A DNA stretch of 64,000 nt. Origin: Chitinophagaceae bacterium. GTDB lineage: Bacteria > Bacteroidota > Bacteroidia > Chitinophagales > Chitinophagaceae. Positions within the stretch are counted from its first letter, which is position 1, and each line of letters opens with the position of its first letter. The stretch is taken from the NCBI GenBank assembly GCA_016699815.1, contig CP065012.1, positions 1,668,981-1,732,980 of the forward strand. Direction: 5' to 3'. Of the stretch, positions 1 to 64,000 are shown piece by piece. Both the position numbers and the translations under genes were made by a program. The notes under the pieces were generated by a model. It did not search any database and was not told where the DNA came from. It saw only the letters and a list, made by a program, of their open reading frames with translations.

Positions 1-648
1 CAACCTTCATCCGACACAATTGGCAATGCATTTAAATGGCCGGCAATTTTAGTTTCCTATTTATTTCACCCGGTTTTGGTACCTCTTTATTGCATTGCTT
101 TTATAGTGTACATACACCCTTCTTATTTTACCGGCTTTTCCGGTAAAGAGAAAATTTATACCCTACTTATAAGTGCAGTAAACCTGGTTTTTTTTCCACT
201 GCTTACTGTATTGCTTCTAAAGGCGCTGGGCTTTATCAGTTCCATTTACATGCATAGTAAAAAAGACCGCATCATCCCATATATTGCCTGCAGCATATTT
301 TATTTTTGGGCCTACCTTGTGTTTCGCAACCAAACAATGTATCCGCTTATTTTACCCACTTTTATTTTTGGGATGTTTTTATCGGTTAATGCCGGGCTTA
401 TTGCCAATATTTATTTTAAAATAAGCATGCATGCGCTGGGCATGGGTGGATGGCTGGGCCTGTTTTTGGTAATTACTCTTTCTCAAACAATGCTCATTAC
501 CGGTTTTTTGTGTTTGGTAATTTTAGCTTGCGGTATAGTAGGTACTTCAAGAATGCTGCTAAGTAGCCATTCTCCAGGAGAAATTTACAGTGGCTTTTTT
601 TGGGGCATGATGGGGCAATTTGTAGCAGCAATTTTTTTAATGGGATAA
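1..648 (+). CDS. Conserved Bacteroidota multi-pass membrane protein, 5'-partial (PAP2-like C-terminal region possible)
   Basis: Frame is open from base 1 (QPSSDTIGNAFKWPAILVSYLFHPVLVPLY...), so the true start is upstream of the window. About 6 hydrophobic segments; SYLFHP and KISMHALGMGG motifs. Confidence 0.7.
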   Translation, partial: QPSSDTIGNAFKWPAILVSYLFHPVLVPLYCIAFIVYIHPSYFTGFSGKEKIYTLLISAVNLVFFPLLTVLLLKALGFISSIYMHSKKDRIIPYIACSIFYFWAYLVFRNQTMYPLILPTFIFGMFLSVNAGLIANIYFKISMHALGMGGWLGLFLVITLSQTMLITGFLCLVILACGIVGTSRMLLSSHSPGEIYSGFFWGMMGQFVAAIFLMG

Positions 649-762
649 AATCTCCTTCCTGAGCATGAATTGCTAAACCCTTTCATTTATTTTTATTATT
701 TTTTTAACCACGGGGCTGTAATGCTGCTCAGTAATAATAGCTAAGCAGGGTATAGAAAAAAT

Positions 763-792
763 GAGGAAGCCCCGTCCAATACCGGGGCCCTC
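763..792 (-). terminator. Intrinsic terminator-like hairpin
   Basis: Minus strand GAGG-GCCCCG-gtattgga-CGGGGC-tt-CCTC followed by ATTTTTT. Confidence 0.55.
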
Positions 793-1112
793 GTGTCCTG
801 TATGCCTAACAAAAAAATATGGTGTACAGTAAAAAATACCACTGTAAAAATTATTTTATAAAACCAACAAAAGAATAGATTAATGTGTATGAAATACAAC
901 CGGTAAGCATAGTTGCATTTCGTAAGGTTAAGGTGTTTTCTTCTTCTGGTTTTTCATGGCAAATTATTGCCGTATATATTAAGCGTTTTTTGGTAAAAAA
1001 TATTGTGAATAAAAACGCAATAGAAAACATATTTTTTATTACAATGTTTTTTTCGTAATACTACTTTCAAAAAAGAAGAAAAAATTGGAAACGCAATAAG
1101 TAAATCTACTAA

Positions 1113-2333
1113 TTATAATACTGCCTGGGGTTTATGCAACGTACGAAACGTAACAATCACACTAACCAACATCAGTAATGCGCCAAGCAAAAATGATACA
1201 CCTGAAAAATGAAAAGGAGTTGATGGCTTGGTAAAATAAGCAAATAAGCCGGTCATTAATGGTGGTCCAACAATTGAGGTTAGGCTCATAATACCGGTAA
1301 GCGCCCCCTGTATTTCGCCCTGTTCATTATTGGGTACTTTTGATGCAATAATGGATTGCAGCGCAGGGCCGGCAATACCACCCATGCAATATGGAATTAA
1401 AAATAAAAACATCATCCATCCCTGTGTGGCAAAAGCAAATAAAAATAATCCAAAGCTGTAAAAAGACAACCCGATATAAACGCTTTTTTCACTGCCCAAT
1501 TTTGGATGCGTAAACCTTACAAGTACACCTTGAACCAATGCAACCAATAAGCCCACAACACCAAGTGATATGCCAATGGTTTTCTCCGACCAGTGAAATT
1601 TTTCTATGGTAAAATAACTCCAGTTACTTTGAACGGCATGTGCAGCAAGATATATTAATACAAATGCACCCACTAGGCCGCCCAGTTCGGGATGCCTTTT
1701 GAGTTCAAGTAAAGATTTTCCGGGTACCATGGATTTGGGATTAAATTGCCTCCTGTTTTCTATTGGCAAAGATTCTGGCAGGATAAAATATCCGTAAAGC
1801 CAGTTTAAAAAACTTAGGATTGCCGCCGCCATAAAAGGAACCCTCGGCCCAAAAGAGCCCAGCAAACCACCAATTACCGGCCCAAGTATAAAGCCTAATC
1901 CAAAAGCAGCGCCAATTATCCCAAAATTTTTTGCTCTTGTTTCTACATTACTTATATCTGCTATATAAGCAGTGGCCGTAGTAAAACTTGCGCCGGTAAT
2001 ACCACTAATTGCACGGCCAATAAATAACCAAAAAAGCGTTGGCGCAAAAGATAAAAACAAATAATCTATCGCTGCGCCAAATAATGCAAAAAGCAATACC
2101 GGCCTCCTGCCAAATTTATCACTCAGGGCCCCCAGCATAGGAGCAAATAAAAACTGCATTATGGCATAAGTAAACGTTAACCAGCCACCATACTTGGCAG
2201 CATGGCTTATACCTTCACCCGTAAGCTCTTCCAAAAGTTTTGGCATTACCGGAATAATTAAACCTATACCGGTAATGTCAATTAAAAGGGTAATAAAAAT
2301 AAAACCAATAGCAGCCTGTTTTTTAGATGCCAT
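1113..2333 (-). CDS. TCR/Tet-family MFS transporter (drug:H+ antiporter DHA1-like)
   Basis: 406 aa, about 12 TM segments; MFS motif A (GALSDKFGRRPVLL) and antiporter motif C (GFILGPVIGGLLG). Confidence 0.9.
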   Translation of the reverse strand: MASKKQAAIGFIFITLLIDITGIGLIIPVMPKLLEELTGEGISHAAKYGGWLTFTYAIMQFLFAPMLGALSDKFGRRPVLLFALFGAAIDYLFLSFAPTLFWLFIGRAISGITGASFTTATAYIADISNVETRAKNFGIIGAAFGLGFILGPVIGGLLGSFGPRVPFMAAAILSFLNWLYGYFILPESLPIENRRQFNPKSMVPGKSLLELKRHPELGGLVGAFVLIYLAAHAVQSNWSYFTIEKFHWSEKTIGISLGVVGLLVALVQGVLVRFTHPKLGSEKSVYIGLSFYSFGLFLFAFATQGWMMFLFLIPYCMGGIAGPALQSIIASKVPNNEQGEIQGALTGIMSLTSIVGPPLMTGLFAYFTKPSTPFHFSGVSFLLGALLMLVSVIVTFRTLHKPQAVL

Positions 2334-2376
2334 ATAAAGTTGAATCTGTTAAGGGGAGCATTTAGTATTTCAATTA

Positions 2377-2739
2377 TCAGGGAGTAAATGTTATAGAGCC
2401 AATAGTTGCGGGCCTTTCTGTACAATGAAACTCCAGATTGCCGTCAATATCTTTTTTTAAAGTAAAAAATTTTCCGGAGTTTACAATCACCGAATCAAAA
2501 AATGCGCTGTTGTGGGATACTAATTTTCGGGAAGCAGAAGTATTGTTCACAAATACTATTGTTGTGCCGGCAACCGTAGTAAGCGAAGCCGGAGAAAACG
2601 TACTGTCCCTAATGTCTATATATTTGGCAGGCAGGTTGCCGCCAGGCAAATCGGTAATTTCTTTTTCTTTGTTACAGGAGGTGAGCAACAGTATATAAGC
2701 TATGAAAAAAAATACTAATGCTGGGACTTGCCTTTTCAT
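2377..2739 (-). CDS. Lipoprotein with degenerate cupredoxin/plastocyanin-like domain
   Basis: Lipobox LLTS-C; IDIRDSTFSPASLTTVAGTTIVFVN and FHCTERPATIGSITF follow the cupredoxin pattern. Confidence 0.65.
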   Translation of the reverse strand: MKRQVPALVFFFIAYILLLTSCNKEKEITDLPGGNLPAKYIDIRDSTFSPASLTTVAGTTIVFVNNTSASRKLVSHNSAFFDSVIVNSGKFFTLKKDIDGNLEFHCTERPATIGSITFTP

Positions 2740-2817
2740 TTTGCTGTTAAAATTGGGTATGTAAGATAATAAAAAAATGAAGAGCAGATTAATTACCTGT
2801 AAAAATCTATTTTAAAT

Positions 2818-2825
2818 TAACTTTG
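2818..2825 (+). promoter_or_regulatory. Bacteroidota sigma-A -7 element (TAACTTTG) upstream of uvrD
   Basis: Exact TAnnTTTG match, 4 nt before the ATG at 2830. Confidence 0.55.
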
Positions 2826-2829
2826 TTGT

Positions 2830-5163
2830 ATGCTTAATTATCTTCAGGGGCTCAATGAAATGCAGCAAAAAGCCGTACTTCATAAAGATGGCCCGTTAAT
2901 GATTATTGCCGGCGCAGGCAGCGGCAAAACCAAAGTGCTTACTACCCGTATTACACACCTTATGGCAGCACACAATGTAGATGCCTTTAATATACTTGCC
3001 CTTACGTTTACCAATAAGGCAGCCGCCGAAATGAAAGAACGTATTGCACATATTTTGGGAAATACCGAAGCCAGGAATTTATATATTGGTACCTTTCATA
3101 GTGTATTTGCAAGAATTTTAAGAACAGAAGCACCTAAAATTGGGTACCCCAATAATTTTACCATTTATGATACCGAAGATGCAAAAAGCGTTATTAAAAC
3201 CGTTATTAATGAATTAAATTTAGACGATAAGCAATATAAACCCAATACGGTGTATAGCCGTATTTCCGCTGCAAAAAATGCATTGGTAGGCCCCGCAGAT
3301 TATGCCAATGATTACCATTTGCAGCAGGAAGACGCTAAGGCAAACCGACCCATGCTGGGACAAATTTTTGTAGCCTACGCCAACCGTTGTTTTAAAAACG
3401 GCGCTATGGATTTTGACGACCTGCTCATAAAAATGTATGAATTGCTCAAAAATTACCCCGATGCATTAAGCAAATACCAGCGTAAATTTAAATACATTTT
3501 AATTGATGAGTACCAGGATACCAACCCTGCACAGTATGAAATAATAAAACTGCTGGGCGCAATGCACGAAAACGTATGCGTAGTAGGCGATGATGCTCAA
3601 AGTATTTATAGTTTTCGTGGCGCCACTATAGAAAACATCCTCCAGTTTAAAAAAGATTATGACGATGTGGCAATAGTAAAGTTGGAACAAAACTACCGCA
3701 GCACAAAAAATATATTGCATATTGCCAACCAGGTAATCGGTAATAATAAAGGGCAAATTGAAAAAGTTTTATTTACCGATAATGCCGAAGGCGAAAAAAT
3801 AAAACTGGTACGCACACTTACCGATAACGAGGAAGGAAAAATGGTAGCCGATACCATACAGGAACAAAGGCTGCGTTACCATTTGGCCAATAAAGATTTT
3901 GCCATACTTTACCGCACCAATGCACAAAGCCGGAGTTTTGAAGAAGCGCTTCGCCGCATGGGCATTCCTTATCGTATTTATGGCGGTATAAGTTTTTACC
4001 AGAGAAAAGAAATAAAAGATTTACTTGCCTACTTGCGCTTTATTGTTAATACCAATGATGATGAAGCGTTAAAACGCATAATTAATTATCCCGCCAGGGG
4101 AATTGGAAAAACCAGCATGGAAAAAGTGGCTTTGTATGCCAATGAAAAAAATATCCACATGTGGGAAGTGCTATGCAATGCCGCAATGTTTGGCTTTAAA
4201 AGCGGTGCACTGGAGAGCATTGACAATTTTGTTATCACAATTAAAATGTTTCAAAGTGAGTTAACAAAACAAAATGCCTACGACCTGGCAGTACTTGTGG
4301 GCAAACACAGCAATATTGTAAAAGAATTATTTAATGATAAAACTACCGAAGGCCTTGCCCGTTACGAAAACGTACAGGAATTACTCAACTCCATAAAAGA
4401 GTTTATAGAAACGCCATTGAATGAAGAAGATGGAGAAGTGGGGGATAAAGGCCTGGGTACTTATTTGCAACAAATTTCTTTGCTTACCGATGCAGATGCA
4501 GATTCGGATGAAAATGCAGATACCGTAAAGCTCATGACCATACACGCTGCAAAAGGCCTGGAGTTTACTATGGTATTTGTGGCAGGCCTGGAAGAAACAT
4601 TGTTTCCCAATGCCATGAGCATCAATACACGTGAAGAACTTGAAGAAGAAAGAAGGTTGTTTTATGTTGCAATTACCAGGGCAAAAGCCAAATTGGTTTT
4701 AAGTTATGCCAATGCCCGTTACCGCTTTGGGCAATTGCAGCAAAATGATTCCAGCAGGTTTTTGGAAGAAATACCGGAGGAATATATAGAGCGAAGTTAT
4801 GCAGGGCAGGCAGCCCGTAATAATGGCAATAACTGGCAGCAGGGTACGGCTTTTGAACGCATGAACCGTGGCTTTGGAAATAATAATTTTTCTGCTTCAA
4901 ATTCATCCGAAAAAAAGAAGCCCTCTTATCTAACTCCTCCTCCAAGGCCGGCAATAAAAGAGCATGTGCCCAGCAATAATTTTGAAGCAAGTAATACAGC
5001 TTTGTTGCAGGCCGGCCAAAGGGTTGAACACCAAAAATTTGGGTTTGGCCAAATTGTAACTATGGAAGGAGCTTCACACAATCCCATTGCTACCATTCAT
5101 TTTGAACAAAACGGGGAGAAAAAAATAATGCTCAATTATGCTAAGTTGAGAATTGTAGAATGA
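2830..5163 (+). CDS. pcrA: ATP-dependent DNA helicase UvrD/PcrA
   Basis: Walker A AGAGSGKT, LTFTNKAA, DEYQD, VGDDAQSIYSFRGA, LMTIHAAKGLEF, EERRLFYVAITRA; C-terminal Tudor-like GQRVEHQKFGFG. Confidence 0.95.
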   Translation: MLNYLQGLNEMQQKAVLHKDGPLMIIAGAGSGKTKVLTTRITHLMAAHNVDAFNILALTFTNKAAAEMKERIAHILGNTEARNLYIGTFHSVFARILRTEAPKIGYPNNFTIYDTEDAKSVIKTVINELNLDDKQYKPNTVYSRISAAKNALVGPADYANDYHLQQEDAKANRPMLGQIFVAYANRCFKNGAMDFDDLLIKMYELLKNYPDALSKYQRKFKYILIDEYQDTNPAQYEIIKLLGAMHENVCVVGDDAQSIYSFRGATIENILQFKKDYDDVAIVKLEQNYRSTKNILHIANQVIGNNKGQIEKVLFTDNAEGEKIKLVRTLTDNEEGKMVADTIQEQRLRYHLANKDFAILYRTNAQSRSFEEALRRMGIPYRIYGGISFYQRKEIKDLLAYLRFIVNTNDDEALKRIINYPARGIGKTSMEKVALYANEKNIHMWEVLCNAAMFGFKSGALESIDNFVITIKMFQSELTKQNAYDLAVLVGKHSNIVKELFNDKTTEGLARYENVQELLNSIKEFIETPLNEEDGEVGDKGLGTYLQQISLLTDADADSDENADTVKLMTIHAAKGLEFTMVFVAGLEETLFPNAMSINTREELEEERRLFYVAITRAKAKLVLSYANARYRFGQLQQNDSSRFLEEIPEEYIERSYAGQAARNNGNNWQQGTAFERMNRGFGNNNFSASNSSEKKKPSYLTPPPRPAIKEHVPSNNFEASNTALLQAGQRVEHQKFGFGQIVTMEGASHNPIATIHFEQNGEKKIMLNYAKLRIVE

Positions 5164-5195
5164 TTTTACAGGCAGTAGATTTTAATAATTTAGAA

Positions 5196-6131
5196 ATGAA
5201 AAAACTTTTTGTAACCCTTCTGCTTTTTACTTTTTTTATTGCAGTACAGGCACAAGTTACCGATGAAATAATTACCTTATCTACCCCTACCGGGGATTTA
5301 AAAGGCACCCTTGTATTGCCCAATTATGGGAAACATTTTAACCTGGTTATTCTTCAACCGGGCAGCGGGCCTACAGACAGAAACGGGAACAACCCAATGG
5401 GAATAAAAGCAAACAGTTACCGGCTGCTTGCAGAAGCGCTGGCAAAAAAAAATATTGCCACACTGCTTATGGATAAAAGAGGAATTGCCGCTAGCGCCCT
5501 TGCAGCAAAGTCGGAAGCAGACCTGCGCTTTGATGATTATATTAACGACCTGGAAGGCTGGGCAGATTGGATGAAGAAAGATAAACGATTTAAAAAAATA
5601 ACTTTAGCCGGGCATAGCGAAGGCTCATTAATTGCCATGGTTGCAGCACAAAAAATAAGTATTGATAATTATATTTCAATTTCCGGCATCTCCCAACCCA
5701 TTGAAAATATTATAACCTGGCAAATATCCCAGCAGGCGCCAAAGCTTGCACCTATTGTAGATTCTTTGTTTTTAAGGTTAAAGTTGGGTGAAAAACTCGA
5801 TTCCGTTCCACCTTATCTTTTTTCTGTACTCAGGCCTTCTGTTCAGCCTTATATGGCTTCCTGGATGAAGTATAACCCCTGCAATGAAATTAAAAAACTT
5901 ACCCTGCCTGTGTTAATTATTCAGGGAACAACCGATATACAGGTTAAAACAGAAGAAGCCGAAAAACTGCATGAATGCAATCCCCAAACCTCCTTAATAA
6001 TTATTGCCGGTATGAACCATATTTTAAAAAAAGCGCCGGAAGACAGAACCCAGAATATGCAAACCTACTCCGATGAAAAATTGCCGGTAATGCCGGAGCT
6101 GGTTAATGCTATAGCCGATTTTATAAAATAA
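5196..6131 (+). CDS. Secreted alpha/beta hydrolase (serine esterase/peptidase)
   Basis: Signal peptide MKKLFVTLLLFTFFIAVQA from the ATG at 5196; GSGPTDRNGN, nucleophile GHSEG, GTTDIQV, MNHILK. Confidence 0.85.
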   Translation: MKKLFVTLLLFTFFIAVQAQVTDEIITLSTPTGDLKGTLVLPNYGKHFNLVILQPGSGPTDRNGNNPMGIKANSYRLLAEALAKKNIATLLMDKRGIAASALAAKSEADLRFDDYINDLEGWADWMKKDKRFKKITLAGHSEGSLIAMVAAQKISIDNYISISGISQPIENIITWQISQQAPKLAPIVDSLFLRLKLGEKLDSVPPYLFSVLRPSVQPYMASWMKYNPCNEIKKLTLPVLIIQGTTDIQVKTEEAEKLHECNPQTSLIIIAGMNHILKKAPEDRTQNMQTYSDEKLPVMPELVNAIADFIK

Positions 6132-6155
6132 GTAAAACCAGGTAAACAAATTTAT

Positions 6156-6752
6156 ATCAACTATCTTGCCCACGCATATCTTTCCTTTAATCATCCTGCC
6201 ATTTTAACCGGCAATATGATTAGCGATTTTGTGAAGGGAAAAGCAAAAGAAAATTTTCCTGCAGCGATACAAAAAGGGATAATGCTGCACCGGGCAATTG
6301 ATAACTTTACGGATAAGCATGAAGCAACTGCTGCTGTAAAAAAATTGTTCCGTCCGGATTACCGCCTGTATTCAGGCGCATTTACCGATGTGGTTTATGA
6401 TTATTTCCTGGCCAATGATAGGCAGGAATTTTCTTCTGCCGAAGCATTAATGCAGTTTTCGCAAAATACTTTTGATTTGCTGGAAAAGCAACAGCAATGG
6501 TTTGCGCCACGCTTTGCTGCTATGTTTCCGTATATGAAAAGCCAAAACTGGCTTTATCATTACCAATACGATGAAGGCATTCAAAAAAGTATGGAAGGCC
6601 TCCGGAGACGGGCGTTGTATATAAAAGAAACCCAAACAGCGTACCAGGTTTTTTTAGCTAATAAAGTGGTAATCAAAAAAGAATATGACCTGTTTTTTCC
6701 CCAATTAAAGCAATATACCGCTGATTTGCTATACAATTTATTGGCATATTGA
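6156..6752 (+). CDS. acpH: Acyl carrier protein phosphodiesterase (AcpH/DUF479) with non-canonical ATC start
   Basis: Frame extends upstream of the ORF-track start as (I)NYLAHAYLSF...GNMISDFVKG...GIMLHRAIDNFTD...FTDVVYDYFLA, the AcpH signature. Confidence 0.8.
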   Translation: MNYLAHAYLSFNHPAILTGNMISDFVKGKAKENFPAAIQKGIMLHRAIDNFTDKHEATAAVKKLFRPDYRLYSGAFTDVVYDYFLANDRQEFSSAEALMQFSQNTFDLLEKQQQWFAPRFAAMFPYMKSQNWLYHYQYDEGIQKSMEGLRRRALYIKETQTAYQVFLANKVVIKKEYDLFFPQLKQYTADLLYNLLAY

Positions 6753-6805
6753 TTGATTATCTTTGAAAAGTATTTTTATTGTTCAATTTTTATGGATTAA
6801 AAATT

Positions 6806-7450
6806 ATGCGGCTTTTTCTTAAAAATTTTTCCCTGGGTTTAATTGCTGTGATTGCATTAAACGCATGCAAACAAAAAGCAAATAATTCTGGCAATTCCCC
6901 CAGGGCCGATTCTGCCCAGGTGGTTCAAAAAAATCCCTATAGTAGTTTAGATCTGTCGCCGATGGATATGATTTATTATCCCGCCAATTATCCTTTGCTA
7001 AAAATGACCAACACCGATAGCTTGCCCCTAATTGCAAGGGTTATCTATAGCCGTCCGCATAAAAAAGGGAGAGAAATTTTTAGCAACAACCCTAAAAGCC
7101 TCTGCCCTTATGGCAAGGCCTGGAGGCTTGGCGCAAATGAAGCAACCGAAATTGAATTTTTCACCAACGTTTTTATTGCAGGCAAAAATATTCCAAGGGG
7201 CGAGTATGTACTTTACTGCATTCCCTACAGCGACCATTGGACCATAGTATTTAATACACAACTGCATAGCTGGGGTTTGCATATTGAAGAAGCGAAAGAT
7301 ATTTTTAGAACAGAAATCCCGGTAACCGTTCAAAATCCGCCCATTGAAGATTTTACAATGCTTTTTAAACAAGCCGGTTATGGTGCAGACCTGCTTATGG
7401 CCTGGGATAGCGTAAAGGCAGTTTTGCCCATAAAGTTTTCAATACCTTAG
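6806..7450 (+). CDS. DUF2911-family lipoprotein
   Basis: Lipobox LNA-C; LSPMD, RVIYSRPHKKGR, YGKAWRLGANEATEI, GEYVLYCIP, WTIVFN motifs. Start placed at ATG 6806. Confidence 0.75.
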   Translation: MRLFLKNFSLGLIAVIALNACKQKANNSGNSPRADSAQVVQKNPYSSLDLSPMDMIYYPANYPLLKMTNTDSLPLIARVIYSRPHKKGREIFSNNPKSLCPYGKAWRLGANEATEIEFFTNVFIAGKNIPRGEYVLYCIPYSDHWTIVFNTQLHSWGLHIEEAKDIFRTEIPVTVQNPPIEDFTMLFKQAGYGADLLMAWDSVKAVLPIKFSIP

Positions 7451-7505
7451 TTTTCTTTTTTACGGCATTATGTTTTATTGCAAAATGGTTAATTAACTTT
7501 ACGCC

Positions 7506-9371
7506 ATGTGTGGCATAGCTGGTATTTTATCTCCCAATCATTCTGCAATCAGCAATACTGTTTTGCAAAAAATGGCTCATGTACTCAGGCACCGTGGCCC
7601 CGATGGCGAAGGTATTTGGATAAATGAAAAAATAAATATAGGATTTGCCCACCGCAGGCTGGCTATTATTGACCTTTCGCCTGCAGCAGCGCAGCCCATG
7701 CATTATATGAACCGGTACAGCATTGTGTACAATGGCGAAATATATAATTATAAAGAATTAAAAAAAGACCTTCAAAAAGCTGGTTATAGTTTTAAATCGC
7801 AAAGCGATACCGAGGTAATTTTAGCCGCTTACGATTGCTACCGGGAGCGCTGCCTTCAATATTTTGACGGCATGTTTGCCTTTGCCCTTTGGGATGAAAA
7901 GCAACAAACTTTGTGTATTGCCAGGGACAGATTTGGAGAAAAGCCATTTTACTTTCATTCCAGCAATAACGTATTTTATTTTGCCAGCGAAATGAAGGCC
8001 TTTTGGGCTTTGGGTATTGAAAGGGCGCCCGAAAAAAAAATGCTGCTCAATTATCTTTCTTTGGGCAATGTGCAAAACCCTTCCAACAAACAAGCTACAT
8101 TTTATAAAGAGATACTATCCTTGCCCCCGGCACATTATGCACTTATTCCTCTGCAAACAATGCAGGTGAACTTAAAACAATATTGGGATATTGATAAACA
8201 GTTTACCCAAAAATTCCACGAAGATGCAGTGCTTCACCGGCTGGAGCTGTTACTCAAAACTTCTGTTGAACGCAGGCTCAGGAGCGATGTGGCTTTGGGA
8301 AGCAGTTTAAGTGGCGGTATTGATAGCAGCGCCATTGCCTGGTATGTGCACAATATTATCCATAATATTACAGGCCCGGTAAATTTTAAAACTTTTACCG
8401 CTGTATTTCCGGGTTTTGAAAAAGATGAAAGCCTGTTTGCCAAAGAAGTTTCGGATAACCTTTCTTTTCAAAATTATAATGTTACGCCCAGGGCCGATGA
8501 ACTGGCCGCTGACCTTAAAACCATATTTTATTACCAGGAAGAGCCCTTTCCATCCTCCAGCATTTTTGCCCAATACAAGCTGTATGAACTGGCTAAAAAC
8601 CAGGGTGTAAAAGTGTTGCTTGACGGGCAAGGTGCCGATGAGATTTTAGCAGGCTACAATCGTTACCTGCATTGGTATATTCAAGAGCTGCTGTGTAATT
8701 ACCAAATACGGCTTGCCTTTAAAGAAAAAAACGAGTTAAAGAAAAATTATAAAGGTCTTCAATGGGGAATAAAAAATATTGCCGCTGCATTTTTCCCCTC
8801 TCATGTTGCCATTGCTTTGGAAAAAAGGGAGTACAATAAAATTGTTTCTAATCATGATATTGACCCCGGGTTTATGCAATGTGTAATTGGCAGGGAATGG
8901 GATGGTATCCATAAACCCATTATCACCAAGTTAAATGATATTTTATATTTTAGCAGCATGCAAATGGGTTTGGAAGAACTGCTGCGCTATGCCGACAGGA
9001 ACAGCATGGCACATGGTGTGGAAGTAAGGTTGCCTTTTTTAAATGCCGAGCTGGTACAATTTATTTTTTCCCTTTCTTCATCGCAAAAAATTAAAAACGG
9101 GTTTAATAAATGGCCATTGCGAAAACTTTTAAACAATAAGTTGCCCGCTTCTATTGTATGGCGAAAAGAGAAAATTGGGTTTGAGCCACCTCAAAAGCAA
9201 TGGATGAACTCAGATGCATTCAGGAACTATCTTTTTGATGCCAAGAAAATACTTATTGCAGAAAAAATACTGCGTCCGGCTGTATTAAAGAAGCAACAGC
9301 AAAGCCTCGATGCATTTGAAGCCAACAATACCGATTGGCGATATGCCTGTGCCGCACAAATGTTTTATTAA
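7506..9371 (+). CDS. asnB: Asparagine synthetase (glutamine-hydrolysing)
   Basis: Ntn N-terminus MCGIAG, HRGPDGEG, HRRLAIID, YNGEIYN, RDRFGEKP, LSGGIDSS, GQGADE, EVRLPFL. Confidence 0.9.
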   Translation: MCGIAGILSPNHSAISNTVLQKMAHVLRHRGPDGEGIWINEKINIGFAHRRLAIIDLSPAAAQPMHYMNRYSIVYNGEIYNYKELKKDLQKAGYSFKSQSDTEVILAAYDCYRERCLQYFDGMFAFALWDEKQQTLCIARDRFGEKPFYFHSSNNVFYFASEMKAFWALGIERAPEKKMLLNYLSLGNVQNPSNKQATFYKEILSLPPAHYALIPLQTMQVNLKQYWDIDKQFTQKFHEDAVLHRLELLLKTSVERRLRSDVALGSSLSGGIDSSAIAWYVHNIIHNITGPVNFKTFTAVFPGFEKDESLFAKEVSDNLSFQNYNVTPRADELAADLKTIFYYQEEPFPSSSIFAQYKLYELAKNQGVKVLLDGQGADEILAGYNRYLHWYIQELLCNYQIRLAFKEKNELKKNYKGLQWGIKNIAAAFFPSHVAIALEKREYNKIVSNHDIDPGFMQCVIGREWDGIHKPIITKLNDILYFSSMQMGLEELLRYADRNSMAHGVEVRLPFLNAELVQFIFSLSSSQKIKNGFNKWPLRKLLNNKLPASIVWRKEKIGFEPPQKQWMNSDAFRNYLFDAKKILIAEKILRPAVLKKQQQSLDAFEANNTDWRYACAAQMFY

Positions 9372-9418
9372 TTCTATCCTTTAATCTTTAAATTTGCGCA
9401 ATAAAAAAACTTTACAAT

Positions 9419-10582
9419 ATGGGTGCAAATTCGCTTGCTTCAAAAAAAATTGCCACTAAACTTATTCATGCCGGAGCAGATCCCGATCCTTCCACCGGAG
9501 CAATTATGACGCCTATTTTTCAAACCTCAACTTATGTGCAGGAGGCGCCGGGTGTAAACAAAGGTTTTGAATATGCCCGCAGCCAAAACCCCACCCGTAA
9601 AGCTTTGGAAGATGCTTTGGCAATAATTGAAAACGGAAAATATGGCCTGGCTTTCAGCAGTGGTGTAGCAGCTACCGATGCCGTTATAAAATTACTAAAT
9701 CCAGGCGATGAAGTGATAGCCGCAAATGATATGTATGGCGGTACCTACAGGTTGTTCAGTAAAGTGTTTGAACGCTTTGGTATAAAATTTATTTATGTAG
9801 ATACTACAAATGTTGCCAATATAAAAGCTGCACTAACGCCTAAAACAAAATTGGTATGGATTGAAACACCAACCAATCCATTAATGAATATTACTGATAT
9901 AGCTGCCGTTGCCTCCCTTACAAAACCTGCGGGAGCCTTGCTTTGTGTAGATAATACTTTTGCTTCGCCTTACCTGCAAAACCCGTTAAACCAGGGTGCA
10001 GATATTGTGATGCATTCTTCTACAAAATATCTTGGCGGGCACAGCGATGTAATTCAGGGTGCATTAATAATGAACAACGATAGCTTACGGGAACAGTTGT
10101 ATTTTATACAAAAAAGCTGCGGAGCAGTTCCCGGCCCTTTTGATTGCTTCCTGGTTTTGAGGGGAATAAAAACACTACATGTACGCATGAAGCAACATTG
10201 TAATAATGGCGAAAAGGTTGCATACTGGCTAAGCAACCACCCCAAAGTAGGTAAAGTATATTGGCCGGGTTTTGAAGATAATTCCGGTTACAATGTTGCC
10301 AAAAAACAAATGAATGGCTTTGGGGGAATGTTAAGTTTTTTACTCAAAGATGAAAGCATAGAGGCTGCTAAAAAAGTGCTATCCGCTACAAAAATATTTT
10401 CACTTGCCGAAAGCCTTGGTGGGGTAGAAAGCCTCATTAACCATCCGGCAAGTATGACGCATGCCAGCATCCCCAGGGAAGAACGCATTAAAAACGGATT
10501 GAGCGACGGTTTAATAAGGCTGAGTGTAGGTATTGAAGATGCTGATGATTTGATAGACGACCTCAACAGCGCTATTGGTTAA
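9419..10582 (+). CDS. metB: Cystathionine gamma-synthase/gamma-lyase (PLP trans-sulfuration enzyme)
   Basis: YARSQNPTR, ETPTNP, VDNTFASP, PLP lysine in HSSTKYLGGHSD, LAESLGGVESL, RLSVGIED. Confidence 0.88.
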   Translation: MGANSLASKKIATKLIHAGADPDPSTGAIMTPIFQTSTYVQEAPGVNKGFEYARSQNPTRKALEDALAIIENGKYGLAFSSGVAATDAVIKLLNPGDEVIAANDMYGGTYRLFSKVFERFGIKFIYVDTTNVANIKAALTPKTKLVWIETPTNPLMNITDIAAVASLTKPAGALLCVDNTFASPYLQNPLNQGADIVMHSSTKYLGGHSDVIQGALIMNNDSLREQLYFIQKSCGAVPGPFDCFLVLRGIKTLHVRMKQHCNNGEKVAYWLSNHPKVGKVYWPGFEDNSGYNVAKKQMNGFGGMLSFLLKDESIEAAKKVLSATKIFSLAESLGGVESLINHPASMTHASIPREERIKNGLSDGLIRLSVGIEDADDLIDDLNSAIG

Positions 10583-10595
10583 AACGGCAAACTTT

Positions 10596-10620
10596 AAAAA
10601 TCATTTAGCAAATGATTTTT
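10596..10620 (+). terminator. AT-rich hairpin/terminator after metB
   Basis: AAAAATCATTT-agc-AAATGATTTTT perfect 11-bp stem followed by further T. Confidence 0.45.
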
Positions 10621-10734
10621 GTTTTTTATGCAATAAGCCGGTTATTTTAAAATACTTTACAATAATGAAATTTAGTTTATAACATTTTTTTGGGGTAGAA
10701 CAGCGATATATTTCATTTCACTAAATTTTACTGC

Positions 10735-13218
10735 ATGAAGCTATTTTTTACTTTGTGTTTTGTGTGTTGCGCCCATTCATTATTTGCACAAAACCCGCCA
10801 ACTTATCCATCGTCTGAAATTTTTCACCGATTGCAAAAGCTGGAAGTTTTTGGAACGGTATTATATATTGCCGCACATCCCGATGATGAAAACACAAGGC
10901 TTTTATCATACCTGGAAAATGAAAGGAAATTACGCACTGCATATTTAAGTGTTACAAGGGGCGATGGCGGCCAAAACCTTATTGGTGATGAACAAGGTGT
11001 GGAGTTAGGATTGATTCGCACACAGGAATTACTTGCCGCTAGAAGGGTTGATGGTGCAGAACAATATTTTACCCGGGCATACGATTTTGGCTTTAGCAAA
11101 AGCCCGGAAGAAACTTTGGAAAAATGGGGACACGATAAAATACTTGCCGATGTGGTGTGGGTTATACGGAAACTTCAACCCGATGTAATTATAGCTCGCT
11201 TTCCTACAACCGGCGAAGGTGGCCACGGCCATCATACTGCTTCTGCAATACTTGCCGGCGAAGCATTTGATGCTGCTGCAGACAGTACAAAATTTCCCGA
11301 TCAATTTTCATATGGCGTTAAACCCTGGCAAGCAAAAAGGCTTTTGTGGAATTCATTCAACTGGACTGGAAGCAACAGCAACCGGCCGGGGCAATTTAAA
11401 ACCGACGTGGGAATGTACAACCCATTGCTGGGAAAAAGTTACGGCGAAATGGCTGCTCAAAGCCGCAGCCAGCACAAAAGCCAGGGCATGGGCTCTACAT
11501 TGCAAAGAGGTGAAATTTTTGAATATTTTCTTCCCATAAAGGGCGATAACCCTACTATAGATATTATGGAAGGCATTGATTTAGCCGCTTCAAGAATAAT
11601 GGATAAACCCTACAACGATTCTTTAAAAAAAATAATAAGGGAATACAATCCGCAGCAACCTCATTTATCGCTTCCCGGCCTGGTAAGCCTCAAAGAAAAT
11701 CTTTATAAAATACAAGGCAACAACAACCTGGTACAATATAAAATTTCCGAAATTGACAAGCTTATTGATGCCGTAAGCGGACTTTTTTTAGAAGCAACTG
11801 TTACCAACCAACTCAATGTTGTTGGTGATAGCCTGCGCTTTACTGTAACGTATAATAATAGAAACGGCTTGCCCGTGGAAAGCGCACTAGTAAGCATATT
11901 TGGAAAAACTATCCGGTTTGAAAACCTTTCTAAAAATACCAACAATGTTCAGCAATCTTCTGCTTTTGGTTTGAAAGAAACGCTGGTATCGCAACCATAC
12001 TGGATAGAATACCCTCTGCAGGGAGAAGCCTTTCAGGTTAAAAACCAGCAATTAATTGGATTGCCCGAAGCAGAAAACAATAATTTAAAGGCTTTGTTCC
12101 AGATACAGGTGAATGGAGAATTATTGACCTTTGACCGTAAAATAATGTACAAACATACCGACCCTGTAAAAGGAGAATTGTACCAGCCCGCCCAATTTGT
12201 TTATCCATTTTTTATTAATGCATCACCATCGCTGGTTTTACTTCGTAATGATGAAAGTATTCCCAAAAAAATTGCCATTACCATTCAGCCCAATATTTCT
12301 TTAAAAGAAAAAATAACGCTTTCTGCCTTTGTAAACAATCAACCCGAAAATTTTGAAGATACTGTATTGGATTTTACAAAAGGAGCAAGCAAAACTTTTC
12401 ACTTTACACTATATCCAAAAAAAATCAGTAATAACAGCACAGCTACTTTGGGTATGAAGTTATCTGCCCCTTCTCTTTATGAGGATCAAATGTATTCATT
12501 AAGAAAAATTGCTTACGACCATATCCCTGATATTTTTTACCACTATTACGACCAGGTAAAAATTGTAAAGCTGGATGTAAAAACCTCTGGTAAAACAATA
12601 GGCTATATTGCCGGAGCAGGCGATAAAGTGCCGCAGGCGCTGGAGCAATTGGGTTACACGGTAACTTTATTGCAGCAAAATGATATTACCCCAGAGCATT
12701 TACGAAAATTTGATGCAATAGTTACCGGTATACGGGCCTATAATGTAAATGCATGGATGCAAAATGTGTACGAGGTATTAATGAATTATGTAAAAACCGG
12801 TGGCGTGCTGCTGGTTCAGTACAATACCAATAATAATATAGGAAAAGTAACTACAAAAATATTTCCTTACAATTTCGAAATAAGCCGTACAAGGGTAACC
12901 GACGAAAATGCGAAAGTAAATTTTTTGCAACCCAAACATGCGCTACTTAATTACCCCAATAAAATTTCGGAAGCAGATTTTGACAACTGGATACAGGAAC
13001 GCAGCACTTACGAGGCGGAAAAAACAGGGGAAAATTTTCAGCATATTTTCAGCATGAGCGATGCCGGAGAAAAACAAAGTAATGGCAGCCTTATTGTGGC
13101 AGATTATGGCAAGGGAAGGCTTATCTATTGCGGGCTTTCTTTTTTCCGGCAATTGCCTGCAGGTGTGCCCGGGGCTTTTAGGCTTATGGCCAACCTGCTG
13201 GCAAGGCCCGTTAAATAA
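10735..13218 (+). CDS. Secreted PIG-L/LmbE-family de-N-acetylase with Ig-like middle and C-terminal class I GATase-like domain
   Basis: Signal peptide; AAHPDDE, TRGDGGQN, HGHH metal motifs; C-terminal IGYIAGAGDKVPQAL...GGVLLVQY...LSFFRQLPAGVPGA. Confidence 0.85.
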   Translation: MKLFFTLCFVCCAHSLFAQNPPTYPSSEIFHRLQKLEVFGTVLYIAAHPDDENTRLLSYLENERKLRTAYLSVTRGDGGQNLIGDEQGVELGLIRTQELLAARRVDGAEQYFTRAYDFGFSKSPEETLEKWGHDKILADVVWVIRKLQPDVIIARFPTTGEGGHGHHTASAILAGEAFDAAADSTKFPDQFSYGVKPWQAKRLLWNSFNWTGSNSNRPGQFKTDVGMYNPLLGKSYGEMAAQSRSQHKSQGMGSTLQRGEIFEYFLPIKGDNPTIDIMEGIDLAASRIMDKPYNDSLKKIIREYNPQQPHLSLPGLVSLKENLYKIQGNNNLVQYKISEIDKLIDAVSGLFLEATVTNQLNVVGDSLRFTVTYNNRNGLPVESALVSIFGKTIRFENLSKNTNNVQQSSAFGLKETLVSQPYWIEYPLQGEAFQVKNQQLIGLPEAENNNLKALFQIQVNGELLTFDRKIMYKHTDPVKGELYQPAQFVYPFFINASPSLVLLRNDESIPKKIAITIQPNISLKEKITLSAFVNNQPENFEDTVLDFTKGASKTFHFTLYPKKISNNSTATLGMKLSAPSLYEDQMYSLRKIAYDHIPDIFYHYYDQVKIVKLDVKTSGKTIGYIAGAGDKVPQALEQLGYTVTLLQQNDITPEHLRKFDAIVTGIRAYNVNAWMQNVYEVLMNYVKTGGVLLVQYNTNNNIGKVTTKIFPYNFEISRTRVTDENAKVNFLQPKHALLNYPNKISEADFDNWIQERSTYEAEKTGENFQHIFSMSDAGEKQSNGSLIVADYGKGRLIYCGLSFFRQLPAGVPGAFRLMANLLARPVK

Positions 13219-13257
13219 ATTTTTTCGTAAAACAAAAACACTTGATTATTTATTGAA

Positions 13258-14886
13258 ATGAGCGCCATTGACTGGACGATATTAATTGTTGTTTTAGCCG
13301 GGCTTATTGCTTATGGTATTTATAAAAGCCATACCAGCAAAAATCTTAATGGGTATTTTCTCAATAATAATAATACGCCCTGGTACCTGGTATTGCTGGG
13401 TATAATGGGTACACAGGCAAGCGCCATTACTTATTTAACCGGCCCTGGCCAGGCCTATACAGATGGCTTGCGTTTTGTACAATATTATTATGGATTACCG
13501 CTGGCAATGATTGTGATTAGTATTTTTTTTGTATCGGTATTTAATAAGCTAAAAGTTTTTACGCCTTATGAGTTTTTAGAAAAAAGGTTCGATGGAAGAA
13601 CAAGACTGCTCACCTCCTTTTTGTTTTTAATAAGCCGTGGACTAAGCACTGGTATTAGCATTTATGCGCCATCACTCGTACTAAGTTCATTAATGGGTTG
13701 GAATATTTATTTAACCAATGTAGTTATGGGTGGAGTATTGATTATTTATACCATGAGTGGCGGCGCAAAAGCAGTTGCCCATACCCAGGGTTTGCAAATG
13801 ATCATCATTTTTCTTTCTTTATTTATTATTGGCTATATTATTATTAATATGCTGCCTGCGGGTGTAGGATTAAAAGCGGCAATTGATAAAGCAACCGCTC
13901 ATGGCAAAATGAATATTATTACCACGGGCTTTACTGAAAACGGTTTCAACTGGAAGGATAAATATAATATTTGGAGCGGGCTGATTGGTGGTTTCTTTTT
14001 GGCGCTGAGTTATTTTGGTACCGACCATAGCCAGGTAGGCCGGTATATTTCTGCAAAAAATGTTAAAGAAAGCCGCCGTGGCCTGCTGTTAAACGGGCTG
14101 GTAAAAATACCCATGCAGTATTTGGTTTTGATGCTGGGTGTTTTGGTTTTTTCTTTTTACTTATTTAATAAAGCACCGGTATATTTTGATGAAACAAAAC
14201 AGTTGCAGGCAGAAAACACCTCATTTGCAGGCGAACTAAAAGCGCTTGAAGCAAAATATAACGCAGCTTTTGAAAATGGAAATATAGATAGCGCCACTGC
14301 AATGCGCAGCCAGTATAAAACGGTAATGCAACAGGCATTAAATGGCCAGGAGGCAAATGATACTAATTTTATTTTTCTCCGTTTTGTAAAAGATAACCTG
14401 CCCGTAGGGTTGATAGGCTTGTTGTTTGCTATAATATTTCTTTCGGGATGGGGAAGTGTAGCGGCTGCCATTAATTCACTTGCTGCTTGTACTGTTGTGG
14501 ATTTTCATAAAAAAATGGTAAAAAGCAGCAGCGATGAAAACGACTACCGCATGTCTCAATGGTACACACTTGCCTGGGGGATTTTTTGTATAGGCGTTGC
14601 TATGTTTGCCAATAATATTGGCAATAGCCTTATTGAAGCCGTAAACATACTGGGCTCTTTATTTTATGGAGTAATTTTAGGCATCTTCCTGGTTGCGTTT
14701 TGGTTAAAAAATATCGGCGGAAAAGCGGTTTTTATTTCAGCCATAGTTTCAGAAATTATTATTCTCCTTATTTACAATGCCGATATTGTTTCTTTTCTTT
14801 GGCTGAATGTAATTGGCGCAATGCTGGTTATAGCAATTGGTCTGCTGGTTCAGTTTGTACTTGCAGCAGCTAAGAAACCTTCTTAA
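13258..14886 (+). CDS. Sodium:solute symporter (SSS family)
   Basis: About 13 TM segments; TQASAITY, GGAKAV, LSYFGTDHSQVGRY, AAINSLA motifs. Confidence 0.88.
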   Translation: MSAIDWTILIVVLAGLIAYGIYKSHTSKNLNGYFLNNNNTPWYLVLLGIMGTQASAITYLTGPGQAYTDGLRFVQYYYGLPLAMIVISIFFVSVFNKLKVFTPYEFLEKRFDGRTRLLTSFLFLISRGLSTGISIYAPSLVLSSLMGWNIYLTNVVMGGVLIIYTMSGGAKAVAHTQGLQMIIIFLSLFIIGYIIINMLPAGVGLKAAIDKATAHGKMNIITTGFTENGFNWKDKYNIWSGLIGGFFLALSYFGTDHSQVGRYISAKNVKESRRGLLLNGLVKIPMQYLVLMLGVLVFSFYLFNKAPVYFDETKQLQAENTSFAGELKALEAKYNAAFENGNIDSATAMRSQYKTVMQQALNGQEANDTNFIFLRFVKDNLPVGLIGLLFAIIFLSGWGSVAAAINSLAACTVVDFHKKMVKSSSDENDYRMSQWYTLAWGIFCIGVAMFANNIGNSLIEAVNILGSLFYGVILGIFLVAFWLKNIGGKAVFISAIVSEIIILLIYNADIVSFLWLNVIGAMLVIAIGLLVQFVLAAAKKPS

Positions 14887-16013
14887 ATAATTGACTTGCT
14901 TCCTGAAGGCTCGCTGCCACTATTGCCTGAAACTATGGTAATATTATTGCTGCCTGCAGCAAATTGTATTTTTTCTTCTTTAATGAGTTGAATGATGGCC
15001 GCATTTATTTTTTGCCTGATGGTATTGAACTCCTGTATGCTGATGTTGGGTGTAAAATATTCTAACATAATCACAATTCCGTTTTTGCTAAAATCTGTTA
15101 TGTAAACCGAAGAGCTGGTAATATCATTTGCGTATAAGGAAACAATAAGCTGTTGTATTTTTTCTGTGAGCAATTTAGCAGTATCGGCGCTGGTATTTTC
15201 GGATACTTCCAGCTTCATTTCTACCCTTCTACCGGTGCGAAAGCTCAGATTATCCACCACGCTATCTACCATTTGCTTATTGGGTACGGTAACCAGTGAT
15301 TTATCAGTAGTGCGAATCCTGGTATTGCGTAAGCCAATAGTTTCTACTACGCCGCTTACTGCATTTACTTTTACAATATCGCCCACATAAAAAGGCTTGT
15401 CTAAAAAAATGATAAAAGAAGCAATTAAGTTTTCCAGGCTTTCCTTTGCCGATAATGCAACGGCAGCGCCTACAATACTAAGGCTGGTAAGCAGGTAGCT
15501 TATATCCTGGTTAAATCCAATTTTAAGCGCTAATAAAATGCCCAGTACAATAATAAACGCTTTTAAAAAGTTACGAAAAAATATCACCATCTGGTCGTCG
15601 GAGCGGCTAATGGTTTTGCTGGCCTTTTGGGTGAGGATGAGGCTGATAAAATCTACAATAGACAGGCAAAGCCGGATGAAACTAAATACAAAAATTAGTA
15701 CAGCAATTTTCTCCAGTATTTTGTCGAAAGAAAATTTATAAATTTTAAAATCCAAAAATTGCGGATAATTCAAACGGCTTATTGTAGCAAGAGCAACGCA
15801 TATCAATATAAACCAACCGAGTGGTTTTAATAAAAGATAAATAAATTGTTTGCGGTCAATTTCTTTCCAAATTAATTTTACCGGGTAATACAGTATGTTG
15901 GCAATACTTTGCGTAACAAATTTTTTGAGCAGGTAAACGGCTAGTATTACACCCAGTACTACGAGGTAGCTTTTTATGGTATTATCAAGAAAATAATGGT
16001 CTAAAAAATCCAT
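14883..16013 (-). CDS. mscS: MscS-family mechanosensitive channel
   Basis: AVALSAKESLENLIASFIIFLDKPFYVGD, GVVETIGLRNTRIRT, VTVPNKQM. Confidence 0.9.
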   Translation of the reverse strand: MDFLDHYFLDNTIKSYLVVLGVILAVYLLKKFVTQSIANILYYPVKLIWKEIDRKQFIYLLLKPLGWFILICVALATISRLNYPQFLDFKIYKFSFDKILEKIAVLIFVFSFIRLCLSIVDFISLILTQKASKTISRSDDQMVIFFRNFLKAFIIVLGILLALKIGFNQDISYLLTSLSIVGAAVALSAKESLENLIASFIIFLDKPFYVGDIVKVNAVSGVVETIGLRNTRIRTTDKSLVTVPNKQMVDSVVDNLSFRTGRRVEMKLEVSENTSADTAKLLTEKIQQLIVSLYANDITSSSVYITDFSKNGIVIMLEYFTPNISIQEFNTIRQKINAAIIQLIKEEKIQFAAGSNNITIVSGNSGSEPSGSKSII

Positions 16014-16016
16014 GCG

Positions 16017-16877
16017 TTATAAATTATAAATCTCCAGTCCTTCTTTTTTTAAGATATAGATTTTACCGTTCATGGCTTTTATGCTGATGCAATCTTTCCA
16101 CTGTTGCGGCATTTTGTAAATTGCTTCTTTTTGCAGTTGAGTACGATACACATGCAGCCGGTTGTTCTCAAAGCCGTAAAGGTTATTGCCCGAAAAACTA
16201 ATGTTAGCCCAGTTTTTAAAAGGTAAATTGCTTTTGTAAGTTCCGTAGTAATCAAAAACAAAAAAGCCAAGCGCTTTGTCGTAAAGGTAAACAAAGTTAT
16301 TATGGTCGGTAATGGAACTTACCTGCGGCGTTGCACCGGGGAACATTCGCATGTCGTTGGTTTGCTGCAAAAGCTTGCCCTGCTCACTAATTTTTTTTAA
16401 GGTAAAATCCTGTTCATCAAACACCCAAATATTGTTGTCATAAGCATTGGCAATGGCGTTTACACTAAAAATACCCTGTTTCCTTAAGTTCATGCTGTTT
16501 CTAAGCGTAAGCATTTTATCTAACGAAACAATTGTTGCATAGCTTTTATAAAAAAGCAAAACCTTTAAAGGGTTGCTTACATCCATCAAATTGAGGCTGC
16601 CATATTTTTTTACATCATTAAAAACGGATAGAGAATCGCCATTGGGATTAAATTTTTTTAACTGGCCAGATTCGCCAAGCAGGTAAATACAGTTGAGGTT
16701 ATCTACTTCAAGCAGGCTGTAATTACCTGCAATAAATTTTTCCGGAGCTTGGTTGATGTTGAGAATAATTTCGGGTGTACTGTTGTTACCGCTGTCTGTT
16801 ATAGGTTGGCTTTGGGCACAGGAGTATTGCTGGAGCAGTAAAAGGGAAAAAACACTATAAAGCAAAACTGGTTTCAA
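16017..16877 (-). CDS. Exported hypothetical protein, beta-propeller-like
   Basis: TTG start, signal or lipoprotein-like leader; repeated beta-strand units (EVDNLNCIYLL, NAYDNNIWVFD, DHNNFVYLYD); tightly linked to lpxH and mscS. Confidence 0.65.
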   Translation of the reverse strand: MKPVLLYSVFSLLLLQQYSCAQSQPITDSGNNSTPEIILNINQAPEKFIAGNYSLLEVDNLNCIYLLGESGQLKKFNPNGDSLSVFNDVKKYGSLNLMDVSNPLKVLLFYKSYATIVSLDKMLTLRNSMNLRKQGIFSVNAIANAYDNNIWVFDEQDFTLKKISEQGKLLQQTNDMRMFPGATPQVSSITDHNNFVYLYDKALGFFVFDYYGTYKSNLPFKNWANISFSGNNLYGFENNRLHVYRTQLQKEAIYKMPQQWKDCISIKAMNGKIYILKKEGLEIYNL

Positions 16878-16885
16878 TGGCTTGG

Positions 16886-17665
16886 TTATTTAAAGTAAAG
16901 CAGTTCAATATTTGTACCATTAAATACTGCGTAACTGTTATATTTTATCCATTCGCCCAAATTAATGTACCTGCTGTTTTGCGGCAAAGCAACATCAATA
17001 GGTAAATGCCGGTGACCAAAAATAAAAAAATCAAAATATTGTTTTTGTAATACTTCCTTAGCATAAATAATGAGCCATTCATTTTCTTCACCCATAAAAG
17101 TTTCATTTACCGAGCCGGTTTTAATACGGCTTTTGCGGCTTAAATAATTGGCAAGCCCAATGCCAATATAGGGTGGTAAAACGCCAAACATCCATTTGCA
17201 AATGGGGTTTCGGAAAACTTTTTTAATAAACTTATATCCTTTATCGCCAGGGCCAAGGCCATCGCCATGGGCAATAAAAAACTTTTTGCAGTTAAACTCA
17301 AAGGTTTTGGGTTCAAAGTAAACAGGTATATTCAGCTCCTGCTGAAAATAATTTTTCATCCACATATCATGGTTGCCAACAAAAAAATGAATGGCTATTC
17401 CACTATCGGTTAACTCTGCTAATTTACCTAGCAGGCGCACGTAGCCTTTGGGCACTACAGTGCTGTACTCAAACCAAAAATCAAACATATCACCCACAAT
17501 AAAAATTACTGAAGCATCATTTTTAATACGGTCTAAAAAACGGCAAATGCGTTTTTCCCGCTCAAGGCTACTTTGTGCATTTGGTGCACCAAGGTGAAAA
17601 TCGGAAAGAAAATATATATTTTTTTGCTGCTGCAAACGGCAATTAGTAATTTTTGGGTTAATCAA
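16886..17665 (-). CDS. lpxH: UDP-2,3-diacylglucosamine diphosphatase
   Basis: Metallophosphoesterase motifs FLSDFHLG, VGDMFDFW, GNHD, HGDG, FGHRH, INLGEW. True start may be the TTG at 17635. Confidence 0.9.
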   Translation of the reverse strand: MINPKITNCRLQQQKNIYFLSDFHLGAPNAQSSLEREKRICRFLDRIKNDASVIFIVGDMFDFWFEYSTVVPKGYVRLLGKLAELTDSGIAIHFFVGNHDMWMKNYFQQELNIPVYFEPKTFEFNCKKFFIAHGDGLGPGDKGYKFIKKVFRNPICKWMFGVLPPYIGIGLANYLSRKSRIKTGSVNETFMGEENEWLIIYAKEVLQKQYFDFFIFGHRHLPIDVALPQNSRYINLGEWIKYNSYAVFNGTNIELLYFK

Positions 17666-17748
17666 CCTTTGTTATGGAATGCAAAGGTCTGCATTAAAAT
17701 TTACCTGTAAGGTAATATTTTTTTTAAGGGAACTTAATGCTGCAAAAT

Positions 17749-18177
17749 TCAGGGTTTATTTTTTCCCTGTAAGTAACGGAGTACATCACCAATAGGGATA
17801 TGCATCATGCCCTCTATCTTCCCATTGTACCAATATACCCATGCTTTTGAGGCTTGCCCTTTTACAAATACATCGGCAAGCTGCCTACGGTAAAGTGGCG
17901 TTTCGCCCTCTTCGGTATTGATACCTTCATAATCATCCAACTGGCCCAGCACCCAGGAAAACTCATCTATGTTATTGATTACATACAATTCGCCGGTAAT
18001 AAAATCATCACTTGTAGTTTCTACGGCTACAGGGTAAGCGCCATTATCATATAATTTTCCCCTTACTACAGCTTCACCTACCAGGTGAAAATAGCGGGTG
18101 AGGTAATCGTATGCAGGGTTTCTGAAGCCGCTTCTTAGCGAGCCGTAAACAAAAAGTTGGTAGGAAGGAGAATCCAT
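17749..18177 (-). CDS. Gamma-glutamylcyclotransferase (AIG2-like) family protein
   Basis: LFVYGSLRSG, GKLYDNGAYP, GELY, LDDYEG, YRRQ, AWVYWY. Confidence 0.85.
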   Translation of the reverse strand: MDSPSYQLFVYGSLRSGFRNPAYDYLTRYFHLVGEAVVRGKLYDNGAYPVAVETTSDDFITGELYVINNIDEFSWVLGQLDDYEGINTEEGETPLYRRQLADVFVKGQASKAWVYWYNGKIEGMMHIPIGDVLRYLQGKNKP

Positions 18178-18222
18178 AAAAATATTTTTAAAAAGTAAAA
18201 ACTAAATAATCTCAAATACATT

Positions 18223-18846
18223 TCAGCCTTCTTCCACCAAAAAGCAATACGCTTCTTTTGGACCATGTACGCCGGTTACCAATGTTTTTTCAATATCGGC
18301 GGTACGGCTTGGGCCGGTAGCAAAAGAGATAAATGAGGGAAGGTTGTTTTTGTATTTTTCTTTTAAAAATACCAGGGCATCTTCAATATCAAATACCAGC
18401 TGGTGGTTATAAGCAATGCAAATGTGTATGGGTGCATATACGCTTTCGGTACGGCCATCGGTTTGTTTTGCACTTAATACCACACTGCCAGTTCTGGCCA
18501 CAAGGTATTCGCAACCGGTTACGGAGCAATCGCAACTTTCCAGGTTGTGGTAAGGCTTTATGCCAGCCTGCAATAATAATGGCCTCAATTTTTCATCGGA
18601 GCAATAAATATTGATGAAACCCTTTTCTGCAAATAATGCTGCAAGGTGGTTGCACAGTTCGCTTTCATTAATGCAATAAGCAAACCTGCCCTGTAGTTTT
18701 GTAAATTCCTGGGCAAAGAGTACGGCATCATCTTCAGCGCCTTGTACAAATACTTTTTCGCTTTCAATTGTACGGTCAAAAGGAACAGGCACCGGTTTTT
18801 CCAGCGCCTGTTTAATTTTTTGTAAAATATTTTCCCTTGCAGACAT
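18223..18846 (-). CDS. lutC: LUD-domain protein (LutC/YkgG-like)
   Basis: MSARENILQKI, LVARTGSVVL, SVYAPIHI, FATGPSRTADIEKTLVTGVHGP. Confidence 0.85.
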   Translation of the reverse strand: MSARENILQKIKQALEKPVPVPFDRTIESEKVFVQGAEDDAVLFAQEFTKLQGRFAYCINESELCNHLAALFAEKGFINIYCSDEKLRPLLLQAGIKPYHNLESCDCSVTGCEYLVARTGSVVLSAKQTDGRTESVYAPIHICIAYNHQLVFDIEDALVFLKEKYKNNLPSFISFATGPSRTADIEKTLVTGVHGPKEAYCFLVEEG

Positions 18847-18860
18847 AAATTATTGCAATT

Positions 18861-20969
18861 TTAAATAGCCGGTGGGTTATTGAGTTCTTCGGGAATGGTT
18901 TGTTGCGATACATCAGGCGCTACTAAATCTTCAGGTTGTACCTGCCCGTTTTCATTATCGGTCAAAAGCTTTTTTTCTTCAAATGGGCGTTTGCCAATTA
19001 GGGTTTCCACATCTGTTTTAAACAACACTTCTTTTACCAGTAATTCTTTGGCTAATTTTTCTACTGCCCATTTTTTTTCTGTAAGCAGTGCCTTAGTTTT
19101 TTCGTAAGCTCCGTCAATAAGTTTCCGCACTTCTTCATCAATCATTTTGCCGGTTTCTTCACTATAGGGTTTGGTGAAATAGTTTTCCTGGTTGGGGTCG
19201 TAAAAGCTAATATTGCCTATCTTATCGTTCATGCCGTAAGTGGTAACCATGCTGTAAGCAATTTTAGTAATTTGCTGCAAGTCATTACTCGCTCCGGTGC
19301 TTATTTTTCCAAAGAAAATTTCTTCGCTTGCCCTGCCGCCAAGGGTCATACAAATTTGATCTAAAAGCTGATCGGTATTGTAAAGGTATTGCTCCTTGGG
19401 TGTGTATTGGGCATAGCCCAAAGCCGCCGTACCTCTTGGTACAATGGTTACTTTTAAAAGCGGGTAAGCATGCTCCAGAAACCAGCCGCAAATTGCATGT
19501 CCAGCTTCATGATAAGCAATAATTTCTTTTTCTTCAGGGGATATGAGTTTGTTCTTTTTTTCCAGTCCGCCAATTACCCTGTCTATAGCATCCTGAAAGT
19601 CGCTCATATCTACAGCTTCTTTATTTTTTCTTGCGGCAATTAATGCAGCTTCATTACATACGTTGGCTATATCTGCTCCGGCAAAGCCCGGTGTTTGCTC
19701 GGCCAGTTTATGAATGTCCAGCGTTTGCGAAACTTTAATTGGTGCAAGATGCACTTTAAAAATAGCTTCCCTGCCAACCAAGTCGGGTCGGTCAATGGTT
19801 ATTTGCCTGTCGAACCTGCCGGGGCGTAGCAATGCAGTATCCAATACATCGGGCCTGTTGGTTGCTGCAAGTATAATAATTCCCAGGTCGGTACCAAAGC
19901 CATCCATTTCTACAAGCAATTGGTTAAGGGTGTTTTCCCTTTCATCGTTGCTCATCATTACATTTTTTCCCCTGGCACGGCCAATGGCATCTATTTCATC
20001 TATAAAAATAATGCAGGGCGCTTTTTCCCTGGCTTGTTTAAAAAGGTCACGTACACGGCTTGCGCCTACACCTACAAACATTTCCACAAAGTCGCTACCA
20101 CTGAGGCTAAAGAAGGGTACCTGTGCTTCGCCGGCAACAGCTTTTGCCAGCAATGTTTTACCGGTGCCCGGAGGTCCAACCAGCAACGCACCTTTGGGGA
20201 TTTTACCACCGAGCGCTGTATATTTTTTTGGATTTTTTAAAAAATCAACAATTTCCATTACTTCTACTTTGGCTTCATCGAGGCCGGCCACATCGCTAAA
20301 ATTAATATTTACCCTTGTGCCTTTGTCAAATAGTGTGGCTTTTGATTTGCCTATGTTAAAAATGCCTCCCGGTCCGCCGCTTCCTCCAGAACCCAGCTTT
20401 CTCATGGTTACTAAAAACAATAAACCAATTAAAAAGAAGGGAAGTAAAGTACTTAGTATTGAACCAATCAATTCACCTTCGGTTTCTGAATCGCTTTTTA
20501 CTTGTGCCAGGCCGGGGTTGCTCTTATAAAAATCCAATAGTTCAGTAACAAAACTTTTAGAATCAATAATAGAAAAATATAATTGGGGCTGTTCTATTTT
20601 AGCAGCCATTTCATATTTCTTTGGATCTTCGGTTGTGTTGAGTGTTTTGGCATACCAGACAGCTTTTTTGGTAAGGCTGTCTTTTTTTACTGATATCCTC
20701 ACAAGATCTTTATTGCGGATTACCATAATCTTGTCCACATCGCCCTGCTTCATCATTTCAAAAAAATCCTGCTGATAAGTTTTTACGCCTGTGCTGTTTA
20801 CATTGCGCATCAGGCTATAGGTAATTACCGTAAGGAAAATTATACCGTAAATCCAGTAAATATTGAATTTTGGTTTTTTGTTTTGGGCTTCATCTCCGCC
20901 GGGTGTTGTTTGTTTTTCAGGTAACATTTTTTGTTTGTTATTTTGCTGCTGCTCTCTTTTTTGTGACAT
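18861..20969 (-). CDS. ftsH: ATP-dependent zinc metalloprotease FtsH
   Basis: Two TM segments; [17 protein letters not shown] region [15 protein letters not shown] zinc motif, GGRASEE. Confidence 0.97.
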
Positions 20970-21006
20970 TAAGTTTGGGTTTCAAAGGGTAATAAACAGT
21001 TCGGCT

Positions 21007-21405
21007 TTAATCGTGCTGTATCATGGGCGCATCGCTCCACATTTCTTCCAGTTGGTAAAATTTCCTGGGCTCGGGCAGCATTACATGCACTACAATATTT
21101 ATATAATCAATCAGTATCCATTGCTGGGCTTTTCGGCCCTCGTGCTTAAAGGCAAGTTCGTTACAATTTTTTTTAGCTTCTGCTTCTACATTATCGGCAA
21201 TGGCTTTTAGTTGTGGGGCGTTGCTTGCCTGGCAAATCACAAAAAAATCGGCTACTGCTTCAGGTATTTTTCGCAAATCCAGGCTCACGATATTTTCTGC
21301 TTTTTTATCTTTTATGGCAGTAAGGATAGATTTAAAAAGTTTACTATTCCTGTTCAACCGGGCAATATTTTTCTTACGGCTTTGTAATGCGGTGAGGTTG
21401 TTCAA
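21007..21405 (-). CDS. rsfS: Ribosome silencing factor
   Basis: KAENIVSLDL, ADFFVICQA, WILIDYINIVVHVM, RKFYQLEEMW. TTG start. Confidence 0.93.
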   Translation of the reverse strand: MNNLTALQSRKKNIARLNRNSKLFKSILTAIKDKKAENIVSLDLRKIPEAVADFFVICQASNAPQLKAIADNVEAEAKKNCNELAFKHEGRKAQQWILIDYINIVVHVMLPEPRKFYQLEEMWSDAPMIQHD

Positions 21406-21514
21406 ATGTTATTCATTTTGTTTTAAATTAATACAACTGCAAAACCCGTAAAAAAATAAGTAGCTTGCGGTTTGCGCCAAAATTACTATTTCTTTTTTAC
21501 CTGAAATATCCCAA

Positions 21515-22273
21515 ATGCAAGCTTTTGAATTATTTCGCATTTTAGATACTGTGGACAGTACCAACAACTATGCCATGGTACAAATTCATGAAGGATTGGC
21601 GAAACACGGAATGGCAGTATTTGCAAGGCAACAAACTGCCGGAAAAGGGCAGCGTGGCCGCAATTGGCTAGCCGAAAAGGACAAAAGCATAGCCCTGAGT
21701 ACCATCATTCAACCCAATATGCTCCTTTTGCAGGAGCAATTCATTTTGTCCGCAGCAACGGCATTGGCCTGCGCCGAGTTTTTACAAAAAAAAAACATCT
21801 CAAATGTTGCTGTTAAATGGCCCAACGACTTATACATTAATGACAGAAAGGCAGGTGGAATTTTGATAGAAAATATCATAAAAGGCGCCGAATGGAAATA
21901 TAGTGTGATAGGAATTGGTATTAATGTTAACCAGCAGCAATTTGATGCTTCTATTCCTAATGCAATAAGCCTTTACCAAATTACCAAAAAGCATTATGAT
22001 TTGTTGGAGATGGCAAAAGAGCTGTATGAATTACTGTGGCAAAAAATTGATAGCTTAACCCGTACAAATTTTGATCATTTGCTTATAAATTATAATAACT
22101 TGCTGTTTCGAAAAAATAAAATGGTAAAACTCAAAAAAGGCAATATAGTTTTTGATGCCAAAATTGTTGCCGTAACTCAACAGGGAATTTTATTGGCCGA
22201 AACAGGGAATATAATGCAGGAGTTTGTTTTTGGTGAAGTGGAATGGGTTTTAAGACCGCAAAGAGAAACCTGA
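21515..22273 (+). CDS. birA: Biotin--protein ligase (class I, no HTH)
   Basis: DSTNNYA, QTAGKGQRGRNW, KWPNDL, KAGGILIE, GIGINVN; no N-terminal DNA-binding domain. Confidence 0.92.
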   Translation: MQAFELFRILDTVDSTNNYAMVQIHEGLAKHGMAVFARQQTAGKGQRGRNWLAEKDKSIALSTIIQPNMLLLQEQFILSAATALACAEFLQKKNISNVAVKWPNDLYINDRKAGGILIENIIKGAEWKYSVIGIGINVNQQQFDASIPNAISLYQITKKHYDLLEMAKELYELLWQKIDSLTRTNFDHLLINYNNLLFRKNKMVKLKKGNIVFDAKIVAVTQQGILLAETGNIMQEFVFGEVEWVLRPQRET

Positions 22274-22281
22274 AAGCTTGT

Positions 22282-22593
22282 TTAAAACTTGGTTGATTCT
22301 TCTGCAGCTCTTGCTTCAACTTCATATTTATTATTATAGTAGCCATGCTTAAGCGATTCCCAAAAGTATTTTGCAATAAAAGTAAAAAAACCATGTTGTT
22401 TAAATTGTTGTATATGGCATAGCTCATGGTTGAGCCATTTTGGGTTGTTTAAAAATTCTTCTCTGCTGGTATTGTAAAGGTGAATGGTTTTACCCAATAC
22501 AATAGCCACCTGGCTGCTCCGTAACTTTAAGGCTGCAAGTTTTGCTAAAAAAGAATGGGTAACAATGCGGTATGTTATCGGTTGGTACAACAA
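22282..22593 (-). CDS. Small DUF4157 (eCIS core-like) HExxH protein
   Basis: AIVLGKTIHL, WLNHELCHIQQ, NKYEVEARAAE. Confidence 0.7.
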   Translation of the reverse strand: MLYQPITYRIVTHSFLAKLAALKLRSSQVAIVLGKTIHLYNTSREEFLNNPKWLNHELCHIQQFKQHGFFTFIAKYFWESLKHGYYNNKYEVEARAAEESTKF

Positions 22594-22596
22594 AAA

Positions 22597-23073
22597 TTAC
22601 TTGTTGATTTCGTTCCACTTTTTAATAATTTCCTGTGCATGTTCTTTATTCCTCGGTTTTAGAAAGATGTGGCGTATGATTCCTTTTTCATCAATGAGGA
22701 AGCTGGTGCGGTGCAGACCATCATATTTGCGGCCATATAATTGCTTAGGTCCCCAAACGCCATATTTGTTTATTATGCTATGCGATGTATCGGCAATTAA
22801 GGTAAAGGGAAGATTAAATTTTGTCTCAAATTTTTTGTGGCTTTTTTCATCATTGGGGCTTATGCCTACTACTTCAAAGCCGTTTTTTTTCAATAAATGA
22901 TAATTGTCCCTAAGGTTACAAGCCTCAATGGTGCAGGTTGGAGTATCATCCTCCGGGTAAAAAAATAAGGCCAGTTTTTTATTTTTATAATCAGATAGGT
23001 TAACGGTATTTCCGTTTTGGTCTTTGCCTTTAAACTGCGGCGCTTTTTGGTATACGGTTAAATGTGTTGCCAT
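22597..23073 (-). CDS. bcp: Thioredoxin-dependent thiol peroxidase (Bcp/PrxQ)
   Basis: FFYPEDDTPTCTIEAC, GISP, HRTSFLID. Confidence 0.93.
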   Translation of the reverse strand: MATHLTVYQKAPQFKGKDQNGNTVNLSDYKNKKLALFFYPEDDTPTCTIEACNLRDNYHLLKKNGFEVVGISPNDEKSHKKFETKFNLPFTLIADTSHSIINKYGVWGPKQLYGRKYDGLHRTSFLIDEKGIIRHIFLKPRNKEHAQEIIKKWNEINK

Positions 23074-23075
23074 AA

Positions 23076-24803
23076 TTATCGGGTAAAAAGGTAAGTTTTT
23101 TCAGTTTTATTTCCGGCAAGGTCTTCGGCAGTAATTTTTAATTCATGCTTTCCAGGCGGGCAATACTCATCAAAATTGTAAATAAAAAGTTTGGCTTTAT
23201 CATTGGTAAACCGCAGCCAATTGCCATCGAGTAAAGCGGTGAAGCTGGCAATTTCTTCAGTATTGTCTTTTACCCTGAAAATAATGCGATTGAGCTTTGC
23301 TGCATTCATACCGTCTTTAAAGCCAATGGGTGTAATTTCTGGCGGCTCATTGTCGGCTATTAATTGAAAGTTTCCCAATTGTTTAAACCCGGCTTTGTAC
23401 CAGCCTTGCTCTGCTTCTTCTGTTGCCGCAACGGCTTTTTTGTATTCTTCTTTATCGCCCCAAAACCTTTTCATTATCATTTTATCGGTAGGTAAAAACA
23501 AAATGCCATCTTTAATTTTTAAGGTAAAAGCTGTTTGCAACGGCACAGAATGGTTGTGTAATTGATAAATAGGTTTGCCAACCGAAGGGTTTATTTTGCT
23601 GTATTTAAAATAAAACGAATCGTAAAGGGCGTTTTCGGGCATATAAAATTTTACGGCTTCGTTTTCGAAAATATTAATTTCATTGGGTTTAAATAAAATG
23701 CCTGCGGTTGTAGCCTGTGGGTTTTTAATAGCGTTGCTCCTGGTTATGGTAAAAATTAATTCCGATTTATTATTGTTAGCATCCCACACTTCAATTTTTA
23801 TTATTTTGCTTTGGCCGGGCTCAAGGCTTACTACGCCATTGCTTGCATCGGTTTTATAATGCTGTGCAGGGTTGCCGGGCAGCCTGCTCAGGTGCTGCAG
23901 GTATGGGCCGCCATTAATTTTTGTTTTGTAATCTATGTGTGCATTCAGGTAACGGGTTTCATCGTAGCTAATTTGGTTTAATTGAAAACCGCTTACCGGA
24001 ACATTGTCAACACTCATTACCGCCTGGTAAATACCATTGTGGTTTGTAGAGCCGGTGTAGCGGTCAAAAGCCGAAATGGCAAAACTTGTTTTTTCAGCAT
24101 ATACCGTAATGTTCCCGGAAGCTACGGAATAAGTATTACCAGTTTTTTTTAGCGAGAATAATACTGGGCTTTGTTCATAAGTGCTTTTGCTGCGGTCGTA
24201 AGCTGCAAGGCGAATAATATCCGGCGCAATTTTATCGGTAATTGGCATATTAAATAAAAGCGGGTTCAGTACTTTGTCTGTACCAGTTTCTCTTATTTCA
24301 AAATGCAAATGCGGCCCTTGTGAACCACCTGTAGTACCGCTCCATGCTATTTGCTGGCCCTTTTTAACGGTGAAAATATTTGGGGGAATATCTAAAAAAA
24401 CGGCCCAGCATTTAAGTTCATATTGCTTTTGTGTTATATATTTTTCTAAAGGATCATAAAAATCATTGAGGTGAGCATACAGGGTTGTATATCCTCCGGG
24501 ATGGTTGATATAAATAGCACGTCCAAATCCAAAAGGTTCAATTTTTACTTTAGCAATATATCCGTCTGCAGCAGCGTAAACAGGTTTGTTAACCACCTGC
24601 TCTGTACGGCAATCGAGGCCCATGTGGTAATGATTGGGGCGCAACTCTCCAAAATTGGCTACTATGGCTTTTACGGCGCCAACCGGCCATTGAAAAAAGT
24701 CTTGCGGATATGATGGCTGGATAAAAAATTGTGCATTACCCCAAATGGGCAGTACAATTAAAAAAACAAAAAATTTTTTTTGGAGTAAAAACCGCATGAG
24801 CAA
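23076..24803 (-). CDS. M23-family metallopeptidase, secreted
   Basis: Signal peptide; HYHMGLD, TTLYAHL, GPHLHFEIR zinc motifs intact. Confidence 0.88.
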   Translation of the reverse strand: MLMRFLLQKKFFVFLIVLPIWGNAQFFIQPSYPQDFFQWPVGAVKAIVANFGELRPNHYHMGLDCRTEQVVNKPVYAAADGYIAKVKIEPFGFGRAIYINHPGGYTTLYAHLNDFYDPLEKYITQKQYELKCWAVFLDIPPNIFTVKKGQQIAWSGTTGGSQGPHLHFEIRETGTDKVLNPLLFNMPITDKIAPDIIRLAAYDRSKSTYEQSPVLFSLKKTGNTYSVASGNITVYAEKTSFAISAFDRYTGSTNHNGIYQAVMSVDNVPVSGFQLNQISYDETRYLNAHIDYKTKINGGPYLQHLSRLPGNPAQHYKTDASNGVVSLEPGQSKIIKIEVWDANNNKSELIFTITRSNAIKNPQATTAGILFKPNEINIFENEAVKFYMPENALYDSFYFKYSKINPSVGKPIYQLHNHSVPLQTAFTLKIKDGILFLPTDKMIMKRFWGDKEEYKKAVAATEEAEQGWYKAGFKQLGNFQLIADNEPPEITPIGFKDGMNAAKLNRIIFRVKDNTEEIASFTALLDGNWLRFTNDKAKLFIYNFDEYCPPGKHELKITAEDLAGNKTEKTYLFTR

Positions 24804-24944
24804 TGTTTATTCAACGGGTTAAAAAAAATTACTGCAAAACTACTGTTTAATCGCCGATTAATTTTCATCTTTTACAGTAATGCGCTATTTATTTAACTTA
24901 ATTTATAGCAACAATTAAAGCCATTAAAATTGGGGCAAACAATT

Positions 24945-24952
24945 TACCTTTG
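24945..24952 (+). promoter_or_regulatory. -7 promoter element (TACCTTTG) upstream of carB
   Basis: TAnnTTTG match 23 nt before the carB ATG. Confidence 0.55.
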
Positions 24953-24975
24953 CACGCCACAAAATATGTTTTTCA

Positions 24976-27825
24976 ATGCCCAAAAACAACGCAATTCAAT
25001 CGGTTTTAATTATTGGTAGCGGCCCTATTATTATTGGCCAGGCCTGTGAGTTTGATTACAGCGGATCGCAGGCGGCAAGGAGCCTAAGAGAAGAAGGAAT
25101 TAAAGTGATACTGATAAACAGCAACCCGGCCACTATCATGACCGATCCCATGATGGCCGACAAAGTTTATTTATTGCCGCTTACCGTTGAAAGCATCGAA
25201 CAAATTCTTGAAGAAAATAAAATAGATGCCGTTTTACCTACAATGGGTGGGCAAACGGCGCTTAATCTTTGTAAAGAAGCAGATGAACTGGGTATTTGGG
25301 AACGCTATAATGTACAATTGATAGGTGTAGATATTAAGGCAATTGATAAAGCAGAAGACCGGGAAAAATTCAGGCAGTGGATGATAGAAATGGAGATACC
25401 GGTTGCAATAGCAAGAACAGCCAACTCATTTTTAGAAGGTAAAGAATTTGCCCAGGAAATTGGGTTTCCATTAGTAATAAGGCCATCGTTTACCCTTGGT
25501 GGCACAGGCGGCGGTTTTGTAAAAGATAAAGAAGAGCTTGATGATGCATTAAACACCGGGCTTTCTGCATCACCCATACACGAAGTGCTGGTAGAGCAGG
25601 CTGTGCTGGGATGGAAGGAGTTTGAACTGGAACTGCTGAGAGATGCTGCAGATAATGTATGCATCATTTGCACTGTGGAAAATTTTGACCCAATGGGTGT
25701 ACATACCGGCGACAGTATTACCGTTGCGCCGGCTATGACGCTTAGCGATACCGCATTTCAACTGATGAGAAATACGGCTATTGCTATGATGCGGAACCTG
25801 GGAAATTTTGCCGGTGGGTGCAATGTTCAATTTGCCCTTAACCCGCAAACAGAAGAAATCATAGCTATAGAAATTAATCCACGGGTAAGCCGCTCCAGTG
25901 CATTGGCAAGCAAAGCCACCGGTTACCCAATTGCAAAAATTGCCGCAAAGCTGGCCATTGGTTACCACCTCGATGAACTAAAAAACCAAATTACCCAATT
26001 TACATCCGCATATTTTGAACCGGCTTTAGATTATGTAATTGTAAAAATCCCCCGCTGGAATTTTGATAAATTTAAAGGCGCCAATGATACGCTTGGCCTG
26101 CAAATGAAAAGTGTAGGTGAAGTAATGGGTATTGGAAGAAGTTTTGCCGAAGCCATTCAAAAAGCCTGTCAGAGCCTGGAAAACGAAGCCGTAGGATTGG
26201 GCTATTACGGCAAAAGCTTAATGCATAGCGAAGAGCTGATTGATTATATTAAAATTCCAAAATGGGACAGAATTTTTCGCATTAAAGATGCCCTGATGGC
26301 CGGCGCCAGTGTAAAACGCATTTGCGAAAGCACCTTAATTGACCGCTGGTTTATTTATCAAATACAAGATATATGCGATTGCGAAAGAGAAATTGCAAAA
26401 TATAATTTTAAAACCCTGCCCGATGAAGTTTTAATAAAAGCCAAAAAACTCGGCTTTAGTGATGAGCAGGTAATGCGGATAATGAAGGAAGAAGATGCGT
26501 TGCAATTATATGAACGCCGTAAACGAATGGGGCTTACCAGGGTTTTTAAAATGGTAGATACCTGCAGCGCAGAGTTTGAAGCCAAAACTCCATATTTTTA
26601 TTCCAGCTTTGAAAACGGCTTGCGCTCATCGCAAAATACTGCCCTGGTTTCAAACGAATCTATAAATTCCGACAAGAAAAAAATTATTGTATTGGGCAGC
26701 GGCCCCAATCGTATTGGTCAGGGCATTGAGTTTGATTATTGTTGCGTACATGGTTTGCTGGCCTTAAAAGAGTGTGGCTACGAAGCCATAATGGTAAACT
26801 GCAACCCCGAAACCGTAAGTACCGATTTTGATATTGCCGACAAACTTTATTTTGAACCCGTTTTTTTAGAACATATACTGGAGATAGTTGAACACGAAAA
26901 ACCCGAAGGCGTAATTGTTCAGCTTGGCGGACAAACCGCATTAAAGCTGGCAAAAATTTTGCATGAACGTGGCATAAAAATCATTGGAACATCTTTTGAC
27001 AATATGGATATTGCCGAAGACCGTGGCCGCTTTAGCGACTTGCTTAAAAAATTAGGCATTCCCTACCCCAGATACGGCACGGCTTTTAATACCGATGAAG
27101 CCATTGAAATTGCACACCAGGTGGGTTACCCGGTTTTGGTAAGGCCCAGTTACGTATTAGGCGGGCAAAGAATGCGGATTGTATTGAATGATGAAGAATT
27201 GGAAAAAGGAGTGTTGAGTTTATTGAAGCATTTGCCCGGAAATAAAATATTAATTGATCATTTTTTGGATCGTTGCCAGGAAGCGGAAATTGATGCCATA
27301 TTCGATGGGGAAAATTTTCATGTAATGGGTGTTATGGAACACATAGAACCGGCAGGCATCCATAGCGGCGATAGCAATGCAGTATTGCCGCAATTCAACC
27401 TCTCTCCATTAATAGTACATACAATGGAAGAATATGCAGAAAAAATAGCAAGGGCCTTAAATATTTGTGGATTAATCAATATTCAATTTGCCATAAAAGA
27501 TGGAATGGTATATGTAATAGAAGCCAACCCAAGGGCAAGCCGCACCACGCCTTTTATTGCCAAAGCCTATCAAATACCTTATTTAAATATTGCTACTAAA
27601 GTAATGCTGGGTGCTGCAAAGCTTAATGATTTTACATTTACCAAAAACCTGAAAGGCTTTGCCATAAAAGAACCGGTTTTTTCTTTTAATAAATTTCCCG
27701 GCGTAAATAAAGAGCTTGGCCCCGAAATGAAAAGTACCGGCGAAGCCATTCGCTTTATAAAAGATTTAAGGGATCCTTACTTTCGTCAATTGTATAAGGA
27801 AAGAAGCATGCATTTAAGTAAATAA
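24976..27825 (+). CDS. carB: Carbamoyl-phosphate synthase large subunit (no C-terminal MGS domain)
   Basis: Duplicated ATP-grasp halves: GSGPIIIGQACEFDYSG, GSGPNRIGQGIEFDYC, RPSFTLGG, RPSYVLGG, GPEMKSTGE. Confidence 0.97.
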   Translation: MPKNNAIQSVLIIGSGPIIIGQACEFDYSGSQAARSLREEGIKVILINSNPATIMTDPMMADKVYLLPLTVESIEQILEENKIDAVLPTMGGQTALNLCKEADELGIWERYNVQLIGVDIKAIDKAEDREKFRQWMIEMEIPVAIARTANSFLEGKEFAQEIGFPLVIRPSFTLGGTGGGFVKDKEELDDALNTGLSASPIHEVLVEQAVLGWKEFELELLRDAADNVCIICTVENFDPMGVHTGDSITVAPAMTLSDTAFQLMRNTAIAMMRNLGNFAGGCNVQFALNPQTEEIIAIEINPRVSRSSALASKATGYPIAKIAAKLAIGYHLDELKNQITQFTSAYFEPALDYVIVKIPRWNFDKFKGANDTLGLQMKSVGEVMGIGRSFAEAIQKACQSLENEAVGLGYYGKSLMHSEELIDYIKIPKWDRIFRIKDALMAGASVKRICESTLIDRWFIYQIQDICDCEREIAKYNFKTLPDEVLIKAKKLGFSDEQVMRIMKEEDALQLYERRKRMGLTRVFKMVDTCSAEFEAKTPYFYSSFENGLRSSQNTALVSNESINSDKKKIIVLGSGPNRIGQGIEFDYCCVHGLLALKECGYEAIMVNCNPETVSTDFDIADKLYFEPVFLEHILEIVEHEKPEGVIVQLGGQTALKLAKILHERGIKIIGTSFDNMDIAEDRGRFSDLLKKLGIPYPRYGTAFNTDEAIEIAHQVGYPVLVRPSYVLGGQRMRIVLNDEELEKGVLSLLKHLPGNKILIDHFLDRCQEAEIDAIFDGENFHVMGVMEHIEPAGIHSGDSNAVLPQFNLSPLIVHTMEEYAEKIARALNICGLINIQFAIKDGMVYVIEANPRASRTTPFIAKAYQIPYLNIATKVMLGAAKLNDFTFTKNLKGFAIKEPVFSFNKFPGVNKELGPEMKSTGEAIRFIKDLRDPYFRQLYKERSMHLSK

Positions 27826-27835
27826 AAATTGTAAG

Positions 27836-28711
27836 TTAATTACTAAACCTTATGCCAATGGTATAAGGCCGCATATCCAGGCTGTGTTCATACATTGATT
27901 TTGGGCTGTACGAACCATAAAACTTAACCGGGCCTAGGCCCAATTCGCCAATATAGCTAAGTTTAAAACGCTCCATATCATAATCTCCTTTGTTGCGCTT
28001 TTTTCCACGTTCATCACTTTTTTGTTTGTTGCGCTGGCTGTACAAATAGCCTGCGCTTACGCCAAACGAAACACTTACGCCTTTGTTGATACTGTATTTA
28101 TTGCTGGCAAAATTTATCATTACTGGAATGGTAAGGTAATCTGCCGCAAGCTTGTTTTTGCTAAACGAAATTGAATCCCTGAAGATAAAAGGCGCATTGG
28201 TTTGCATACCGCCGCTGTAAGGTATAATGCCATCTTCACGGTAACTGATGGCAGATTTATAACGGTAATTATTAAGCTCCAGGCCAAAACCGTATTTCAA
28301 ATTCATATTCTTTTTTACCAAATGCAGGGTTTGCATAAAAAACCAAATATTTATATTGATGCTTTTGCCTGTACGCAATTTAAAATCGGGTGCGCCAAGT
28401 TTAGGGTTACCGGGCCTGCTTACCAAAAAAATCCCGGTATTGCTGTAATCTGTTTTATCGGTAAAATTTGAAAAACCAAAATCAATTACACCCCAGTTTG
28501 TGGTAGTGCGGTTATACGATGGGTATGATGGGCTCCTTCTTCCCAGCGTAATATTTACACTGTCGTTATCAAAATTTTTCCCTCTTTTAATAATTAATAT
28601 ATTACCCACTCTTATGGTGTCCCGTTTTACTGATGCGCTGCTGTCTGTTTGTGCCGATGCAGTAAAGAAAAAAAAGGCAAATAGGGTAGAAAATAAAAGT
28701 TTACGGTTCAT
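27836..28711 (-). CDS. Outer-membrane beta-barrel protein (Bacteroidota porin-like family)
   Basis: Sec signal MNRKLLFSTLFAFFFFTASA; alternating strands (LKYGFGLELNNY, VSVSFGVSAGYL, LSYIGELGLG); C-terminal YTIGIRF beta-signal. Confidence 0.8.
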   Translation of the reverse strand: MNRKLLFSTLFAFFFFTASAQTDSSASVKRDTIRVGNILIIKRGKNFDNDSVNITLGRRSPSYPSYNRTTTNWGVIDFGFSNFTDKTDYSNTGIFLVSRPGNPKLGAPDFKLRTGKSININIWFFMQTLHLVKKNMNLKYGFGLELNNYRYKSAISYREDGIIPYSGGMQTNAPFIFRDSISFSKNKLAADYLTIPVMINFASNKYSINKGVSVSFGVSAGYLYSQRNKQKSDERGKKRNKGDYDMERFKLSYIGELGLGPVKFYGSYSPKSMYEHSLDMRPYTIGIRFSN

Positions 28712-28745
28712 GGTTTTATTTTTTAATTGGTATGGTGTTTTTTAT

Positions 28746-29894
28746 TTAATTAGCGGCTATTTCAAAATTGGCAATTTTAAAAGATTTGCCGGTTTTAATG
28801 TTGGTTCTGCGCTCAACATTGCGCTTTAGTTTACGAAAGAAAACGCCTACTTTACTGCTCTTTACTTCATTTTCTTCCATCATTAATATTTTATCATTGT
28901 TGTTTTCTTCGGGTATTTCTTTAAAGATAGCCGCCTGGGCAAATTGTTCTTTTAAAGGGGTAATATTTTCATCAATAATATTTTTTGCGGCATTGCTGTT
29001 TACAATTGTGCCTTCATTTTTACCGGGTTGTATATTGGGTTCAACAGGCTTATTAAATGCAATTAACGCAGGTTCATTATTATTTTGGCTGCTTGGCGTA
29101 ATTTTTTGTTGTTGAATAAAATCCGGATGTTTTATTTTTCCCTGCTTTGTATTATTGGCAATAACCCTGTTGTTTACCGAAGTTGAAATTTTATTGTTAC
29201 TCACATTGAAACTGCTTTGTTCTATTACAGGTTCTGGCTTTGTACTGCTGTTATTATCGCCGGTAATTGCAGTATTTTCCTTTTTGTAAATTACCTGTGT
29301 ATTACTTTGCTTCGCTTGCGGTTTTGTATTATTGTTTTTTGAGCCTGAGTTGTTGTTATTTTGTACAAGCTCATTTTGTAGTTGTTTGTTAAATAGCCGG
29401 CCAGAATTTTTGATTTTTATACCCGCAAACAAACCTATGCCCAGCAATATGGCTGCTGCAGCCCAGCGTAAATATTTAAAGGAATATACCTTTGCCGCTT
29501 TGTGCCGGTATAAAACCGGTTTGTTATTAAATACATATTCATCGCCTGCCGCTAATTTTGTTTTTTTCAATAAAGCAAAGCTTGCAGCAATTTCTTTATC
29601 AAAACCAAGTAGCTTTGTTATTTCCTGGTTTAAATCGTCGCCTGCTTCGTTATCCAAATACAAGAGTAATTTTTCTTCCAGCGGCGAAATGTAGTCTTCT
29701 GCATTTACCAGTGTTGATTTATCAAAATGAAATTTTGCTGCTGGTAATTGCAGTTGTAAAATTTGAGAAAACTCTTCTTTCAAATCGGCGTTTTCTTCAA
29801 CAAATATTGCTACGGCTGTTTTTTCTGCATCCGAAAGTTCATTATCGGCATACAGCAAAAAAAAGCTTTCGTAATTATTGCGGTTAATTTCCAT
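28746..29894 (-). CDS. Membrane-anchored anti-sigma factor with duplicated anti-sigma-like domain and long disordered periplasmic linker
   Basis: N-terminal FLLYADNELS and LLLYLDNEAG repeats, a single TM (WAAAAILLGIGLFAGI), an Asn/Ser/Gln/Lys-rich linker; lies 4 nt downstream of an ECF sigma. Confidence 0.72.
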   Translation of the reverse strand: MEINRNNYESFFLLYADNELSDAEKTAVAIFVEENADLKEEFSQILQLQLPAAKFHFDKSTLVNAEDYISPLEEKLLLYLDNEAGDDLNQEITKLLGFDKEIAASFALLKKTKLAAGDEYVFNNKPVLYRHKAAKVYSFKYLRWAAAAILLGIGLFAGIKIKNSGRLFNKQLQNELVQNNNNSGSKNNNTKPQAKQSNTQVIYKKENTAITGDNNSSTKPEPVIEQSSFNVSNNKISTSVNNRVIANNTKQGKIKHPDFIQQQKITPSSQNNNEPALIAFNKPVEPNIQPGKNEGTIVNSNAAKNIIDENITPLKEQFAQAAIFKEIPEENNNDKILMMEENEVKSSKVGVFFRKLKRNVERRTNIKTGKSFKIANFEIAAN

Positions 29895-29898
29895 TTGG

Positions 29899-30381
29899 TT
29901 AAATAATGTTTTCTGTTTTTACAATATAGCTCCTCAGTTGCAGCCTTGCCCGGTGCAGGTACACTTTTACCTGGCTTTCATTTAGGTTCATTATCTCCCC
30001 AATTTCTGCATAATTGTATCCTTCATAATCTTTAAGCATTACCAGGCTCCTTTGCAACTCCGTAAGTTTGTTTAAAGCATGTTGTAATGCATCTTTTATA
30101 TGCTGCTGGCTGCTTGTACCCAGCGATTGTTCATTAAAGCTTTCTTTATGGCTTATCCTTTTCACTTTTCTAATATGGTCAATCATCTGGTTATAAGCAA
30201 TCGTAAATAAATAACTTTTGCTTTTATTCGTAATTACCTGGTGCCTGGTTACCCAAAGTTTTTCAAATGCCGTTTGAACAATATCTCTTGCATCTTCTTC
30301 ATGTTGCAGGTTTTTAACGATAAACCGGTACAGGTTATCTGCATATTGGTTTACACATTCGTTATATTCCCTTTCTGTCAT
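29899..30381 (-). CDS. ECF RNA polymerase sigma factor
   Basis: 160 aa; region 2 DIVQTAFEKLW...YLFTIAYNQMIDHIRK and region 4 LKDYEGYNYAEIGEIMNLNESQVKVYLHRAR. Confidence 0.93.
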   Translation of the reverse strand: MTEREYNECVNQYADNLYRFIVKNLQHEEDARDIVQTAFEKLWVTRHQVITNKSKSYLFTIAYNQMIDHIRKVKRISHKESFNEQSLGTSSQQHIKDALQHALNKLTELQRSLVMLKDYEGYNYAEIGEIMNLNESQVKVYLHRARLQLRSYIVKTENII

Positions 30382-30431
30382 AAAATAATTGGCCGGTAAA
30401 AATAATCCAGGTTCTACGTATTTATAGTTAT

Positions 30432-30456
30432 ACGATTGGTAAACCTTAAAAGTTAC
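30432..30456 (-). promoter_or_regulatory. Candidate ECF-type (autoregulatory) promoter
   Basis: Minus strand GTAAC-N17-CGT(ATA), matching the AAC/CGT pattern of ECF promoters, 50 nt before the sigma ATG. Confidence 0.45.
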
Positions 30457-30644
30457 AACTTAAAAATACCTTTTGTAATAAAATGCAATGGTGGATCGGC
30501 ATCGGGCAGGCATTTACTGCTGCAGTTTTGAACAGGTGTTTTTTCCACAGGAATAGCCTGTGGGCCGCTTTTTGATGATTGGTACCAAAAAAAGATAACG
30601 GCAAAAAAGAAGAGCAGAAACAATATTTTGCTGTTTTTACCCAT
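30453..30644 (-). CDS. Small single-TM protein (63 aa)
   Basis: MGKNSKILFLLFFFAVIFFWYQ...CSSKC...KGIFKL; basic N-terminus then a hydrophobic helix. Start placed at ATG 30644. Confidence 0.5.
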   Translation of the reverse strand: MGKNSKILFLLFFFAVIFFWYQSSKSGPQAIPVEKTPVQNCSSKCLPDADPPLHFITKGIFKL

Positions 30645-30780
30645 TGGGTTGTTAGTTGGCTTTGTAGCTATAACGAATATAAAGGTAAAAAGGTTACAGC
30701 CTTTTTCTGAAATGTTAAATAAAACGCAAATATGATGATTCAGAAAAGTGAAACTCAAAATTCAATAAGCTAATGTTCCT

Positions 30781-30788
30781 TAATTTTG
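30781..30788 (+). promoter_or_regulatory. -7 promoter element (TAATTTTG) upstream of kbl
   Basis: Exact TAnnTTTG. It overlaps the ORF-track TTG start, favouring the ATG at 30804. Confidence 0.55.
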
Positions 30789-30803
30789 GAAAAACCAACC
30801 GGT

Positions 30804-31991
30804 ATGAACCAAAAATTTGTTGAAAGATTGGCCACGGAAATTGATGAAATAAAATCTTCGGGTTTATTTAAAACCGAGCGCATTATTGCCAGCGAGCAGG
30901 GTGCGGAAATTATGGTAAACGGAAAAACTGTTTTAAATTTTTGTGCCAATAATTATTTGGGCCTTTCGGCTCATCCCAAAGTAATAGAAGCCGCAAAAAA
31001 ATATATTGATTACCGGGGATATGGTTTGAGTAGCGTAAGGTTTATTTGCGGCACGCAGGATATACATAAAGAGCTGGAACAAAAAATTTCATCTTTTTTA
31101 GGTACTGAAGATAGCATACTTTATGCAGCGGCTTTTGATGCCAATGGCGGCGTTTTTGAACCTTTGTTTAATGAGCAAGATGCCATTATAAGCGATGCAC
31201 TCAACCATGCATCCATAATAGATGGCGTAAGATTGTGCAAGGCACAGCGCTACCGCTATGAACATAATAATATGGCCGACCTTGAAGCAAAGTTAAAAGA
31301 GAGCAGCAGCCTGCGCAGCAGGATTATTGTAACCGATGGCTCCTTTAGCATGGATGGCACCATTGCACAATTGGATAAAATTTGCGACCTGGCAGATAAG
31401 TATGATGCCATTGTAATGATTGATGAATGCCACTCCTCCGGTTTTTTGGGAAAAACAGGAAGAGGTACGCATGAGTACCATGGCGTAATGAACCGTATTG
31501 ATATTATTACCGGCACATTGGGCAAGGCTCTTGGTGGCGCAAGCGGTGGCTTTACATCGGGCCGTAAAGAAATTATTGATATACTGCGGCAGCGCAGCAG
31601 GCCTTATTTATTTTCCAATACGGTGGCGCCAAGTATTGTGGGCGCTTCCATTGCGGTTTTAAATATGCTCAGCAGCACTACCGAGCTTAGAGACAAGCTG
31701 GAAGGCAACACAAAATATTTTCGAAGCAAAATGACCGCTGCCGGTTTTGATATTAAACCTGGCGACCATCCCATTGTGCCCATTATGCTTTACGATGCAG
31801 TGCTTGCACAAAATTTTGCAGCTAAACTTTTGGAAGAAGGGATTTATGTAATTGGTTTCTTTTTTCCGGTGGTGGCAAAAGGGCAGGCACGCATAAGAGT
31901 GCAGCTTAGCGCCGCACACAATCAGCAGCACCTGGATAAAGCCATTGCAGCTTTTACCAAAGTGGGCAAAGAGTTGGGCGTGTTACAATAA
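30804..31991 (+). CDS. kbl: Glycine C-acetyltransferase (2-amino-3-ketobutyrate CoA ligase)
   Basis: NFCANNYLGLS, SVRFICGTQ, DALNHASIIDG, PLP lysine TGTLGKALGG, RQRSRPYLFS, RIRVQLSAAH. Confidence 0.95.
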   Translation: MNQKFVERLATEIDEIKSSGLFKTERIIASEQGAEIMVNGKTVLNFCANNYLGLSAHPKVIEAAKKYIDYRGYGLSSVRFICGTQDIHKELEQKISSFLGTEDSILYAAAFDANGGVFEPLFNEQDAIISDALNHASIIDGVRLCKAQRYRYEHNNMADLEAKLKESSSLRSRIIVTDGSFSMDGTIAQLDKICDLADKYDAIVMIDECHSSGFLGKTGRGTHEYHGVMNRIDIITGTLGKALGGASGGFTSGRKEIIDILRQRSRPYLFSNTVAPSIVGASIAVLNMLSSTTELRDKLEGNTKYFRSKMTAAGFDIKPGDHPIVPIMLYDAVLAQNFAAKLLEEGIYVIGFFFPVVAKGQARIRVQLSAAHNQQHLDKAIAAFTKVGKELGVLQ

Positions 31992-32007
31992 TTTCAATAA
32001 ATTTTTT

Positions 32008-33390
32008 TTAGACCATTTGCAAAAGCGATTCTATGGATGGGGTATTAATATTGATATCGGCAAACTCCCTCAATACTTCATCCCTGGTGCAAAAAGAAAC
32101 GCCGAGGCCGCTTTTTATGATCATACATAAATCGTTGCGGCTGTCGCCCACGGCAACAATATTTTTTAAATCTACATGGTATTTTTCTGCAACCGAAAGC
32201 ATGGCATTGGTTTTACAAAAATTGTGGTTGCAAATACTTTTTTCGTTGCGAAAGAAAAAAGATGGCAGGTGCATTTCGCCATTGCAAATGCCATTGCTCA
32301 TTTGCAGTTCATTGGCCAATGAAAAATCGGCGCCAATTTTTAATTTTATGTGTTCGGTTATTAAAGTATAACTATCGCTAATGATGCCCACAATAAACCC
32401 CCGCTGCTTAAGCTCTTTTACTACCTGCTCAATATTGTTTACCAGCGCCATACTGTCGGCAATATCTATCAGTTCTTTATAAGATTTGCCCTGGAGCAGT
32501 TTGGCAATGGACTTGGTAAGGGCAATGCCATCGTTTTCAAATTCTTTTCTTAACTGCAACAGCTCTTTATCAAAGCCAAAATGTTCGGCGGCTTTGTGTA
32601 TAAACCTGCCCTGCAAAAGGGTGTCATCCATATCTAAAATGAGCATTTTTTGCAGGTGTTGTATGCTTGTTTTTACGGAGTAGCTCAGTTGCTCGGTAAT
32701 AAGGCCAAAGTCGCTTAAATCATCAAGGTTTAAGGAGCGCTTATAGTCTATGGCTTTTTTTAAAATGGCGGCGCTTACCTCTTTGCTCATTTTGCCAATT
32801 TGGTTCAAAGGGCGGCTCCGGTTTTCGAGGTGGCCTATATTTACCTGTTTTATCCTTGCACCTTTGCTGTACAAATCAATAAGTATGGAAACATCTACGC
32901 CATAATCGTTGGGTATGAGCAGGTCTTTTAAAATAGATTTTTTGCCGGCAATCATTCCGCTTAAGGGCTGGTCAAAGCCGGTAAGCTCAGGAAAAAAAAT
33001 ACTCAATAAAGGTTTGGCAACAAGCTCCGTTACCCTGCCGGCATTACGGGTAAAACTCGATTTTACAAAATCACATTCATCGTTAATGATGGGTGCAATT
33101 AATAGTTCCATCATGTTTTTGGGATAGGGATGTATATCGCCGTCAATAAACAGCAGTATTTCATTTTTGGCCAGCAGTATGCCTTCCCTCATAGATGCGC
33201 CCTTGCCCAGCCTGCTGCTGGCAAATACTTTGGCGCCGGCTTTTTTGGCAAGCACAACTGTATCGTCCACCGATTTATCATCTATTACCAATACTTCGGT
33301 AACCTTATCGCATAAAAAGGCACACTGTACTACAGCAGCAATGGTTTCCTGCTCATTTAATGTGGGGATTATTACTGATACCATAATCAT
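32008..33390 (-). CDS. Fusion of GpgS-like glucosyl-3-phosphoglycerate synthase and SerB-type HAD phosphatase
   Basis: N-terminal GT-A: IIPTLNE, IDDKS, GKGASM, IDGD, GRVTELVAKPLL, QPLSG, YGVDVSILID, NRSRPL. C-terminal HAD: LDMDDT, IISDS, K, GDSRND. Confidence 0.8.
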   Translation of the reverse strand: MIMVSVIIPTLNEQETIAAVVQCAFLCDKVTEVLVIDDKSVDDTVVLAKKAGAKVFASSRLGKGASMREGILLAKNEILLFIDGDIHPYPKNMMELLIAPIINDECDFVKSSFTRNAGRVTELVAKPLLSIFFPELTGFDQPLSGMIAGKKSILKDLLIPNDYGVDVSILIDLYSKGARIKQVNIGHLENRSRPLNQIGKMSKEVSAAILKKAIDYKRSLNLDDLSDFGLITEQLSYSVKTSIQHLQKMLILDMDDTLLQGRFIHKAAEHFGFDKELLQLRKEFENDGIALTKSIAKLLQGKSYKELIDIADSMALVNNIEQVVKELKQRGFIVGIISDSYTLITEHIKLKIGADFSLANELQMSNGICNGEMHLPSFFFRNEKSICNHNFCKTNAMLSVAEKYHVDLKNIVAVGDSRNDLCMIIKSGLGVSFCTRDEVLREFADININTPSIESLLQMV

Positions 33391-33561
33391 TAAAATTTTT
33401 CACTACAAAAAAGTAGCCGGTTAAACAATGGTTCAAAACAAAAAAAGGGTATTTCAAAAAAAATTAAGTAAAAGCAGGTAATGGCAGGCTATCTAAGATA
33501 CAAAATTTATGGGAAATGGATTTTTATAATTGCAGAAAAAAAATTTTGCTATTTAAAAAAT

Positions 33562-33582
33562 TGTTTCGACAAGGTCGAAACA
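33562..33582. promoter_or_regulatory. Perfect 9-bp inverted repeat in a divergent intergenic region
   Basis: TGTTTCGAC-aag-GTCGAAACA flanked by A6 and T runs. Confidence 0.4.
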
Positions 33583-33800
33583 TTTTTTCTTTTAAATAGT
33601 ACTGCTATGAAAAATTTAATCAGGCCCTCATTGATTCCCATATACTTCTTAGGGTATTATGAAAAAGCAATAAGGGAGGCTATTAGTATTACTTAGCGCT
33701 GCTGCAGTTCTATGCAGGCTGTAAAGCGTATAGTTGGTGGAAATGCCAGGGTTCTTCCACAAAAGGTGACAAGAATTTTATAACTTTAAAATTGAATAAA

Positions 33801-33959
33801 ATGAAAATTTCAAAACCCCAAAATTTTAATTGCTGGTCAATTGCATTATTTGCACTGACTATTATTTTTACTAGCTGTCAAAAACAAGAAATACTAAACG
33901 AACCCAGCCCTAACTTACAAAGCTCAAATATAGCAGGCCGTGAGGGAGAATACCGCTGA
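33801..33959 (+). CDS. Small lipoprotein or truncated lipoprotein remnant (52 aa, not in ORF track)
   Basis: MKISKPQNFNCWSIALFALTIIFTS-CQKQEILNEPSPNLQSSNIAGREGEYR*; A-rich upstream context and a typical Bacteroidota lipobox. Confidence 0.55.
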   Translation: MKISKPQNFNCWSIALFALTIIFTSCQKQEILNEPSPNLQSSNIAGREGEYR

Positions 33960-34025
33960 CTTGTCAAACACAACCACACACAGGTTTTTTGTTTTATTTG
34001 GGCAAAGAAAATTAACCAAAAAATT

Positions 34026-34039
34026 CCGGGCTATCCCGG
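34026..34039 (-). terminator. Terminator of tig
   Basis: Minus strand CCGGG-atag-CCCGG followed by AATTTTTT, just after the tig stop. Confidence 0.55.
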
Positions 34040-34062
34040 CATTTTCTTTTGAAAATTTTTTT

Positions 34063-35430
34063 TTAGTGTTGGTGGTTGTGCTGTATTGCTGTTAATTCTT
34101 CGGCGCTTACTATTTTTTCTACCGGGCTTATTTTAGATTCCAGCAATTCAAAAACTTTGTTGCTGGTAATTCTGCGGTAACTGGCCTCTACCTGTTTTTC
34201 ATCTTTCATCATACGGTCAATATAGCTGTCGAGCCAGCCCATATCGTTGTTCATATTCATTTGGCCAAAATAGCGCATCACTTCTTCCCTCATACTTTCT
34301 TTAATTTCTTCGGGTGTTGCTTCCAGTTTGTTATCCTGCGTAAGTTTATCGCTTATTAAGGTCCATTTTAACTGGTTGCTAAAGTTGGGCCATTCTGTTT
34401 CGGCCTGCTCTGCGGTTTTGGGCTGCTCGTTATTGGTTTGCATCCAGCGCTTTAAAAAATTTGCAGGGAACTCAATTGTAGTTTCCTCTACCAGGTAATG
34501 ATAAAGCTGGTCGTAAAATTGTGTGCGGCCCTGGTTGCTCCAGTATTGCTGTATTTCTTCTTTAATGGTATTGCGAAAATCTGCTTCGGTTTTTAAAATT
34601 TTGCCCGGGTATATTTCGTTAAAAAACGCTTCGTTCAACTCCCGTTTTTCTACAAGGCCAATTTTTACAATGCTTGCTTTAAAATATTTTTTTGCAGCAA
34701 GGGTATCGTTTTTTTCAAAACCTAAATCCTGCAGCATCATGTGCAGCTTATCGGTTTCAAAGGCTTTGCTGAGTTGAAAAACAATGCTATCCTCTTTCTT
34801 TTTGCCCATCAGGCTTTTTTGCAATGCTGCAGAAAAATATTTGAGCAGCACGGAATTTTCTTTGCTTATTCCGCCTTCTATTACATCGCCTGCTTCGGTA
34901 CATTCGGCAAATAAAATATTGATTACATTTTCCGGATTATCAATAATTTCAGGCTCGGTCATGTTGCCGCCTTTAATTTGCAGTCGGTTTACTTCTTCAT
35001 CTACCATATCGGCCGTGGCTTCCACTTTGTAATTAGTAAATTTTCCTTTGCTTAAATCGGCAATTTCAAAAGCCGGTTTTAACCCTATTTCAAAATCAAA
35101 TGAATAATCGGCCGGGTTGTTCATATCAAAAGCATCAATACTATTGACCAATGGCAAGGGCTGTGCAAAAATATCGGGCTGCTCAGCAGTGAGCCATTTG
35201 TGTAATTCGGCTTCGGCGCTGCGGATTACTTCTTCGGTAAAAATTCCCGTACCATACATTTTTTTAATCATGCCGGCCGGCACCATGCCTTTTCTAAAGC
35301 CTGGTATATTGGCCGTTTTGCCATATTGCTTTAATTTTTTTTCAAAAGAAGGCAAATAATCATCCTTACTTATTTTAACGGTAAGTTTGTCGTTGAGCAA
35401 ACCCAAATTTTCTCTTACTACTGTTGCCAT
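34063..35430 (-). CDS. tig: Trigger factor
   Basis: Ribosome-binding IPGFRKGMVP, FEIGLKPAF, LKWTLISDKL; adjacent to tRNA-Leu. Confidence 0.93.
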   Translation of the reverse strand: MATVVRENLGLLNDKLTVKISKDDYLPSFEKKLKQYGKTANIPGFRKGMVPAGMIKKMYGTGIFTEEVIRSAEAELHKWLTAEQPDIFAQPLPLVNSIDAFDMNNPADYSFDFEIGLKPAFEIADLSKGKFTNYKVEATADMVDEEVNRLQIKGGNMTEPEIIDNPENVINILFAECTEAGDVIEGGISKENSVLLKYFSAALQKSLMGKKKEDSIVFQLSKAFETDKLHMMLQDLGFEKNDTLAAKKYFKASIVKIGLVEKRELNEAFFNEIYPGKILKTEADFRNTIKEEIQQYWSNQGRTQFYDQLYHYLVEETTIEFPANFLKRWMQTNNEQPKTAEQAETEWPNFSNQLKWTLISDKLTQDNKLEATPEEIKESMREEVMRYFGQMNMNNDMGWLDSYIDRMMKDEKQVEASYRRITSNKVFELLESKISPVEKIVSAEELTAIQHNHQH

Positions 35431-35467
35431 AACTTGTAAAATTCTAAAATTTTAAAAAAAATAAAAA

Positions 35468-35529
35468 AAGTTGACCCGTTTTTGGTTGATTCTCCGGTTT
35501 CTGTAAATCAACTTTGCAACCTGTCAACT
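35468..35529. repeat. Inverted degenerate 8-mer arrays (GTTGA / TCAAC) between tRNA-Leu and tig
   Basis: aagttgac..ggttgatt versus aatcaact-ttgcaacc-tgtcaact. Confidence 0.45.
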
Positions 35530-35539
35530 CTTAAAAATG

Positions 35540-35621
35540 TGCGGATGATAGGGGTCGAACCTACATGGATTGCTCCGCCAGATCCTAAGTCTGGTGCGTC
35601 TGCCAATTTCGCCACATCCGC
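35540..35621 (-). tRNA. tRNA-Leu (anticodon TAG)
   Basis: GCGGATG acceptor stem, D-loop TGG, anticodon arm CCAGA-CTTAGGA-TCTGG, long variable arm, GTTCGA T-loop; CCA not encoded. Confidence 0.95.
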
Positions 35622-35631
35622 AAATGGGCTG

Positions 35632-35639
35632 CAAAATTA
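35632..35639 (-). promoter_or_regulatory. -7 promoter element (TAATTTTG) of tRNA-Leu/tig
   Basis: Exact TAnnTTTG 10 nt before the tRNA 5' end. Confidence 0.65.
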
Positions 35640-35762
35640 GGGGTTTCGGCCAATAATTCGCTAATAAAATGAGTTAATTTGATGAAAAATATGGCTTCAC
35701 TGTATTTTAATATTGAATTTGATTTTGAGCAAGTATATTTTTAAAGTAAATTCGTAAGAATC

Positions 35763-37994
35763 ATGGAAGTTACCGCCAAAATAGCGCCTTATACCCTCAA
35801 CGAAGAAGAGGAAAAAAAAGAAATTCTCCGGGAGTACAAGGCATTGCTACGGGTTTTAAAAGCCAAGCTAAAACCCGGCGATAAAGTATTGCTGCGCCGG
35901 GCTTTTGAAATGGCTGCCGAAGCCCATAAAACCATGAGGCGTAAAAGCGGCGAGCCTTACATTCTTCATCCCTTGGCCGTGGCAAAAATTTGTGTGGAAG
36001 AAATTGGCCTGGGCATTCGCAGTACCATTTGCGCTTTATTGCACGATACCGTAGAAGATACCGATATTACCCTGGAAGATGTAAAAAGAGAATTTGGAAT
36101 TGAAATTGCAAAAATTGTAGATGGCCTCACCAAAATTTCTACTGTTATGGATGCCAACAGCAGCCAGCAGGCAGAAAATTTTAAAAAAATACTTTTAACG
36201 CTTACCGATGACCCAAGGGTAATTTTAATAAAACTTGCCGACAGGTTGCACAACATGCGTACTCTGGATAGCATGAAAACCGAAAAGCAATTAAAAGTTT
36301 CGTCCGAAACCATTTACGTATACGCTCCGCTTGCTCATCGCATGGGTTTGTACAATATTAAAACCGAGTTAGAAGATTTGGCCATGAAATATCTTGAGCC
36401 GGACAGCTTTCGGTTTATTGCCAAAAAATTACAAGATACCAAAAGAGAACGCACCCGCTACATCAACGATTTTATTCGCCCTTTAAAAGCCAAGCTGGAA
36501 AAAACAGGTTTAAATTTTGAAATCTACGGCAGGCCCAAAAGCATACACTCCATTTGGAACAAAATAAAAAAGAAAGGCGTTGCCTTTGAAGAAGTGTATG
36601 ATTTATTTGCCATACGCATTATTGTAGATAGCACACCAGAAAAAGAAAAAGAAGAGTGCTGGAAAGTGTACAGCGTTATTACCGACGCCTACAACCCAAG
36701 CCCCGAAAGGCTTAGGGATTGGCTCAGCAACCCCAAGAGCAATGGTTACGAAGCCTTACATACAACCGTAATGGGCCCGCAGGGAAAATGGGTAGAAGTG
36801 CAAATACGCACCAAACGCATGAACGAAATTGCCGAAAAAGGCCTGGCAGCACACTGGAAATACAAAGAAGGCACATCAGACGAAAACCGCTTCGACAAAT
36901 GGTTTGGACAAATAAGGGAAGCGCTATCCAATGAAGAAGACAGCTCCTTCGATTTTTTGCAGGATTTTAAAAGCTCCTTTCTTACCGAAGAAATTTATGT
37001 TTATACACCCAAAGGCGATGTAAAAATGTTGCCCGTTGGTGCATCTGCACTGGACTTTGCCTTTAGCGTACACACTGCCGTGGGCAGCCGTTGTATTGGT
37101 GCAAAGGTAAACCATAAACTGGTGCCTATAAGTTATAAACTACGCAGTGGCGACCAGATAGAAATTATTACCAGCGCTAAGCAAAAGCCCAACTCGGAAT
37201 GGCTGAACCTGGTGGTAACCAGCAAAGCCAAAACAAAAATTAAAGATTCTTTAAAAGAAGAAAAAAGAAAAATTGCCGAAGATGGCAAGGCTTTTTTACA
37301 GCGTAAGCTGGAAGCTATTGGCGCAGCAATGAACGCACAAAATTTTGATGAGCTTTGCATGTTTTATAAAGTAAACAGTTCGCTGGATTTAATGTATGAT
37401 ATTGCCATAAAAAAAATTGATTTAAAAGAGCTCAAAAGTTTTACCATACATGGCGATAAACTGGTACCTCCAAAACCGGTTGCGCCTAAAGAAGAAAAGC
37501 CGGAGTACGAGCCCAATAAAATTAACCCCAAAAAAGATACCGAACTTATTATTTTTGGCGAAAGCAGCGACCGCATAGTTTATTCCCTGGCCAATTGCTG
37601 CAAGCCCATTCCCGGCGATGATGTGTTTGGCTTTATAAGCACCGGCGAAGGCCTGAAAATACACCGTACCAATTGCCCCAATGCAGCAAGGCTTATGGCC
37701 AATTACGGCCACAGGGTGGTTAAAACCAAGTGGGCAAAAAATAAAGAAATATCCTTCCTCACTGGTTTAAAAATTGTAGGGCTTGATGATGTAGGCGTAA
37801 TTCATAAAATTACCAACCTCATAAGTGGCGAAATGAAATTTAATATTTCTGCCATGACTATTGAAGCCAACGACGGTATTTTTGAAGGCAACCTGAAAAT
37901 TTATGTGCATGATAAAGAAGAGCTGGACCTGCTGGTGGAAAGGATACATGCACTACCCGGCATAGAAAGTGTGGATCGCTACGATGCAGAGTAA
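35763..37994 (+). CDS. relA: Bifunctional (p)ppGpp synthetase/hydrolase (long RSH)
   Basis: RKSGEPYILHP, intact HDTVED hydrolase motif, KLADRLHNMRT, GRPKS, EVQIRT, TGS, zinc-like CCKPIPGD and ACT domains. Confidence 0.95.
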   Translation: MEVTAKIAPYTLNEEEEKKEILREYKALLRVLKAKLKPGDKVLLRRAFEMAAEAHKTMRRKSGEPYILHPLAVAKICVEEIGLGIRSTICALLHDTVEDTDITLEDVKREFGIEIAKIVDGLTKISTVMDANSSQQAENFKKILLTLTDDPRVILIKLADRLHNMRTLDSMKTEKQLKVSSETIYVYAPLAHRMGLYNIKTELEDLAMKYLEPDSFRFIAKKLQDTKRERTRYINDFIRPLKAKLEKTGLNFEIYGRPKSIHSIWNKIKKKGVAFEEVYDLFAIRIIVDSTPEKEKEECWKVYSVITDAYNPSPERLRDWLSNPKSNGYEALHTTVMGPQGKWVEVQIRTKRMNEIAEKGLAAHWKYKEGTSDENRFDKWFGQIREALSNEEDSSFDFLQDFKSSFLTEEIYVYTPKGDVKMLPVGASALDFAFSVHTAVGSRCIGAKVNHKLVPISYKLRSGDQIEIITSAKQKPNSEWLNLVVTSKAKTKIKDSLKEEKRKIAEDGKAFLQRKLEAIGAAMNAQNFDELCMFYKVNSSLDLMYDIAIKKIDLKELKSFTIHGDKLVPPKPVAPKEEKPEYEPNKINPKKDTELIIFGESSDRIVYSLANCCKPIPGDDVFGFISTGEGLKIHRTNCPNAARLMANYGHRVVKTKWAKNKEISFLTGLKIVGLDDVGVIHKITNLISGEMKFNISAMTIEANDGIFEGNLKIYVHDKEELDLLVERIHALPGIESVDRYDAE

Positions 37995-38058
37995 TTTTTA
38001 CGATACTGCTTTTAAATTCAGAAATTATTTTGATACAACGCTAAACGCTTATTTTTTT

Positions 38059-38232
38059 ATGAAAGAACTTATAGACAGGATAATGGCCAATGCTCAAATT
38101 ACCGGGCCGCAGGCCGAAAAAGCGCTGGAAACCGTAAAAGATTTTGTGAAAGAAAAATTTCCCATGATGGCTGGCGCTGTAGATAATTTATTTGATCAGG
38201 CGGCAAAAAAGGAAGATGATTTTATGGAATAA
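38059..38232 (+). CDS. Small helical hypothetical protein (57 aa)
   Basis: MKELIDRIMANAQITGPQAEKALETVKDFVKEKFPMMAGAVDNLFDQ...; amphipathic pattern, followed directly by a terminator. Confidence 0.65.
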   Translation: MKELIDRIMANAQITGPQAEKALETVKDFVKEKFPMMAGAVDNLFDQAAKKEDDFME

Positions 38233-38234
38233 AA

Positions 38235-38261
38235 AAAGGCAACCTTATTTCGGTTGCCTTT
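38235..38261. terminator. Bidirectional intrinsic terminator
   Basis: AAAGGCAACC-ttatttc-GGTTGCCTTT between convergent genes. Confidence 0.7.
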
Positions 38262-38280
38262 AAGATATTTTCATTTACGC

Positions 38281-41200
38281 TTACCTTATTATCAGTTTTT
38301 CCGTAAGTGTTTGTTTGCCGTTGGCAATGCTTAAAGTATAAACGCCATTGGCAATACCGTGTATATTTAAGCGGCTTGCGCTGCCTGTTGACAGGTTTTG
38401 GCTTTTCCAGGTTTTCACTAGTGCTCCTTTTGCATCAAACAGGTTAATATTTGCCTTGCTATTCATACCGCTTACAAAAACGGCAATTACGTCGCTTGCA
38501 GGATTGGGGCTAATGCTTATAAATATATTGCCCTTACCTTTAATTTTTGCCTGGCGTACATCCGATAATTTTTCATTGTTGTCAATATCTTTTTGCCTTA
38601 GGCGATAATAATAGATAACATCTGGCTCAACATAATTATCGGTGTAAGTATAGTGGGAAATAATGTTGCTGTTCATTTTTCCATTGATCCATGAAATAGG
38701 TTCAAATTGGTTTCCGTCTATGCTTCTTTCTACAAAAAAACCTTTGTTATTGTTTTCAATTGAAGTGCTCCAGTTAAGAACAATATTTTTATTATTGGAC
38801 AACGCATCAAAGTTGAGTATGGCAACAGGCACTACGGAGGTTTGATAAACCAGCAAAAATTGAGAAAAGCCGCCGGTAAAATCCCCGCTAAAAGAAGCAT
38901 ATCCTTTTGTTGCCCGCTGATCGTCTATTACTGCATTTACCACTTCAGCATCGGCACTGTTGATGAGGCCGCCAAGGTTTATGCCGTTTTTAACTTTCAT
39001 TAATTTAAGGTTTGCAAAATTTGCGCCCCATATGGCAAGTTCGGCGGTAGTATAATATAGCGTTACATTATAGCTTGCGGTTGTATTGGCAATGGCAGGC
39101 GAAATATTTACTACTTTTTCGCTGCGGAGGTAAGTAGCTGCTGTGCTGCTAAGTGAAATATTTGTGTTGCCGGCCTGTGTAATAGTTGCAGTAAGGCAAC
39201 CAGGCGATACAGATGGGTTGCTCAATTTAGCAATTACCTGGCCATCGTTGCTGCTGTAAAAATTACTGCTGCCCGATGTAGATAAAATATTTTCTGTAGC
39301 TGCATGGTTCAACTGGCTTTCTACTGTTACATTTTTTCCGGTAACAACAACATCATCTATTGCAAATGGCGGTTGGTTGGCAACGCTATTATCCGAAATC
39401 CATCGGAACATTAACCTTAAATTACTGGTTCCAATTGTTCCGGCAGGTAAATTGATATTTAAAGTAGTTGAGCTGGTTATTCCCTGCAGGTAAACATCGT
39501 TATTCAATACTGTAAGTACAGAATAATTAGTGCCGTTGAGTGTATAATAAACCAATCCAAAATCATAAAAAGTGCCGCTGTCTATTTCTCCATTACTCAC
39601 CAGCTTAAGAGATACGGAAATATCTTTTAGCCCGGCTGCATTCAGTAAAGGGGTAACTGCCCTTGCATCAGTACCTGTTGCAGTACTGGAATAGGCCATT
39701 GCAGCCGTGCCATTTGTTACTGCAGTGGAATTGCCATTGGAAATATGCAAAGTGTTGCCACTAAATCCATAAGTGCCTGCACCGGTATTATTGCCTACCC
39801 ATTTATTGGTAGTGGATGTACCAGCAGCATTGCTGGTAACCCATCCTGCTGGTACCTGGTTGCTGCCGGTAGTGATGCCAAAATTTTCTGAAAGCAATGT
39901 TACGGTTGGCATTGTATTGTTAATGCTATAATTAAAATCATCATCGGTAATGGTTATCGTATATTGGTTTGCAGAGCCGCAGGCTATTGATTGCTGCACA
40001 CCTGTGCCGGAAATATTAAAAGCTAACTGTATGGTTTCGGCGCTTTCTATAATAGCATCGTCATAAATCCTTAGCGTAAATACTTTATCGGTTGCATCTC
40101 CATTGGTATAGGTTACCGATGAAGGCGTAATAGTATAATCAGTAATTTCGGTTGCCGATCCTGTTTTTGAAAGGCTAAGTGTTGCGTTTCCATTTGCTGT
40201 AGATTCTACACCTACTGTAATAGGATATTCTTTGTATCTCGGGCAAGCGCCACTTGCTGTTTCGGAAACGGTTGTTTGCCCCGGCTTAAAGAAAATGCGG
40301 TTAAGCATTGGGGAAACCCCCGTAGTGGAAGAAGGCAATTCTTTTCTGCGTGGGCTGTTGAGCATTACTACCTGGCAGCGCTCCGATTGATTTAAGGTAA
40401 AAGTATTGAGGCAAATATCATTACTGTAATCCATGTAGTTTTCAAACATTTTTGGTACAGATGGAGTACAGCCATTTGCCGTTCCGGGAGCAGGGCAGCC
40501 GCTGGTTAATGCGTTTTGCGGAGGTGTATCGGTACAATAATCATTGCCGCAATTTGCGTCCCCTGTAATATGGCGAAGGCCAAAAAAATGGCCCAGTTCA
40601 TGGGTGAGTGTGCGGCCATACTGGTATGGTGATGCCGTGCCGGGATTAGATAAACTGCCTACGCTTCCACTCATTACTACTACGCCTGCTGTTTGATCGG
40701 TTTCACTATTGCCAAGGCCTGGCAATGTACTCATTGCCGGAAATGTTGCATAACCCAATAATCCGCTGCCCGAAAAATCGGCCAGCCAAATATTTACATA
40801 CCGGTAAGGGTCCCAATAGCTTTGTGGTTTTACTACATTATCAAAATGCGTCATTACTGCATTCATACTGCTAAGCCCAGATGGGTTCTGCCAGCCGGAC
40901 TGGCTCCTCCAGTTTATTCTTACAATACCGGGCTCGCAAAGTAAATTGCCCATTGGGTCCACTTTTGCCGCAACAAAACGAACGCCTAAGTCGGTAGCGC
41001 TTCCATAACCTGAACCGGAAAGATTGGCAAAATCTGCATTTAACTGCTGTATTTGTGCAGTTACTATTGCTTGTGTAAGATTTGCACCTGTGCCAATTGT
41101 GCTTTCGGTATTACCATCATAAATTACATGAAATATAATGGGTACAGAAAAAATGGTTGTAGGTGGGCCAAAATTATTGAGTTGTTTAAATTCGTTGATG

Positions 41201-41379
41201 AGCCTTTGCATTTCAGCTTCATAGGCCGCATCATTAAATCCACGGACACGGTTTTTTTCCATTTCGGCGCTAAAGCCACATTTATCTGCTGCGGCTACAA
41301 ATGGCGATTTTAAAACCTGTTGGGAAAATACATTAGATACAATAAAACCAAATAGAAAAAGGGTGTAAATTTTCTTCAT
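38281..41379 (-). CDS. T9SS-secreted M43 (pappalysin/ulilysin-like) zinc metalloprotease with Calx-beta-like and further beta domains
   Basis: Signal peptide, pro-region Cys (DKCGF), HELGHFFGLRH, Met-turn ENYMDYS; Calx-beta-like YDDAIIESAET; type A CTD ISPNPASD...GVYTLSI...TEKLIIR. Confidence 0.88.
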   Translation of the reverse strand: MKKIYTLFLFGFIVSNVFSQQVLKSPFVAAADKCGFSAEMEKNRVRGFNDAAYEAEMQRLINEFKQLNNFGPPTTIFSVPIIFHVIYDGNTESTIGTGANLTQAIVTAQIQQLNADFANLSGSGYGSATDLGVRFVAAKVDPMGNLLCEPGIVRINWRSQSGWQNPSGLSSMNAVMTHFDNVVKPQSYWDPYRYVNIWLADFSGSGLLGYATFPAMSTLPGLGNSETDQTAGVVVMSGSVGSLSNPGTASPYQYGRTLTHELGHFFGLRHITGDANCGNDYCTDTPPQNALTSGCPAPGTANGCTPSVPKMFENYMDYSNDICLNTFTLNQSERCQVVMLNSPRRKELPSSTTGVSPMLNRIFFKPGQTTVSETASGACPRYKEYPITVGVESTANGNATLSLSKTGSATEITDYTITPSSVTYTNGDATDKVFTLRIYDDAIIESAETIQLAFNISGTGVQQSIACGSANQYTITITDDDFNYSINNTMPTVTLLSENFGITTGSNQVPAGWVTSNAAGTSTTNKWVGNNTGAGTYGFSGNTLHISNGNSTAVTNGTAAMAYSSTATGTDARAVTPLLNAAGLKDISVSLKLVSNGEIDSGTFYDFGLVYYTLNGTNYSVLTVLNNDVYLQGITSSTTLNINLPAGTIGTSNLRLMFRWISDNSVANQPPFAIDDVVVTGKNVTVESQLNHAATENILSTSGSSNFYSSNDGQVIAKLSNPSVSPGCLTATITQAGNTNISLSSTAATYLRSEKVVNISPAIANTTASYNVTLYYTTAELAIWGANFANLKLMKVKNGINLGGLINSADAEVVNAVIDDQRATKGYASFSGDFTGGFSQFLLVYQTSVVPVAILNFDALSNNKNIVLNWSTSIENNNKGFFVERSIDGNQFEPISWINGKMNSNIISHYTYTDNYVEPDVIYYYRLRQKDIDNNEKLSDVRQAKIKGKGNIFISISPNPASDVIAVFVSGMNSKANINLFDAKGALVKTWKSQNLSTGSASRLNIHGIANGVYTLSIANGKQTLTEKLIIR

Positions 41380-41488
41380 GCTTGTAACTTTAGGTTATGC
41401 TTATTAAAACCCTATCCTGCAATGGGTGCAGTACAGGGGTTTATTAATGTAAATATAATTGTAAAAATAGTAAAAGTAAAACCTGGCT

Positions 41489-42805
<1,317 letters not shown>

Positions 42806-42806
42806 T

Positions 42807-42814
42807 CAAAAATA
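42807..42814 (-). promoter_or_regulatory. -7 promoter element (TATTTTTG) of eno
   Basis: Exact TAnnTTTG. It abuts the ORF-track ATG at 42805, supporting the downstream start at 42778. Confidence 0.55.
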
Positions 42815-42928
42815 CTATTTTCGCCCTTACGTCCGATTCAATCTGTTGATTTTTTCTCCTTATACCTGTCAAACCACTTAGTAATCCAATATTTTAATGT
42901 TTTATTAAAAATTTAATTCGCATTTTTT

Positions 42929-44485
42929 ATGCAAAGATTTAGTTATGTTATTCTGTGTGCCTTTTTTCTTACAACAATGCACACTGCCCTTGCTCAAAAC
43001 AATGTAGGTGTTGGAACCAATTCCCCAGATATTTCTGCGGCACTTGACGTTTCCAGTACAGATAAAGGGTTGCTTCCGCCAAGGCTCTCTACAGCTCAGC
43101 GTAATGCAATGCCCAATAAAACAGCGGGATTATTAATTTATAATACCAGTGTATCCTGCCTGGAAATGTACAATGGCTCGGCATGGATAAACCTGTGTAC
43201 CGGCGGCCCTTCAAGTATTGTAACAAAATCTTTGCTTGGTGGCAACCAGGAAGACAGAGGCTATTCTGTTCAGCAGCTTGCCGATGGTGGTTTTATTATT
43301 GGCGCTACCACAAGCTCCTCTGCAAATGGGGATGTAACCCCGGGCAACCATGGCGGTTACGACTGCTGGGTTATAAGGCTCGATGCTAGCGCTAATATTT
43401 TATGGAACCGGGTATTGGGCGGTGTTGGCGACGAACAACTTGCCGAACTGAGGCCTACTGCCGATGGTGGATTTGTTTTTTGCGCTAGCTCTACTTCCAG
43501 CGCTAATGGAGATGTAACTGAGGCTACAAAAGGCTTAACAGATTATTGGATAGTAAAATTAGATGCTTCGGGAAATATAGTTTGGAACAGGTTGCTGGGT
43601 GGCGACCAGGATGATATCCCTACTTCTATAAATGAAAATGCAGGGGGAACAATAGTTGTGGCTGGCAGCTCAGAATCTTCCGGCACAGGTAATGTTACCG
43701 AAACCAATCATGGCTTAACCGATTTTTGGATTGTAAAACTCAATTCAACCGGTAGTACTATTACTTTCAACCGCTTGCTGGGCGGAAATGGGGAAGAAAG
43801 GGCTTTTAGCATAAAAGAAGTAACCAGCGATAATGGTTATGTAGTTGCCGGATACAGTACTTCAAGCGCCAATGGAAATGTAAGTGGGGTTTTAAACGGC
43901 CTTTCAGATTTTTGGGTACTTAAACTTACTTCAGCCGGAACCCTTAGCTGGAACAGACTTGTAGGCGGTAATGCAGAAGAGTATGCTTATTCACTCGTTA
44001 CGGTTTCTGATGGAAGTCTCATTGTAGGAGAAACAAATTCTACAGGCGGCGGAAATATTTCCGGTTCATCCAATGGCGGTTCCGATTATCTTATTGCTAA
44101 ATTAAGCACTACCGGAACCGTTTCCTGGACTTCAATAAAAGGCGGAACCGATGATGATATTGCATGGTCGGTTGTGCAAACCGGAACCGATTATGTTATT
44201 GCCGGCCAATCATTATCATCTGCTTCTGGCGATGTAACCGAAGCCACACATGGCGCAACAGATTCCTGGTTGATAAAAATAAACAGTACCGGCACGCTGC
44301 TTTGGAATAAGTTATTGGGTGGTTCGGGAGATGATGTTAGCTATGATGTAAGGCCAACCTCCGACGGTGGATTTGTACTAACAGGTTACACCAACAGCTC
44401 CAACAACGGAAATGTTTTTGGCGTAAACCATGGCGGCGACGATGTGTGGTTGTACCGGTTGGATGGCAGCGGCAATATTCAATAA
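42929..44485 (+). CDS. Secreted protein with Bacteroidota VGIGT-type N-terminal module and seven ~60-aa repeats (7-bladed beta-propeller)
   Basis: Signal peptide; NVGVGTNSPDISAALDVSSTDKGLLPPRL...GLLIYNT; seven LLGGxxDD...GDVTxxNHGxxDxWxxKL repeats. Confidence 0.8.
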   Translation: MQRFSYVILCAFFLTTMHTALAQNNVGVGTNSPDISAALDVSSTDKGLLPPRLSTAQRNAMPNKTAGLLIYNTSVSCLEMYNGSAWINLCTGGPSSIVTKSLLGGNQEDRGYSVQQLADGGFIIGATTSSSANGDVTPGNHGGYDCWVIRLDASANILWNRVLGGVGDEQLAELRPTADGGFVFCASSTSSANGDVTEATKGLTDYWIVKLDASGNIVWNRLLGGDQDDIPTSINENAGGTIVVAGSSESSGTGNVTETNHGLTDFWIVKLNSTGSTITFNRLLGGNGEERAFSIKEVTSDNGYVVAGYSTSSANGNVSGVLNGLSDFWVLKLTSAGTLSWNRLVGGNAEEYAYSLVTVSDGSLIVGETNSTGGGNISGSSNGGSDYLIAKLSTTGTVSWTSIKGGTDDDIAWSVVQTGTDYVIAGQSLSSASGDVTEATHGATDSWLIKINSTGTLLWNKLLGGSGDDVSYDVRPTSDGGFVLTGYTNSSNNGNVFGVNHGGDDVWLYRLDGSGNIQ

Positions 44486-44511
44486 AAAACAGGAGTTACC
44501 ATTTTATATTT

Positions 44512-44540
44512 AAGGTTTGCACTTTGTGCAAGCCTTTTTT
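44512..44540 (+). terminator. Intrinsic terminator
   Basis: AAGGTTTGCAC-ttt-GTGCAAGCCTT followed by TTTT. Confidence 0.65.
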
Positions 44541-44608
44541 ATTTTTTAAAACCTAAGCTTCTTAATTTCGTGCTGGAATATTAATATGTTTGTTCAACAA
44601 TACATCTC

Positions 44609-45916
44609 ATGGGAATATTTGAAGTAAGAGGAGGAAAATCCCTGTCGGGAGAAATTACCCCGCAGGGCGCAAAAAACGAAGCTTTGCAAATCATAAGCGC
44701 AGTATTGCTTACCGATGAAGAGGTAATCATAAAAAACATACCCGATATAATTGACGTAAATCTTCAAATAGAATTACTTGCAGAAATGCAGGTAAAAATA
44801 AACCGTATAGACCGGCATACCTGCAGCTTTAAAGCTGATGACGTAAATGTAGCATACCTCAGCAGCAAAGAGTTTCATAAAAAAAGTTCAAGGTTGCGTG
44901 GCTCTGTAATGCTTGCCGGGCCGCTGCTTGCAAGATTTAAAAAAGCATTTTTACCAAAACCCGGCGGCGATAAAATTGGCCGTCGAAGGCTGGATACTCA
45001 TATTATTGGTTTTGAAAAATTAAATGCAAACTTTTCGTATAAAGAAGGCGAAGGTTACTTTACTTTACAAACTCCCGGGCTTAAAGGAACTTATATGTTG
45101 CTGGATGAACCCAGCGTAACCGGAACTGCAAACATACTTATGGCGGCGGTAATGGCCGAAGGCGCCACAACAATTTACAACGCAGCCTGTGAACCCTACC
45201 TGCAGCAACTTTGCAAAATGCTCAGCCGCATGGGCGCTAAAATTGAAGGCATTGGCAGCAATATGCTCATTATAAATGGCGTAGAAAAATTAAAGGGCAC
45301 CGAGCATACTTTACTAGCCGATATGATTGAAGTGGGCAGTTTTATTGGCCTTGCCGCAATGACGCAAAGCGATATTACCATTAAAAATGCCGGCGTAAAA
45401 GAGCTGGGCATTATTCCCGAAAAATTCCGGCAACTGGGCATTACCATGCATTTTAAAGGCGATGATATTCATGTGCCTGCTCAGGAAATTTATGAAATAC
45501 AAAAATACCTTGATGGCGGTGTACTTACTATTTACGACCATCCCTGGCCGGGCTTTACACCCGATTTGCTGAGCATTGTATTAGTAACTGCTATACAGGC
45601 AAGAGGTAGTGTACTCATCCATCAAAAAATGTTTGAAAGCCGCTTGTTCTTTACCGATAAATTGATAGAAATGGGCGCACAAATTATATTATGCGATCCG
45701 CACAGGGCTGTGGTAATAGGCCTGGAAAGAGAAACAAAACTTCGTGGCATTACCATGAGCAGCCCCGATATAAGGGCTGGCGTGGCCTTGCTTATTGCAG
45801 CGCTTAGTGCACAAGGCAAAAGCACTATTCAAAATATAGAACAAATAGACCGTGGCTACCAAAATATTGATGAGCGCCTGAAAAAACTGGGTGCGGATAT
45901 TGTGCGGAAGGGTTAG
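44609..45916 (+). CDS. murA: UDP-N-acetylglucosamine 1-carboxyvinyltransferase (Asp-type active site)
   Basis: GAKNEAL, LRGSVMLAGPLL, PGGDKIGRR, SVTGTANI, WPGFTPD, DIRAGVAL, IDRGY. Confidence 0.97.
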   Translation: MGIFEVRGGKSLSGEITPQGAKNEALQIISAVLLTDEEVIIKNIPDIIDVNLQIELLAEMQVKINRIDRHTCSFKADDVNVAYLSSKEFHKKSSRLRGSVMLAGPLLARFKKAFLPKPGGDKIGRRRLDTHIIGFEKLNANFSYKEGEGYFTLQTPGLKGTYMLLDEPSVTGTANILMAAVMAEGATTIYNAACEPYLQQLCKMLSRMGAKIEGIGSNMLIINGVEKLKGTEHTLLADMIEVGSFIGLAAMTQSDITIKNAGVKELGIIPEKFRQLGITMHFKGDDIHVPAQEIYEIQKYLDGGVLTIYDHPWPGFTPDLLSIVLVTAIQARGSVLIHQKMFESRLFFTDKLIEMGAQIILCDPHRAVVIGLERETKLRGITMSSPDIRAGVALLIAALSAQGKSTIQNIEQIDRGYQNIDERLKKLGADIVRKG

Positions 45917-45921
45917 TGTTT

Positions 45922-46653
45922 TTAAAAAATCTCTTCCAATTGCTGCAAATGAGTTACAGTATAGGTGGGGTTAAAGGTAACCACTGCATTAACATGGTTT
46001 ACAAAAACGGCATCTAATCCTGCGTTTAATGCGCCTTTAATATCGGTTTCCAAATTATCGCCAATCATTATACTTTCTTTATAATTAGCGCCTGCAGATT
46101 GCAAGGCAAAATCAAAAATTTCTTTATTGGGCTTTATGCTGTTGCTTGCTTCGGAGGTAATTACTTTGGTAAAATATTTATTGAGGCCGCTGTTGTTGAG
46201 TTTTCGCCATTGGGTTTTTTCAAAACCATTGGTGATTAAATGAAGTTGGTAATTTTTTTGTTGCAGGTAAGCTAATATTTCAAAAGTGTGCGGAAAAACA
46301 TTTTTCTGGCCTGGTAAAATGTCTAAAAAACTTTCGCTCAGTTTTCTTGCCAGGGGTTCATCGGCTATTTTAAAATCCAAAAGTGTGCGCCACATTCTTT
46401 TCCATTTGAGTTCATCGGCGGCAATAAGGCCTTTTTCATATTTTTCCCAAAGTGCAGCATTGTGTACCAGGTATTGGCGGTGAAAATTGGGAAAAGCGGC
46501 AACTTTTTCCAACGCATAAGTTTCATAAACTTCCTCCATGGTAAGCCTTGCATTGGTTTCAAAATCCCATAAGGTATGATCTAAATCAAAAAAAAGGTGC
46601 CTGTATTTCAATGTTTTGGAATTAAAAGAAGGCAAAGTTAGCGTAAACGCCAT
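45922..46653 (-). CDS. yjjG: YjjG-family HAD pyrimidine nucleotidase
   Basis: FFDLDHTLWDFE, ITNGF, KPNKEIF, MIGDNLETDIKGA. Confidence 0.9.
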   Translation of the reverse strand: MAFTLTLPSFNSKTLKYRHLFFDLDHTLWDFETNARLTMEEVYETYALEKVAAFPNFHRQYLVHNAALWEKYEKGLIAADELKWKRMWRTLLDFKIADEPLARKLSESFLDILPGQKNVFPHTFEILAYLQQKNYQLHLITNGFEKTQWRKLNNSGLNKYFTKVITSEASNSIKPNKEIFDFALQSAGANYKESIMIGDNLETDIKGALNAGLDAVFVNHVNAVVTFNPTYTVTHLQQLEEIF

Positions 46654-46780
46654 TCACATTGGTTTTTGAGGCCGAAAACCAGTGGTAATTATTTTTATTA
46701 ATTTAACAAAAATCATTTCTTTTTTGCAGGTGATTGGGTATATTTGGGCATTGTACAATACAAAAAATTATTTTTAAAAA

Positions 46781-46966
46781 ATGAAAAAAGTATTTTTATT
46801 AGCCGCAGCCTTTTTTATGGTAACGGGTGTTGCCCTTGCAGATAAAGGTAAAAAGAAAAAATGCGCAAAAGGTAAATCCTGCTGCAGCAAAATGAGCAAA
46901 GCAGAAAAAAAGGATTGCAAAAAAAGTTGCCATGGCGATAAAGAAGAAAAGACCGTAAAGCTTTAA
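46781..46966 (+). CDS. Small secreted Lys/Cys-rich protein (61 aa)
   Basis: 20-aa signal peptide ending ALA; 41-aa mature part with 16 Lys and 5 Cys; own terminator. Confidence 0.7.
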   Translation: MKKVFLLAAAFFMVTGVALADKGKKKKCAKGKSCCSKMSKAEKKDCKKSCHGDKEEKTVKL

Positions 46967-46986
46967 TTCTTTAAAAATTTATTTAC

Positions 46987-47013
46987 TGCCCCGGAAAAAA
47001 TCCGGGGCATTTT
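46987..47013 (+). terminator. Intrinsic terminator
   Basis: TGCCCCGGA-aaaaa-TCCGGGGCA followed by TTTT. Confidence 0.75.
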
Positions 47014-47052
47014 ATTTTATACCTTTTTGATTGAATTTTCTTTTCTTTGCAC

Positions 47053-47628
47053 ATGGCAGAACAGTTTCATAAAATTTTAATAATTACGGCGCCTTCAGGG
47101 GCAGGCAAAACCTCTATTACCCATCACCTGCTGCAAAAATTTCCACAGTTGGCTTTTTCCATTTCGGCGGCTACAAGGCGGCCCAGGAGTTACGAAAAAA
47201 GCGGCGTGGATTATTATTTTATGAACGAAGAAGATTTTAAAGAAAAAATAAAAGCCAAAGATTTTGCCGAATGGGAAATGGTGTATGAAGGCAAATATTA
47301 CGGCACGCTTAAAAGTGAGCTGGAGCGCATTTGGCATAATGGCCAGGTGCCCATTTTGGATATAGATGTAAAAGGCGCTTTGCATGTTCAAAGCCAGTAC
47401 CCGGTAAATACTTTCAGCATTTTTATTGAACCTCCCAGTATTGAAGAATTGAAAAAAAGGTTAATGAGCCGTGGAACTGAAACCGAGGATACACTGGCTG
47501 CAAGGGTGAACAAAGCTTCGTATGAAATTTCATTTAAGGGCACTTTTAATGCAGTAATTGTAAATGATAATTTAAATCAGGCTTTTAAAAATGCAGAGGA
47601 AGTGGTGAGAAAATTTTTGGCACAATAA
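47053..47628 (+). CDS. gmk: Guanylate kinase
   Basis: TAPSGAGKT, SISAATRRPR, GVDYYF, YYGT, LDIDVKGA, FIEPPSIEEL. Confidence 0.95.
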   Translation: MAEQFHKILIITAPSGAGKTSITHHLLQKFPQLAFSISAATRRPRSYEKSGVDYYFMNEEDFKEKIKAKDFAEWEMVYEGKYYGTLKSELERIWHNGQVPILDIDVKGALHVQSQYPVNTFSIFIEPPSIEELKKRLMSRGTETEDTLAARVNKASYEISFKGTFNAVIVNDNLNQAFKNAEEVVRKFLAQ

Positions 47629-47635
47629 CCAACTT

Positions 47636-48280
47636 TTACATGCCTGCTTCTCCATTGGTTTCTGCAATAAAACCCAATATTTTTTCCCTTCCTGTTTTTT
47701 TTACGGCGCTGCTCACAAAATGCCTGGGCAAAAATTGCATTTGCGCTTTTAATGCTTCCAAAAAATCTTTTACATTTTTACTTACAGTTCGCTGGTTTTC
47801 TTTATCGCTTTTGGTAAACACCAGGCTAAAAGCTATTTGCCATTTATAAAGGTTGCCTATAAATTCCAGATCAATTTTTTGTGGCCTGTGGCGGCTGTCA
47901 ATTAATACAAATACCTGGCTAAGGTTTTCTCTTTTGCGCAAATAGTTTTCAATCATTTGCTCCCATCGCCTTCGGCTGGAAATGCTGGTTTTGGCAAATC
48001 CATAACCGGGTAAATCCACCAGAAACCATTGTTCGGCAATAAGTTTATTACCTGCCTCGTTTTCCGGCCTTGTACTTTCAATAATAAAATGATTGATGAG
48101 TTGTGTTTTTCCAGGGCTTGCCGAAGTTTTGGCCAGCTTTGCATTATTGCATAAAGTATTAATAAGCGACGACTTGCCTACATTGCTGCGGCCAATAAAT
48201 GCATACTCAGGTTTATCTGGTGCAGGGCATTTTTCTACCGAGGGGCTGCTAATGAGGTAAGTGGCTTTTTGAATATGCAT
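47636..48280 (-). CDS. engB: Ribosome biogenesis GTPase YihA/YsxC
   Basis: GRSNVGKSSL, PGKTQ, DLPGYG, TKSDK. Confidence 0.95.
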   Translation of the reverse strand: MHIQKATYLISSPSVEKCPAPDKPEYAFIGRSNVGKSSLINTLCNNAKLAKTSASPGKTQLINHFIIESTRPENEAGNKLIAEQWFLVDLPGYGFAKTSISSRRRWEQMIENYLRKRENLSQVFVLIDSRHRPQKIDLEFIGNLYKWQIAFSLVFTKSDKENQRTVSKNVKDFLEALKAQMQFLPRHFVSSAVKKTGREKILGFIAETNGEAGM

Positions 48281-48377
48281 GTTTGTTTATAATTACTGCA
48301 AATTTAACTTTTATTAAAGTGTAAGTAAACTTATTAAAGCATTGCGGCAATTTCAAACCATTATCTTTGCACGGTTT

Positions 48378-49121
48378 ATGGTGAAATTTGCCCACGATAC
48401 TGTTGTACCTGTTGCTGGCTCGGAACTTAGTAAAAAGGAACAAGTGAAAGAAATGTTTGATGGTATTGCCGGCAGGTACGATTTTTTAAACCGGTTTTTA
48501 AGTGGAGGTACCGATGTTGGCTGGCGAAAAAAAGCATTGCTTCAGCTCAAAAACCGGCCTTTAAACCACCTGCTCGATGTAGCAACAGGTACCGGCGATA
48601 TGGCAATTACGGCATTGCGGTTGCTTAACCCGGCTAAAATAACCGGTATTGATATAAGCGAAGGCATGTTGAAAATTGGCAACGAAAAAGTAAAACAGCT
48701 TAGCCTGGCCGATAAAATAGAATTGTTAAAGGGCGACAGCGAAACAATAAATTTTAATGATAATACGTTTGACGCTGTAACCGTAGCTTTTGGAGTAAGA
48801 AATTTTCAAAACCTTGAAAAAGGGCTGGCCGAAATTTTAAGAGTGCTGAAACCCGGTGGAAAATTAGTAATCCTGGAGTTCAGCAAACCGCAAAACAGGT
48901 TGATGAAGGCGCTATATAATTTTTATATGCAAACCATAGTTCCGGCTATTTGCAATATATTTTCTAAAAACCCACATGCATACCGCTATTTGAATAAATC
49001 TATACAACAGTTTCCGGAAGGAAAAAATTTTGTAAACATTTTAAATGGCCTTGGTTACAACAACACAGGCCATAAACCTTTGACCTTAGGAATATGCAGT
49101 ATTTATTGCGGAGAAAAATAG
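48378..49121 (+). CDS. ubiE: Demethylmenaquinone methyltransferase UbiE/MenG
   Basis: VKEMFDGIAGRYDFLN, LDVATGTGD, FGVRNF, LKPGG...LEFS. TATCTTTG promoter at 48362-48369 supports the ATG at 48378. Confidence 0.93.
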   Translation: MVKFAHDTVVPVAGSELSKKEQVKEMFDGIAGRYDFLNRFLSGGTDVGWRKKALLQLKNRPLNHLLDVATGTGDMAITALRLLNPAKITGIDISEGMLKIGNEKVKQLSLADKIELLKGDSETINFNDNTFDAVTVAFGVRNFQNLEKGLAEILRVLKPGGKLVILEFSKPQNRLMKALYNFYMQTIVPAICNIFSKNPHAYRYLNKSIQQFPEGKNFVNILNGLGYNNTGHKPLTLGICSIYCGEK

Positions 49122-49828
49122 CAGTAGTTTTTTTAATAATCAGTTGTGCCCTTGCGCCAGGCCTTTCTCACGCCCAGGAAGCAGAAATTAACCTGCCTGA
49201 CCATGATTACCGGGCCATTCGTTTTGGCATTAATGCCGGTATAAACAGGGCGCATTATAATTTTGGACATCACCCGCTTTTTTTAACACAGGATAGTATT
49301 AATGTAATTGAAAGCCTCAACAGTACGGGTATTAACCTTGCCTGGCTGGTAAACTTTAATTTAAACGAACATTTCGACATTCGCACTTATCCGCTTAGCC
49401 TTGTATTTACCGAAAAGGCTTTTCAATACCATCTCAAGCACCCCAATTCCGTAGAAGGTGAAGACAGTCTCATGACCAAAAAAGTTCAGGGTATTACACT
49501 GGCTTTTCCCGTTCAATTAAAATTTAGCAGCGACAGAATTGCAAATTTTAAAGTGTACATGATGGGTGGGGTAAAATTTGAGTATGATATGGCTGCAAAT
49601 GCAGGCGCCAAAAATGCCGAATCGCTTTTTAAATTAAAGCGTTTTGATTATGGTATAGAAGCAGGCATTGGCTTTCACATTTACTTTCCTGTATTTGTAT
49701 TAACGCCGGAGCTTAAAGTAGGCTGGGGTTTAAATAATGTGCATAGCCGGGATCCGCAGCTAAAGTTTTCCAATACTATTGATAAAATTAATGCCCGTAC
49801 TGTTTCACTTTCCCTTACGGTAGAGTAA
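49094..49828 (+). CDS. porT: PorT/SprT-family outer-membrane beta-barrel (type IX secretion component)
   Basis: Signal peptide; HFDIRTYP, LAFPVQLKFSSDRIANFKVYMMGG, GIGFHIYF...LTPELK, C-terminal SLSLTVE; overlaps the ubiE end, the usual Bacteroidota ubiE-porT pairing. Confidence 0.78.
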   Translation: MQYLLRRKIAVVFLIISCALAPGLSHAQEAEINLPDHDYRAIRFGINAGINRAHYNFGHHPLFLTQDSINVIESLNSTGINLAWLVNFNLNEHFDIRTYPLSLVFTEKAFQYHLKHPNSVEGEDSLMTKKVQGITLAFPVQLKFSSDRIANFKVYMMGGVKFEYDMAANAGAKNAESLFKLKRFDYGIEAGIGFHIYFPVFVLTPELKVGWGLNNVHSRDPQLKFSNTIDKINARTVSLSLTVE

Positions 49829-49832
49829 TTGT

Positions 49833-51548
49833 TTAGTAATCATAATTGCGCTTCCAAATATTCAATCTTATTCCGGCAGAAACCATTGGGTTGTTAGAAT
49901 CTATTCCGTTGCCTTTGTATTTCCTTAGCATTAAACCTAAGTCAATAAAAAAGTTTTCCCTGGCCTCATAGCTTACCGATGCATAGACATTGAGGCATTT
50001 TACTTTTTCTCCTCCACCAATGCTAAAATCGGTTCCACTACGAGTTACATAAGGCTTAAAAATATTGCCGCCAAAATTTGTACCCAGGCTGTCCAGCCCT
50101 TTGTAATAATAAATTGCCCTTGCATAAATCATCCATTTAGGCGCCGGTTGAAAACGTGCAATACCAATAAACTCCTGGAAATTGGCTCCCAAAGGATGTG
50201 CCAGTGGCTGATTGTAATGCGTATAATTGGCAACACTATCGGAGTGGGAATATACAAATGGCCGTACCCTGTTGGTTTCAAATTGAAGGTCGAGGTTTTT
50301 AATATTAAAGGCATCAACATACTTCATGCCAAGCTGAAAGCCAAATTTGTTTACCCAGTTTTTAGAATCGTCCCTAATTTCTTTTATGCGGAATTCATCC
50401 ATAATCATTTGCCCGTAAAATTGTAAGCGGTGGGCTACATTGGCTTTAAAGTCAATACCGGCCAAGGCATTATCGGGGCTGCCTACTGTGCCTTCAATAT
50501 GCCTTAGGAAAATAATGGGGTTGAGGTATTGAAAATCAAAGCGATTTTTGCGGCCGAAAATTACACCTTCAAAAAGGCCAATGTTGAGCCAGCGGTTTAC
50601 GTTCATGCTTAGGTGGTGCATGGCAGCATATTTACGGTCGAGCAACTCATCGCCATGCTTGGTAAACTGTGGCATGAGCTCCATAAATAAATTTTGATAA
50701 TTTATTTTCCAAATCCTTGTATTGATTTTTACAAAAAGATAGCTGTTGCCAAAGTCACTCAGAAAGAGGCTGCGGTAGCCGTTGCCAATAAAATTTTTAT
50801 CGTAGCCTGCCTGGAAGTTGATGAACTTTGCTGCGCTAAAAGTAAAATATCCACGGCCATCAAAATAATCAAAGCCTTTTGAAGTTTTATACGGTTTGTA
50901 AAAACCCACGCCGGGTACGGCCCTGTACTCCTGCTCAAACTGCCTGAAGTTTGCCGGCCCACGCTCCTGGTTATCTACAACCATTGCGGCAAAGCCCACT
51001 TTTTTTGCAATCAGCCCACGAATGGTTACGCCTCTGGAATTTAAAAAAACTAGGTTGCTGGTATCCCTTTCTTTTGCCAGTGTAACATTGAGTATGGGGT
51101 TAATGGCAAGAAAAAAATTGGGGTTGTTTACTTCAAAAAAATTGGCCTTGGTTTTATAAAGTGATTTTAAAAAAGGTTTCTTGCTTGCAAAATTTTCTTT
51201 GGGTGTGGTAACCCACTCTGCACTGTTCATCAGCAAGCTATTTAAATTGTATTCATCAATTGGCGTTAGGTTAAGGTCGGTCCATTCTTTAAACTTATCC
51301 TGGTTGGTTGCAGGGTCCCGGTAGCCCATCCTTGCACTGTCTAAAAACTCGGCTTCCTGCACAATAAATTTTCGGTTAAAAGGCTTAAGCGTAGAAAAAT
51401 TGAGGTCGGTATTTTTTTGTTGCTTTATTTCCAGCCTTTCAATAAATATATTCTCCTTGGCATCCTGCGGCAGGTAGGTAGATTGTGCAAATGCCGGTAA
51501 AGGAAAAATAAAAACAAGGAGTTTGGATAAGCTTTTAATAATTTGCAT
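49833..51548 (-). CDS. Large outer-membrane beta-barrel, Wzi/RemB-like
   Basis: Signal peptide from MQIIKS; FIGNGYRSLFLSD, HLSMNV..LNIGLFEGVIF, SPDNALAG, YGQMIMDEF, YTHYNQPLAHPLGANF. Confidence 0.6.
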   Translation of the reverse strand: MQIIKSLSKLLVFIFPLPAFAQSTYLPQDAKENIFIERLEIKQQKNTDLNFSTLKPFNRKFIVQEAEFLDSARMGYRDPATNQDKFKEWTDLNLTPIDEYNLNSLLMNSAEWVTTPKENFASKKPFLKSLYKTKANFFEVNNPNFFLAINPILNVTLAKERDTSNLVFLNSRGVTIRGLIAKKVGFAAMVVDNQERGPANFRQFEQEYRAVPGVGFYKPYKTSKGFDYFDGRGYFTFSAAKFINFQAGYDKNFIGNGYRSLFLSDFGNSYLFVKINTRIWKINYQNLFMELMPQFTKHGDELLDRKYAAMHHLSMNVNRWLNIGLFEGVIFGRKNRFDFQYLNPIIFLRHIEGTVGSPDNALAGIDFKANVAHRLQFYGQMIMDEFRIKEIRDDSKNWVNKFGFQLGMKYVDAFNIKNLDLQFETNRVRPFVYSHSDSVANYTHYNQPLAHPLGANFQEFIGIARFQPAPKWMIYARAIYYYKGLDSLGTNFGGNIFKPYVTRSGTDFSIGGGEKVKCLNVYASVSYEARENFFIDLGLMLRKYKGNGIDSNNPMVSAGIRLNIWKRNYDY

Positions 51549-51592
51549 CTTATAGTAATGGTTAGTTTTACAAGTATTCATAAATTCAAGTT

Positions 51593-52933
51593 ATGCAAAA
51601 ATACCTTATTAAGGATATTTCTATAGTGAATGAAGGAAAAATTGAGCAAAAAGATATTTTGATAGGCAATAAACGAATAGAAAAAATTGACAGTAATATT
51701 TCTGTAAAAGAAAAATGCATAGAAATTGATGGCGCTGGAAAACATTTGATGCCGGGAGCCATTGACGACCAGGTGCATTTTCGTGAGCCGGGGCTTACGC
51801 ATAAAGCTACAATCCATACCGAAAGCAGGGCGGCAGTTGCTGGCGGCATTACCAGTTTTATGGAAATGCCCAATACCATACCCAATGCTTTAAATTTAAA
51901 ATTGCTGGAAGATAAATATGCCATTGCAAAAGCCACTTCGCTTGCCAACTACTCTTTTTTTATGGGTGTGAGCAACCATAATGCAGATGAAGCATTGCAG
52001 GTAAACAAACATAAAAATGATATTTGCGGCATTAAAATATTTATGGGCAGCAGCACCGGAGATATGCTGGTGGATAACCACAATACGCTCAATAAGATTT
52101 TTTCGGAGTGTGAAATACTAATTGCAACGCATTGCGAAGATGAGCGCTTAATTCGCCATAATTACCAGGCTTTAAAAGCCCAAAAACCACAACTGGAGCC
52201 ATCCGATCATCCGCTTATACGAAATGCCGAAGCCTGTTTTGAATCTTCGTTAATTGCAATACAGTTTGCCCAAAAACACAATAGCCGGCTGCATATATTG
52301 CATATAAGCACCGAAAAAGAACTGCAACTTTTTGGCAACATGATGCCGCTTGCAGAAAAAAGGATAACCGCAGAAGTATGCGTGCACCATTTGCATTTTA
52401 CGGCAGATGATTATGAACGGCTGGGCTATAAAATAAAATGCAACCCGGCTATAAAAGCGCCCCAAAATAAAAATGCTTTGTGGCATGCATTGCTGGACGA
52501 CTGCCTGGATGTAATTGCCACCGACCATGCACCACATTTATTATGCGAAAAAGAACCACCTTACGAAAATGCACATGCCGGCCTGCCCCTGGTACAACAT
52601 GCATTGCCCTTAATGCTGTATTATTATGAGCAGGGAAAAATAAGCCTGGAAAATATTGTCCGCAAAATGAGCCATGCCGTTGCTGAATGTTTTCAAATAA
52701 AAGAACGAGGTTTTATAAGAGAAGGTTATTTTGCCGACCTGGTGTTGATTGACTTAAATAAACCATTTACCGTTTCGCCTCAATCTGTTTTATATAAATG
52801 CGGATGGAGCCCGTTTGAAAATTTTCAATTTCCTGCATCCGTAGAAAAAACTTTTGTAAACGGAAACCTGGTTTATGAAAATGGCACTGTAAACAACTCT
52901 TATACAAGCGAAAGGCTATACTTCAACCGATAA
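51593..52933 (+). CDS. pyrC: Dihydroorotase (long, Bacteroidota type)
   Basis: DDQVHFREPG, SFMEMPNT, GIKIFMGSS, HCEDE, HILHIST, KCNPAIK, ATDHAPH. Confidence 0.9.
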   Translation: MQKYLIKDISIVNEGKIEQKDILIGNKRIEKIDSNISVKEKCIEIDGAGKHLMPGAIDDQVHFREPGLTHKATIHTESRAAVAGGITSFMEMPNTIPNALNLKLLEDKYAIAKATSLANYSFFMGVSNHNADEALQVNKHKNDICGIKIFMGSSTGDMLVDNHNTLNKIFSECEILIATHCEDERLIRHNYQALKAQKPQLEPSDHPLIRNAEACFESSLIAIQFAQKHNSRLHILHISTEKELQLFGNMMPLAEKRITAEVCVHHLHFTADDYERLGYKIKCNPAIKAPQNKNALWHALLDDCLDVIATDHAPHLLCEKEPPYENAHAGLPLVQHALPLMLYYYEQGKISLENIVRKMSHAVAECFQIKERGFIREGYFADLVLIDLNKPFTVSPQSVLYKCGWSPFENFQFPASVEKTFVNGNLVYENGTVNNSYTSERLYFNR

Positions 52934-52942
52934 AAATATAGA

Positions 52943-54256
52943 ATGGAACTGGATAAAACCACCCTTTATGACCTTGCTGTTTTTGCTAACGAAGAAGAGT
53001 TTTCTGTTTTTGGAAAACTCAATGAAGCCATAACCAGCAGCGGTAGAGATGAATTTAAAAAGATGCTGTACACACCACTAAAATCCGTTTCAGCTATTAC
53101 CGATATACAACTCACATTAAAACAAATTGGCGAAAAAGAAAGCGGCTGGACAAAACTCATAAGCAACGGAACCATTATGGTGGTAGAGCGGTATTTTCAT
53201 GCCACTATTGATGAAATACCAGCTTATCCCAATAAGCTTTCTGCACTTACCTATAAAGTTTTTTCAGGCCAGGATTATTCTTTGATAAAATATTCTGCAA
53301 AGCATTGTTTTGATTTTATTAAAGGAATGAGGCAATTGCAGGAATTACTACATTCACCTGAAGCATCAGCTCCATTACAAAAGGTATTGAGCAGGTGCCA
53401 AAATATTTTGCAGCATACTGCAGCATATACAAGCGGGTTTGCAACCACTGAGGAAATGCCGCATACCGCACTGCTGCGCTTTGGCCATTTTATCCGTTAC
53501 CGGTTTAAAACCAATATGCATAACTTGCTGCAAATGCACGCCACGCTTGATGCCTGGCATGGCATGGCCATTGCCATTAAAAAATTTCAATTGGTTTTTC
53601 CGGAGCTGGTAGCCTCTGAAACGCCGGTAATTGAAGCCCGTGGTTTATATCATATATTATTGGAGCAACCCGTGGGCTACGATACACAACTGAATAGGGA
53701 TGCCCATTTTTTATTTTTAACCGGCGCCAACATGGCCGGTAAAAGCACTTTTATAAAAGCGGTGGGCATTGCCGTTTTTTTGGCACATGCAGGTATGGCG
53801 GTTCCTGCTGCTTTTTTACGATTGAGTGTTTTTGACGGCATGCTCAGCAACATCAATATGGCCGATAATATTATTAAGGGCGAAAGTTATTTTTACAACG
53901 AAGTGCAAAGAGTAAAAGCTACCCTGCAAAAAGTAAGCGATGGAAAAAAATGGCTCATATTGATTGATGAACTTTTTAAGGGCACCAATGTAGAAGACGC
54001 CATGAAATGCAGCACGGCAGTAATAGAAGGCCTGCTAAAAGTAAAGGGCTCCTTATTTATCCTTTCTACACATCTGTATGAAATTGCACAGCAACTGCAG
54101 GGCCATACCAACATCAGCTTTCATTATTTTGAAACCCAAATTTCAGGAGGCCAGTTGCAATTTAATTATACCTTAAAACCAGGCGTAAGCAACGACAGGC
54201 TCGGCTATTTGATTTTAAAAAACGAAGGCGTGGTGAAGATGCTGGAGGATTTGTGA
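52943..54256 (+). CDS. Short MutS-family ATPase (domain V plus partial lever, no mismatch or Smr domain)
   Basis: TGANMAGKST Walker A, SYFYNEV, LIDELFKGT, STH, YTLKPG..GYLILKNEG. Confidence 0.85.
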   Translation: MELDKTTLYDLAVFANEEEFSVFGKLNEAITSSGRDEFKKMLYTPLKSVSAITDIQLTLKQIGEKESGWTKLISNGTIMVVERYFHATIDEIPAYPNKLSALTYKVFSGQDYSLIKYSAKHCFDFIKGMRQLQELLHSPEASAPLQKVLSRCQNILQHTAAYTSGFATTEEMPHTALLRFGHFIRYRFKTNMHNLLQMHATLDAWHGMAIAIKKFQLVFPELVASETPVIEARGLYHILLEQPVGYDTQLNRDAHFLFLTGANMAGKSTFIKAVGIAVFLAHAGMAVPAAFLRLSVFDGMLSNINMADNIIKGESYFYNEVQRVKATLQKVSDGKKWLILIDELFKGTNVEDAMKCSTAVIEGLLKVKGSLFILSTHLYEIAQQLQGHTNISFHYFETQISGGQLQFNYTLKPGVSNDRLGYLILKNEGVVKMLEDL

Positions 54257-54263
54257 AGGCCTC

Positions 54264-54291
54264 AGTATTTAGTACAAAGTATTTAGTATTT
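54264..54291 (+). repeat. Heptamer array AGTAnnn x4
   Basis: AGTATTT AGTACAA AGTATTT AGTATTT, 7 nt after the MutS-like stop. Confidence 0.7.
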
Positions 54292-54477
54292 AGGCTGGGG
54301 AATTGCATTTGCTGTAAGGGTATATTTTGCATCTGATTTTATTTGCAAATTCAAATGAGTATTTTCTTTTAGGTTTTTTACTGTCCCCAAAAAATAAAGG
54401 GCCCGTTTTACCAGTACCCTTTTTTAAAATGCTTAAATGAATGGTTGCTATTGAAGGTTACAAAAATGGTAAGGCTT

Positions 54478-54526
54478 CAATACTATATACGCAATACCAA
54501 GTACTCAATACTATGTACTGTGTATT
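54478..54526 (-). repeat. Degenerate heptamer array x7, reverse complement of the left array
   Basis: Plus strand CAATACT ATATACG CAATACC AAGTACT CAATACT ATGTACT GTGTATT, 4 nt after the ruvB stop. Confidence 0.7.
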
Positions 54527-54530
54527 ACCC

Positions 54531-55565
54531 TTAATCAAACATATCACTTTGTAAGCCTTTGCCGGCAGGTTGCTTGCCCAAATGTTTATAAGCTTTTTCG
54601 GTGGCTTCCCGGCCACGTGCCGTACGTACAATAAAACCTTCCTGTATTAAAAAGGGCTCGTACACTTCTTCCAGCGTACCGGTTTCTTCACCTACAGCGG
54701 TGGCAATTGTGGTAATACCTACCGGGCCGCCTTTAAATTTATCAATAATTGTAGAGAGTATTTTATTATCCATTTCATCAAGGCCGTATTCATCTACATT
54801 TAATGCACGCAAGGCATGTTCGGTTATTTTTAAATCAATGATGCCGTTGCTGAGTACCTGTGCAAAATCTCTTACCCTTCTCAGCAAGCCGTTGGCTATA
54901 CGAGGCGTGCCACGGCTGCGCCTTGCAATTTCATCGGAAGCATCGCTGGTAATTTTTGTGTTTAAAATACCTGCACTGCGTTGCAATATGGCATTTAAAA
55001 TAGAAGCATTGTAATACTCCAGCCTGTTTTTAATAGCAAACCTGCTGAGCAGTGGTGCGGTTAAAAGCCCGCTTCTGGTAGTGGCGCCAATAAGTGTAAA
55101 CGGATTTAAGTTTAATTGTACAGAGCGTGCATTTGGTCCGCTGTCTATCATTATATCTATACGAAAATCTTCCATTGCGGCATAGAGGTATTCTTCTACT
55201 ACGGTACTAAGCCGGTGTATTTCATCTATAAACAATACATCATTTGGTTCAAGGTTGGTGAGCAGGCCGGCAAGGTCGCCGGGTTTTTCGATAACCGGGC
55301 CGCTGGTTTCTTTTATGTTTACACCCATTTCGTTGGCCACAATGCGGCTCAGCGTTGTTTTACCCAATCCCGGCGGGCCATGAAAAAGGATATGGTCCAA
55401 TGCTTCGCCCCTTTGTTTACAGGCTTTTATAAAAATGCTGATGTTGTTGATAATTTTCTCCTGCCCACTGAACTGCTCAAAAGCTGCAGGGCGAATGTTA
55501 TTTTCAAACTCCTTTTCGGCGCCGCTCATTTTTGTAAGTTCAGTATTGAGGTTGGGATTTTGCAT
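54531..55565 (-). CDS. ruvB: Holliday junction branch migration helicase RuvB
   Basis: [53 protein letters not shown]. Confidence 0.97.
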
Positions 55566-55626
55566 AAAGTAAAATTACAAAATAATCAGCAGCAGGATTT
55601 ATAGTAATTTTTGAAAAAAAGTAGCG

Positions 55627-56655
55627 CTATACCAATTTTTTTTCTAACAGTTTAAAACCTTCTCCGGCGTTTAAACCCTTCCATAAAATATTATAAACCG
55701 TATGGGCTATAACCATGGGTGCGCCTATACGTTCATTAATAAGGTGCATACATTTACTGGCATTATAGCCTTCGGCAACCATATTCATTTCCAGTTGTGC
55801 CGATTGTACGGTATAGCCTTTGCCAATCATATTGCCAAAAGTACGGTTGCGGCTAAACAGGGAATAGCAGGTTACCAGCAAATCTCCCAGGTAAACCGAT
55901 GCGGCATAATTGGTACGTACATTTTCATGGGTTTCTAAATAGCCTACTTCGGCATTTATGATGCCTGCCTTTCTTAAGAAACCTGCCATTTCATCGGCGC
56001 TGTTGGCAATAAGTACGCTTAAAAAATTATCGCCGTACTCCAGCCCGTGTGCAATACCGGAGCCCACAGAATAAATATTTTTTAAAATTGCGGCGTATTG
56101 AACGCCATAAATATCTTTATTGATTACCGTGTTTATATATGAGGTTTTAAAATAGCCGGCAATGCCTGTTGCCATTTTTGTATCTGTGCCGGAAAAAGTA
56201 AGGTACGATAACCGCTCCCTGGCAACTTCTTCGGCATGGCATGGGCCCATTACGGCAAAATAATTTTCCAGGTCTACATTAAATTCCTGTTGCAAATAAT
56301 CGTTGAGCAGTAAATTATTTTGCGGCAAAATACCTTTTATGGCCGATACTATTTTTTTGCCTTCAAAAATATTTTTGGGCAAAGTGCTTAAAGTTTCAAT
56401 GGCAAATGAAGATGGAATGGCAATTACAATTACATCGCTGTTTGTAATAACATCTGAAGCATTAGTGGTGAGTTGCAGTTGATGTATATTAAACCTTGCC
56501 GATTGTAAATATTGGGGATTGTGACCCCGCTGTTTAAATTGCTCAATTGCAGTTTGGCTCCTGTTCCACCAAAAAATAGTTTGGCCATTGTCAGTTAGTA
56601 TTTTTGCCAGTGCCGTTCCCCAGCTCCCGCTTCCTAATATGCCAAATTTCAACAT
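55627..56655 (-). CDS. gpsA: NAD(P)H-dependent glycerol-3-phosphate dehydrogenase
   Basis: GSGSWGTA, SAIKGI, GPCHAEE, LKNIYS, GDLLVTCYSLFSRNRTFG, VAEG. Confidence 0.95.
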   Translation of the reverse strand: MLKFGILGSGSWGTALAKILTDNGQTIFWWNRSQTAIEQFKQRGHNPQYLQSARFNIHQLQLTTNASDVITNSDVIVIAIPSSFAIETLSTLPKNIFEGKKIVSAIKGILPQNNLLLNDYLQQEFNVDLENYFAVMGPCHAEEVARERLSYLTFSGTDTKMATGIAGYFKTSYINTVINKDIYGVQYAAILKNIYSVGSGIAHGLEYGDNFLSVLIANSADEMAGFLRKAGIINAEVGYLETHENVRTNYAASVYLGDLLVTCYSLFSRNRTFGNMIGKGYTVQSAQLEMNMVAEGYNASKCMHLINERIGAPMVIAHTVYNILWKGLNAGEGFKLLEKKLV

Positions 56656-56664
56656 GCTTGTTTT

Positions 56665-56709
56665 TTGTTTAAGTTGTTTAATTCGTTAAAAAGGTTTAAG
56701 TCGTTTAAA
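56665..56709 (-). repeat. Degenerate 9-mer array x5 upstream of gpsA
   Basis: Plus strand TTGTTTAAG TTGTTTAAT TCGTTAAAA AGGTTTAAG TCGTTTAAA. Confidence 0.65.
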
Positions 56710-56750
56710 GCGTTGGTTATTCGCTCTTAGGTTTAACTTGCTTTGGAGGG

Positions 56751-56806
56751 CTTATAATTCAACACTTAAATCTCATATCTCTTAATTCTTAACGCTAAAC
56801 TCGTAA
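56751..56806 (-). repeat. Degenerate heptamer array x8 directly after the rnc stop
   Basis: Minus strand TTACGAG TTTAGCG TTAAGAA TTAAGAG ATATGAG ATTTAAG TGTTGAA TTATAAG. Confidence 0.6.
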
Positions 56807-57541
56807 CTATTCTCTCAGCCCCAGCTTTTCCACTGCCAACTGAGCTGCTAACTGGCTGGCATCTTTTTTATTATATCCTTTTGCTTGTGCAACCAATGCT
56901 CCATCTACCGTTGCGCCAATAGTGAAAATACGCCTTCCGCTTTCAAATTTTTCTTCCAGCGTAGTAAACTCCAGCGCTTTGCCGTTTTTATTAGCCCAGC
57001 CGTAGAGTTTGTTTTTAATATTTATTTCTACTTCTTCCAGGTCATCAATAAACATGTGTGGCAAAATGATTTGCTTTTCTACCCATGTTTGTGTTTTTTT
57101 ATAGCCAATGTCCAGGTACACAGCGCCTATTAATGCTTCAAGTGTATTGCCGAAAATTTGAGAAATTTTTAAGGCGTTATCAAATTTATTGTAAAAGGTA
57201 ATTTTTTTTAGACCCATTTTAAGGGCTATTTCATTAAGCTTGGCCCGGTTCACCATTTTGCTCCTCATTTCGGTAAGGAAACCTTCGCCTTTGTATGGGT
57301 ATTTTTTAAACAGGTAATGGGCAATTACCGAACTTAAAACGGCATCGCCTAAAAATTCCAGGCGTTCGTTGTTTTCGTCTGCACCTTCCCTGATGGAGCG
57401 GTGGCTTAGTGCTGTTTTATAAAGGCTGATATCGCCTGGCGTGAAACCAAGTACATTACTTAATTGTTTTTTGAATGATTGGTTGCCCGGCGCTTTATCA
57501 AAAAACGATTTAAAAAATTGCAATGTAGAATCTACGTGCAT
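56807..57541 (-). CDS. rnc: Ribonuclease III
   Basis: NERLEFLGDAVL, GNTLEALIGAVYLD, C-terminal dsRBD; GTG start. Confidence 0.96.
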   Translation of the reverse strand: MHVDSTLQFFKSFFDKAPGNQSFKKQLSNVLGFTPGDISLYKTALSHRSIREGADENNERLEFLGDAVLSSVIAHYLFKKYPYKGEGFLTEMRSKMVNRAKLNEIALKMGLKKITFYNKFDNALKISQIFGNTLEALIGAVYLDIGYKKTQTWVEKQIILPHMFIDDLEEVEINIKNKLYGWANKNGKALEFTTLEEKFESGRRIFTIGATVDGALVAQAKGYNKKDASQLAAQLAVEKLGLRE

Positions 57542-57592
57542 AAATCAAACACTGAAATTAGGGTATTTGTAAATAATAGAGGAAATACAGTT

Positions 57593-58846
57593 TTAAGCCT
57601 TGTATTTTTTTATAATAATACTTGCATTGTGGCCTCCAAACCCAAAGGTATTGCTAAGTGCGGCATTTACCGTACGCTTTTGTGCCGTATTAAAAGTAAA
57701 ATTAAGTTTGGGGTCAAGTTCCGGGTCATCAGTAAAATGATTGATGGTAGGCGGAACAACATCTTTTGTAACGGCTAAAATACAAGCCAGTGCTTCTAAT
57801 GCGCCTGCTGCGCCAAGGCAATGGCCCGTCATACTTTTTGTACTGCTGATATTGAGGCTGTACGAATGGTTGCCAAATACATTGAGTATGGCCTTGGTTT
57901 CTGCAATATCACCAAGCGGTGTAGAAGTGCCATGTACATTGATGTAATCAATTTCTTCCGGCTTCATGCCGGCATCATTAAGCGCTGCCTTCATTACATT
58001 GTTGGCGCCGAGGCCATCTGGGTGTGGAGCAGTAATATGGTAGGCATCTCCTGTGGCTCCGCCACCGGCAATTTCGCAATAAATTTTTGCGCCTCTTGCC
58101 AGTGCATGATCCAGGCTTTCCAGCACAAGTGCGCCTGCGCCTTCGCCCATTACAAAACCGTCCCTGTCTTTATCAAATGGGCGGCTTGCCGTTTTGGGAT
58201 CGTCGTTTCTTTCGCTAAGCGCTTTCATGGCATTAAAACCACCTACGCCAGCAGCGCTTATTACGGCTTCGCTACCTCCGGTTACAATTACATCGGCTTT
58301 ACCCAGGCGTATATTATCAAAGGCATCAATTACGGCATTGGTACTGGATGCACAAGCGCTCACTACGGCAAAGTTGGGCCCACGAAACCCATGCCGTATG
58401 GAAATTTGCCCTGCAGCAATATCCAATATCATTTTGGGAATAAAAAAAGGATTGAAACGGGGTGTACCATCTCCGGCAGCATAGTTGGTAACTTCTTCCT
58501 GAAAGGTAATAAGTCCGCCAATGCCACTTGCAAAAATTACCCCAACCCTGTCCGGGTTGCAGTTTTCGGCAGTAATACCGGCATCTTTTACTGCTTCATC
58601 GCTGGCAATAAGAGCAAACTGGCAATACCTGTCTAGTTTCCGGGATTCTTTTTTGTCGAGGTAATGAGTGGGGTCAAAGTCTTTAACCTCACAGGCAAAC
58701 CGGGTTTTAAATTTAGCAATGTCAAATTGCTTTACGAAGTCGCAACCACTCACACTGTCCAGGAGCCCTTGCCAGTATTCATGAACGGTTTTACCCAGTG
58801 GGGTAAGTGCGCCAAGCCCTGTTACAACAACTCTTTTTAAAGCCAT
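57593..58846 (-). CDS. fabF: Beta-ketoacyl-ACP synthase II
   Basis: VVVTGLG, SACASS, YINVHGTSTPLGD, STKSMTGHCLGAAG, SNTFGFGGHN. Confidence 0.97.
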   Translation of the reverse strand: MALKRVVVTGLGALTPLGKTVHEYWQGLLDSVSGCDFVKQFDIAKFKTRFACEVKDFDPTHYLDKKESRKLDRYCQFALIASDEAVKDAGITAENCNPDRVGVIFASGIGGLITFQEEVTNYAAGDGTPRFNPFFIPKMILDIAAGQISIRHGFRGPNFAVVSACASSTNAVIDAFDNIRLGKADVIVTGGSEAVISAAGVGGFNAMKALSERNDDPKTASRPFDKDRDGFVMGEGAGALVLESLDHALARGAKIYCEIAGGGATGDAYHITAPHPDGLGANNVMKAALNDAGMKPEEIDYINVHGTSTPLGDIAETKAILNVFGNHSYSLNISSTKSMTGHCLGAAGALEALACILAVTKDVVPPTINHFTDDPELDPKLNFTFNTAQKRTVNAALSNTFGFGGHNASIIIKKYKA

Positions 58847-58876
58847 CAGTTTGCCTGTGTAAATTAAAGAATGTAA

Positions 58877-59113
58877 TTACTTAGCGTTTTCTTCTAAATA
58901 AGAAACGGCCTGGCCCACGGTAGTGATGGTTTCGGCCTGTTCATCCGGAATGGAAATGTTGAACTCTTTTTCAAATTCCATAATGAGTTCTACGGTATCC
59001 AGGCTATCTGCACCTAAATCGTTGGTGAAAGAAGCTTCATTTGTAACTTCTGCTTCATCCACTCCTAATTTGTCAACAATAATTTTCTTTACTCTTGTTG
59101 CAATGTCTGACAT
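58877..59113 (-). CDS. acpP: Acyl carrier protein
   Basis: [12 protein letters not shown]...[14 protein letters not shown]; TATTTTTG promoter at 59142-59149 (minus strand). Confidence 0.97.
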
Positions 59114-59348
59114 GTTATTAAGGTTTAGTTTAAACTGGTTGCAAAAATATAGTTTTTGTATTAAATGCAATTAATTACAAAGAAATACTAAACAACGAAT
59201 ATAGAAATCTTTTTTTTGAGTTTTTAGCTTTTAAATGGGGAAATAAACAGTAAAACTCGTAAAAATTGCCAAATGTGCGTTTGTGTTGAAAAAATATGTA
59301 ATTTGGGATTGGCCAAAAGCGCTTTTTTCCAAAAAAAACCATAACCGC

Positions 59349-59780
59349 ATGGGTCTTAAAATAATAGAGCATGGCAGTAATGAATACCGTCAAATGGTAC
59401 AGATGCGCTATTCAATTTTGCGGGAACCACTTGGCCTTGCCTTTACTGATGACGAACTGGCTAATGAAAGGGAAAACCTTTTTATTGCCGCTTTTGATGA
59501 GGATATAATGCTGGGGTGCTGCATGTTGGTAAAGAGAGATAAAAATACTATTCAGCTAAGGCAAATGGCCGTAAATAATAATTTGCAAGGCAAAGGTATT
59601 GGCGCTTCTATTATTGCTTTTGTGGAAAGTATTTCCAGGGATAAAGGATTTAATAAAGTAATGATGCATGCACGAGATACCTCTGTGGGATTTTATGAAA
59701 AATGCGGCTATAAAATTAAAGGCGACCAGTTTTTGGAGCTCAACATACCCCACCACGTAATGGAAAAATTAATTTTTTAA
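59349..59780 (+). CDS. GNAT-family N-acetyltransferase (ElaA-like)
   Basis: LRYSILREPLG, LRQMAV..NLQGKGIG, HAR...GFYEKCGY, PHHVMEK. Start placed at ATG 59349. Confidence 0.88.
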   Translation: MGLKIIEHGSNEYRQMVQMRYSILREPLGLAFTDDELANERENLFIAAFDEDIMLGCCMLVKRDKNTIQLRQMAVNNNLQGKGIGASIIAFVESISRDKGFNKVMMHARDTSVGFYEKCGYKIKGDQFLELNIPHHVMEKLIF

Positions 59781-59802
59781 TATTCCTTTGGTTTGAAAAA
59801 AA

Positions 59803-60291
59803 TTACACCCTGCTCTTATTTTTTATTTTTTCATTGAGCAGAACCCTCACATTATGTATTTCCGCATCTTCAAATGCCTCTTTGGGTACAATAAAAAAAG
59901 ATCGGCTGTTAAAATACAGGTGAATAAAATGCGGCGTTTCCATCCATGTGCTGAAATCGGTCCATGGCCAGGAGCGGCTGCCATTGGCGTTTTCAATATA
60001 AAACTCTTGTGTACCCATGCTTACCCTAAAACGGTCTTTAAAAGTTTTTGCCCTGTTATAAATTATTGCCGGCATTAAATACCAAAATGAAACCATGAGC
60101 GCAAACCACAATACAGAGCTAATTAAAAATGCCATCGGATTAATTTTTTTTAGGTAAAATAATGCTGCAGATAAAATGGCAAAAATATTTACAATAATAA
60201 TGAGGGCTTTTATTTCTTTGCGGCTGATGAAATGATAGCGCAGCGCCTGTATTACTTTTGCTTTATTGTAGGTAAAAAATGCTGAGGTCAT
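59803..60291 (-). CDS. YcxB-family membrane protein
   Basis: Two TM segments then a PH-like C-terminus (WPWTDFSTWMET..FFIVPKEAF). Confidence 0.7.
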   Translation of the reverse strand: MTSAFFTYNKAKVIQALRYHFISRKEIKALIIIVNIFAILSAALFYLKKINPMAFLISSVLWFALMVSFWYLMPAIIYNRAKTFKDRFRVSMGTQEFYIENANGSRSWPWTDFSTWMETPHFIHLYFNSRSFFIVPKEAFEDAEIHNVRVLLNEKIKNKSRV

Positions 60292-60352
60292 TGTGGCTGC
60301 AATATAATTAATTGTTTTCCCCGATAAAGGAAAAATGCATACCTTTTATTTT

Positions 60353-60378
60353 ATGTACATTTAACTTTGTACATGTAC
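60353..60378 (+). promoter_or_regulatory. -7 promoter element (TAACTTTG, 60362-60369) flanked by TGTACA palindromes
   Basis: ATGTACAT at 60353-60360 and GTACATGTAC at 60369-60378 bracket the element. Confidence 0.45.
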
Positions 60379-60411
60379 TATATATCATAAATATTTTTTT
60401 ATATAAAATTT

Positions 60412-62946
60412 ATGCAACTCATCAATAATTCCATCAAATTGAAAAATGCATTTTTATTGGTATCCCTGGTTTTGAGTGGCTATGTAAGTATGGCCCAATT
60501 GCAATCTCCCGATCAATTTTTGGGTTACAAACTCGGCAGCAGGTTTACGGCTCATGCACAGGTAGTAAATTATTTTGAGCATGTAGCAAAATTTGCCCCG
60601 CAAAAGGTAAAACTGCAATATTATGGAGCAACCAATGAGCATAAACCGCTTTTACTGGCCTTTGTTTCATCTGCAGAAAATATCGAAAACCTCCAAAATA
60701 TCCGTAAAAATAATGTACAACTTGCAGCAGCAGGCGCCGCTTCAATAGAAAAACCTACGCCAATTGTATGGCTAAGTTATAATGTACATGGCAATGAGGC
60801 TTCCTCTTCCGAGGCATCCATGCTTACATTATATGAGTTGGTAAATCCCCAAAATTCACAAACAAAGCTATGGCTCGGTAATACGGTTGTAGTAATTGAT
60901 CCCTGCTTAAACCCAGATGGAAGGGACAGGTATGTAAACTGGTTCAACAGCGTTGTAGGTATAAAATATAACCCTGATGTAATTGCCCGTGAACATAATG
61001 AGCCCTGGCCCGGCGGAAGAACCAACCATTATAATTTTGACTTAAACAGGGATTGGGCATGGCAAACACAGCTCGAAAGCAGGCAAAGAGTTAAAGAATA
61101 CCTCAACTGGATGCCGCAGGTACATGTAGATTTTCATGAGCAGGGTATCAACGATAATTATTATTTTGCCCCGGCTGCACAGCCCTATCATGAAGCTATA
61201 ACGCAATGGCAAAGAGATTTTCAGGTGCAGATTGGAAAAAATCATGCCCGGTATTTTGACAAAAACGGCTGGCTGTATTTTACCAAAGAAGTTTTTGATT
61301 TGTTATATCCATCTTATGGCGATACCTACCCAATTTATAACGGCTCCATAGGAATGACTTATGAACAGGCAGGCGGACCAGAAGGAGGCCTTGGCGTATT
61401 AACCAGCGATGGGGATACGCTTACTTTATACGACCGTTTAATACATCATTATACCACAAGCCTAAGTACTATTGAAATAGCTTCACAAAATGCGGCAAAA
61501 CTAATAACAGAATTTAAAAATTATTTTGCCAATGCCAGCAATGGGAATGTTGGCTTATATAAAACATACATTATAAAAAACCAGGCAGCAGACGGGCAAA
61601 AAGTAAAAGCGCTTTTAGCGCTATTAGATAAAAACAATATTCTATACGGCACTGGCAGTGGCACAGGAAAAGGCTTTAATTATGAAACAAGAAAGGAAGA
61701 AGTGTTTACCATTGCCCCAGGCGATATTGTAATTAGCGCTGCACAACCCAGGGCGGTAATGGTAAAGGCCCTCTTTGAACCCAATACAAAACTTACCGAT
61801 TCTGTAACCTACGATATTACGGCCTGGGCAATGCCTTATGCTTATGGCCTGCAGGCTTATGCAACTACGTTAAAAATGAAAGTGAGCGGCAGGTATAATG
61901 AGGCATTTGAAAAGAATAATATTTCCAGTGCTTTTGCCTGTGTAATTAAATGGGAAGGCAAATATTCGGCAACGGTACTTGCACAATTGCTTTCCAGGGG
62001 CGTAAAAGTGCGTATGTCAGATGCCGCTTTTGAAGCCGGCAATGAAAAGTTTGGAAGCGGCTCTATAATTGTTTTACAAAAAGGAAACGAAAAATTTGGC
62101 AACGGTTTTTGGAGTATGGTTTCGCAGCTTTGCAATAAATATACGGTAAAGCTTTATCCCATTGCTTCCGGCATGGTAGATAAGGGTTATGATATGGGCA
62201 GTGCGCATGTACGCCAGCTAAAAGCGCCGAGAGTTGCATTGCTTACCGGTAGTTCCGTAAGCTCCAATGCAGCAGGCGAAGCCTGGTATTTCTTTGAACA
62301 GGAACTCAATTACCCGGTTACACTTATCAATACACAGGATTTTAAAAACATAAATCAGGATTTTGATGTAATGATAATGCCCAATGGGTATTATGAATTT
62401 TTAGCCGATAAAGAAAATGCAAAACTGTTTGAACAATGGATTAGGAATGGCGGTAAAGTAGTGGCGCTGGAAGCGGCAGTAAGCCAGCTTGTAAAGCAGG
62501 AGTGGAGCGCTTTAAAACCCAAAACAGATACCAATGAAAGCAATGCGGCAAAAGACGTATATGCAGCATTACAAAAATATAATTTAAGAGAAAGAGATGC
62601 CGTTTCGGGATTTACCCCGGGCGCTATTTTTAATGTGGAGATAGACAATAGCAACCCGTTGGCATTTGGATACCCCAATAACTACTATAGTTTAAAAATG
62701 GATGCACAAGTGTATGACTTTATAAAAGAAGGTGGATGGAATGTAGGGATATTAAAAAAAGATAACCAGCTTGCCGGATATGTAGGTTCAAAACTTGCAG
62801 CATTGCTTAAAGACGGGCTTTTGTTTGGCATACAAAATTTGGGCAAAGGTTCTGTGGTTTATATTGCCGATAATATTATGTTTCGCAATTTTTGGGAAAA
62901 CGGGAAGCTTATGTTTTGTAATGCGGTGTTTTTGGTGGGGCAGTAA
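60412..62946 (+). CDS. Secreted M14-family zinc carboxypeptidase with C-terminal class I GATase-like domain
   Basis: Signal peptide; NVHGNE, NPDGRDR, GRTNHYNFDLNRD, DFHEQG zinc and substrate motifs. Confidence 0.88.
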   Translation: MQLINNSIKLKNAFLLVSLVLSGYVSMAQLQSPDQFLGYKLGSRFTAHAQVVNYFEHVAKFAPQKVKLQYYGATNEHKPLLLAFVSSAENIENLQNIRKNNVQLAAAGAASIEKPTPIVWLSYNVHGNEASSSEASMLTLYELVNPQNSQTKLWLGNTVVVIDPCLNPDGRDRYVNWFNSVVGIKYNPDVIAREHNEPWPGGRTNHYNFDLNRDWAWQTQLESRQRVKEYLNWMPQVHVDFHEQGINDNYYFAPAAQPYHEAITQWQRDFQVQIGKNHARYFDKNGWLYFTKEVFDLLYPSYGDTYPIYNGSIGMTYEQAGGPEGGLGVLTSDGDTLTLYDRLIHHYTTSLSTIEIASQNAAKLITEFKNYFANASNGNVGLYKTYIIKNQAADGQKVKALLALLDKNNILYGTGSGTGKGFNYETRKEEVFTIAPGDIVISAAQPRAVMVKALFEPNTKLTDSVTYDITAWAMPYAYGLQAYATTLKMKVSGRYNEAFEKNNISSAFACVIKWEGKYSATVLAQLLSRGVKVRMSDAAFEAGNEKFGSGSIIVLQKGNEKFGNGFWSMVSQLCNKYTVKLYPIASGMVDKGYDMGSAHVRQLKAPRVALLTGSSVSSNAAGEAWYFFEQELNYPVTLINTQDFKNINQDFDVMIMPNGYYEFLADKENAKLFEQWIRNGGKVVALEAAVSQLVKQEWSALKPKTDTNESNAAKDVYAALQKYNLRERDAVSGFTPGAIFNVEIDNSNPLAFGYPNNYYSLKMDAQVYDFIKEGGWNVGILKKDNQLAGYVGSKLAALLKDGLLFGIQNLGKGSVVYIADNIMFRNFWENGKLMFCNAVFLVGQ

Positions 62947-63030
62947 TTTATAGCCTTTGAGGGAAATTTTAACTCTGGCAAGTGAGTTTAATTATTAAAC
63001 AAAAGCGTTATGCTCAAAAAAAACTATGGC

Positions 63031-63300
63031 TTATTTTTCTTTCTTTTTATCTTCTTCTAATTTTTTAGCGTCGTTTTTTTCCTGTTGTATGGCGCTGTCT
63101 TCTTCCATTTTTACGCCTACGGCGGTTTTAACGGTAGCAGAGTCATCGCTTAGTTTGGCAGAATCCTGTTGCACCTGTGTTGGATTAAGATTTACTATGG
63201 TATCGGCAGCAGGCTGATCGGGGCTTTTATTTTCATTTGATTTACAGGCTGTAAAATTTAAAAGGATAAAAGCGCATAGTACAATAAATATTTGTTTCAT
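63031..63300 (-). CDS. Small lipoprotein (89 aa), charged C-terminus
   Basis: MKQIFIVLCAFILLNFTA-CKSNENK lipobox; start placed at ATG 63300. Confidence 0.7.
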   Translation of the reverse strand: MKQIFIVLCAFILLNFTACKSNENKSPDQPAADTIVNLNPTQVQQDSAKLSDDSATVKTAVGVKMEEDSAIQQEKNDAKKLEEDKKKEK

Positions 63301-63587
63301 TTTAGAACGTTTTAAAATTGATGAGTATAAATGTAATTGGAATGCTAATATCATAAAAGGTAATCATCCAATCATCTGTAGTGTAAAGGTAAATTAAATT
63401 TTTGCCATTGTTTTCGATAAGCTATGTTAAAAATAAATTGCAGTTCCTGACTTAAATTTCATTTTTAGTTTTGTATGCAGTCATTTTTGCTGTCGATGAA
63501 TAAATATTGTTTAAAGTATTTTCTTTTTAGCGCTACTCAATTAAATATTTTAAACTGTGAAACAGGCTATCTTTACAAAAACAACCC

Positions 63588-64000
63588 ATGTCTGAGGCTT
63601 CAAAAATATTCCTGGCAAAAAGCACCATAAAATCGGCAGACTTAGAGCACCGGCGCACCATTAATTATAATATAGGAAAGTATAATGCCGTAGTACTGCA
63701 GGGTAAGCTGCAATTTGCCCATACTGAATTGGCCCGGAAAAAAGCCAAGCTCAGGAAATGGGATGCAATTGAAAACCTGGATAAATACCTGGAGCATTTT
63801 GAACAGCAAATAAGCAGCCGTGGCGCAAAAGTTTTATGGGCAGAAAATGGCCAGCAGGCAGTGGATGCAATTGTAAATATTTGCAAAGAAAAAAATTGCA
63901 AAACGGTGGTAAAAAGCAAAAGCATGACCACCGAAGAAATTCATCTCAATAAATTTTTGGAAGAAAACGGCATTGAAAGCATAGAAACCGATTTGGGCGA
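63588..64000 (+). CDS. lutB: LutB/LldF-family lactate utilisation Fe-S protein, 3'-partial (not in ORF track)
   Basis: Open from ATG 63588 to the window end: KWDAIENLDKYL...RGAKVLWA...VVKSKSMTTEEIHLN...IETDLG. Confidence 0.88.
   Translation, partial: MSEASKIFLAKSTIKSADLEHRRTINYNIGKYNAVVLQGKLQFAHTELARKKAKLRKWDAIENLDKYLEHFEQQISSRGAKVLWAENGQQAVDAIVNICKEKNCKTVVKSKSMTTEEIHLNKFLEENGIESIETDLG

Follow-up and report, generated by a model that had tools for sequence, protein, structure and literature searches.

A conserved ECF sigma, anti-sigma and outer-membrane barrel cassette that looks like a two-piece envelope-spanning anti-sigma system

We describe a bacterial gene triad encoding an ECF sigma factor, a single-pass anti-sigma and a separate outer-membrane (OM) beta-barrel, an arrangement reminiscent of the envelope-spanning Dma (dual membrane-spanning anti-sigma) systems, but in two pieces (PMC10927553, PMC13088901). 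The triad is a single conserved, co-transcribed unit. Its linkage across divergent relatives, the promoter-like site ahead of it, the RNA contig that spans it, the conservation pattern of the anti-sigma tip and linker, and the lack of a fused form together strongly support functional coupling of the three products. Split trans-envelope ECF signaling of this kind is new and widespread; it would work in the manner of Dma or Fec-type cell-surface signaling, but belongs to neither family.

Gene order and conservation

Within the window, the whole 64,000-nucleotide stretch of DNA that was analyzed, the cassette is encoded on the minus strand by the sigma gene (29899..30381, 160 aa), the anti-sigma gene (28746..29894, 382 aa) and the barrel gene (27836..28711, 291 aa). 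Sigma and anti-sigma genes are spaced by 4 nt (29895-29898), anti-sigma and barrel genes by 34 nt (28712-28745), in agreement with the close-set, co-oriented arrangement reported in the initial annotation. A stop codon closes the anti-sigma ORF 34 nt ahead of the barrel start, and the two reading frames differ. Genes around the triad encode CarB, an M23 peptidase, a kbl-like aminotransferase, a GT2-HAD protein and trigger factor. The initial annotation had also pointed to the absence of a TonB-dependent receptor; indeed, none is encoded near the triad, no plug, STN or FecR match was obtained from Pfam or NCBIfam for the three proteins or their neighbors, and no transport or catabolic genes are linked to the triad. 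A paralogous second cassette was not found within the window. The source organism is a bacterium of soil and sludge.

Sigma, anti-sigma and barrel genes are adjacent in this order and co-oriented in 69/69 Chitinophagaceae species loci, counting those in which 2 kb or more of DNA is available upstream. Among remoter metagenome loci with enough upstream DNA, the anti-sigma gene is adjacent in 49/49 and the sigma gene in 48/49, and overall the barrel gene adjoins the anti-sigma gene in 118/118 informative loci; the triad has not come together by accident. Anti-sigmas of the marine-type subfamily are only about 9-16% identical, yet the triad is kept, and it likewise persists where subfamily identity is down to 27% for the barrel and 9% for the head. 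The downstream neighbor is not conserved (carB in 3/80 loci). Upstream, kbl is retained as a neighbor in 58/80 loci, and some of the synteny could accordingly stem from inheritance instead of selection.

A survey of fused versus split forms, proposed along with the initial annotation, came out in favor of conserved barrel linkage, with the split arrangement found everywhere in about 120 loci. No Dma-type fusion was present among 230 anti-sigma relatives (226-473 aa) and 91 marine-type relatives, all of which lack PF13568, or among the 150 best barrel representatives. Every barrel relative begins with a signal peptide, including the 18 longer ones among these representatives (341-424 aa); the latter contain extra hairpin repeats or acidic coils, and an anti-sigma head or TM helix was found in none of them. 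This absence of fused relatives indicates that the split state is stable. The cassette family reaches at least 575 species representatives in one pattern-limited scan, and barrel clusters at 50% identity number 1805. Activated sludge, soil and sea water are rich in the lineages that host it, namely Chitinophagaceae and marine Bacteroidia.

Promoters and transcript

One 3207-nt metatranscriptome contig (27449-30655; depth about 28) covers all cassette genes including a small upstream ORF, with an RNA depth of 0-6 on the kbl side. Two ECF-type promoter-like sites are located on the minus strand ahead of the sigma gene. Site P1 (30431..30457) combines TGTAAC (30457-30452) and CGTA (30434-30431) across a 17-nt spacer, and its end lies 50 nt from the sigma start codon. 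Site P2 (30673..30698), with TGTAAC (30698-30693), 17 nt and CGT (30675-30673), precedes the small ORF and has the architecture of the family-wide motif, TGTAAC-N16/17-CGTA. RNA contigs end just downstream of P2, at 30655, in runs X26 and X27, and just downstream of P1 in runs X25 (30411) and X28 (30424). In 120/122 loci across the family, GTAAC-N15-18-CGT is found no farther than 120 nt ahead of the sigma gene, against a background of 0.0067 per 120 nt. A conserved bipartite -35/-10 motif in front of the own operon is a trait of autoregulated ECF sigma factors, and the triad is probably autoregulated via this predicted ECF-type promoter.

The small ORF (30453..30644, minus strand, 63 aa) has homologues upstream of sigma in 34/114 loci, and loci that contain it have a second motif at the position of P2. 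Its product gave no Pfam match. The N-terminus of the product is hydrophobic and signal-like, the C-terminus, PLHFITKGIFKL, is conserved, and a Cys pair is present; the small ORF may be an accessory gene and as such a fourth member of the cassette. A motif search for further regulon members yielded 142 matches elsewhere in 162 loci, close to the roughly 156 estimated by hand for random sequence. Two matches considered as regulon promoters (10931-10955 and 12701-12725) were rejected, both being antisense within an 827-aa ORF.

Sigma factor and anti-sigma

The sigma protein contains regions 2 and 4 only, at a length within the ~160-200 aa of ECF (sigma-70 group 4) factors. Pfam matches to Sigma70_r2 (45 bits) and r4_2 (61 bits), together with a TIGR02937 score of 80.6 bits (cut-off 42.9), substantiate its initial assignment as an ECF sigma factor. 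Its top NCBIfam match, NF058625 (PG0214/GFO_1088 family), reaches 109 bits and stays under the cut-off of 130. SigW and SigE are the nearest PDB sequence relatives, and identity within the family is ~70%.

The middle protein had been described from its sequence as an anti-sigma-like head followed by one TM helix, a long Asn/Ser/Gln/Lys-rich linker and an ordered basic C-terminal tip, a layout resembling that of Dma anti-sigmas, and the AF2 model bears out each of these parts. The cytoplasmic head (aa 1-115; 29550..29894, minus strand) is modeled as two three-helix anti-sigma-like units with confident helices (pLDDT about 90), and the family alignment reveals a corresponding repeat, NYExFFLLYxDNELS / LLLYxDNEL. 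No Pfam match above threshold was obtained for the window protein, whose zf-HC2 match has an E-value of 0.16; zf-HC2 matches were found in 27/44 family members (best E 1.7e-4), all under the gathering score. Best fold matches in Foldseek are ChrR, MucA and RsiW (E 3.7-9, not significant), and chains of ECF sigma/anti-sigma complexes account for 8/15 listed fold matches. Residues 1-115 of the window protein contain neither His nor Cys, and the H-x3-C-x2-C zinc site of the ZAS subgroup is missing; at most, the protein would be classified as a non-zinc ASD. At the cytoplasmic end of the TM helix (aa 140-163; 29406..29477, minus strand) is a conserved run of Ala residues, RWAAAAILLG, with A147 and A148 invariant in the family alignment. 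Marine-type anti-sigmas likewise contain the Ala run.

The predicted disordered periplasmic tether, ~165 aa long (aa 167-333; 28896..29396, minus strand; pLDDT about 33), comprises 33 N, 17 K, 15 Q and 13 S out of 167 residues. In 110 homologues its length is maintained at 162±14.5 aa at a sequence identity of 12%. It leads into the C-terminal tip (aa 334-382; 28749..28895, minus strand), delimited by alignment and AF2, in which an acidic stretch is followed by a basic amphipathic helix, VGVFFRKLKRNVERR, and a short hairpin, SFKIANFEIA. AF2 places the helix at residues 341-364 (pLDDT 66-78) and the hairpin strands at 372-379, and the final 38 residues carry a net charge of about +9 as calculated from sequence. 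With an identity of 47%, the tip is the best-conserved part of the anti-sigma, compared with 41% for the head and 12% for the linker. A conserved tip behind a linker that is kept in length and free in sequence fits a periplasm-spanning tether with a specific partner.

Barrel protein

The barrel protein starts with a signal peptide (aa 1-21; 28649..28711, minus strand) with predicted cleavage between ASA and Q, and every one of 45 homologues has A20 and Q21. It is followed by a mature protein of 270 residues. The barrel core (aa 69-291; 27839..28507, minus strand) matches OMP_b-brl_2 (PF13568) with 33.5 bits (gathering score 27). A score above gathering, a signal peptide and a barrel fold are thus all present, in line with the initial description of a beta-barrel with a signal peptide of its own. 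AF2 yields about 8-10 strands at a mean pLDDT of 64, leaving the strand count ambiguous, and the nearest solved folds in Foldseek are the 8-stranded OM proteins OmpA, Ail, OmpX and OmpW. The barrel is unusually conserved, with a core identity of 67% within the family and 63-87% to 120 relatives, and so are its loops, for example SQRNKQKSDERGKKRNKGDYD.

A periplasmic N-terminal extension (aa 22-68; 28508..28648, minus strand) connects signal peptide and core. It includes the conserved hairpin motif DTIRVGNILIIKRGK (aa 31-45; 28577-28621, minus strand), which is 65% identical across the family with D31, T32, R34, G36, I40 and K42 invariant, and for which AF2 predicts a low-confidence hairpin at aa 31-42. 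Its core pattern, DT[ILMV][RVK][IV]G, is repeated in longer relatives, and distant relatives display a duplicated hairpin motif or beta-rich/acidic modules instead.

Tip and barrel across the family

In both divergent subfamilies, the anti-sigma still ends in a helix plus beta-strands, and the mature barrel protein still begins with a beta-hairpin module. Pairwise distances of tip and barrel core correlate with r=0.71, compared with 0.72 for the head-sigma positive control. Given sigma, the partial r is 0.48 for tip and barrel and 0.06 for head and barrel; tip distances track sigma as well (partial r 0.48). This mirror-tree signal is confounded by evolutionary rate and may only reflect slow-evolving regions with a cleaner shared phylogenetic signal. 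Covariation, calculated as APC-corrected mutual information from 108 triples and uninformative at such depth, gave a top tip-barrel value of 0.39 that was not above head-barrel (0.40) or sigma-barrel (0.58), and exceeded neither the negative controls nor the head-sigma positive control. Similarity of the tip strand to the barrel hairpin motif, considered as a sign of homology, was not significant in a profile scan against shuffles (median shuffle p 0.43), the C-terminal 13-mer being the best site in only about 24/69 sequences. In the parts that bear on docking, the AF2 models of anti-sigma and barrel both have modest confidence.

Signaling model and alternatives

Tentatively, we favor as quite possible an autoregulated trans-envelope signaling operon in which the anti-sigma tip docks on the barrel and lost contact frees sigma. 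At rest, the helical head would hold sigma at the inner membrane, as family features suggest, the roughly 160-residue predicted disordered tether would cross the periplasm, and the tip would engage the periplasmic face of the PF13568 barrel non-covalently, most likely at the conserved N-terminal hairpin. Upon activation, this contact would be lost or altered and the tether exposed and cut; speculative candidate triggers are absence or misassembly of the barrel, ligand binding to it, or its displacement away from the inner membrane. By analogy to RseA and RsiW, intramembrane proteolysis at the Ala-rich start of the TM helix would remove the anti-sigma, and the freed sigma would transcribe from TGTAAC-N16/17-CGTA promoters. 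As one such predicted promoter heads sigma's own operon, induction would make new anti-sigma and barrel and thereby reset the system.

Alternatively, the barrel would be a regulon output, for example in envelope repair or permeability, that never touches the anti-sigma, with the tip anchoring the tether elsewhere: either in the inner phospholipid leaflet of the OM, where the basic amphipathic helix would insert, or on peptidoglycan. A change in that surface would then be the signal. Third genes of ECF operons are often regulon members, and a tip-barrel covariation signal is lacking, both in agreement with an output role. The tip helix GGFFRKVKRxVER can further be aligned to EGFFARLKRSLLK of E. 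coli FtsY, the lipid-binding amphipathic helix of that protein; this is the only PDB sequence match to the anti-sigma profile, but at E 0.7 it is far off significance. The helix is also the part of the tip that is retained where the anti-sigmas of loci L137 and L145 lack the terminal strand, their barrels retaining the hairpin motif, and locus L120 harbors a peptidoglycan-directed YkuD domain in place of tether and tip. From these exceptions it follows that a strand-hairpin contact is not universal. Arguing against an output-only barrel are its position next to the anti-sigma gene at all 118 informative loci, in very divergent subfamilies and with other neighbors changing, the joint switch of tip and barrel type between subfamilies, and a tip-barrel distance correlation matching the head-sigma control. 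We regard it as unlikely, while taking it seriously.

A Fec-like device with a small receptor was also considered, in which the barrel loops would bind an extracellular ligand and the N-terminal strand would signal to the tip, the anti-sigma tip pairing by beta-augmentation with a TonB-box-like barrel strand and contact activating sigma. The three-part logic equals that of FecA/FecR/FecI (PMC10927553). The long barrel loops are highly conserved, which is unusual in surface loops, and DT[ILMV][RVK][IV]G both occupies the position of a TonB box and resembles one. TonB boxes in E. coli read DTLVVTA in BtuB and DTIVVTA in FepA. However, the likeness spans just 5-7 residues, the outward loops are ambiguous with a barrel topology uncertain at 8-10 strands, and plug, 22-strand barrel, STN signaling domain, FecR domain and linked transport or catabolic genes are all absent, making this reading rather improbable.

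A long shot is a non-covalent two-membrane complex with one or more terminal strands of the anti-sigma built into or clamped on the barrel sheet and the tether acting as a ruler or tension sensor. The anti-sigma ends in one hairpin in the Ferruginibacter type and in three strands in the marine type. If this were true, hundreds of environmental Bacteroidota species would possess a two-chain Dma counterpart whose tether reports envelope spacing and barrel assembly. Finally, inherited synteny without coupling, with a middle gene that is not an anti-sigma and a barrel that is an unrelated housekeeping OM protein, could accommodate the sub-threshold Pfam result, the non-significant fold matches and the kbl synteny, but is very improbable in view of the zf-HC2 matches across the family, the sigma/anti-sigma complexes among the listed fold matches, the gaps of only 4 and 34 nt, the single RNA contig across the genes and the retention of the triad at low barrel and head identity.

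For the favored docking reading, the cassette offers a small, defined candidate interface consisting of the ~50-residue tip and the N-terminal hairpin of the barrel, and the TGTAAC-N17-CGTA promoter provides a clean reporter. If the contact is confirmed, cell-surface signaling extends to small TonB-independent barrels. To our knowledge, no member of the split cassette has been studied so far.

Comparison with known systems

The topology of the anti-sigma is reminiscent of TonB, in which a long spacer across the periplasm likewise links an N-terminal membrane anchor to a small module at the C-terminus; this likeness serves as a lead only. TonB binds the TonB box by strand pairing. Unlike TonB, the anti-sigma contains no TonB_C domain or Pro-rich spacer and has no ExbBD linkage, and compared with the C-terminal domain of TonB its tip is half as large.

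With the E. coli RseA/sigma-E system, the cassette has in common a single-pass anti-sigma, its removal by regulated proteolysis (as proposed here) and, again as proposed, an input from the state of OM proteins; by analogy with RseA, site-2 cleavage or a degron can plausibly be placed in the Ala-rich region where the TM helix meets the cytoplasm. RseA, however, has a folded periplasmic domain, and RseB and DegS sense unassembled porin C-termini generally, whereas the cassette encodes a single barrel dedicated to the system, and a tether forms the periplasmic part of its anti-sigma.

Like Fec systems, the cassette consists of three separate clustered parts, namely an ECF sigma, a single-pass inner-membrane regulator that extends across the periplasm and an OM barrel, and the barrel has a periplasmic N-terminal extension, which in Fec meets the regulator. 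In contrast to Fec, it is devoid of a TonB-dependent 22-strand transporter, plug, STN, FecR or DUF4974, and the periplasmic part of its regulator is disordered except for the ~50-residue tip.

Single-chain two-membrane anti-sigmas were first described in 2024. The split cassette resembles these Dma systems in its occurrence in Bacteroidota, in an ECF sigma encoded directly upstream, in an anti-sigma whose sigma-binding head in the cytoplasm is joined through one TM helix to a long disordered tether in the periplasm, and in its proposed role of reporting the state of the outer membrane to sigma. Dma1 is annotated as OMP_b-brl_2 (PF13568), with an 8-stranded barrel and C-terminal fragments of about 17-20 kDa (PMC10927553), and the window barrel is likewise of the PF13568 type, the two being compared by annotation only. 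A link to vesiculation is not known for the split cassette. The barrel is larger here than in Dma1 and has a conserved N-terminal periplasmic extension, and the anti-sigma has a duplicated head and ends in a helix-hairpin tip rather than a barrel. Whereas Dma unites anti-sigma and barrel in one chain, about 120 loci of the split cassette encode the barrel in a separate gene with its own signal peptide; sensor barrel and tether are thereby separated, so that the two halves can be deleted, tagged and titrated independently.

Conservation of the three-gene unit

Three minus-strand ORFs, separated by the gaps of 4 and 34 nt claimed in the initial annotation, encode a 160-aa sigma factor (29899..30381), a 382-aa putative anti-sigma factor (28746..29894) and a 291-aa barrel protein (27836..28711). 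They are surrounded by genes for carB, an M23 peptidase, a kbl-like aminotransferase, a GT2-HAD protein and trigger factor. carB (+) and the barrel gene (-) converge, their stop codons lying merely 10 nt apart (window 27825-27836) with no terminator-like hairpin between them.

A barrel-profile scan using one genome per species revealed relatives in at least 575 species, the best 80 loci all belonging to Chitinophagaceae, mainly Ferruginibacter MAGs. Together with the sequencing runs, the nearest relatives suggest that the window stems from a Ferruginibacter-like member of the Chitinophagaceae living in activated sludge. The order sigma, anti-sigma, barrel on one strand is kept in 69/69 loci with at least ~2 kb of upstream DNA, the others among these 80 ending at contig ends. 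A divergent kbl lies upstream in 58/80 loci, and the downstream neighbor is not kept (carB in only 3/80). More distant barrels from a metagenome scan have an anti-sigma homolog directly upstream in 49/49 informative loci and the sigma gene in 48/49. Among them is a marine-type subfamily with only 27% identity to the window copy in the barrel core and 9% in the anti-sigma head. Retention of the triad in 69/69 and 48/49 loci, including this divergent subfamily, indicates from comparative genomics that the unit is both old and stable. Searching 1.84 billion representatives with the profile yielded 1805 barrel clusters (E<0.001).

Promoter motif and transcription

In 120/122 loci, the 120 nt ahead of the sigma gene contain a bipartite motif, cTGTAAC(T/A)TT-N-tCGTAT, against a background rate of 0.0067 per 120 nt. 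In the window, this family-wide motif marks the promoter-like site P1 (30457-30431, -), and a second copy, P2 (TGTAAC-N17-CGT, 30698-30673, -), precedes a 63-aa ORF upstream of the sigma gene (30453..30644, -). This ORF, which has homologs in 34/114 related loci, no Pfam match and coverage by an RNA contig, may encode a secreted or membrane peptide in the regulon of the triad. Its product begins with a hydrophobic stretch resembling a signal peptide, contains a Cys pair and ends in the conserved sequence PLHFITKGIFKL. Two extra exact GTAAC-N16/17-CGTA matches (10931-10955 and 12701-12725, both -) lie antisense within an 827-aa ORF (10735..13218) with no downstream gene and are probably due to chance (0.34 expected in the window).

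Activated-sludge metatranscriptomes contain one 3207-nt contig spanning 27449-30655 at a depth of ~28, with 0-6 on the kbl side, and contigs of two further runs end at 30411 and 30424. As these ends sit just downstream of P2 and P1, the RNA evidence, consisting of unstranded assembled contigs with possible DNA carry-over, fits transcription starts at both sites and joint transcription of all the genes. The long contig reaches ~390 nt inside carB, hence carB and barrel transcripts probably overlap.

Domain architecture of the three proteins

The 160-aa protein is an ECF sigma factor, as claimed initially, with Sigma70_r2, r4_2 and TIGR02937 superfamily matches above cut-off. Among specific NCBIfam models it fits NF058625 (PG0214/GFO_1088 family) best, at 109 bits versus a cut-off of 130, and SigW and SigE are its nearest PDB relatives by sequence.

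No Pfam family is matched by the middle protein itself (zf-HC2 only at E 0.16); zf-HC2 is matched by 27/44 members of its family, among which no other family recurs. AlphaFold2 predicts two three-helix units with high confidence (residues 8-48 and 71-112, pLDDT ~90), a TM helix (140-163), a region at pLDDT ~33 (168-333), a C-terminal helix (341-364, pLDDT 66-78) and a small hairpin (372-379). Of the 15 Foldseek matches listed, 8 are chains of ECF sigma/anti-sigma complexes (ChrR, MucA, RsiW), none of them significant. The family zf-HC2 matches, predicted layout and Foldseek matches together point to an anti-sigma factor, and given the absence of zinc ligands it is very likely of a non-zinc, class-I-like type. 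Model and composition agree with the proposed head (aa 1-115), single TM helix, Asn/Lys/Gln/Ser-rich linker (aa 167-333) and ordered basic tip (aa 334-382), the final 38 residues carrying a net charge of ~+9 as counted from sequence.

The third protein is a β-barrel with its own signal peptide, as annotated: it passes OMP_b-brl_2 (PF13568; 33.5 bits, gathering score 27), an invariant Ala-Gln closes the signal peptide, and AlphaFold2 models ~8-10 strands (mean pLDDT 64). The closest solved structures are the small 8-stranded OmpA, Ail, OmpX, OmpW and NspA. Long loops included, the barrel is much better conserved than typical surface proteins. Close to its mature N-terminus lies the hairpin motif DT[ILMV][RVK][IV]G (aa 31-45; window 28577-28621, -), which by eye looks like a TonB box at the equivalent position; TonB boxes of E. 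coli read DTLVVTA in BtuB and DTIVVTA in FepA. In longer relatives of the barrel (341-424 aa) there are 2-3 N-terminal hairpin motifs or acidic coiled segments.

Conservation of tip and barrel

Across ~110 close homologs, identity to the window protein is 70% for sigma, 41% for the anti-sigma head, 36% for the TM region, 12% for the linker, 47% for the tip, 65% for the barrel hairpin motif and 67% for the barrel core (aa 69-291). At 162±14.5 aa, the linker is conserved in length and free in sequence, as expected for a spacer. Conservation of the tip, the best-conserved anti-sigma part, above that of the sigma-holding head points to a specific partner that evolves slowly. The two putative contact modules are swapped together in the marine-type subfamily: the tip consists of a helix and three strands, and the barrel N-terminal extension of another hairpin followed by an acidic coil. 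Correlation of distance matrices is as strong for tip and barrel core (r=0.71) as for head and sigma (0.72). Controlling for sigma leaves 0.48 for tip-barrel and 0.06 for head-barrel, consistent with co-evolution of tip and barrel. Tip distances also follow sigma (0.48), so a rate effect may contribute. Column covariation in ~108 sequences was uninformative on tip-barrel pairing, and resemblance between tip strand and barrel hairpin was not significant.

Variant loci argue against a universal strand-hairpin contact. Two of them (L137:3200-4069 and L145:3919-4788, +) encode 289-aa anti-sigma homologs that keep the basic helix and lack the terminal β-strand, their barrels retaining the hairpin motif DTIRVGN. 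At L120:229-1572 (+), a 447-aa protein in the anti-sigma position combines the same N-terminal head with a YkuD L,D-transpeptidase domain (PF03734, 34.9 bits) instead of tether and tip, the barrel still following after 230 nt.

Other relatives vary in the linker: in P0111 (473 aa) ~100 aa of disordered linker are tandemly duplicated, and locus L103 (4293-5669, 5713-6675) combines linker tandem repeats (NREQGM...SSGQPST) with a barrel carrying two N-terminal hairpin motifs. The distant anti-sigma relative P0475 differs at its C-terminus; 1.2 kb downstream, past an opposite-strand GH130 gene, lies a 511-aa protein (L161:5160-6695, +) with DUF2807 and a weak OMP_b-brl_2 match, which may be another barrel-linked variant.

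Proposed mechanism and alternatives

Building on the observed gene set and its conservation, promoter motif, transcript, domain layout and conservation pattern, we tentatively favor, at slightly under even odds, non-covalent trans-envelope coupling with the tip docked on the barrel. At rest, the head would sequester sigma, the tether would cross the periplasm and the tip would engage the periplasmic face of the barrel. Loss or alteration of this engagement would open the tether to a site-1 protease, whereupon a site-2 protease could cut the conserved Ala run RWAAAAILLG at the TM helix start, by analogy with RseA and RsiW. Freed sigma would drive P1 and P2, and since anti-sigma and barrel are both products of this operon, induction would restore the off state.

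The barrel might instead be only an output, the tip binding lipid or peptidoglycan, which we consider unlikely. A lipid-anchoring role is kept alive by alignment of the tip helix with the E. coli FtsY segment EGFFARLKRSLLK, the lipid-binding amphipathic helix of FtsY; this sole PDB sequence match of the anti-sigma profile (E 0.7) is not significant. A Fec-like, ligand-activated version acting through the TonB-box-like barrel N-terminal strand is improbable: the triad shares the three-component logic of Fec-type signaling, but the defining Fec domains are absent, and no TonB-dependent receptor occurs among the neighboring genes in the window, as the initial annotation had noted. That the genes are unrelated neighbors is very improbable. 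Conserved linkage of the barrel gene, whose lack would have counted against the original proposal, holds in all informative loci, where the barrel lies beside the anti-sigma gene.

Relation to Dma anti-sigma factors

Members of the Dma (dual membrane-spanning anti-sigma) family are defined by a head, TM helix, disordered tether and barrel, all in one chain (PMC10927553, PMC13088901). The window anti-sigma likewise has head, TM helix and disordered tether, whereas a single chain with the barrel is absent here and in every relative examined, the suggested synteny comparison of fused and split forms returning only split ones. Lacking the single-chain feature, the triad falls outside the Dma family, though it may function in a similar way. 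Full-text literature searches turned up no account of a split form, and we regard the combination of sigma, tethered anti-sigma and separate barrel as a new form within a known signaling type.

Follow-up and report, generated by a model that had tools for sequence, protein, structure and literature searches.

The gene at positions 32008-33390 (minus strand, as are all its features given below) of the window, i.e. the whole 64,000-nucleotide stretch of DNA that was analysed, belongs to a bacterium of the Bacteroidota from sludge and encodes a fusion of a glycosyltransferase and a phosphatase. Since a GpgS-like glycosyltransferase is joined here to a phosphatase that resembles SerB but is without the residues for serine binding, the protein most likely carries out a two-step synthesis of glucosylglycerate. 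It is probably a cytoplasmic enzyme that releases glucosylglycerate (or mannosylglycerate) as a free solute. A literature search found no paper on this fusion of a glycosyltransferase with a HAD-IB phosphatase, in agreement with the first-pass annotation of this DNA, which knew of no characterised example.

Gene, locus and transcription

The reading frame is uninterrupted and comprises 460 amino acids and a stop codon; homologues over the full length, of 455-475 amino acids, number in the thousands. The true start of translation may be at 33384 and not at 33390, since relatives begin at Met3. Upstream, an AT-rich spacer of 672 bp (33391-34062, no strand assigned) separates the gene from tig, with a terminator-like hairpin 3' of tig at 34026-34039 and a second hairpin at 33562-33582. 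An E-value scan of positions 30000-36500 against Rfam gave a sole match, tRNA-Leu at 35539-35621, and none in the spacer, which speaks against a riboswitch or another non-coding RNA there. The fusion gene is covered in activated-sludge metatranscriptomes and is transcribed at a low level; the metatranscriptome contigs leave about 33.48-33.68 kb, inside the spacer, uncovered. In view of this gap and of the terminator-like hairpin after tig, an operon with tig was rejected. An operon with kbl was rejected as well, kbl being convergent, with 16 bp between the two stop codons.

The locus is syntenic with that of a Ferruginibacter MAG (88% identity), which bears out the Bacteroidota origin suggested earlier. 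The description of the site between kbl and tig as an accessory-looking slot had to be abandoned: the fusion gene is carried by at least 574 species-representative genomes, its neighbours are not conserved, and the flanking arrangement of kbl and tig is kept only in the closest MAG. A horizontally transferred or accessory island was rejected on account of a GC content of 0.40-0.43, the same as in the flanks, and of the lack of mobile-element genes. Among cultured bacteria, the gene is carried by Lacibacter cauensis CGMCC 1.7271, Sediminibacterium sp. C3, S. salmoneum NBRC 103935, Emticicia soli and E. fluvialis; outside bacteria, the fusion was found in a Micrarchaeota archaeon.

Domain architecture

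Pfam assigned Glycos_transf_2 to residues 5-125 (5.8e-18) and HAD to residues 251-423 (3.4e-11), and the domain assignments as a whole greatly exceed what chance would give. Together, Pfam, NCBIfam, a PDB search and AlphaFold2 confirm the first-pass view of a GpgS-like glycosyltransferase and a SerB-type HAD phosphatase in one protein, and all motifs quoted in its support are present at coordinates checked by translation. The N-terminal GT-A glycosyltransferase domain (amino acids 1-215, 32746-33390) is a short GpgS/MpgS-like (GT81-like) form, as seen with NCBIfam, Pfam GT2, PDB and Foldseek. It is followed by a helical interdomain linker of low confidence (amino acids 216-245, 32656-32745; AlphaFold2) and by a C-terminal HAD-IB phosphatase domain with a C1 cap and a SerB-like fold (amino acids 246-460, 32008-32655; TIGR01488, Foldseek). 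The AlphaFold2 model of the whole protein has a mean pLDDT of 86; as the pLDDT is below 50 at residues 229-245 and the pTM is 0.50, the relative orientation of the domains is not fixed by the model, and it therefore gives no reading on channelling between the active sites. In a comparison of each half with profile HMMs, GpgS was the best glycosyltransferase family and the HAD-IB cut-off was passed, whereas the equivalog cut-offs of both GpgS and SerB were missed.

Glycosyltransferase half

The glycosyltransferase half matches the NCBIfam GpgS model PRK13915 over residues 3-224 with an E-value of 9e-52, compared with 2e-21 for the next glycosyltransferase family. Its score against the GpgS equivalog NF010496 (EC 2.4.1.266) is 176.1 bits, under the curated cut-off of 262, and that against a second GpgS model, NF040724, is 30 bits, far from the cut-off of 700. 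In the PDB sequence search this half matched Mycobacterium tuberculosis GpgS (MtGpgS) at 3e-29 and Rubrobacter xylanophilus MpgS at 7e-22, and Foldseek aligned it to GpgS structures with 35-36% identity and an rmsd of 1.6-2.0 Å.

The sites named below were placed by alignment to MtGpgS. The DxD motif, DGD at 33136-33144, contributes Asp83 and Asp85, equivalent to Asp134 and Asp136 of MtGpgS, where this motif serves the metal and the nucleotide-sugar (PMC2581804); among 38 distant fusions the two residues are kept in 36 and 34, respectively. The acceptor motif GRVTE (amino acids 118-122, 33025-33039) is invariant in the close family and present in 31-33 of the 38 distant fusions. In MtGpgS, the backbone nitrogen of its Val and the side chain of its Thr bind the carboxylate of 3-phosphoglycerate (PMC2581804). 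The donor-sugar loop QPLSGM (amino acids 141-146, 32953-32970) retains the Ser of the GpgS loop PLSGE, and Glu212 is replaced by Met; in the published interpretation of the PLSGE/PLGGE loop, this Ser is proposed to exclude mannose (PMC2581804). In the donor-sugar pocket, L209, M269, Y229, D134, K114 and E232 of MtGpgS correspond to L143, M201, Y163, D83, K63 and D166, all six being kept, with Glu exchanged for Asp at D166. From these residues, glucose appears to be the most likely donor hexose and mannose a less likely one. Also present are GKG at 33199-33207, YGVD at 32893-32904 and ENRSRPL around Asn190.

Several features of MtGpgS are altered or missing. The metal ligand His258 is replaced by Asn190 (32821-32823), which is invariant in the close family; the site is occupied by His in 24 of the 38 distant fusions and in many stand-alone relatives. 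The positions of Arg256 and Asn260 are changed too, and Arg115 and Arg119, equivalent to Arg167 and Arg185 of MtGpgS, are conserved. About 45 N-terminal residues of MtGpgS have no counterpart, and there is a gap of 14 residues, between FTR and NAGRVTE, at the beta6-alpha6 loop. In MtGpgS, this flexible loop lies over the acceptor site and is believed to touch 3-phosphoglycerate at its phosphate end (PMC2581804), so that acceptor recognition may differ in the fusion protein.

Phosphatase half

The phosphatase half scores 67.6 bits against TIGR01488 (HAD-IB), above the cut-off of 45, and contains motifs I-IV and a C1 cap, which in the AlphaFold2 model is the helical region between motifs I and II. 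It also matches SerB TIGR00338 over residues 238-459 (1.5e-32), with 113 bits, under the cut-off of 144.15. The similarity to the phosphoserine phosphatase (PSP) of Methanocaldococcus jannaschii (MjPSP) has E-values of about 7e-21 to 2.4e-20 (PDB sequence search, HMMER), with 25% identity and a TM-score of 0.83-0.86 when the AlphaFold2 model was searched with Foldseek. By alignment and translation, motif I is DMDDT (32620-32634), with the nucleophile Asp253 and the acid/base Asp255, motif II is Ser338 (32377-32379; translation), and motif IV is GDSRND (32131-32148), with Asp416 and Asp420. Motif III, Lys393, is preceded by the family-specific insert PSFFFRNEKSICNHNFC (insert and motif together at 32212-32265; alignment to MjPSP), in which about 10 residues are not found in MjPSP. 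The insert holds a conserved Cys387-x-His389-x2-Cys392; in the distant fusions, His389 is retained in 25 of 38, Cys392 in 31 and Cys422 in 26.

The determinants of phosphoserine binding are lost. In PSP, these are Glu20, which binds the amino group, and Arg56 (PMC6321591). The HMMER alignment puts Arg262 (32605-32607) at the site of MjPSP Glu20, where none of the 38 diverse fusions has Glu, and Arg56 falls in a three-residue deletion. This half does not fall into the classical GpgP families either: Pfam returned no His_Phos_1 match in it, its Hydrolase_3/S6PP match was short and limited to the motif-IV region (residues 386-449), and the fold is HAD-IB, with no homology to the HAD-IIB GpgP/MpgP or to the Rv2419c-type GpgP.

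Relatives and gene neighbourhoods

The two halves also occur apart. In a Sphingobacteriales MAG (locus L081), the glycosyltransferase and the HAD-IB phosphatase are encoded by separate adjacent genes, 8 nt from each other, and Usp genes flank the pair. In loci L083-85, the gene of a stand-alone relative of the glycosyltransferase (about 49% identity) overlaps a His_Phos_1 phosphatase gene or lies directly beside it; in a metagenome scan that used a 6-sequence alignment as query, such a partner accompanied the stand-alone relatives in 9 of the 16 informative loci. The mycobacterial GpgP belongs to the His_Phos_1 superfamily as well (PMC3240985). In one clade of stand-alone glycosyltransferases, the neighbours are PGM/PMM, a GT4 and a HAD-IIB phosphatase of the S6PP type. 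The phosphatase partners thus comprise a fused HAD-IB, an adjacent HAD-IB, an adjacent histidine phosphatase and a nearby HAD-IIB, and this repeated pairing with unrelated phosphatases fits a synthase-then-phosphatase pathway.

A conserved neighbourhood that would name the pathway was not found in 81 genomes, the best neighbour cluster being shared by 17 of them; as no neighbour is conserved, we read the fusion as a self-contained unit. None of the 81 loci has ser genes near the fusion gene, and no canonical SerB was found in about 2 Mb of fetched loci. A ClC channel or a polytopic membrane protein is encoded at most 11 nt downstream in 16 of the 81 loci, NhaA is a neighbour in 5 loci, and a distant fusion adjoins genes for TreT, Trehalose_PPase and an OtsA-like protein. 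For the membrane protein of some 390 amino acids that is most often the downstream neighbour, no match was obtained in Pfam, NCBIfam or the PDB, a profile search included. These recurrent neighbours (the ClC channel, NhaA, the membrane protein and the trehalose genes), each in a minority of loci, point weakly to osmoadaptation.

Proposed pathway and alternatives

From these results, a two-step reaction may be inferred. With an NDP-sugar as the donor, the GpgS-like domain would attach a hexose to the 2-OH of 3-phospho-D-glycerate, and hexosyl-3-phosphoglycerate would be formed. The HAD-IB domain, with a phosphoserine phosphatase fold in which the serine-specific cap residues are replaced, would then irreversibly remove the 3-phosphate and release glucosylglycerate or mannosylglycerate, a nitrogen-free organic solute that may have a role in osmotic or nitrogen stress.

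The same two steps on another hydroxy compound that bears a phosphate, such as 2-phosphoglycerate, glycerol-3-phosphate or phospholactate, would yield a different glycoside. The score under the GpgS equivalog cut-off, the missing 14-residue acceptor-lid loop with the changed His258, Arg256 and Asn260 positions, and a clade distinct from every characterised GpgS group, all of them from outside the Bacteroidota (PMC3736172), are consistent with such a change. We nevertheless regard it as unlikely: the invariant GRVTE supplies the Val and Thr to which, in GpgS and MgS, the carboxylate of the acceptor is bound, the characterised enzymes among the closest relatives all use a glycerate-type acceptor, and a pocket of the SerB type is suited to a 3-phosphorylated three-carbon acid. 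Quite improbable, in our view, is the reverse order of steps, in which the phosphatase would convert 3-phosphoglycerate to D-glycerate and the glycosyltransferase would then glycosylate it, as MgS and GgS do. The order cannot be read from gene adjacency, 3-phosphoglycerate is isosteric with phosphoserine (OH in place of NH3+), which would fit the loss of Glu20, and the loop to which binding of the 3-phosphoglycerate phosphate is ascribed is missing from the glycosyltransferase. However, known synthase-phosphatase solute pathways all dephosphorylate last, and the MGG pathway extends GPG before dephosphorylation (PMC3736172); moreover, Arg115 and Arg119 are conserved, and the insert and the deletion in the HAD cap would fit a bulkier substrate.

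The product could also be a primer of a glycolipid or polysaccharide instead of a free solute, as was suggested at first and as glucosylglycerate is for mycobacterial MGLP (PMC2581804, PMC4555173). Although some stand-alone glycosyltransferase relatives cluster with a GT8 or GT4, a DAG-kinase-like gene and PGM/PMM, the fusion loci of Bacteroidota have no further adjacent glycosyltransferases, none of the genes beside the fusion is a conserved glycosyl-, acyl- or methyltransferase gene, and their immediate neighbours, where recurrent, are channels or transporters; this idea lost ground accordingly, and we consider it very improbable. The least probable of these readings makes the phosphatase half the real SerB of the cell and the glycosyltransferase half an unrelated or regulatory passenger. 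Its closest structural and sequence relatives are indeed phosphoserine phosphatases, and the protein is named SerB in some databases. Such a function seems unlikely from the sequence, in which both phosphoserine-binding residues are absent, Glu20 being replaced by Arg262 and Arg56 deleted; the SerB cut-off is missed, and the NCBI name is only 'HAD-IB family phosphatase'. The phosphatase gene, when split off, still adjoins the glycosyltransferase gene, the glycosyltransferase relatives swap in unrelated phosphatases, and nearby ser genes are absent from the 81 loci. The earlier idea that the phosphatase serves the glycosyltransferase and not serine synthesis is supported by these findings.

Significance of the two-step reading

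The organisms in which glucosylglycerate and mannosylglycerate pathways are characterised comprise actinobacteria, cyanobacteria, Aquificales, Planctomycetes and archaea, and Bacteroidota are not among them (PMC3736172). If the proposed two-step synthesis is correct, a single gene would bring such a pathway to hundreds of species of Bacteroidota, which are dominant in sludge, soil, rhizosphere and freshwater. A stabilising solute that is free of nitrogen and of interest to biotechnology could then be made with one protein. A third type of phosphatase would be added to those that dephosphorylate glycosyl-phosphoglycerates, and the pocket of a phosphoserine phosphatase would prove to have been re-tooled for a three-carbon acid that bears a sugar and not an amine. 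A common misannotation would be corrected too, as the same protein is variously named SerB, GpgS, glycosyltransferase or HAD-IB phosphatase across databases. A more far-reaching version, which we put forward tentatively and hold to be rather doubtful, combines a minimal GT81 with a third, independently evolved phosphatase that is built on the PSP scaffold and has a Cys/His site next to its catalytic Lys; the product, glucosylglycerate or a new glycosyl acid, would be a major overlooked solute in Bacteroidota from freshwater, soil and sludge as well as in some DPANN archaea, and would be regulated together with ion channels.

Comparison with known systems

The glycosyltransferase half has the GT-A fold of actinobacterial GpgS (M. 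tuberculosis Rv1208, M. hassiacum; GT81; PDB 4Y6N, 7P5L), to which it is 35-36% identical, and shares with it the DxD motif, the catalytic-site Lys, GRVTE, the PLSG loop and the Tyr/Met/Leu sugar pocket. Unlike these enzymes, it is about 100 residues shorter, without the N-terminal extension, the beta6-alpha6 loop and the C-terminal dimer helices, has Asn for His258, is fused to a phosphatase and scores under the equivalog cut-off. MpgS from R. xylanophilus (GT81; PDB 3F1Y, which uses 3-phosphoglycerate as the acceptor) belongs to the same fold and family, but is more distant (28% identity, E-value 7e-22). The phosphatase half shares the HAD-IB fold, the C1 helical cap and motifs I-IV with PSP (M. 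jannaschii 1F5S; M. avium SerB2), and differs from it by the exchange of Glu20 for Arg, the deletion of Arg56 and the Cys/His insert of about 10 amino acids before motif III. The reaction proposed for this half is that of the known GpgPs, i.e. the MpgP-like HAD-IIB enzymes and the histidine phosphatase Rv2419c (PDB 4PZ9); in contrast to those, the fused domain is HAD-IB with a C1 cap, and it would be the third phosphatase type recruited independently.

Synthase and phosphatase activities are found on one polypeptide in other systems as well. MgsD of Dehalococcoides (MPGS and MPGP) makes mannosylglycerate with GT55 and HAD-IIB domains, arranged, as in our protein, with the synthase N-terminal and the phosphatase C-terminal. 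Compared by family and not by sequence, the two architectures differ: the fusion has no MPGS-type Pfam match, and its domains are GT2/GT81-like and HAD-IB. In Marinobacter, GGP phosphatase and synthase are fused (PMC10873239). Like MgsD, the Marinobacter enzyme and the TPS-TPP fusions, our protein unites a synthase with a phosphatase in a single chain, and it would, as they do, make a glycoside solute; both of its domains, however, come from other families.

Domain architecture of the fusion protein

Translation confirmed an uninterrupted ORF of 460 codons at 32008-33390 on the minus strand of the window, carrying all of the GT and HAD motifs quoted in the first-pass annotation. Pfam assigned residues 5-125 to Glycos_transf_2 (5.8e-18) and residues 251-423 to HAD (3.4e-11). 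The top NCBIfam models, glucosyl-3-phosphoglycerate synthase PRK13915 for residues 3-224 (9e-52, 176 bits) and SerB TIGR00338 for residues 238-459 (1.5e-32, 113 bits), both score below their equivalog cut-offs of 262 and 144 bits, respectively; the HAD-IB subfamily model is passed by the C-terminal half. A sequence search of the PDB matched the query to mycobacterial GpgS (3e-29), Rubrobacter MpgS (7e-22) and M. jannaschii phosphoserine phosphatase (MjPSP, 2.4e-20). The AlphaFold2 model, obtained from an alignment of 48 homologues, had a mean pLDDT of 86 (~90 in each domain, below 50 in the linker 229-245) and a pTM of 0.50. In Foldseek searches with this model, the N-terminal half superposed on GpgS structures with 35-36% identity and an rmsd of 1.6-2.0 Å over ~224 columns, ahead of Rubrobacter MpgS (28%), and the C-terminal half matched MjPSP (25%, TM 0.83-0.86). 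These results confirm the two-domain protein proposed earlier, a GpgS-like GT joined to a SerB-like HAD.

Glycosyltransferase half

The GT half was read by alignment to M. tuberculosis GpgS (MtGpgS) and with the help of its structure paper (PMC2581804). Lys63 (MtGpgS Lys114), Asp83-x-Asp85 (Asp134/136) and G118RVTE122 are kept, as are all six residues of the donor-sugar pocket (Leu143, Met201, Tyr163, Asp83, Lys63 and Asp166), with Asp166 at the position of MtGpgS Glu232, where MgS also has Asp. Through the GRVTE motif, the Val186 backbone and Thr187 side chain of MtGpgS contact the 3-phosphoglycerate carboxylate, and likewise in MgS with D-glycerate (PMC2581804). The kept residues are invariant in 48 close homologues and mostly conserved in 38 fusions of 24-51% identity. 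In contrast to MtGpgS, the query lacks ~45 N-terminal residues and the 14-residue beta6-alpha6 loop, which has been suggested to touch the remainder of the acceptor (PMC2581804), and has Met in place of Glu212 and Asn190 in place of the metal ligand His258. Asn190 is a local trait: many stand-alone relatives, and 24 of the 38 distant fusions, have His at this position. Also retained is the PLSG Ser, proposed to rigidify its loop and to exclude mannose (PMC2581804); since identity to GpgS exceeds that to MpgS as well, glucose would be weakly favoured over mannose as the donor hexose.

Phosphatase half

All HAD motifs are intact (I, DMDDT; II, Ser338; III, Lys393; IV, GDSRND). In PSP, phosphoserine is bound by Glu20, which takes its amino group, and by Arg56 (PMC6321591). 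When the domain was aligned by HMMER with MjPSP and M. avium SerB2, Arg262 came to lie opposite PSP Glu20, and the position of PSP Arg56 fell within a three-residue deletion. None of 38 diverse fusions has Glu at the Glu20 position, which is occupied by Arg, Ser, Asp or other residues. Because motifs I-IV are intact and Glu20 and Arg56 are lost, the domain is predicted to be a catalytically competent phosphatase of the HAD-IB subfamily, and specificity for phosphoserine is very unlikely.

The alignment also revealed a ~10-residue family insert directly before the motif III Lys, within aa 376-393 (window 32212-32265), containing Cys387-x-His389-x2-Cys392; Cys422 (window 32125-32127) adjoins motif IV. 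Phosphoserine phosphatases lack these residues, of which His389, Cys392 and Cys422 are conserved in 25, 31 and 26 of the 38 diverse fusions, respectively. Speculatively, they may form a metal-binding, redox or structural site. Six ~380-aa proteins from the 50%-identity clusters (P0227, P0230, P0238, P0239, P0241 and P0245) carry the same GT followed by only ~140 residues with a weak HAD-fold match, perhaps the shortened or degenerate form of a phosphatase domain.

Distribution, split versions and swapped phosphatases

The fusion is not rare. Thousands of matches were found in a 90%-clustered protein database, where the best 120 are all full-length (447-501 aa), and at least 574 fusion loci were confirmed in a scan with each species represented by a single genome. 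Homologues bear conflicting names: 'HAD-IB family phosphatase', 'phosphoserine phosphatase SerB', 'glucosyl-3-phosphoglycerate synthase' and 'glycosyltransferase'. Carriers among the matches listed include, within Chitinophagaceae, Ferruginibacter, Niabella, Lacibacter, Sediminibacterium and Hydrotalea, and, outside it, Saprospiraceae, Prolixibacteraceae, Emticicia, Cyclobacteriaceae, Ohtaekwangia, and Sphingobacteriales and Flavobacteriales MAGs. In a 50%-identity library, full-length fusions reach down to ~24-30% identity, one of them from a Micrarchaeota archaeon; activated-sludge and wastewater metagenomes contain the fusion as well. This wide distribution, a GC content close to that of the flanks, and synteny with the window in a Ferruginibacter MAG alone (88% identity) leave the 'accessory-looking slot' of the first-pass annotation unsupported.

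The two halves also occur as separate proteins. In a Sphingobacteriales MAG (L081), a GT (227 aa) and a HAD-IB protein (226 aa) are adjacent on the same strand with an 8-nt gap. At L083-85, the genes for a stand-alone GT (49% identity to the query) and a His_Phos_1 phosphatase share 4 nt, and GT8 and membrane protein genes follow; mycobacterial GpgP is in the same superfamily as this phosphatase, though other members are closer to it. Scanning metagenomes with an alignment of the GT alone, followed by ORF calling and phmmer, yielded 80 loci, 59 of them fusions; His_Phos_1 lies within two genes in 9 of the 16 stand-alone GT loci having at least one downstream gene, often together with GT8 or GT4. 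Another stand-alone clade adjoins GT4, PGM/PMM, a DAG-kinase-like gene and an S6PP-type HAD-IIB phosphatase, and other fusions of the GT clade involve a sugar-1-phosphate nucleotidyltransferase or a pyruvyl transferase. Phosphatases of three unrelated folds thus recur as partners of the GT clade, a pattern characteristic of a synthase whose phosphorylated product needs dephosphorylation. Short GpgS-like stand-alone GT genes with histidine phosphatase and GT8 genes were seen at L083:5001-8614, L096:4995-7188 and L108:4992-7342, some such clusters coming from human-gut metagenome contigs; by analogy with mannosylglucosylglycerate, they look like a diglycosyl-glycerate pathway.

Genomic context and transcription

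Among 81 genome loci the fusion gene has no conserved neighbour (best cluster, 17/81), which agrees with a self-sufficient, single-gene pathway. Recurring neighbours, where any, are membrane transport proteins. A ~390-aa polytopic membrane protein (L032:1751-2929, plus strand, and 16 further loci, e.g. L010:9390-10559; alignment A5) follows the fusion gene at a distance of 1-11 nt in 11/81 loci and has no Pfam, NCBIfam or PDB match, profile search included. Its invariant motif YESSLSD resembles the ESxxND of cation/proton antiporters. At 5/81 loci the fusion gene is coupled, at 5 nt or less, to one for a ClC chloride channel bearing CBS domains, NhaA occurs at 5/81, and ClC or the ~390-aa protein is nearby in 10 of ~59 metagenomic fusion loci. 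Usp genes surround the split version and a lone HAD, with a two-component system upstream, the archaeal copy follows a mechanosensitive-channel fragment, and a distant fusion (L172) adjoins TreT, trehalose-phosphatase and OtsA-like genes. Each of the latter (L172:6113-9410) is broken into several short ORFs, probably by long-read frameshift errors rather than as real pseudogenes. These associations, from a minority of loci, are suggestive of a convergence on ionic/osmotic stress.

In activated-sludge metatranscriptome assemblies the word depth was ~1-5 over the fusion gene versus 8-17 over tig, contig depth being a poor measure and DNA carry-over possible. This low depth, a coverage break at ~33.48-33.68 kb and a terminator-like hairpin after tig suggest separate, low-level transcription of the fusion gene. 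In mid-spacer, a hairpin with a perfect 9-bp stem and T-runs on either side (33562-33582, bidirectional terminator-like) coincides with the coverage gap. The spacer upstream of the fusion gene also holds a 55-codon ORF on the opposite strand (33792-33959, plus) with a lipoprotein-like signal, ALFALTIIFTSC, which may encode a small lipoprotein or be the remnant of a gene. Elsewhere in the window, an ECF-type sigma factor (160 aa) was identified by eye, with a putative anti-sigma protein of 382 aa, rich in Asn and Ser, directly downstream of it (28746-30381, minus) and then an outer-membrane protein of 291 aa that looks like a beta-barrel (27836-28711). Upstream of tig, tRNA-Leu (anticodon TAG; 35539-35621, minus) adjoins a divergent RelA/SpoT-like gene (743 aa; 35763-37994, plus); this arrangement and a 1032-aa gene (38281-41379, plus in locus orientation) are shared with the Ferruginibacter MAG (L001).

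Proposed reaction and alternatives

We consider it reasonably probable that the fusion makes hexosylglycerate in two steps: the GT domain would convert NDP-hexose and 3-phospho-D-glycerate to hexosyl-3-phosphoglycerate, from which the HAD-IB domain would release hexosylglycerate and Pi. The SerB scaffold would be chemically apt, glucosyl-3-phosphoglycerate being phosphoserine with an O-glycoside for the amine, so that loss of the amine-binding Glu and a reshaped cap would be expected.

That another phosphorylated compound is the GT acceptor is, in our estimate, unlikely. The phosphatase could also act first and supply D-glycerate to a one-step synthase, which is less likely still. A product serving as a glycolipid or polysaccharide primer is a shade less probable again. 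Least probable is a genuine SerB carrying the GT as a passenger, to which the lost Glu20 and Arg56 run counter.

Comparison with known systems

Synthase-then-phosphatase logic is common to the synthesis of trehalose, sucrose, glucosylglycerol, mannosylglycerate and glucosylglycerate. The MGG pathway follows it too, and a 2013 survey of GpgS covered archaea, Aquificales, actinobacteria, cyanobacteria and Planctomycetes, with no Bacteroidota (PMC3736172). Full-text literature searches, with most subscription journals outside their scope, found no description of this architecture, and an earlier mention is possible. The fusion is real, widespread and uncharacterised. Its phosphatase half is not homologous to either known type of GpgP. 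Dehalococcoides MgsD is bifunctional, as proposed here for the fusion, and fused glucosylglycerol-phosphate enzymes share the proposed mode of action, but in both the domain families differ from those of the query.
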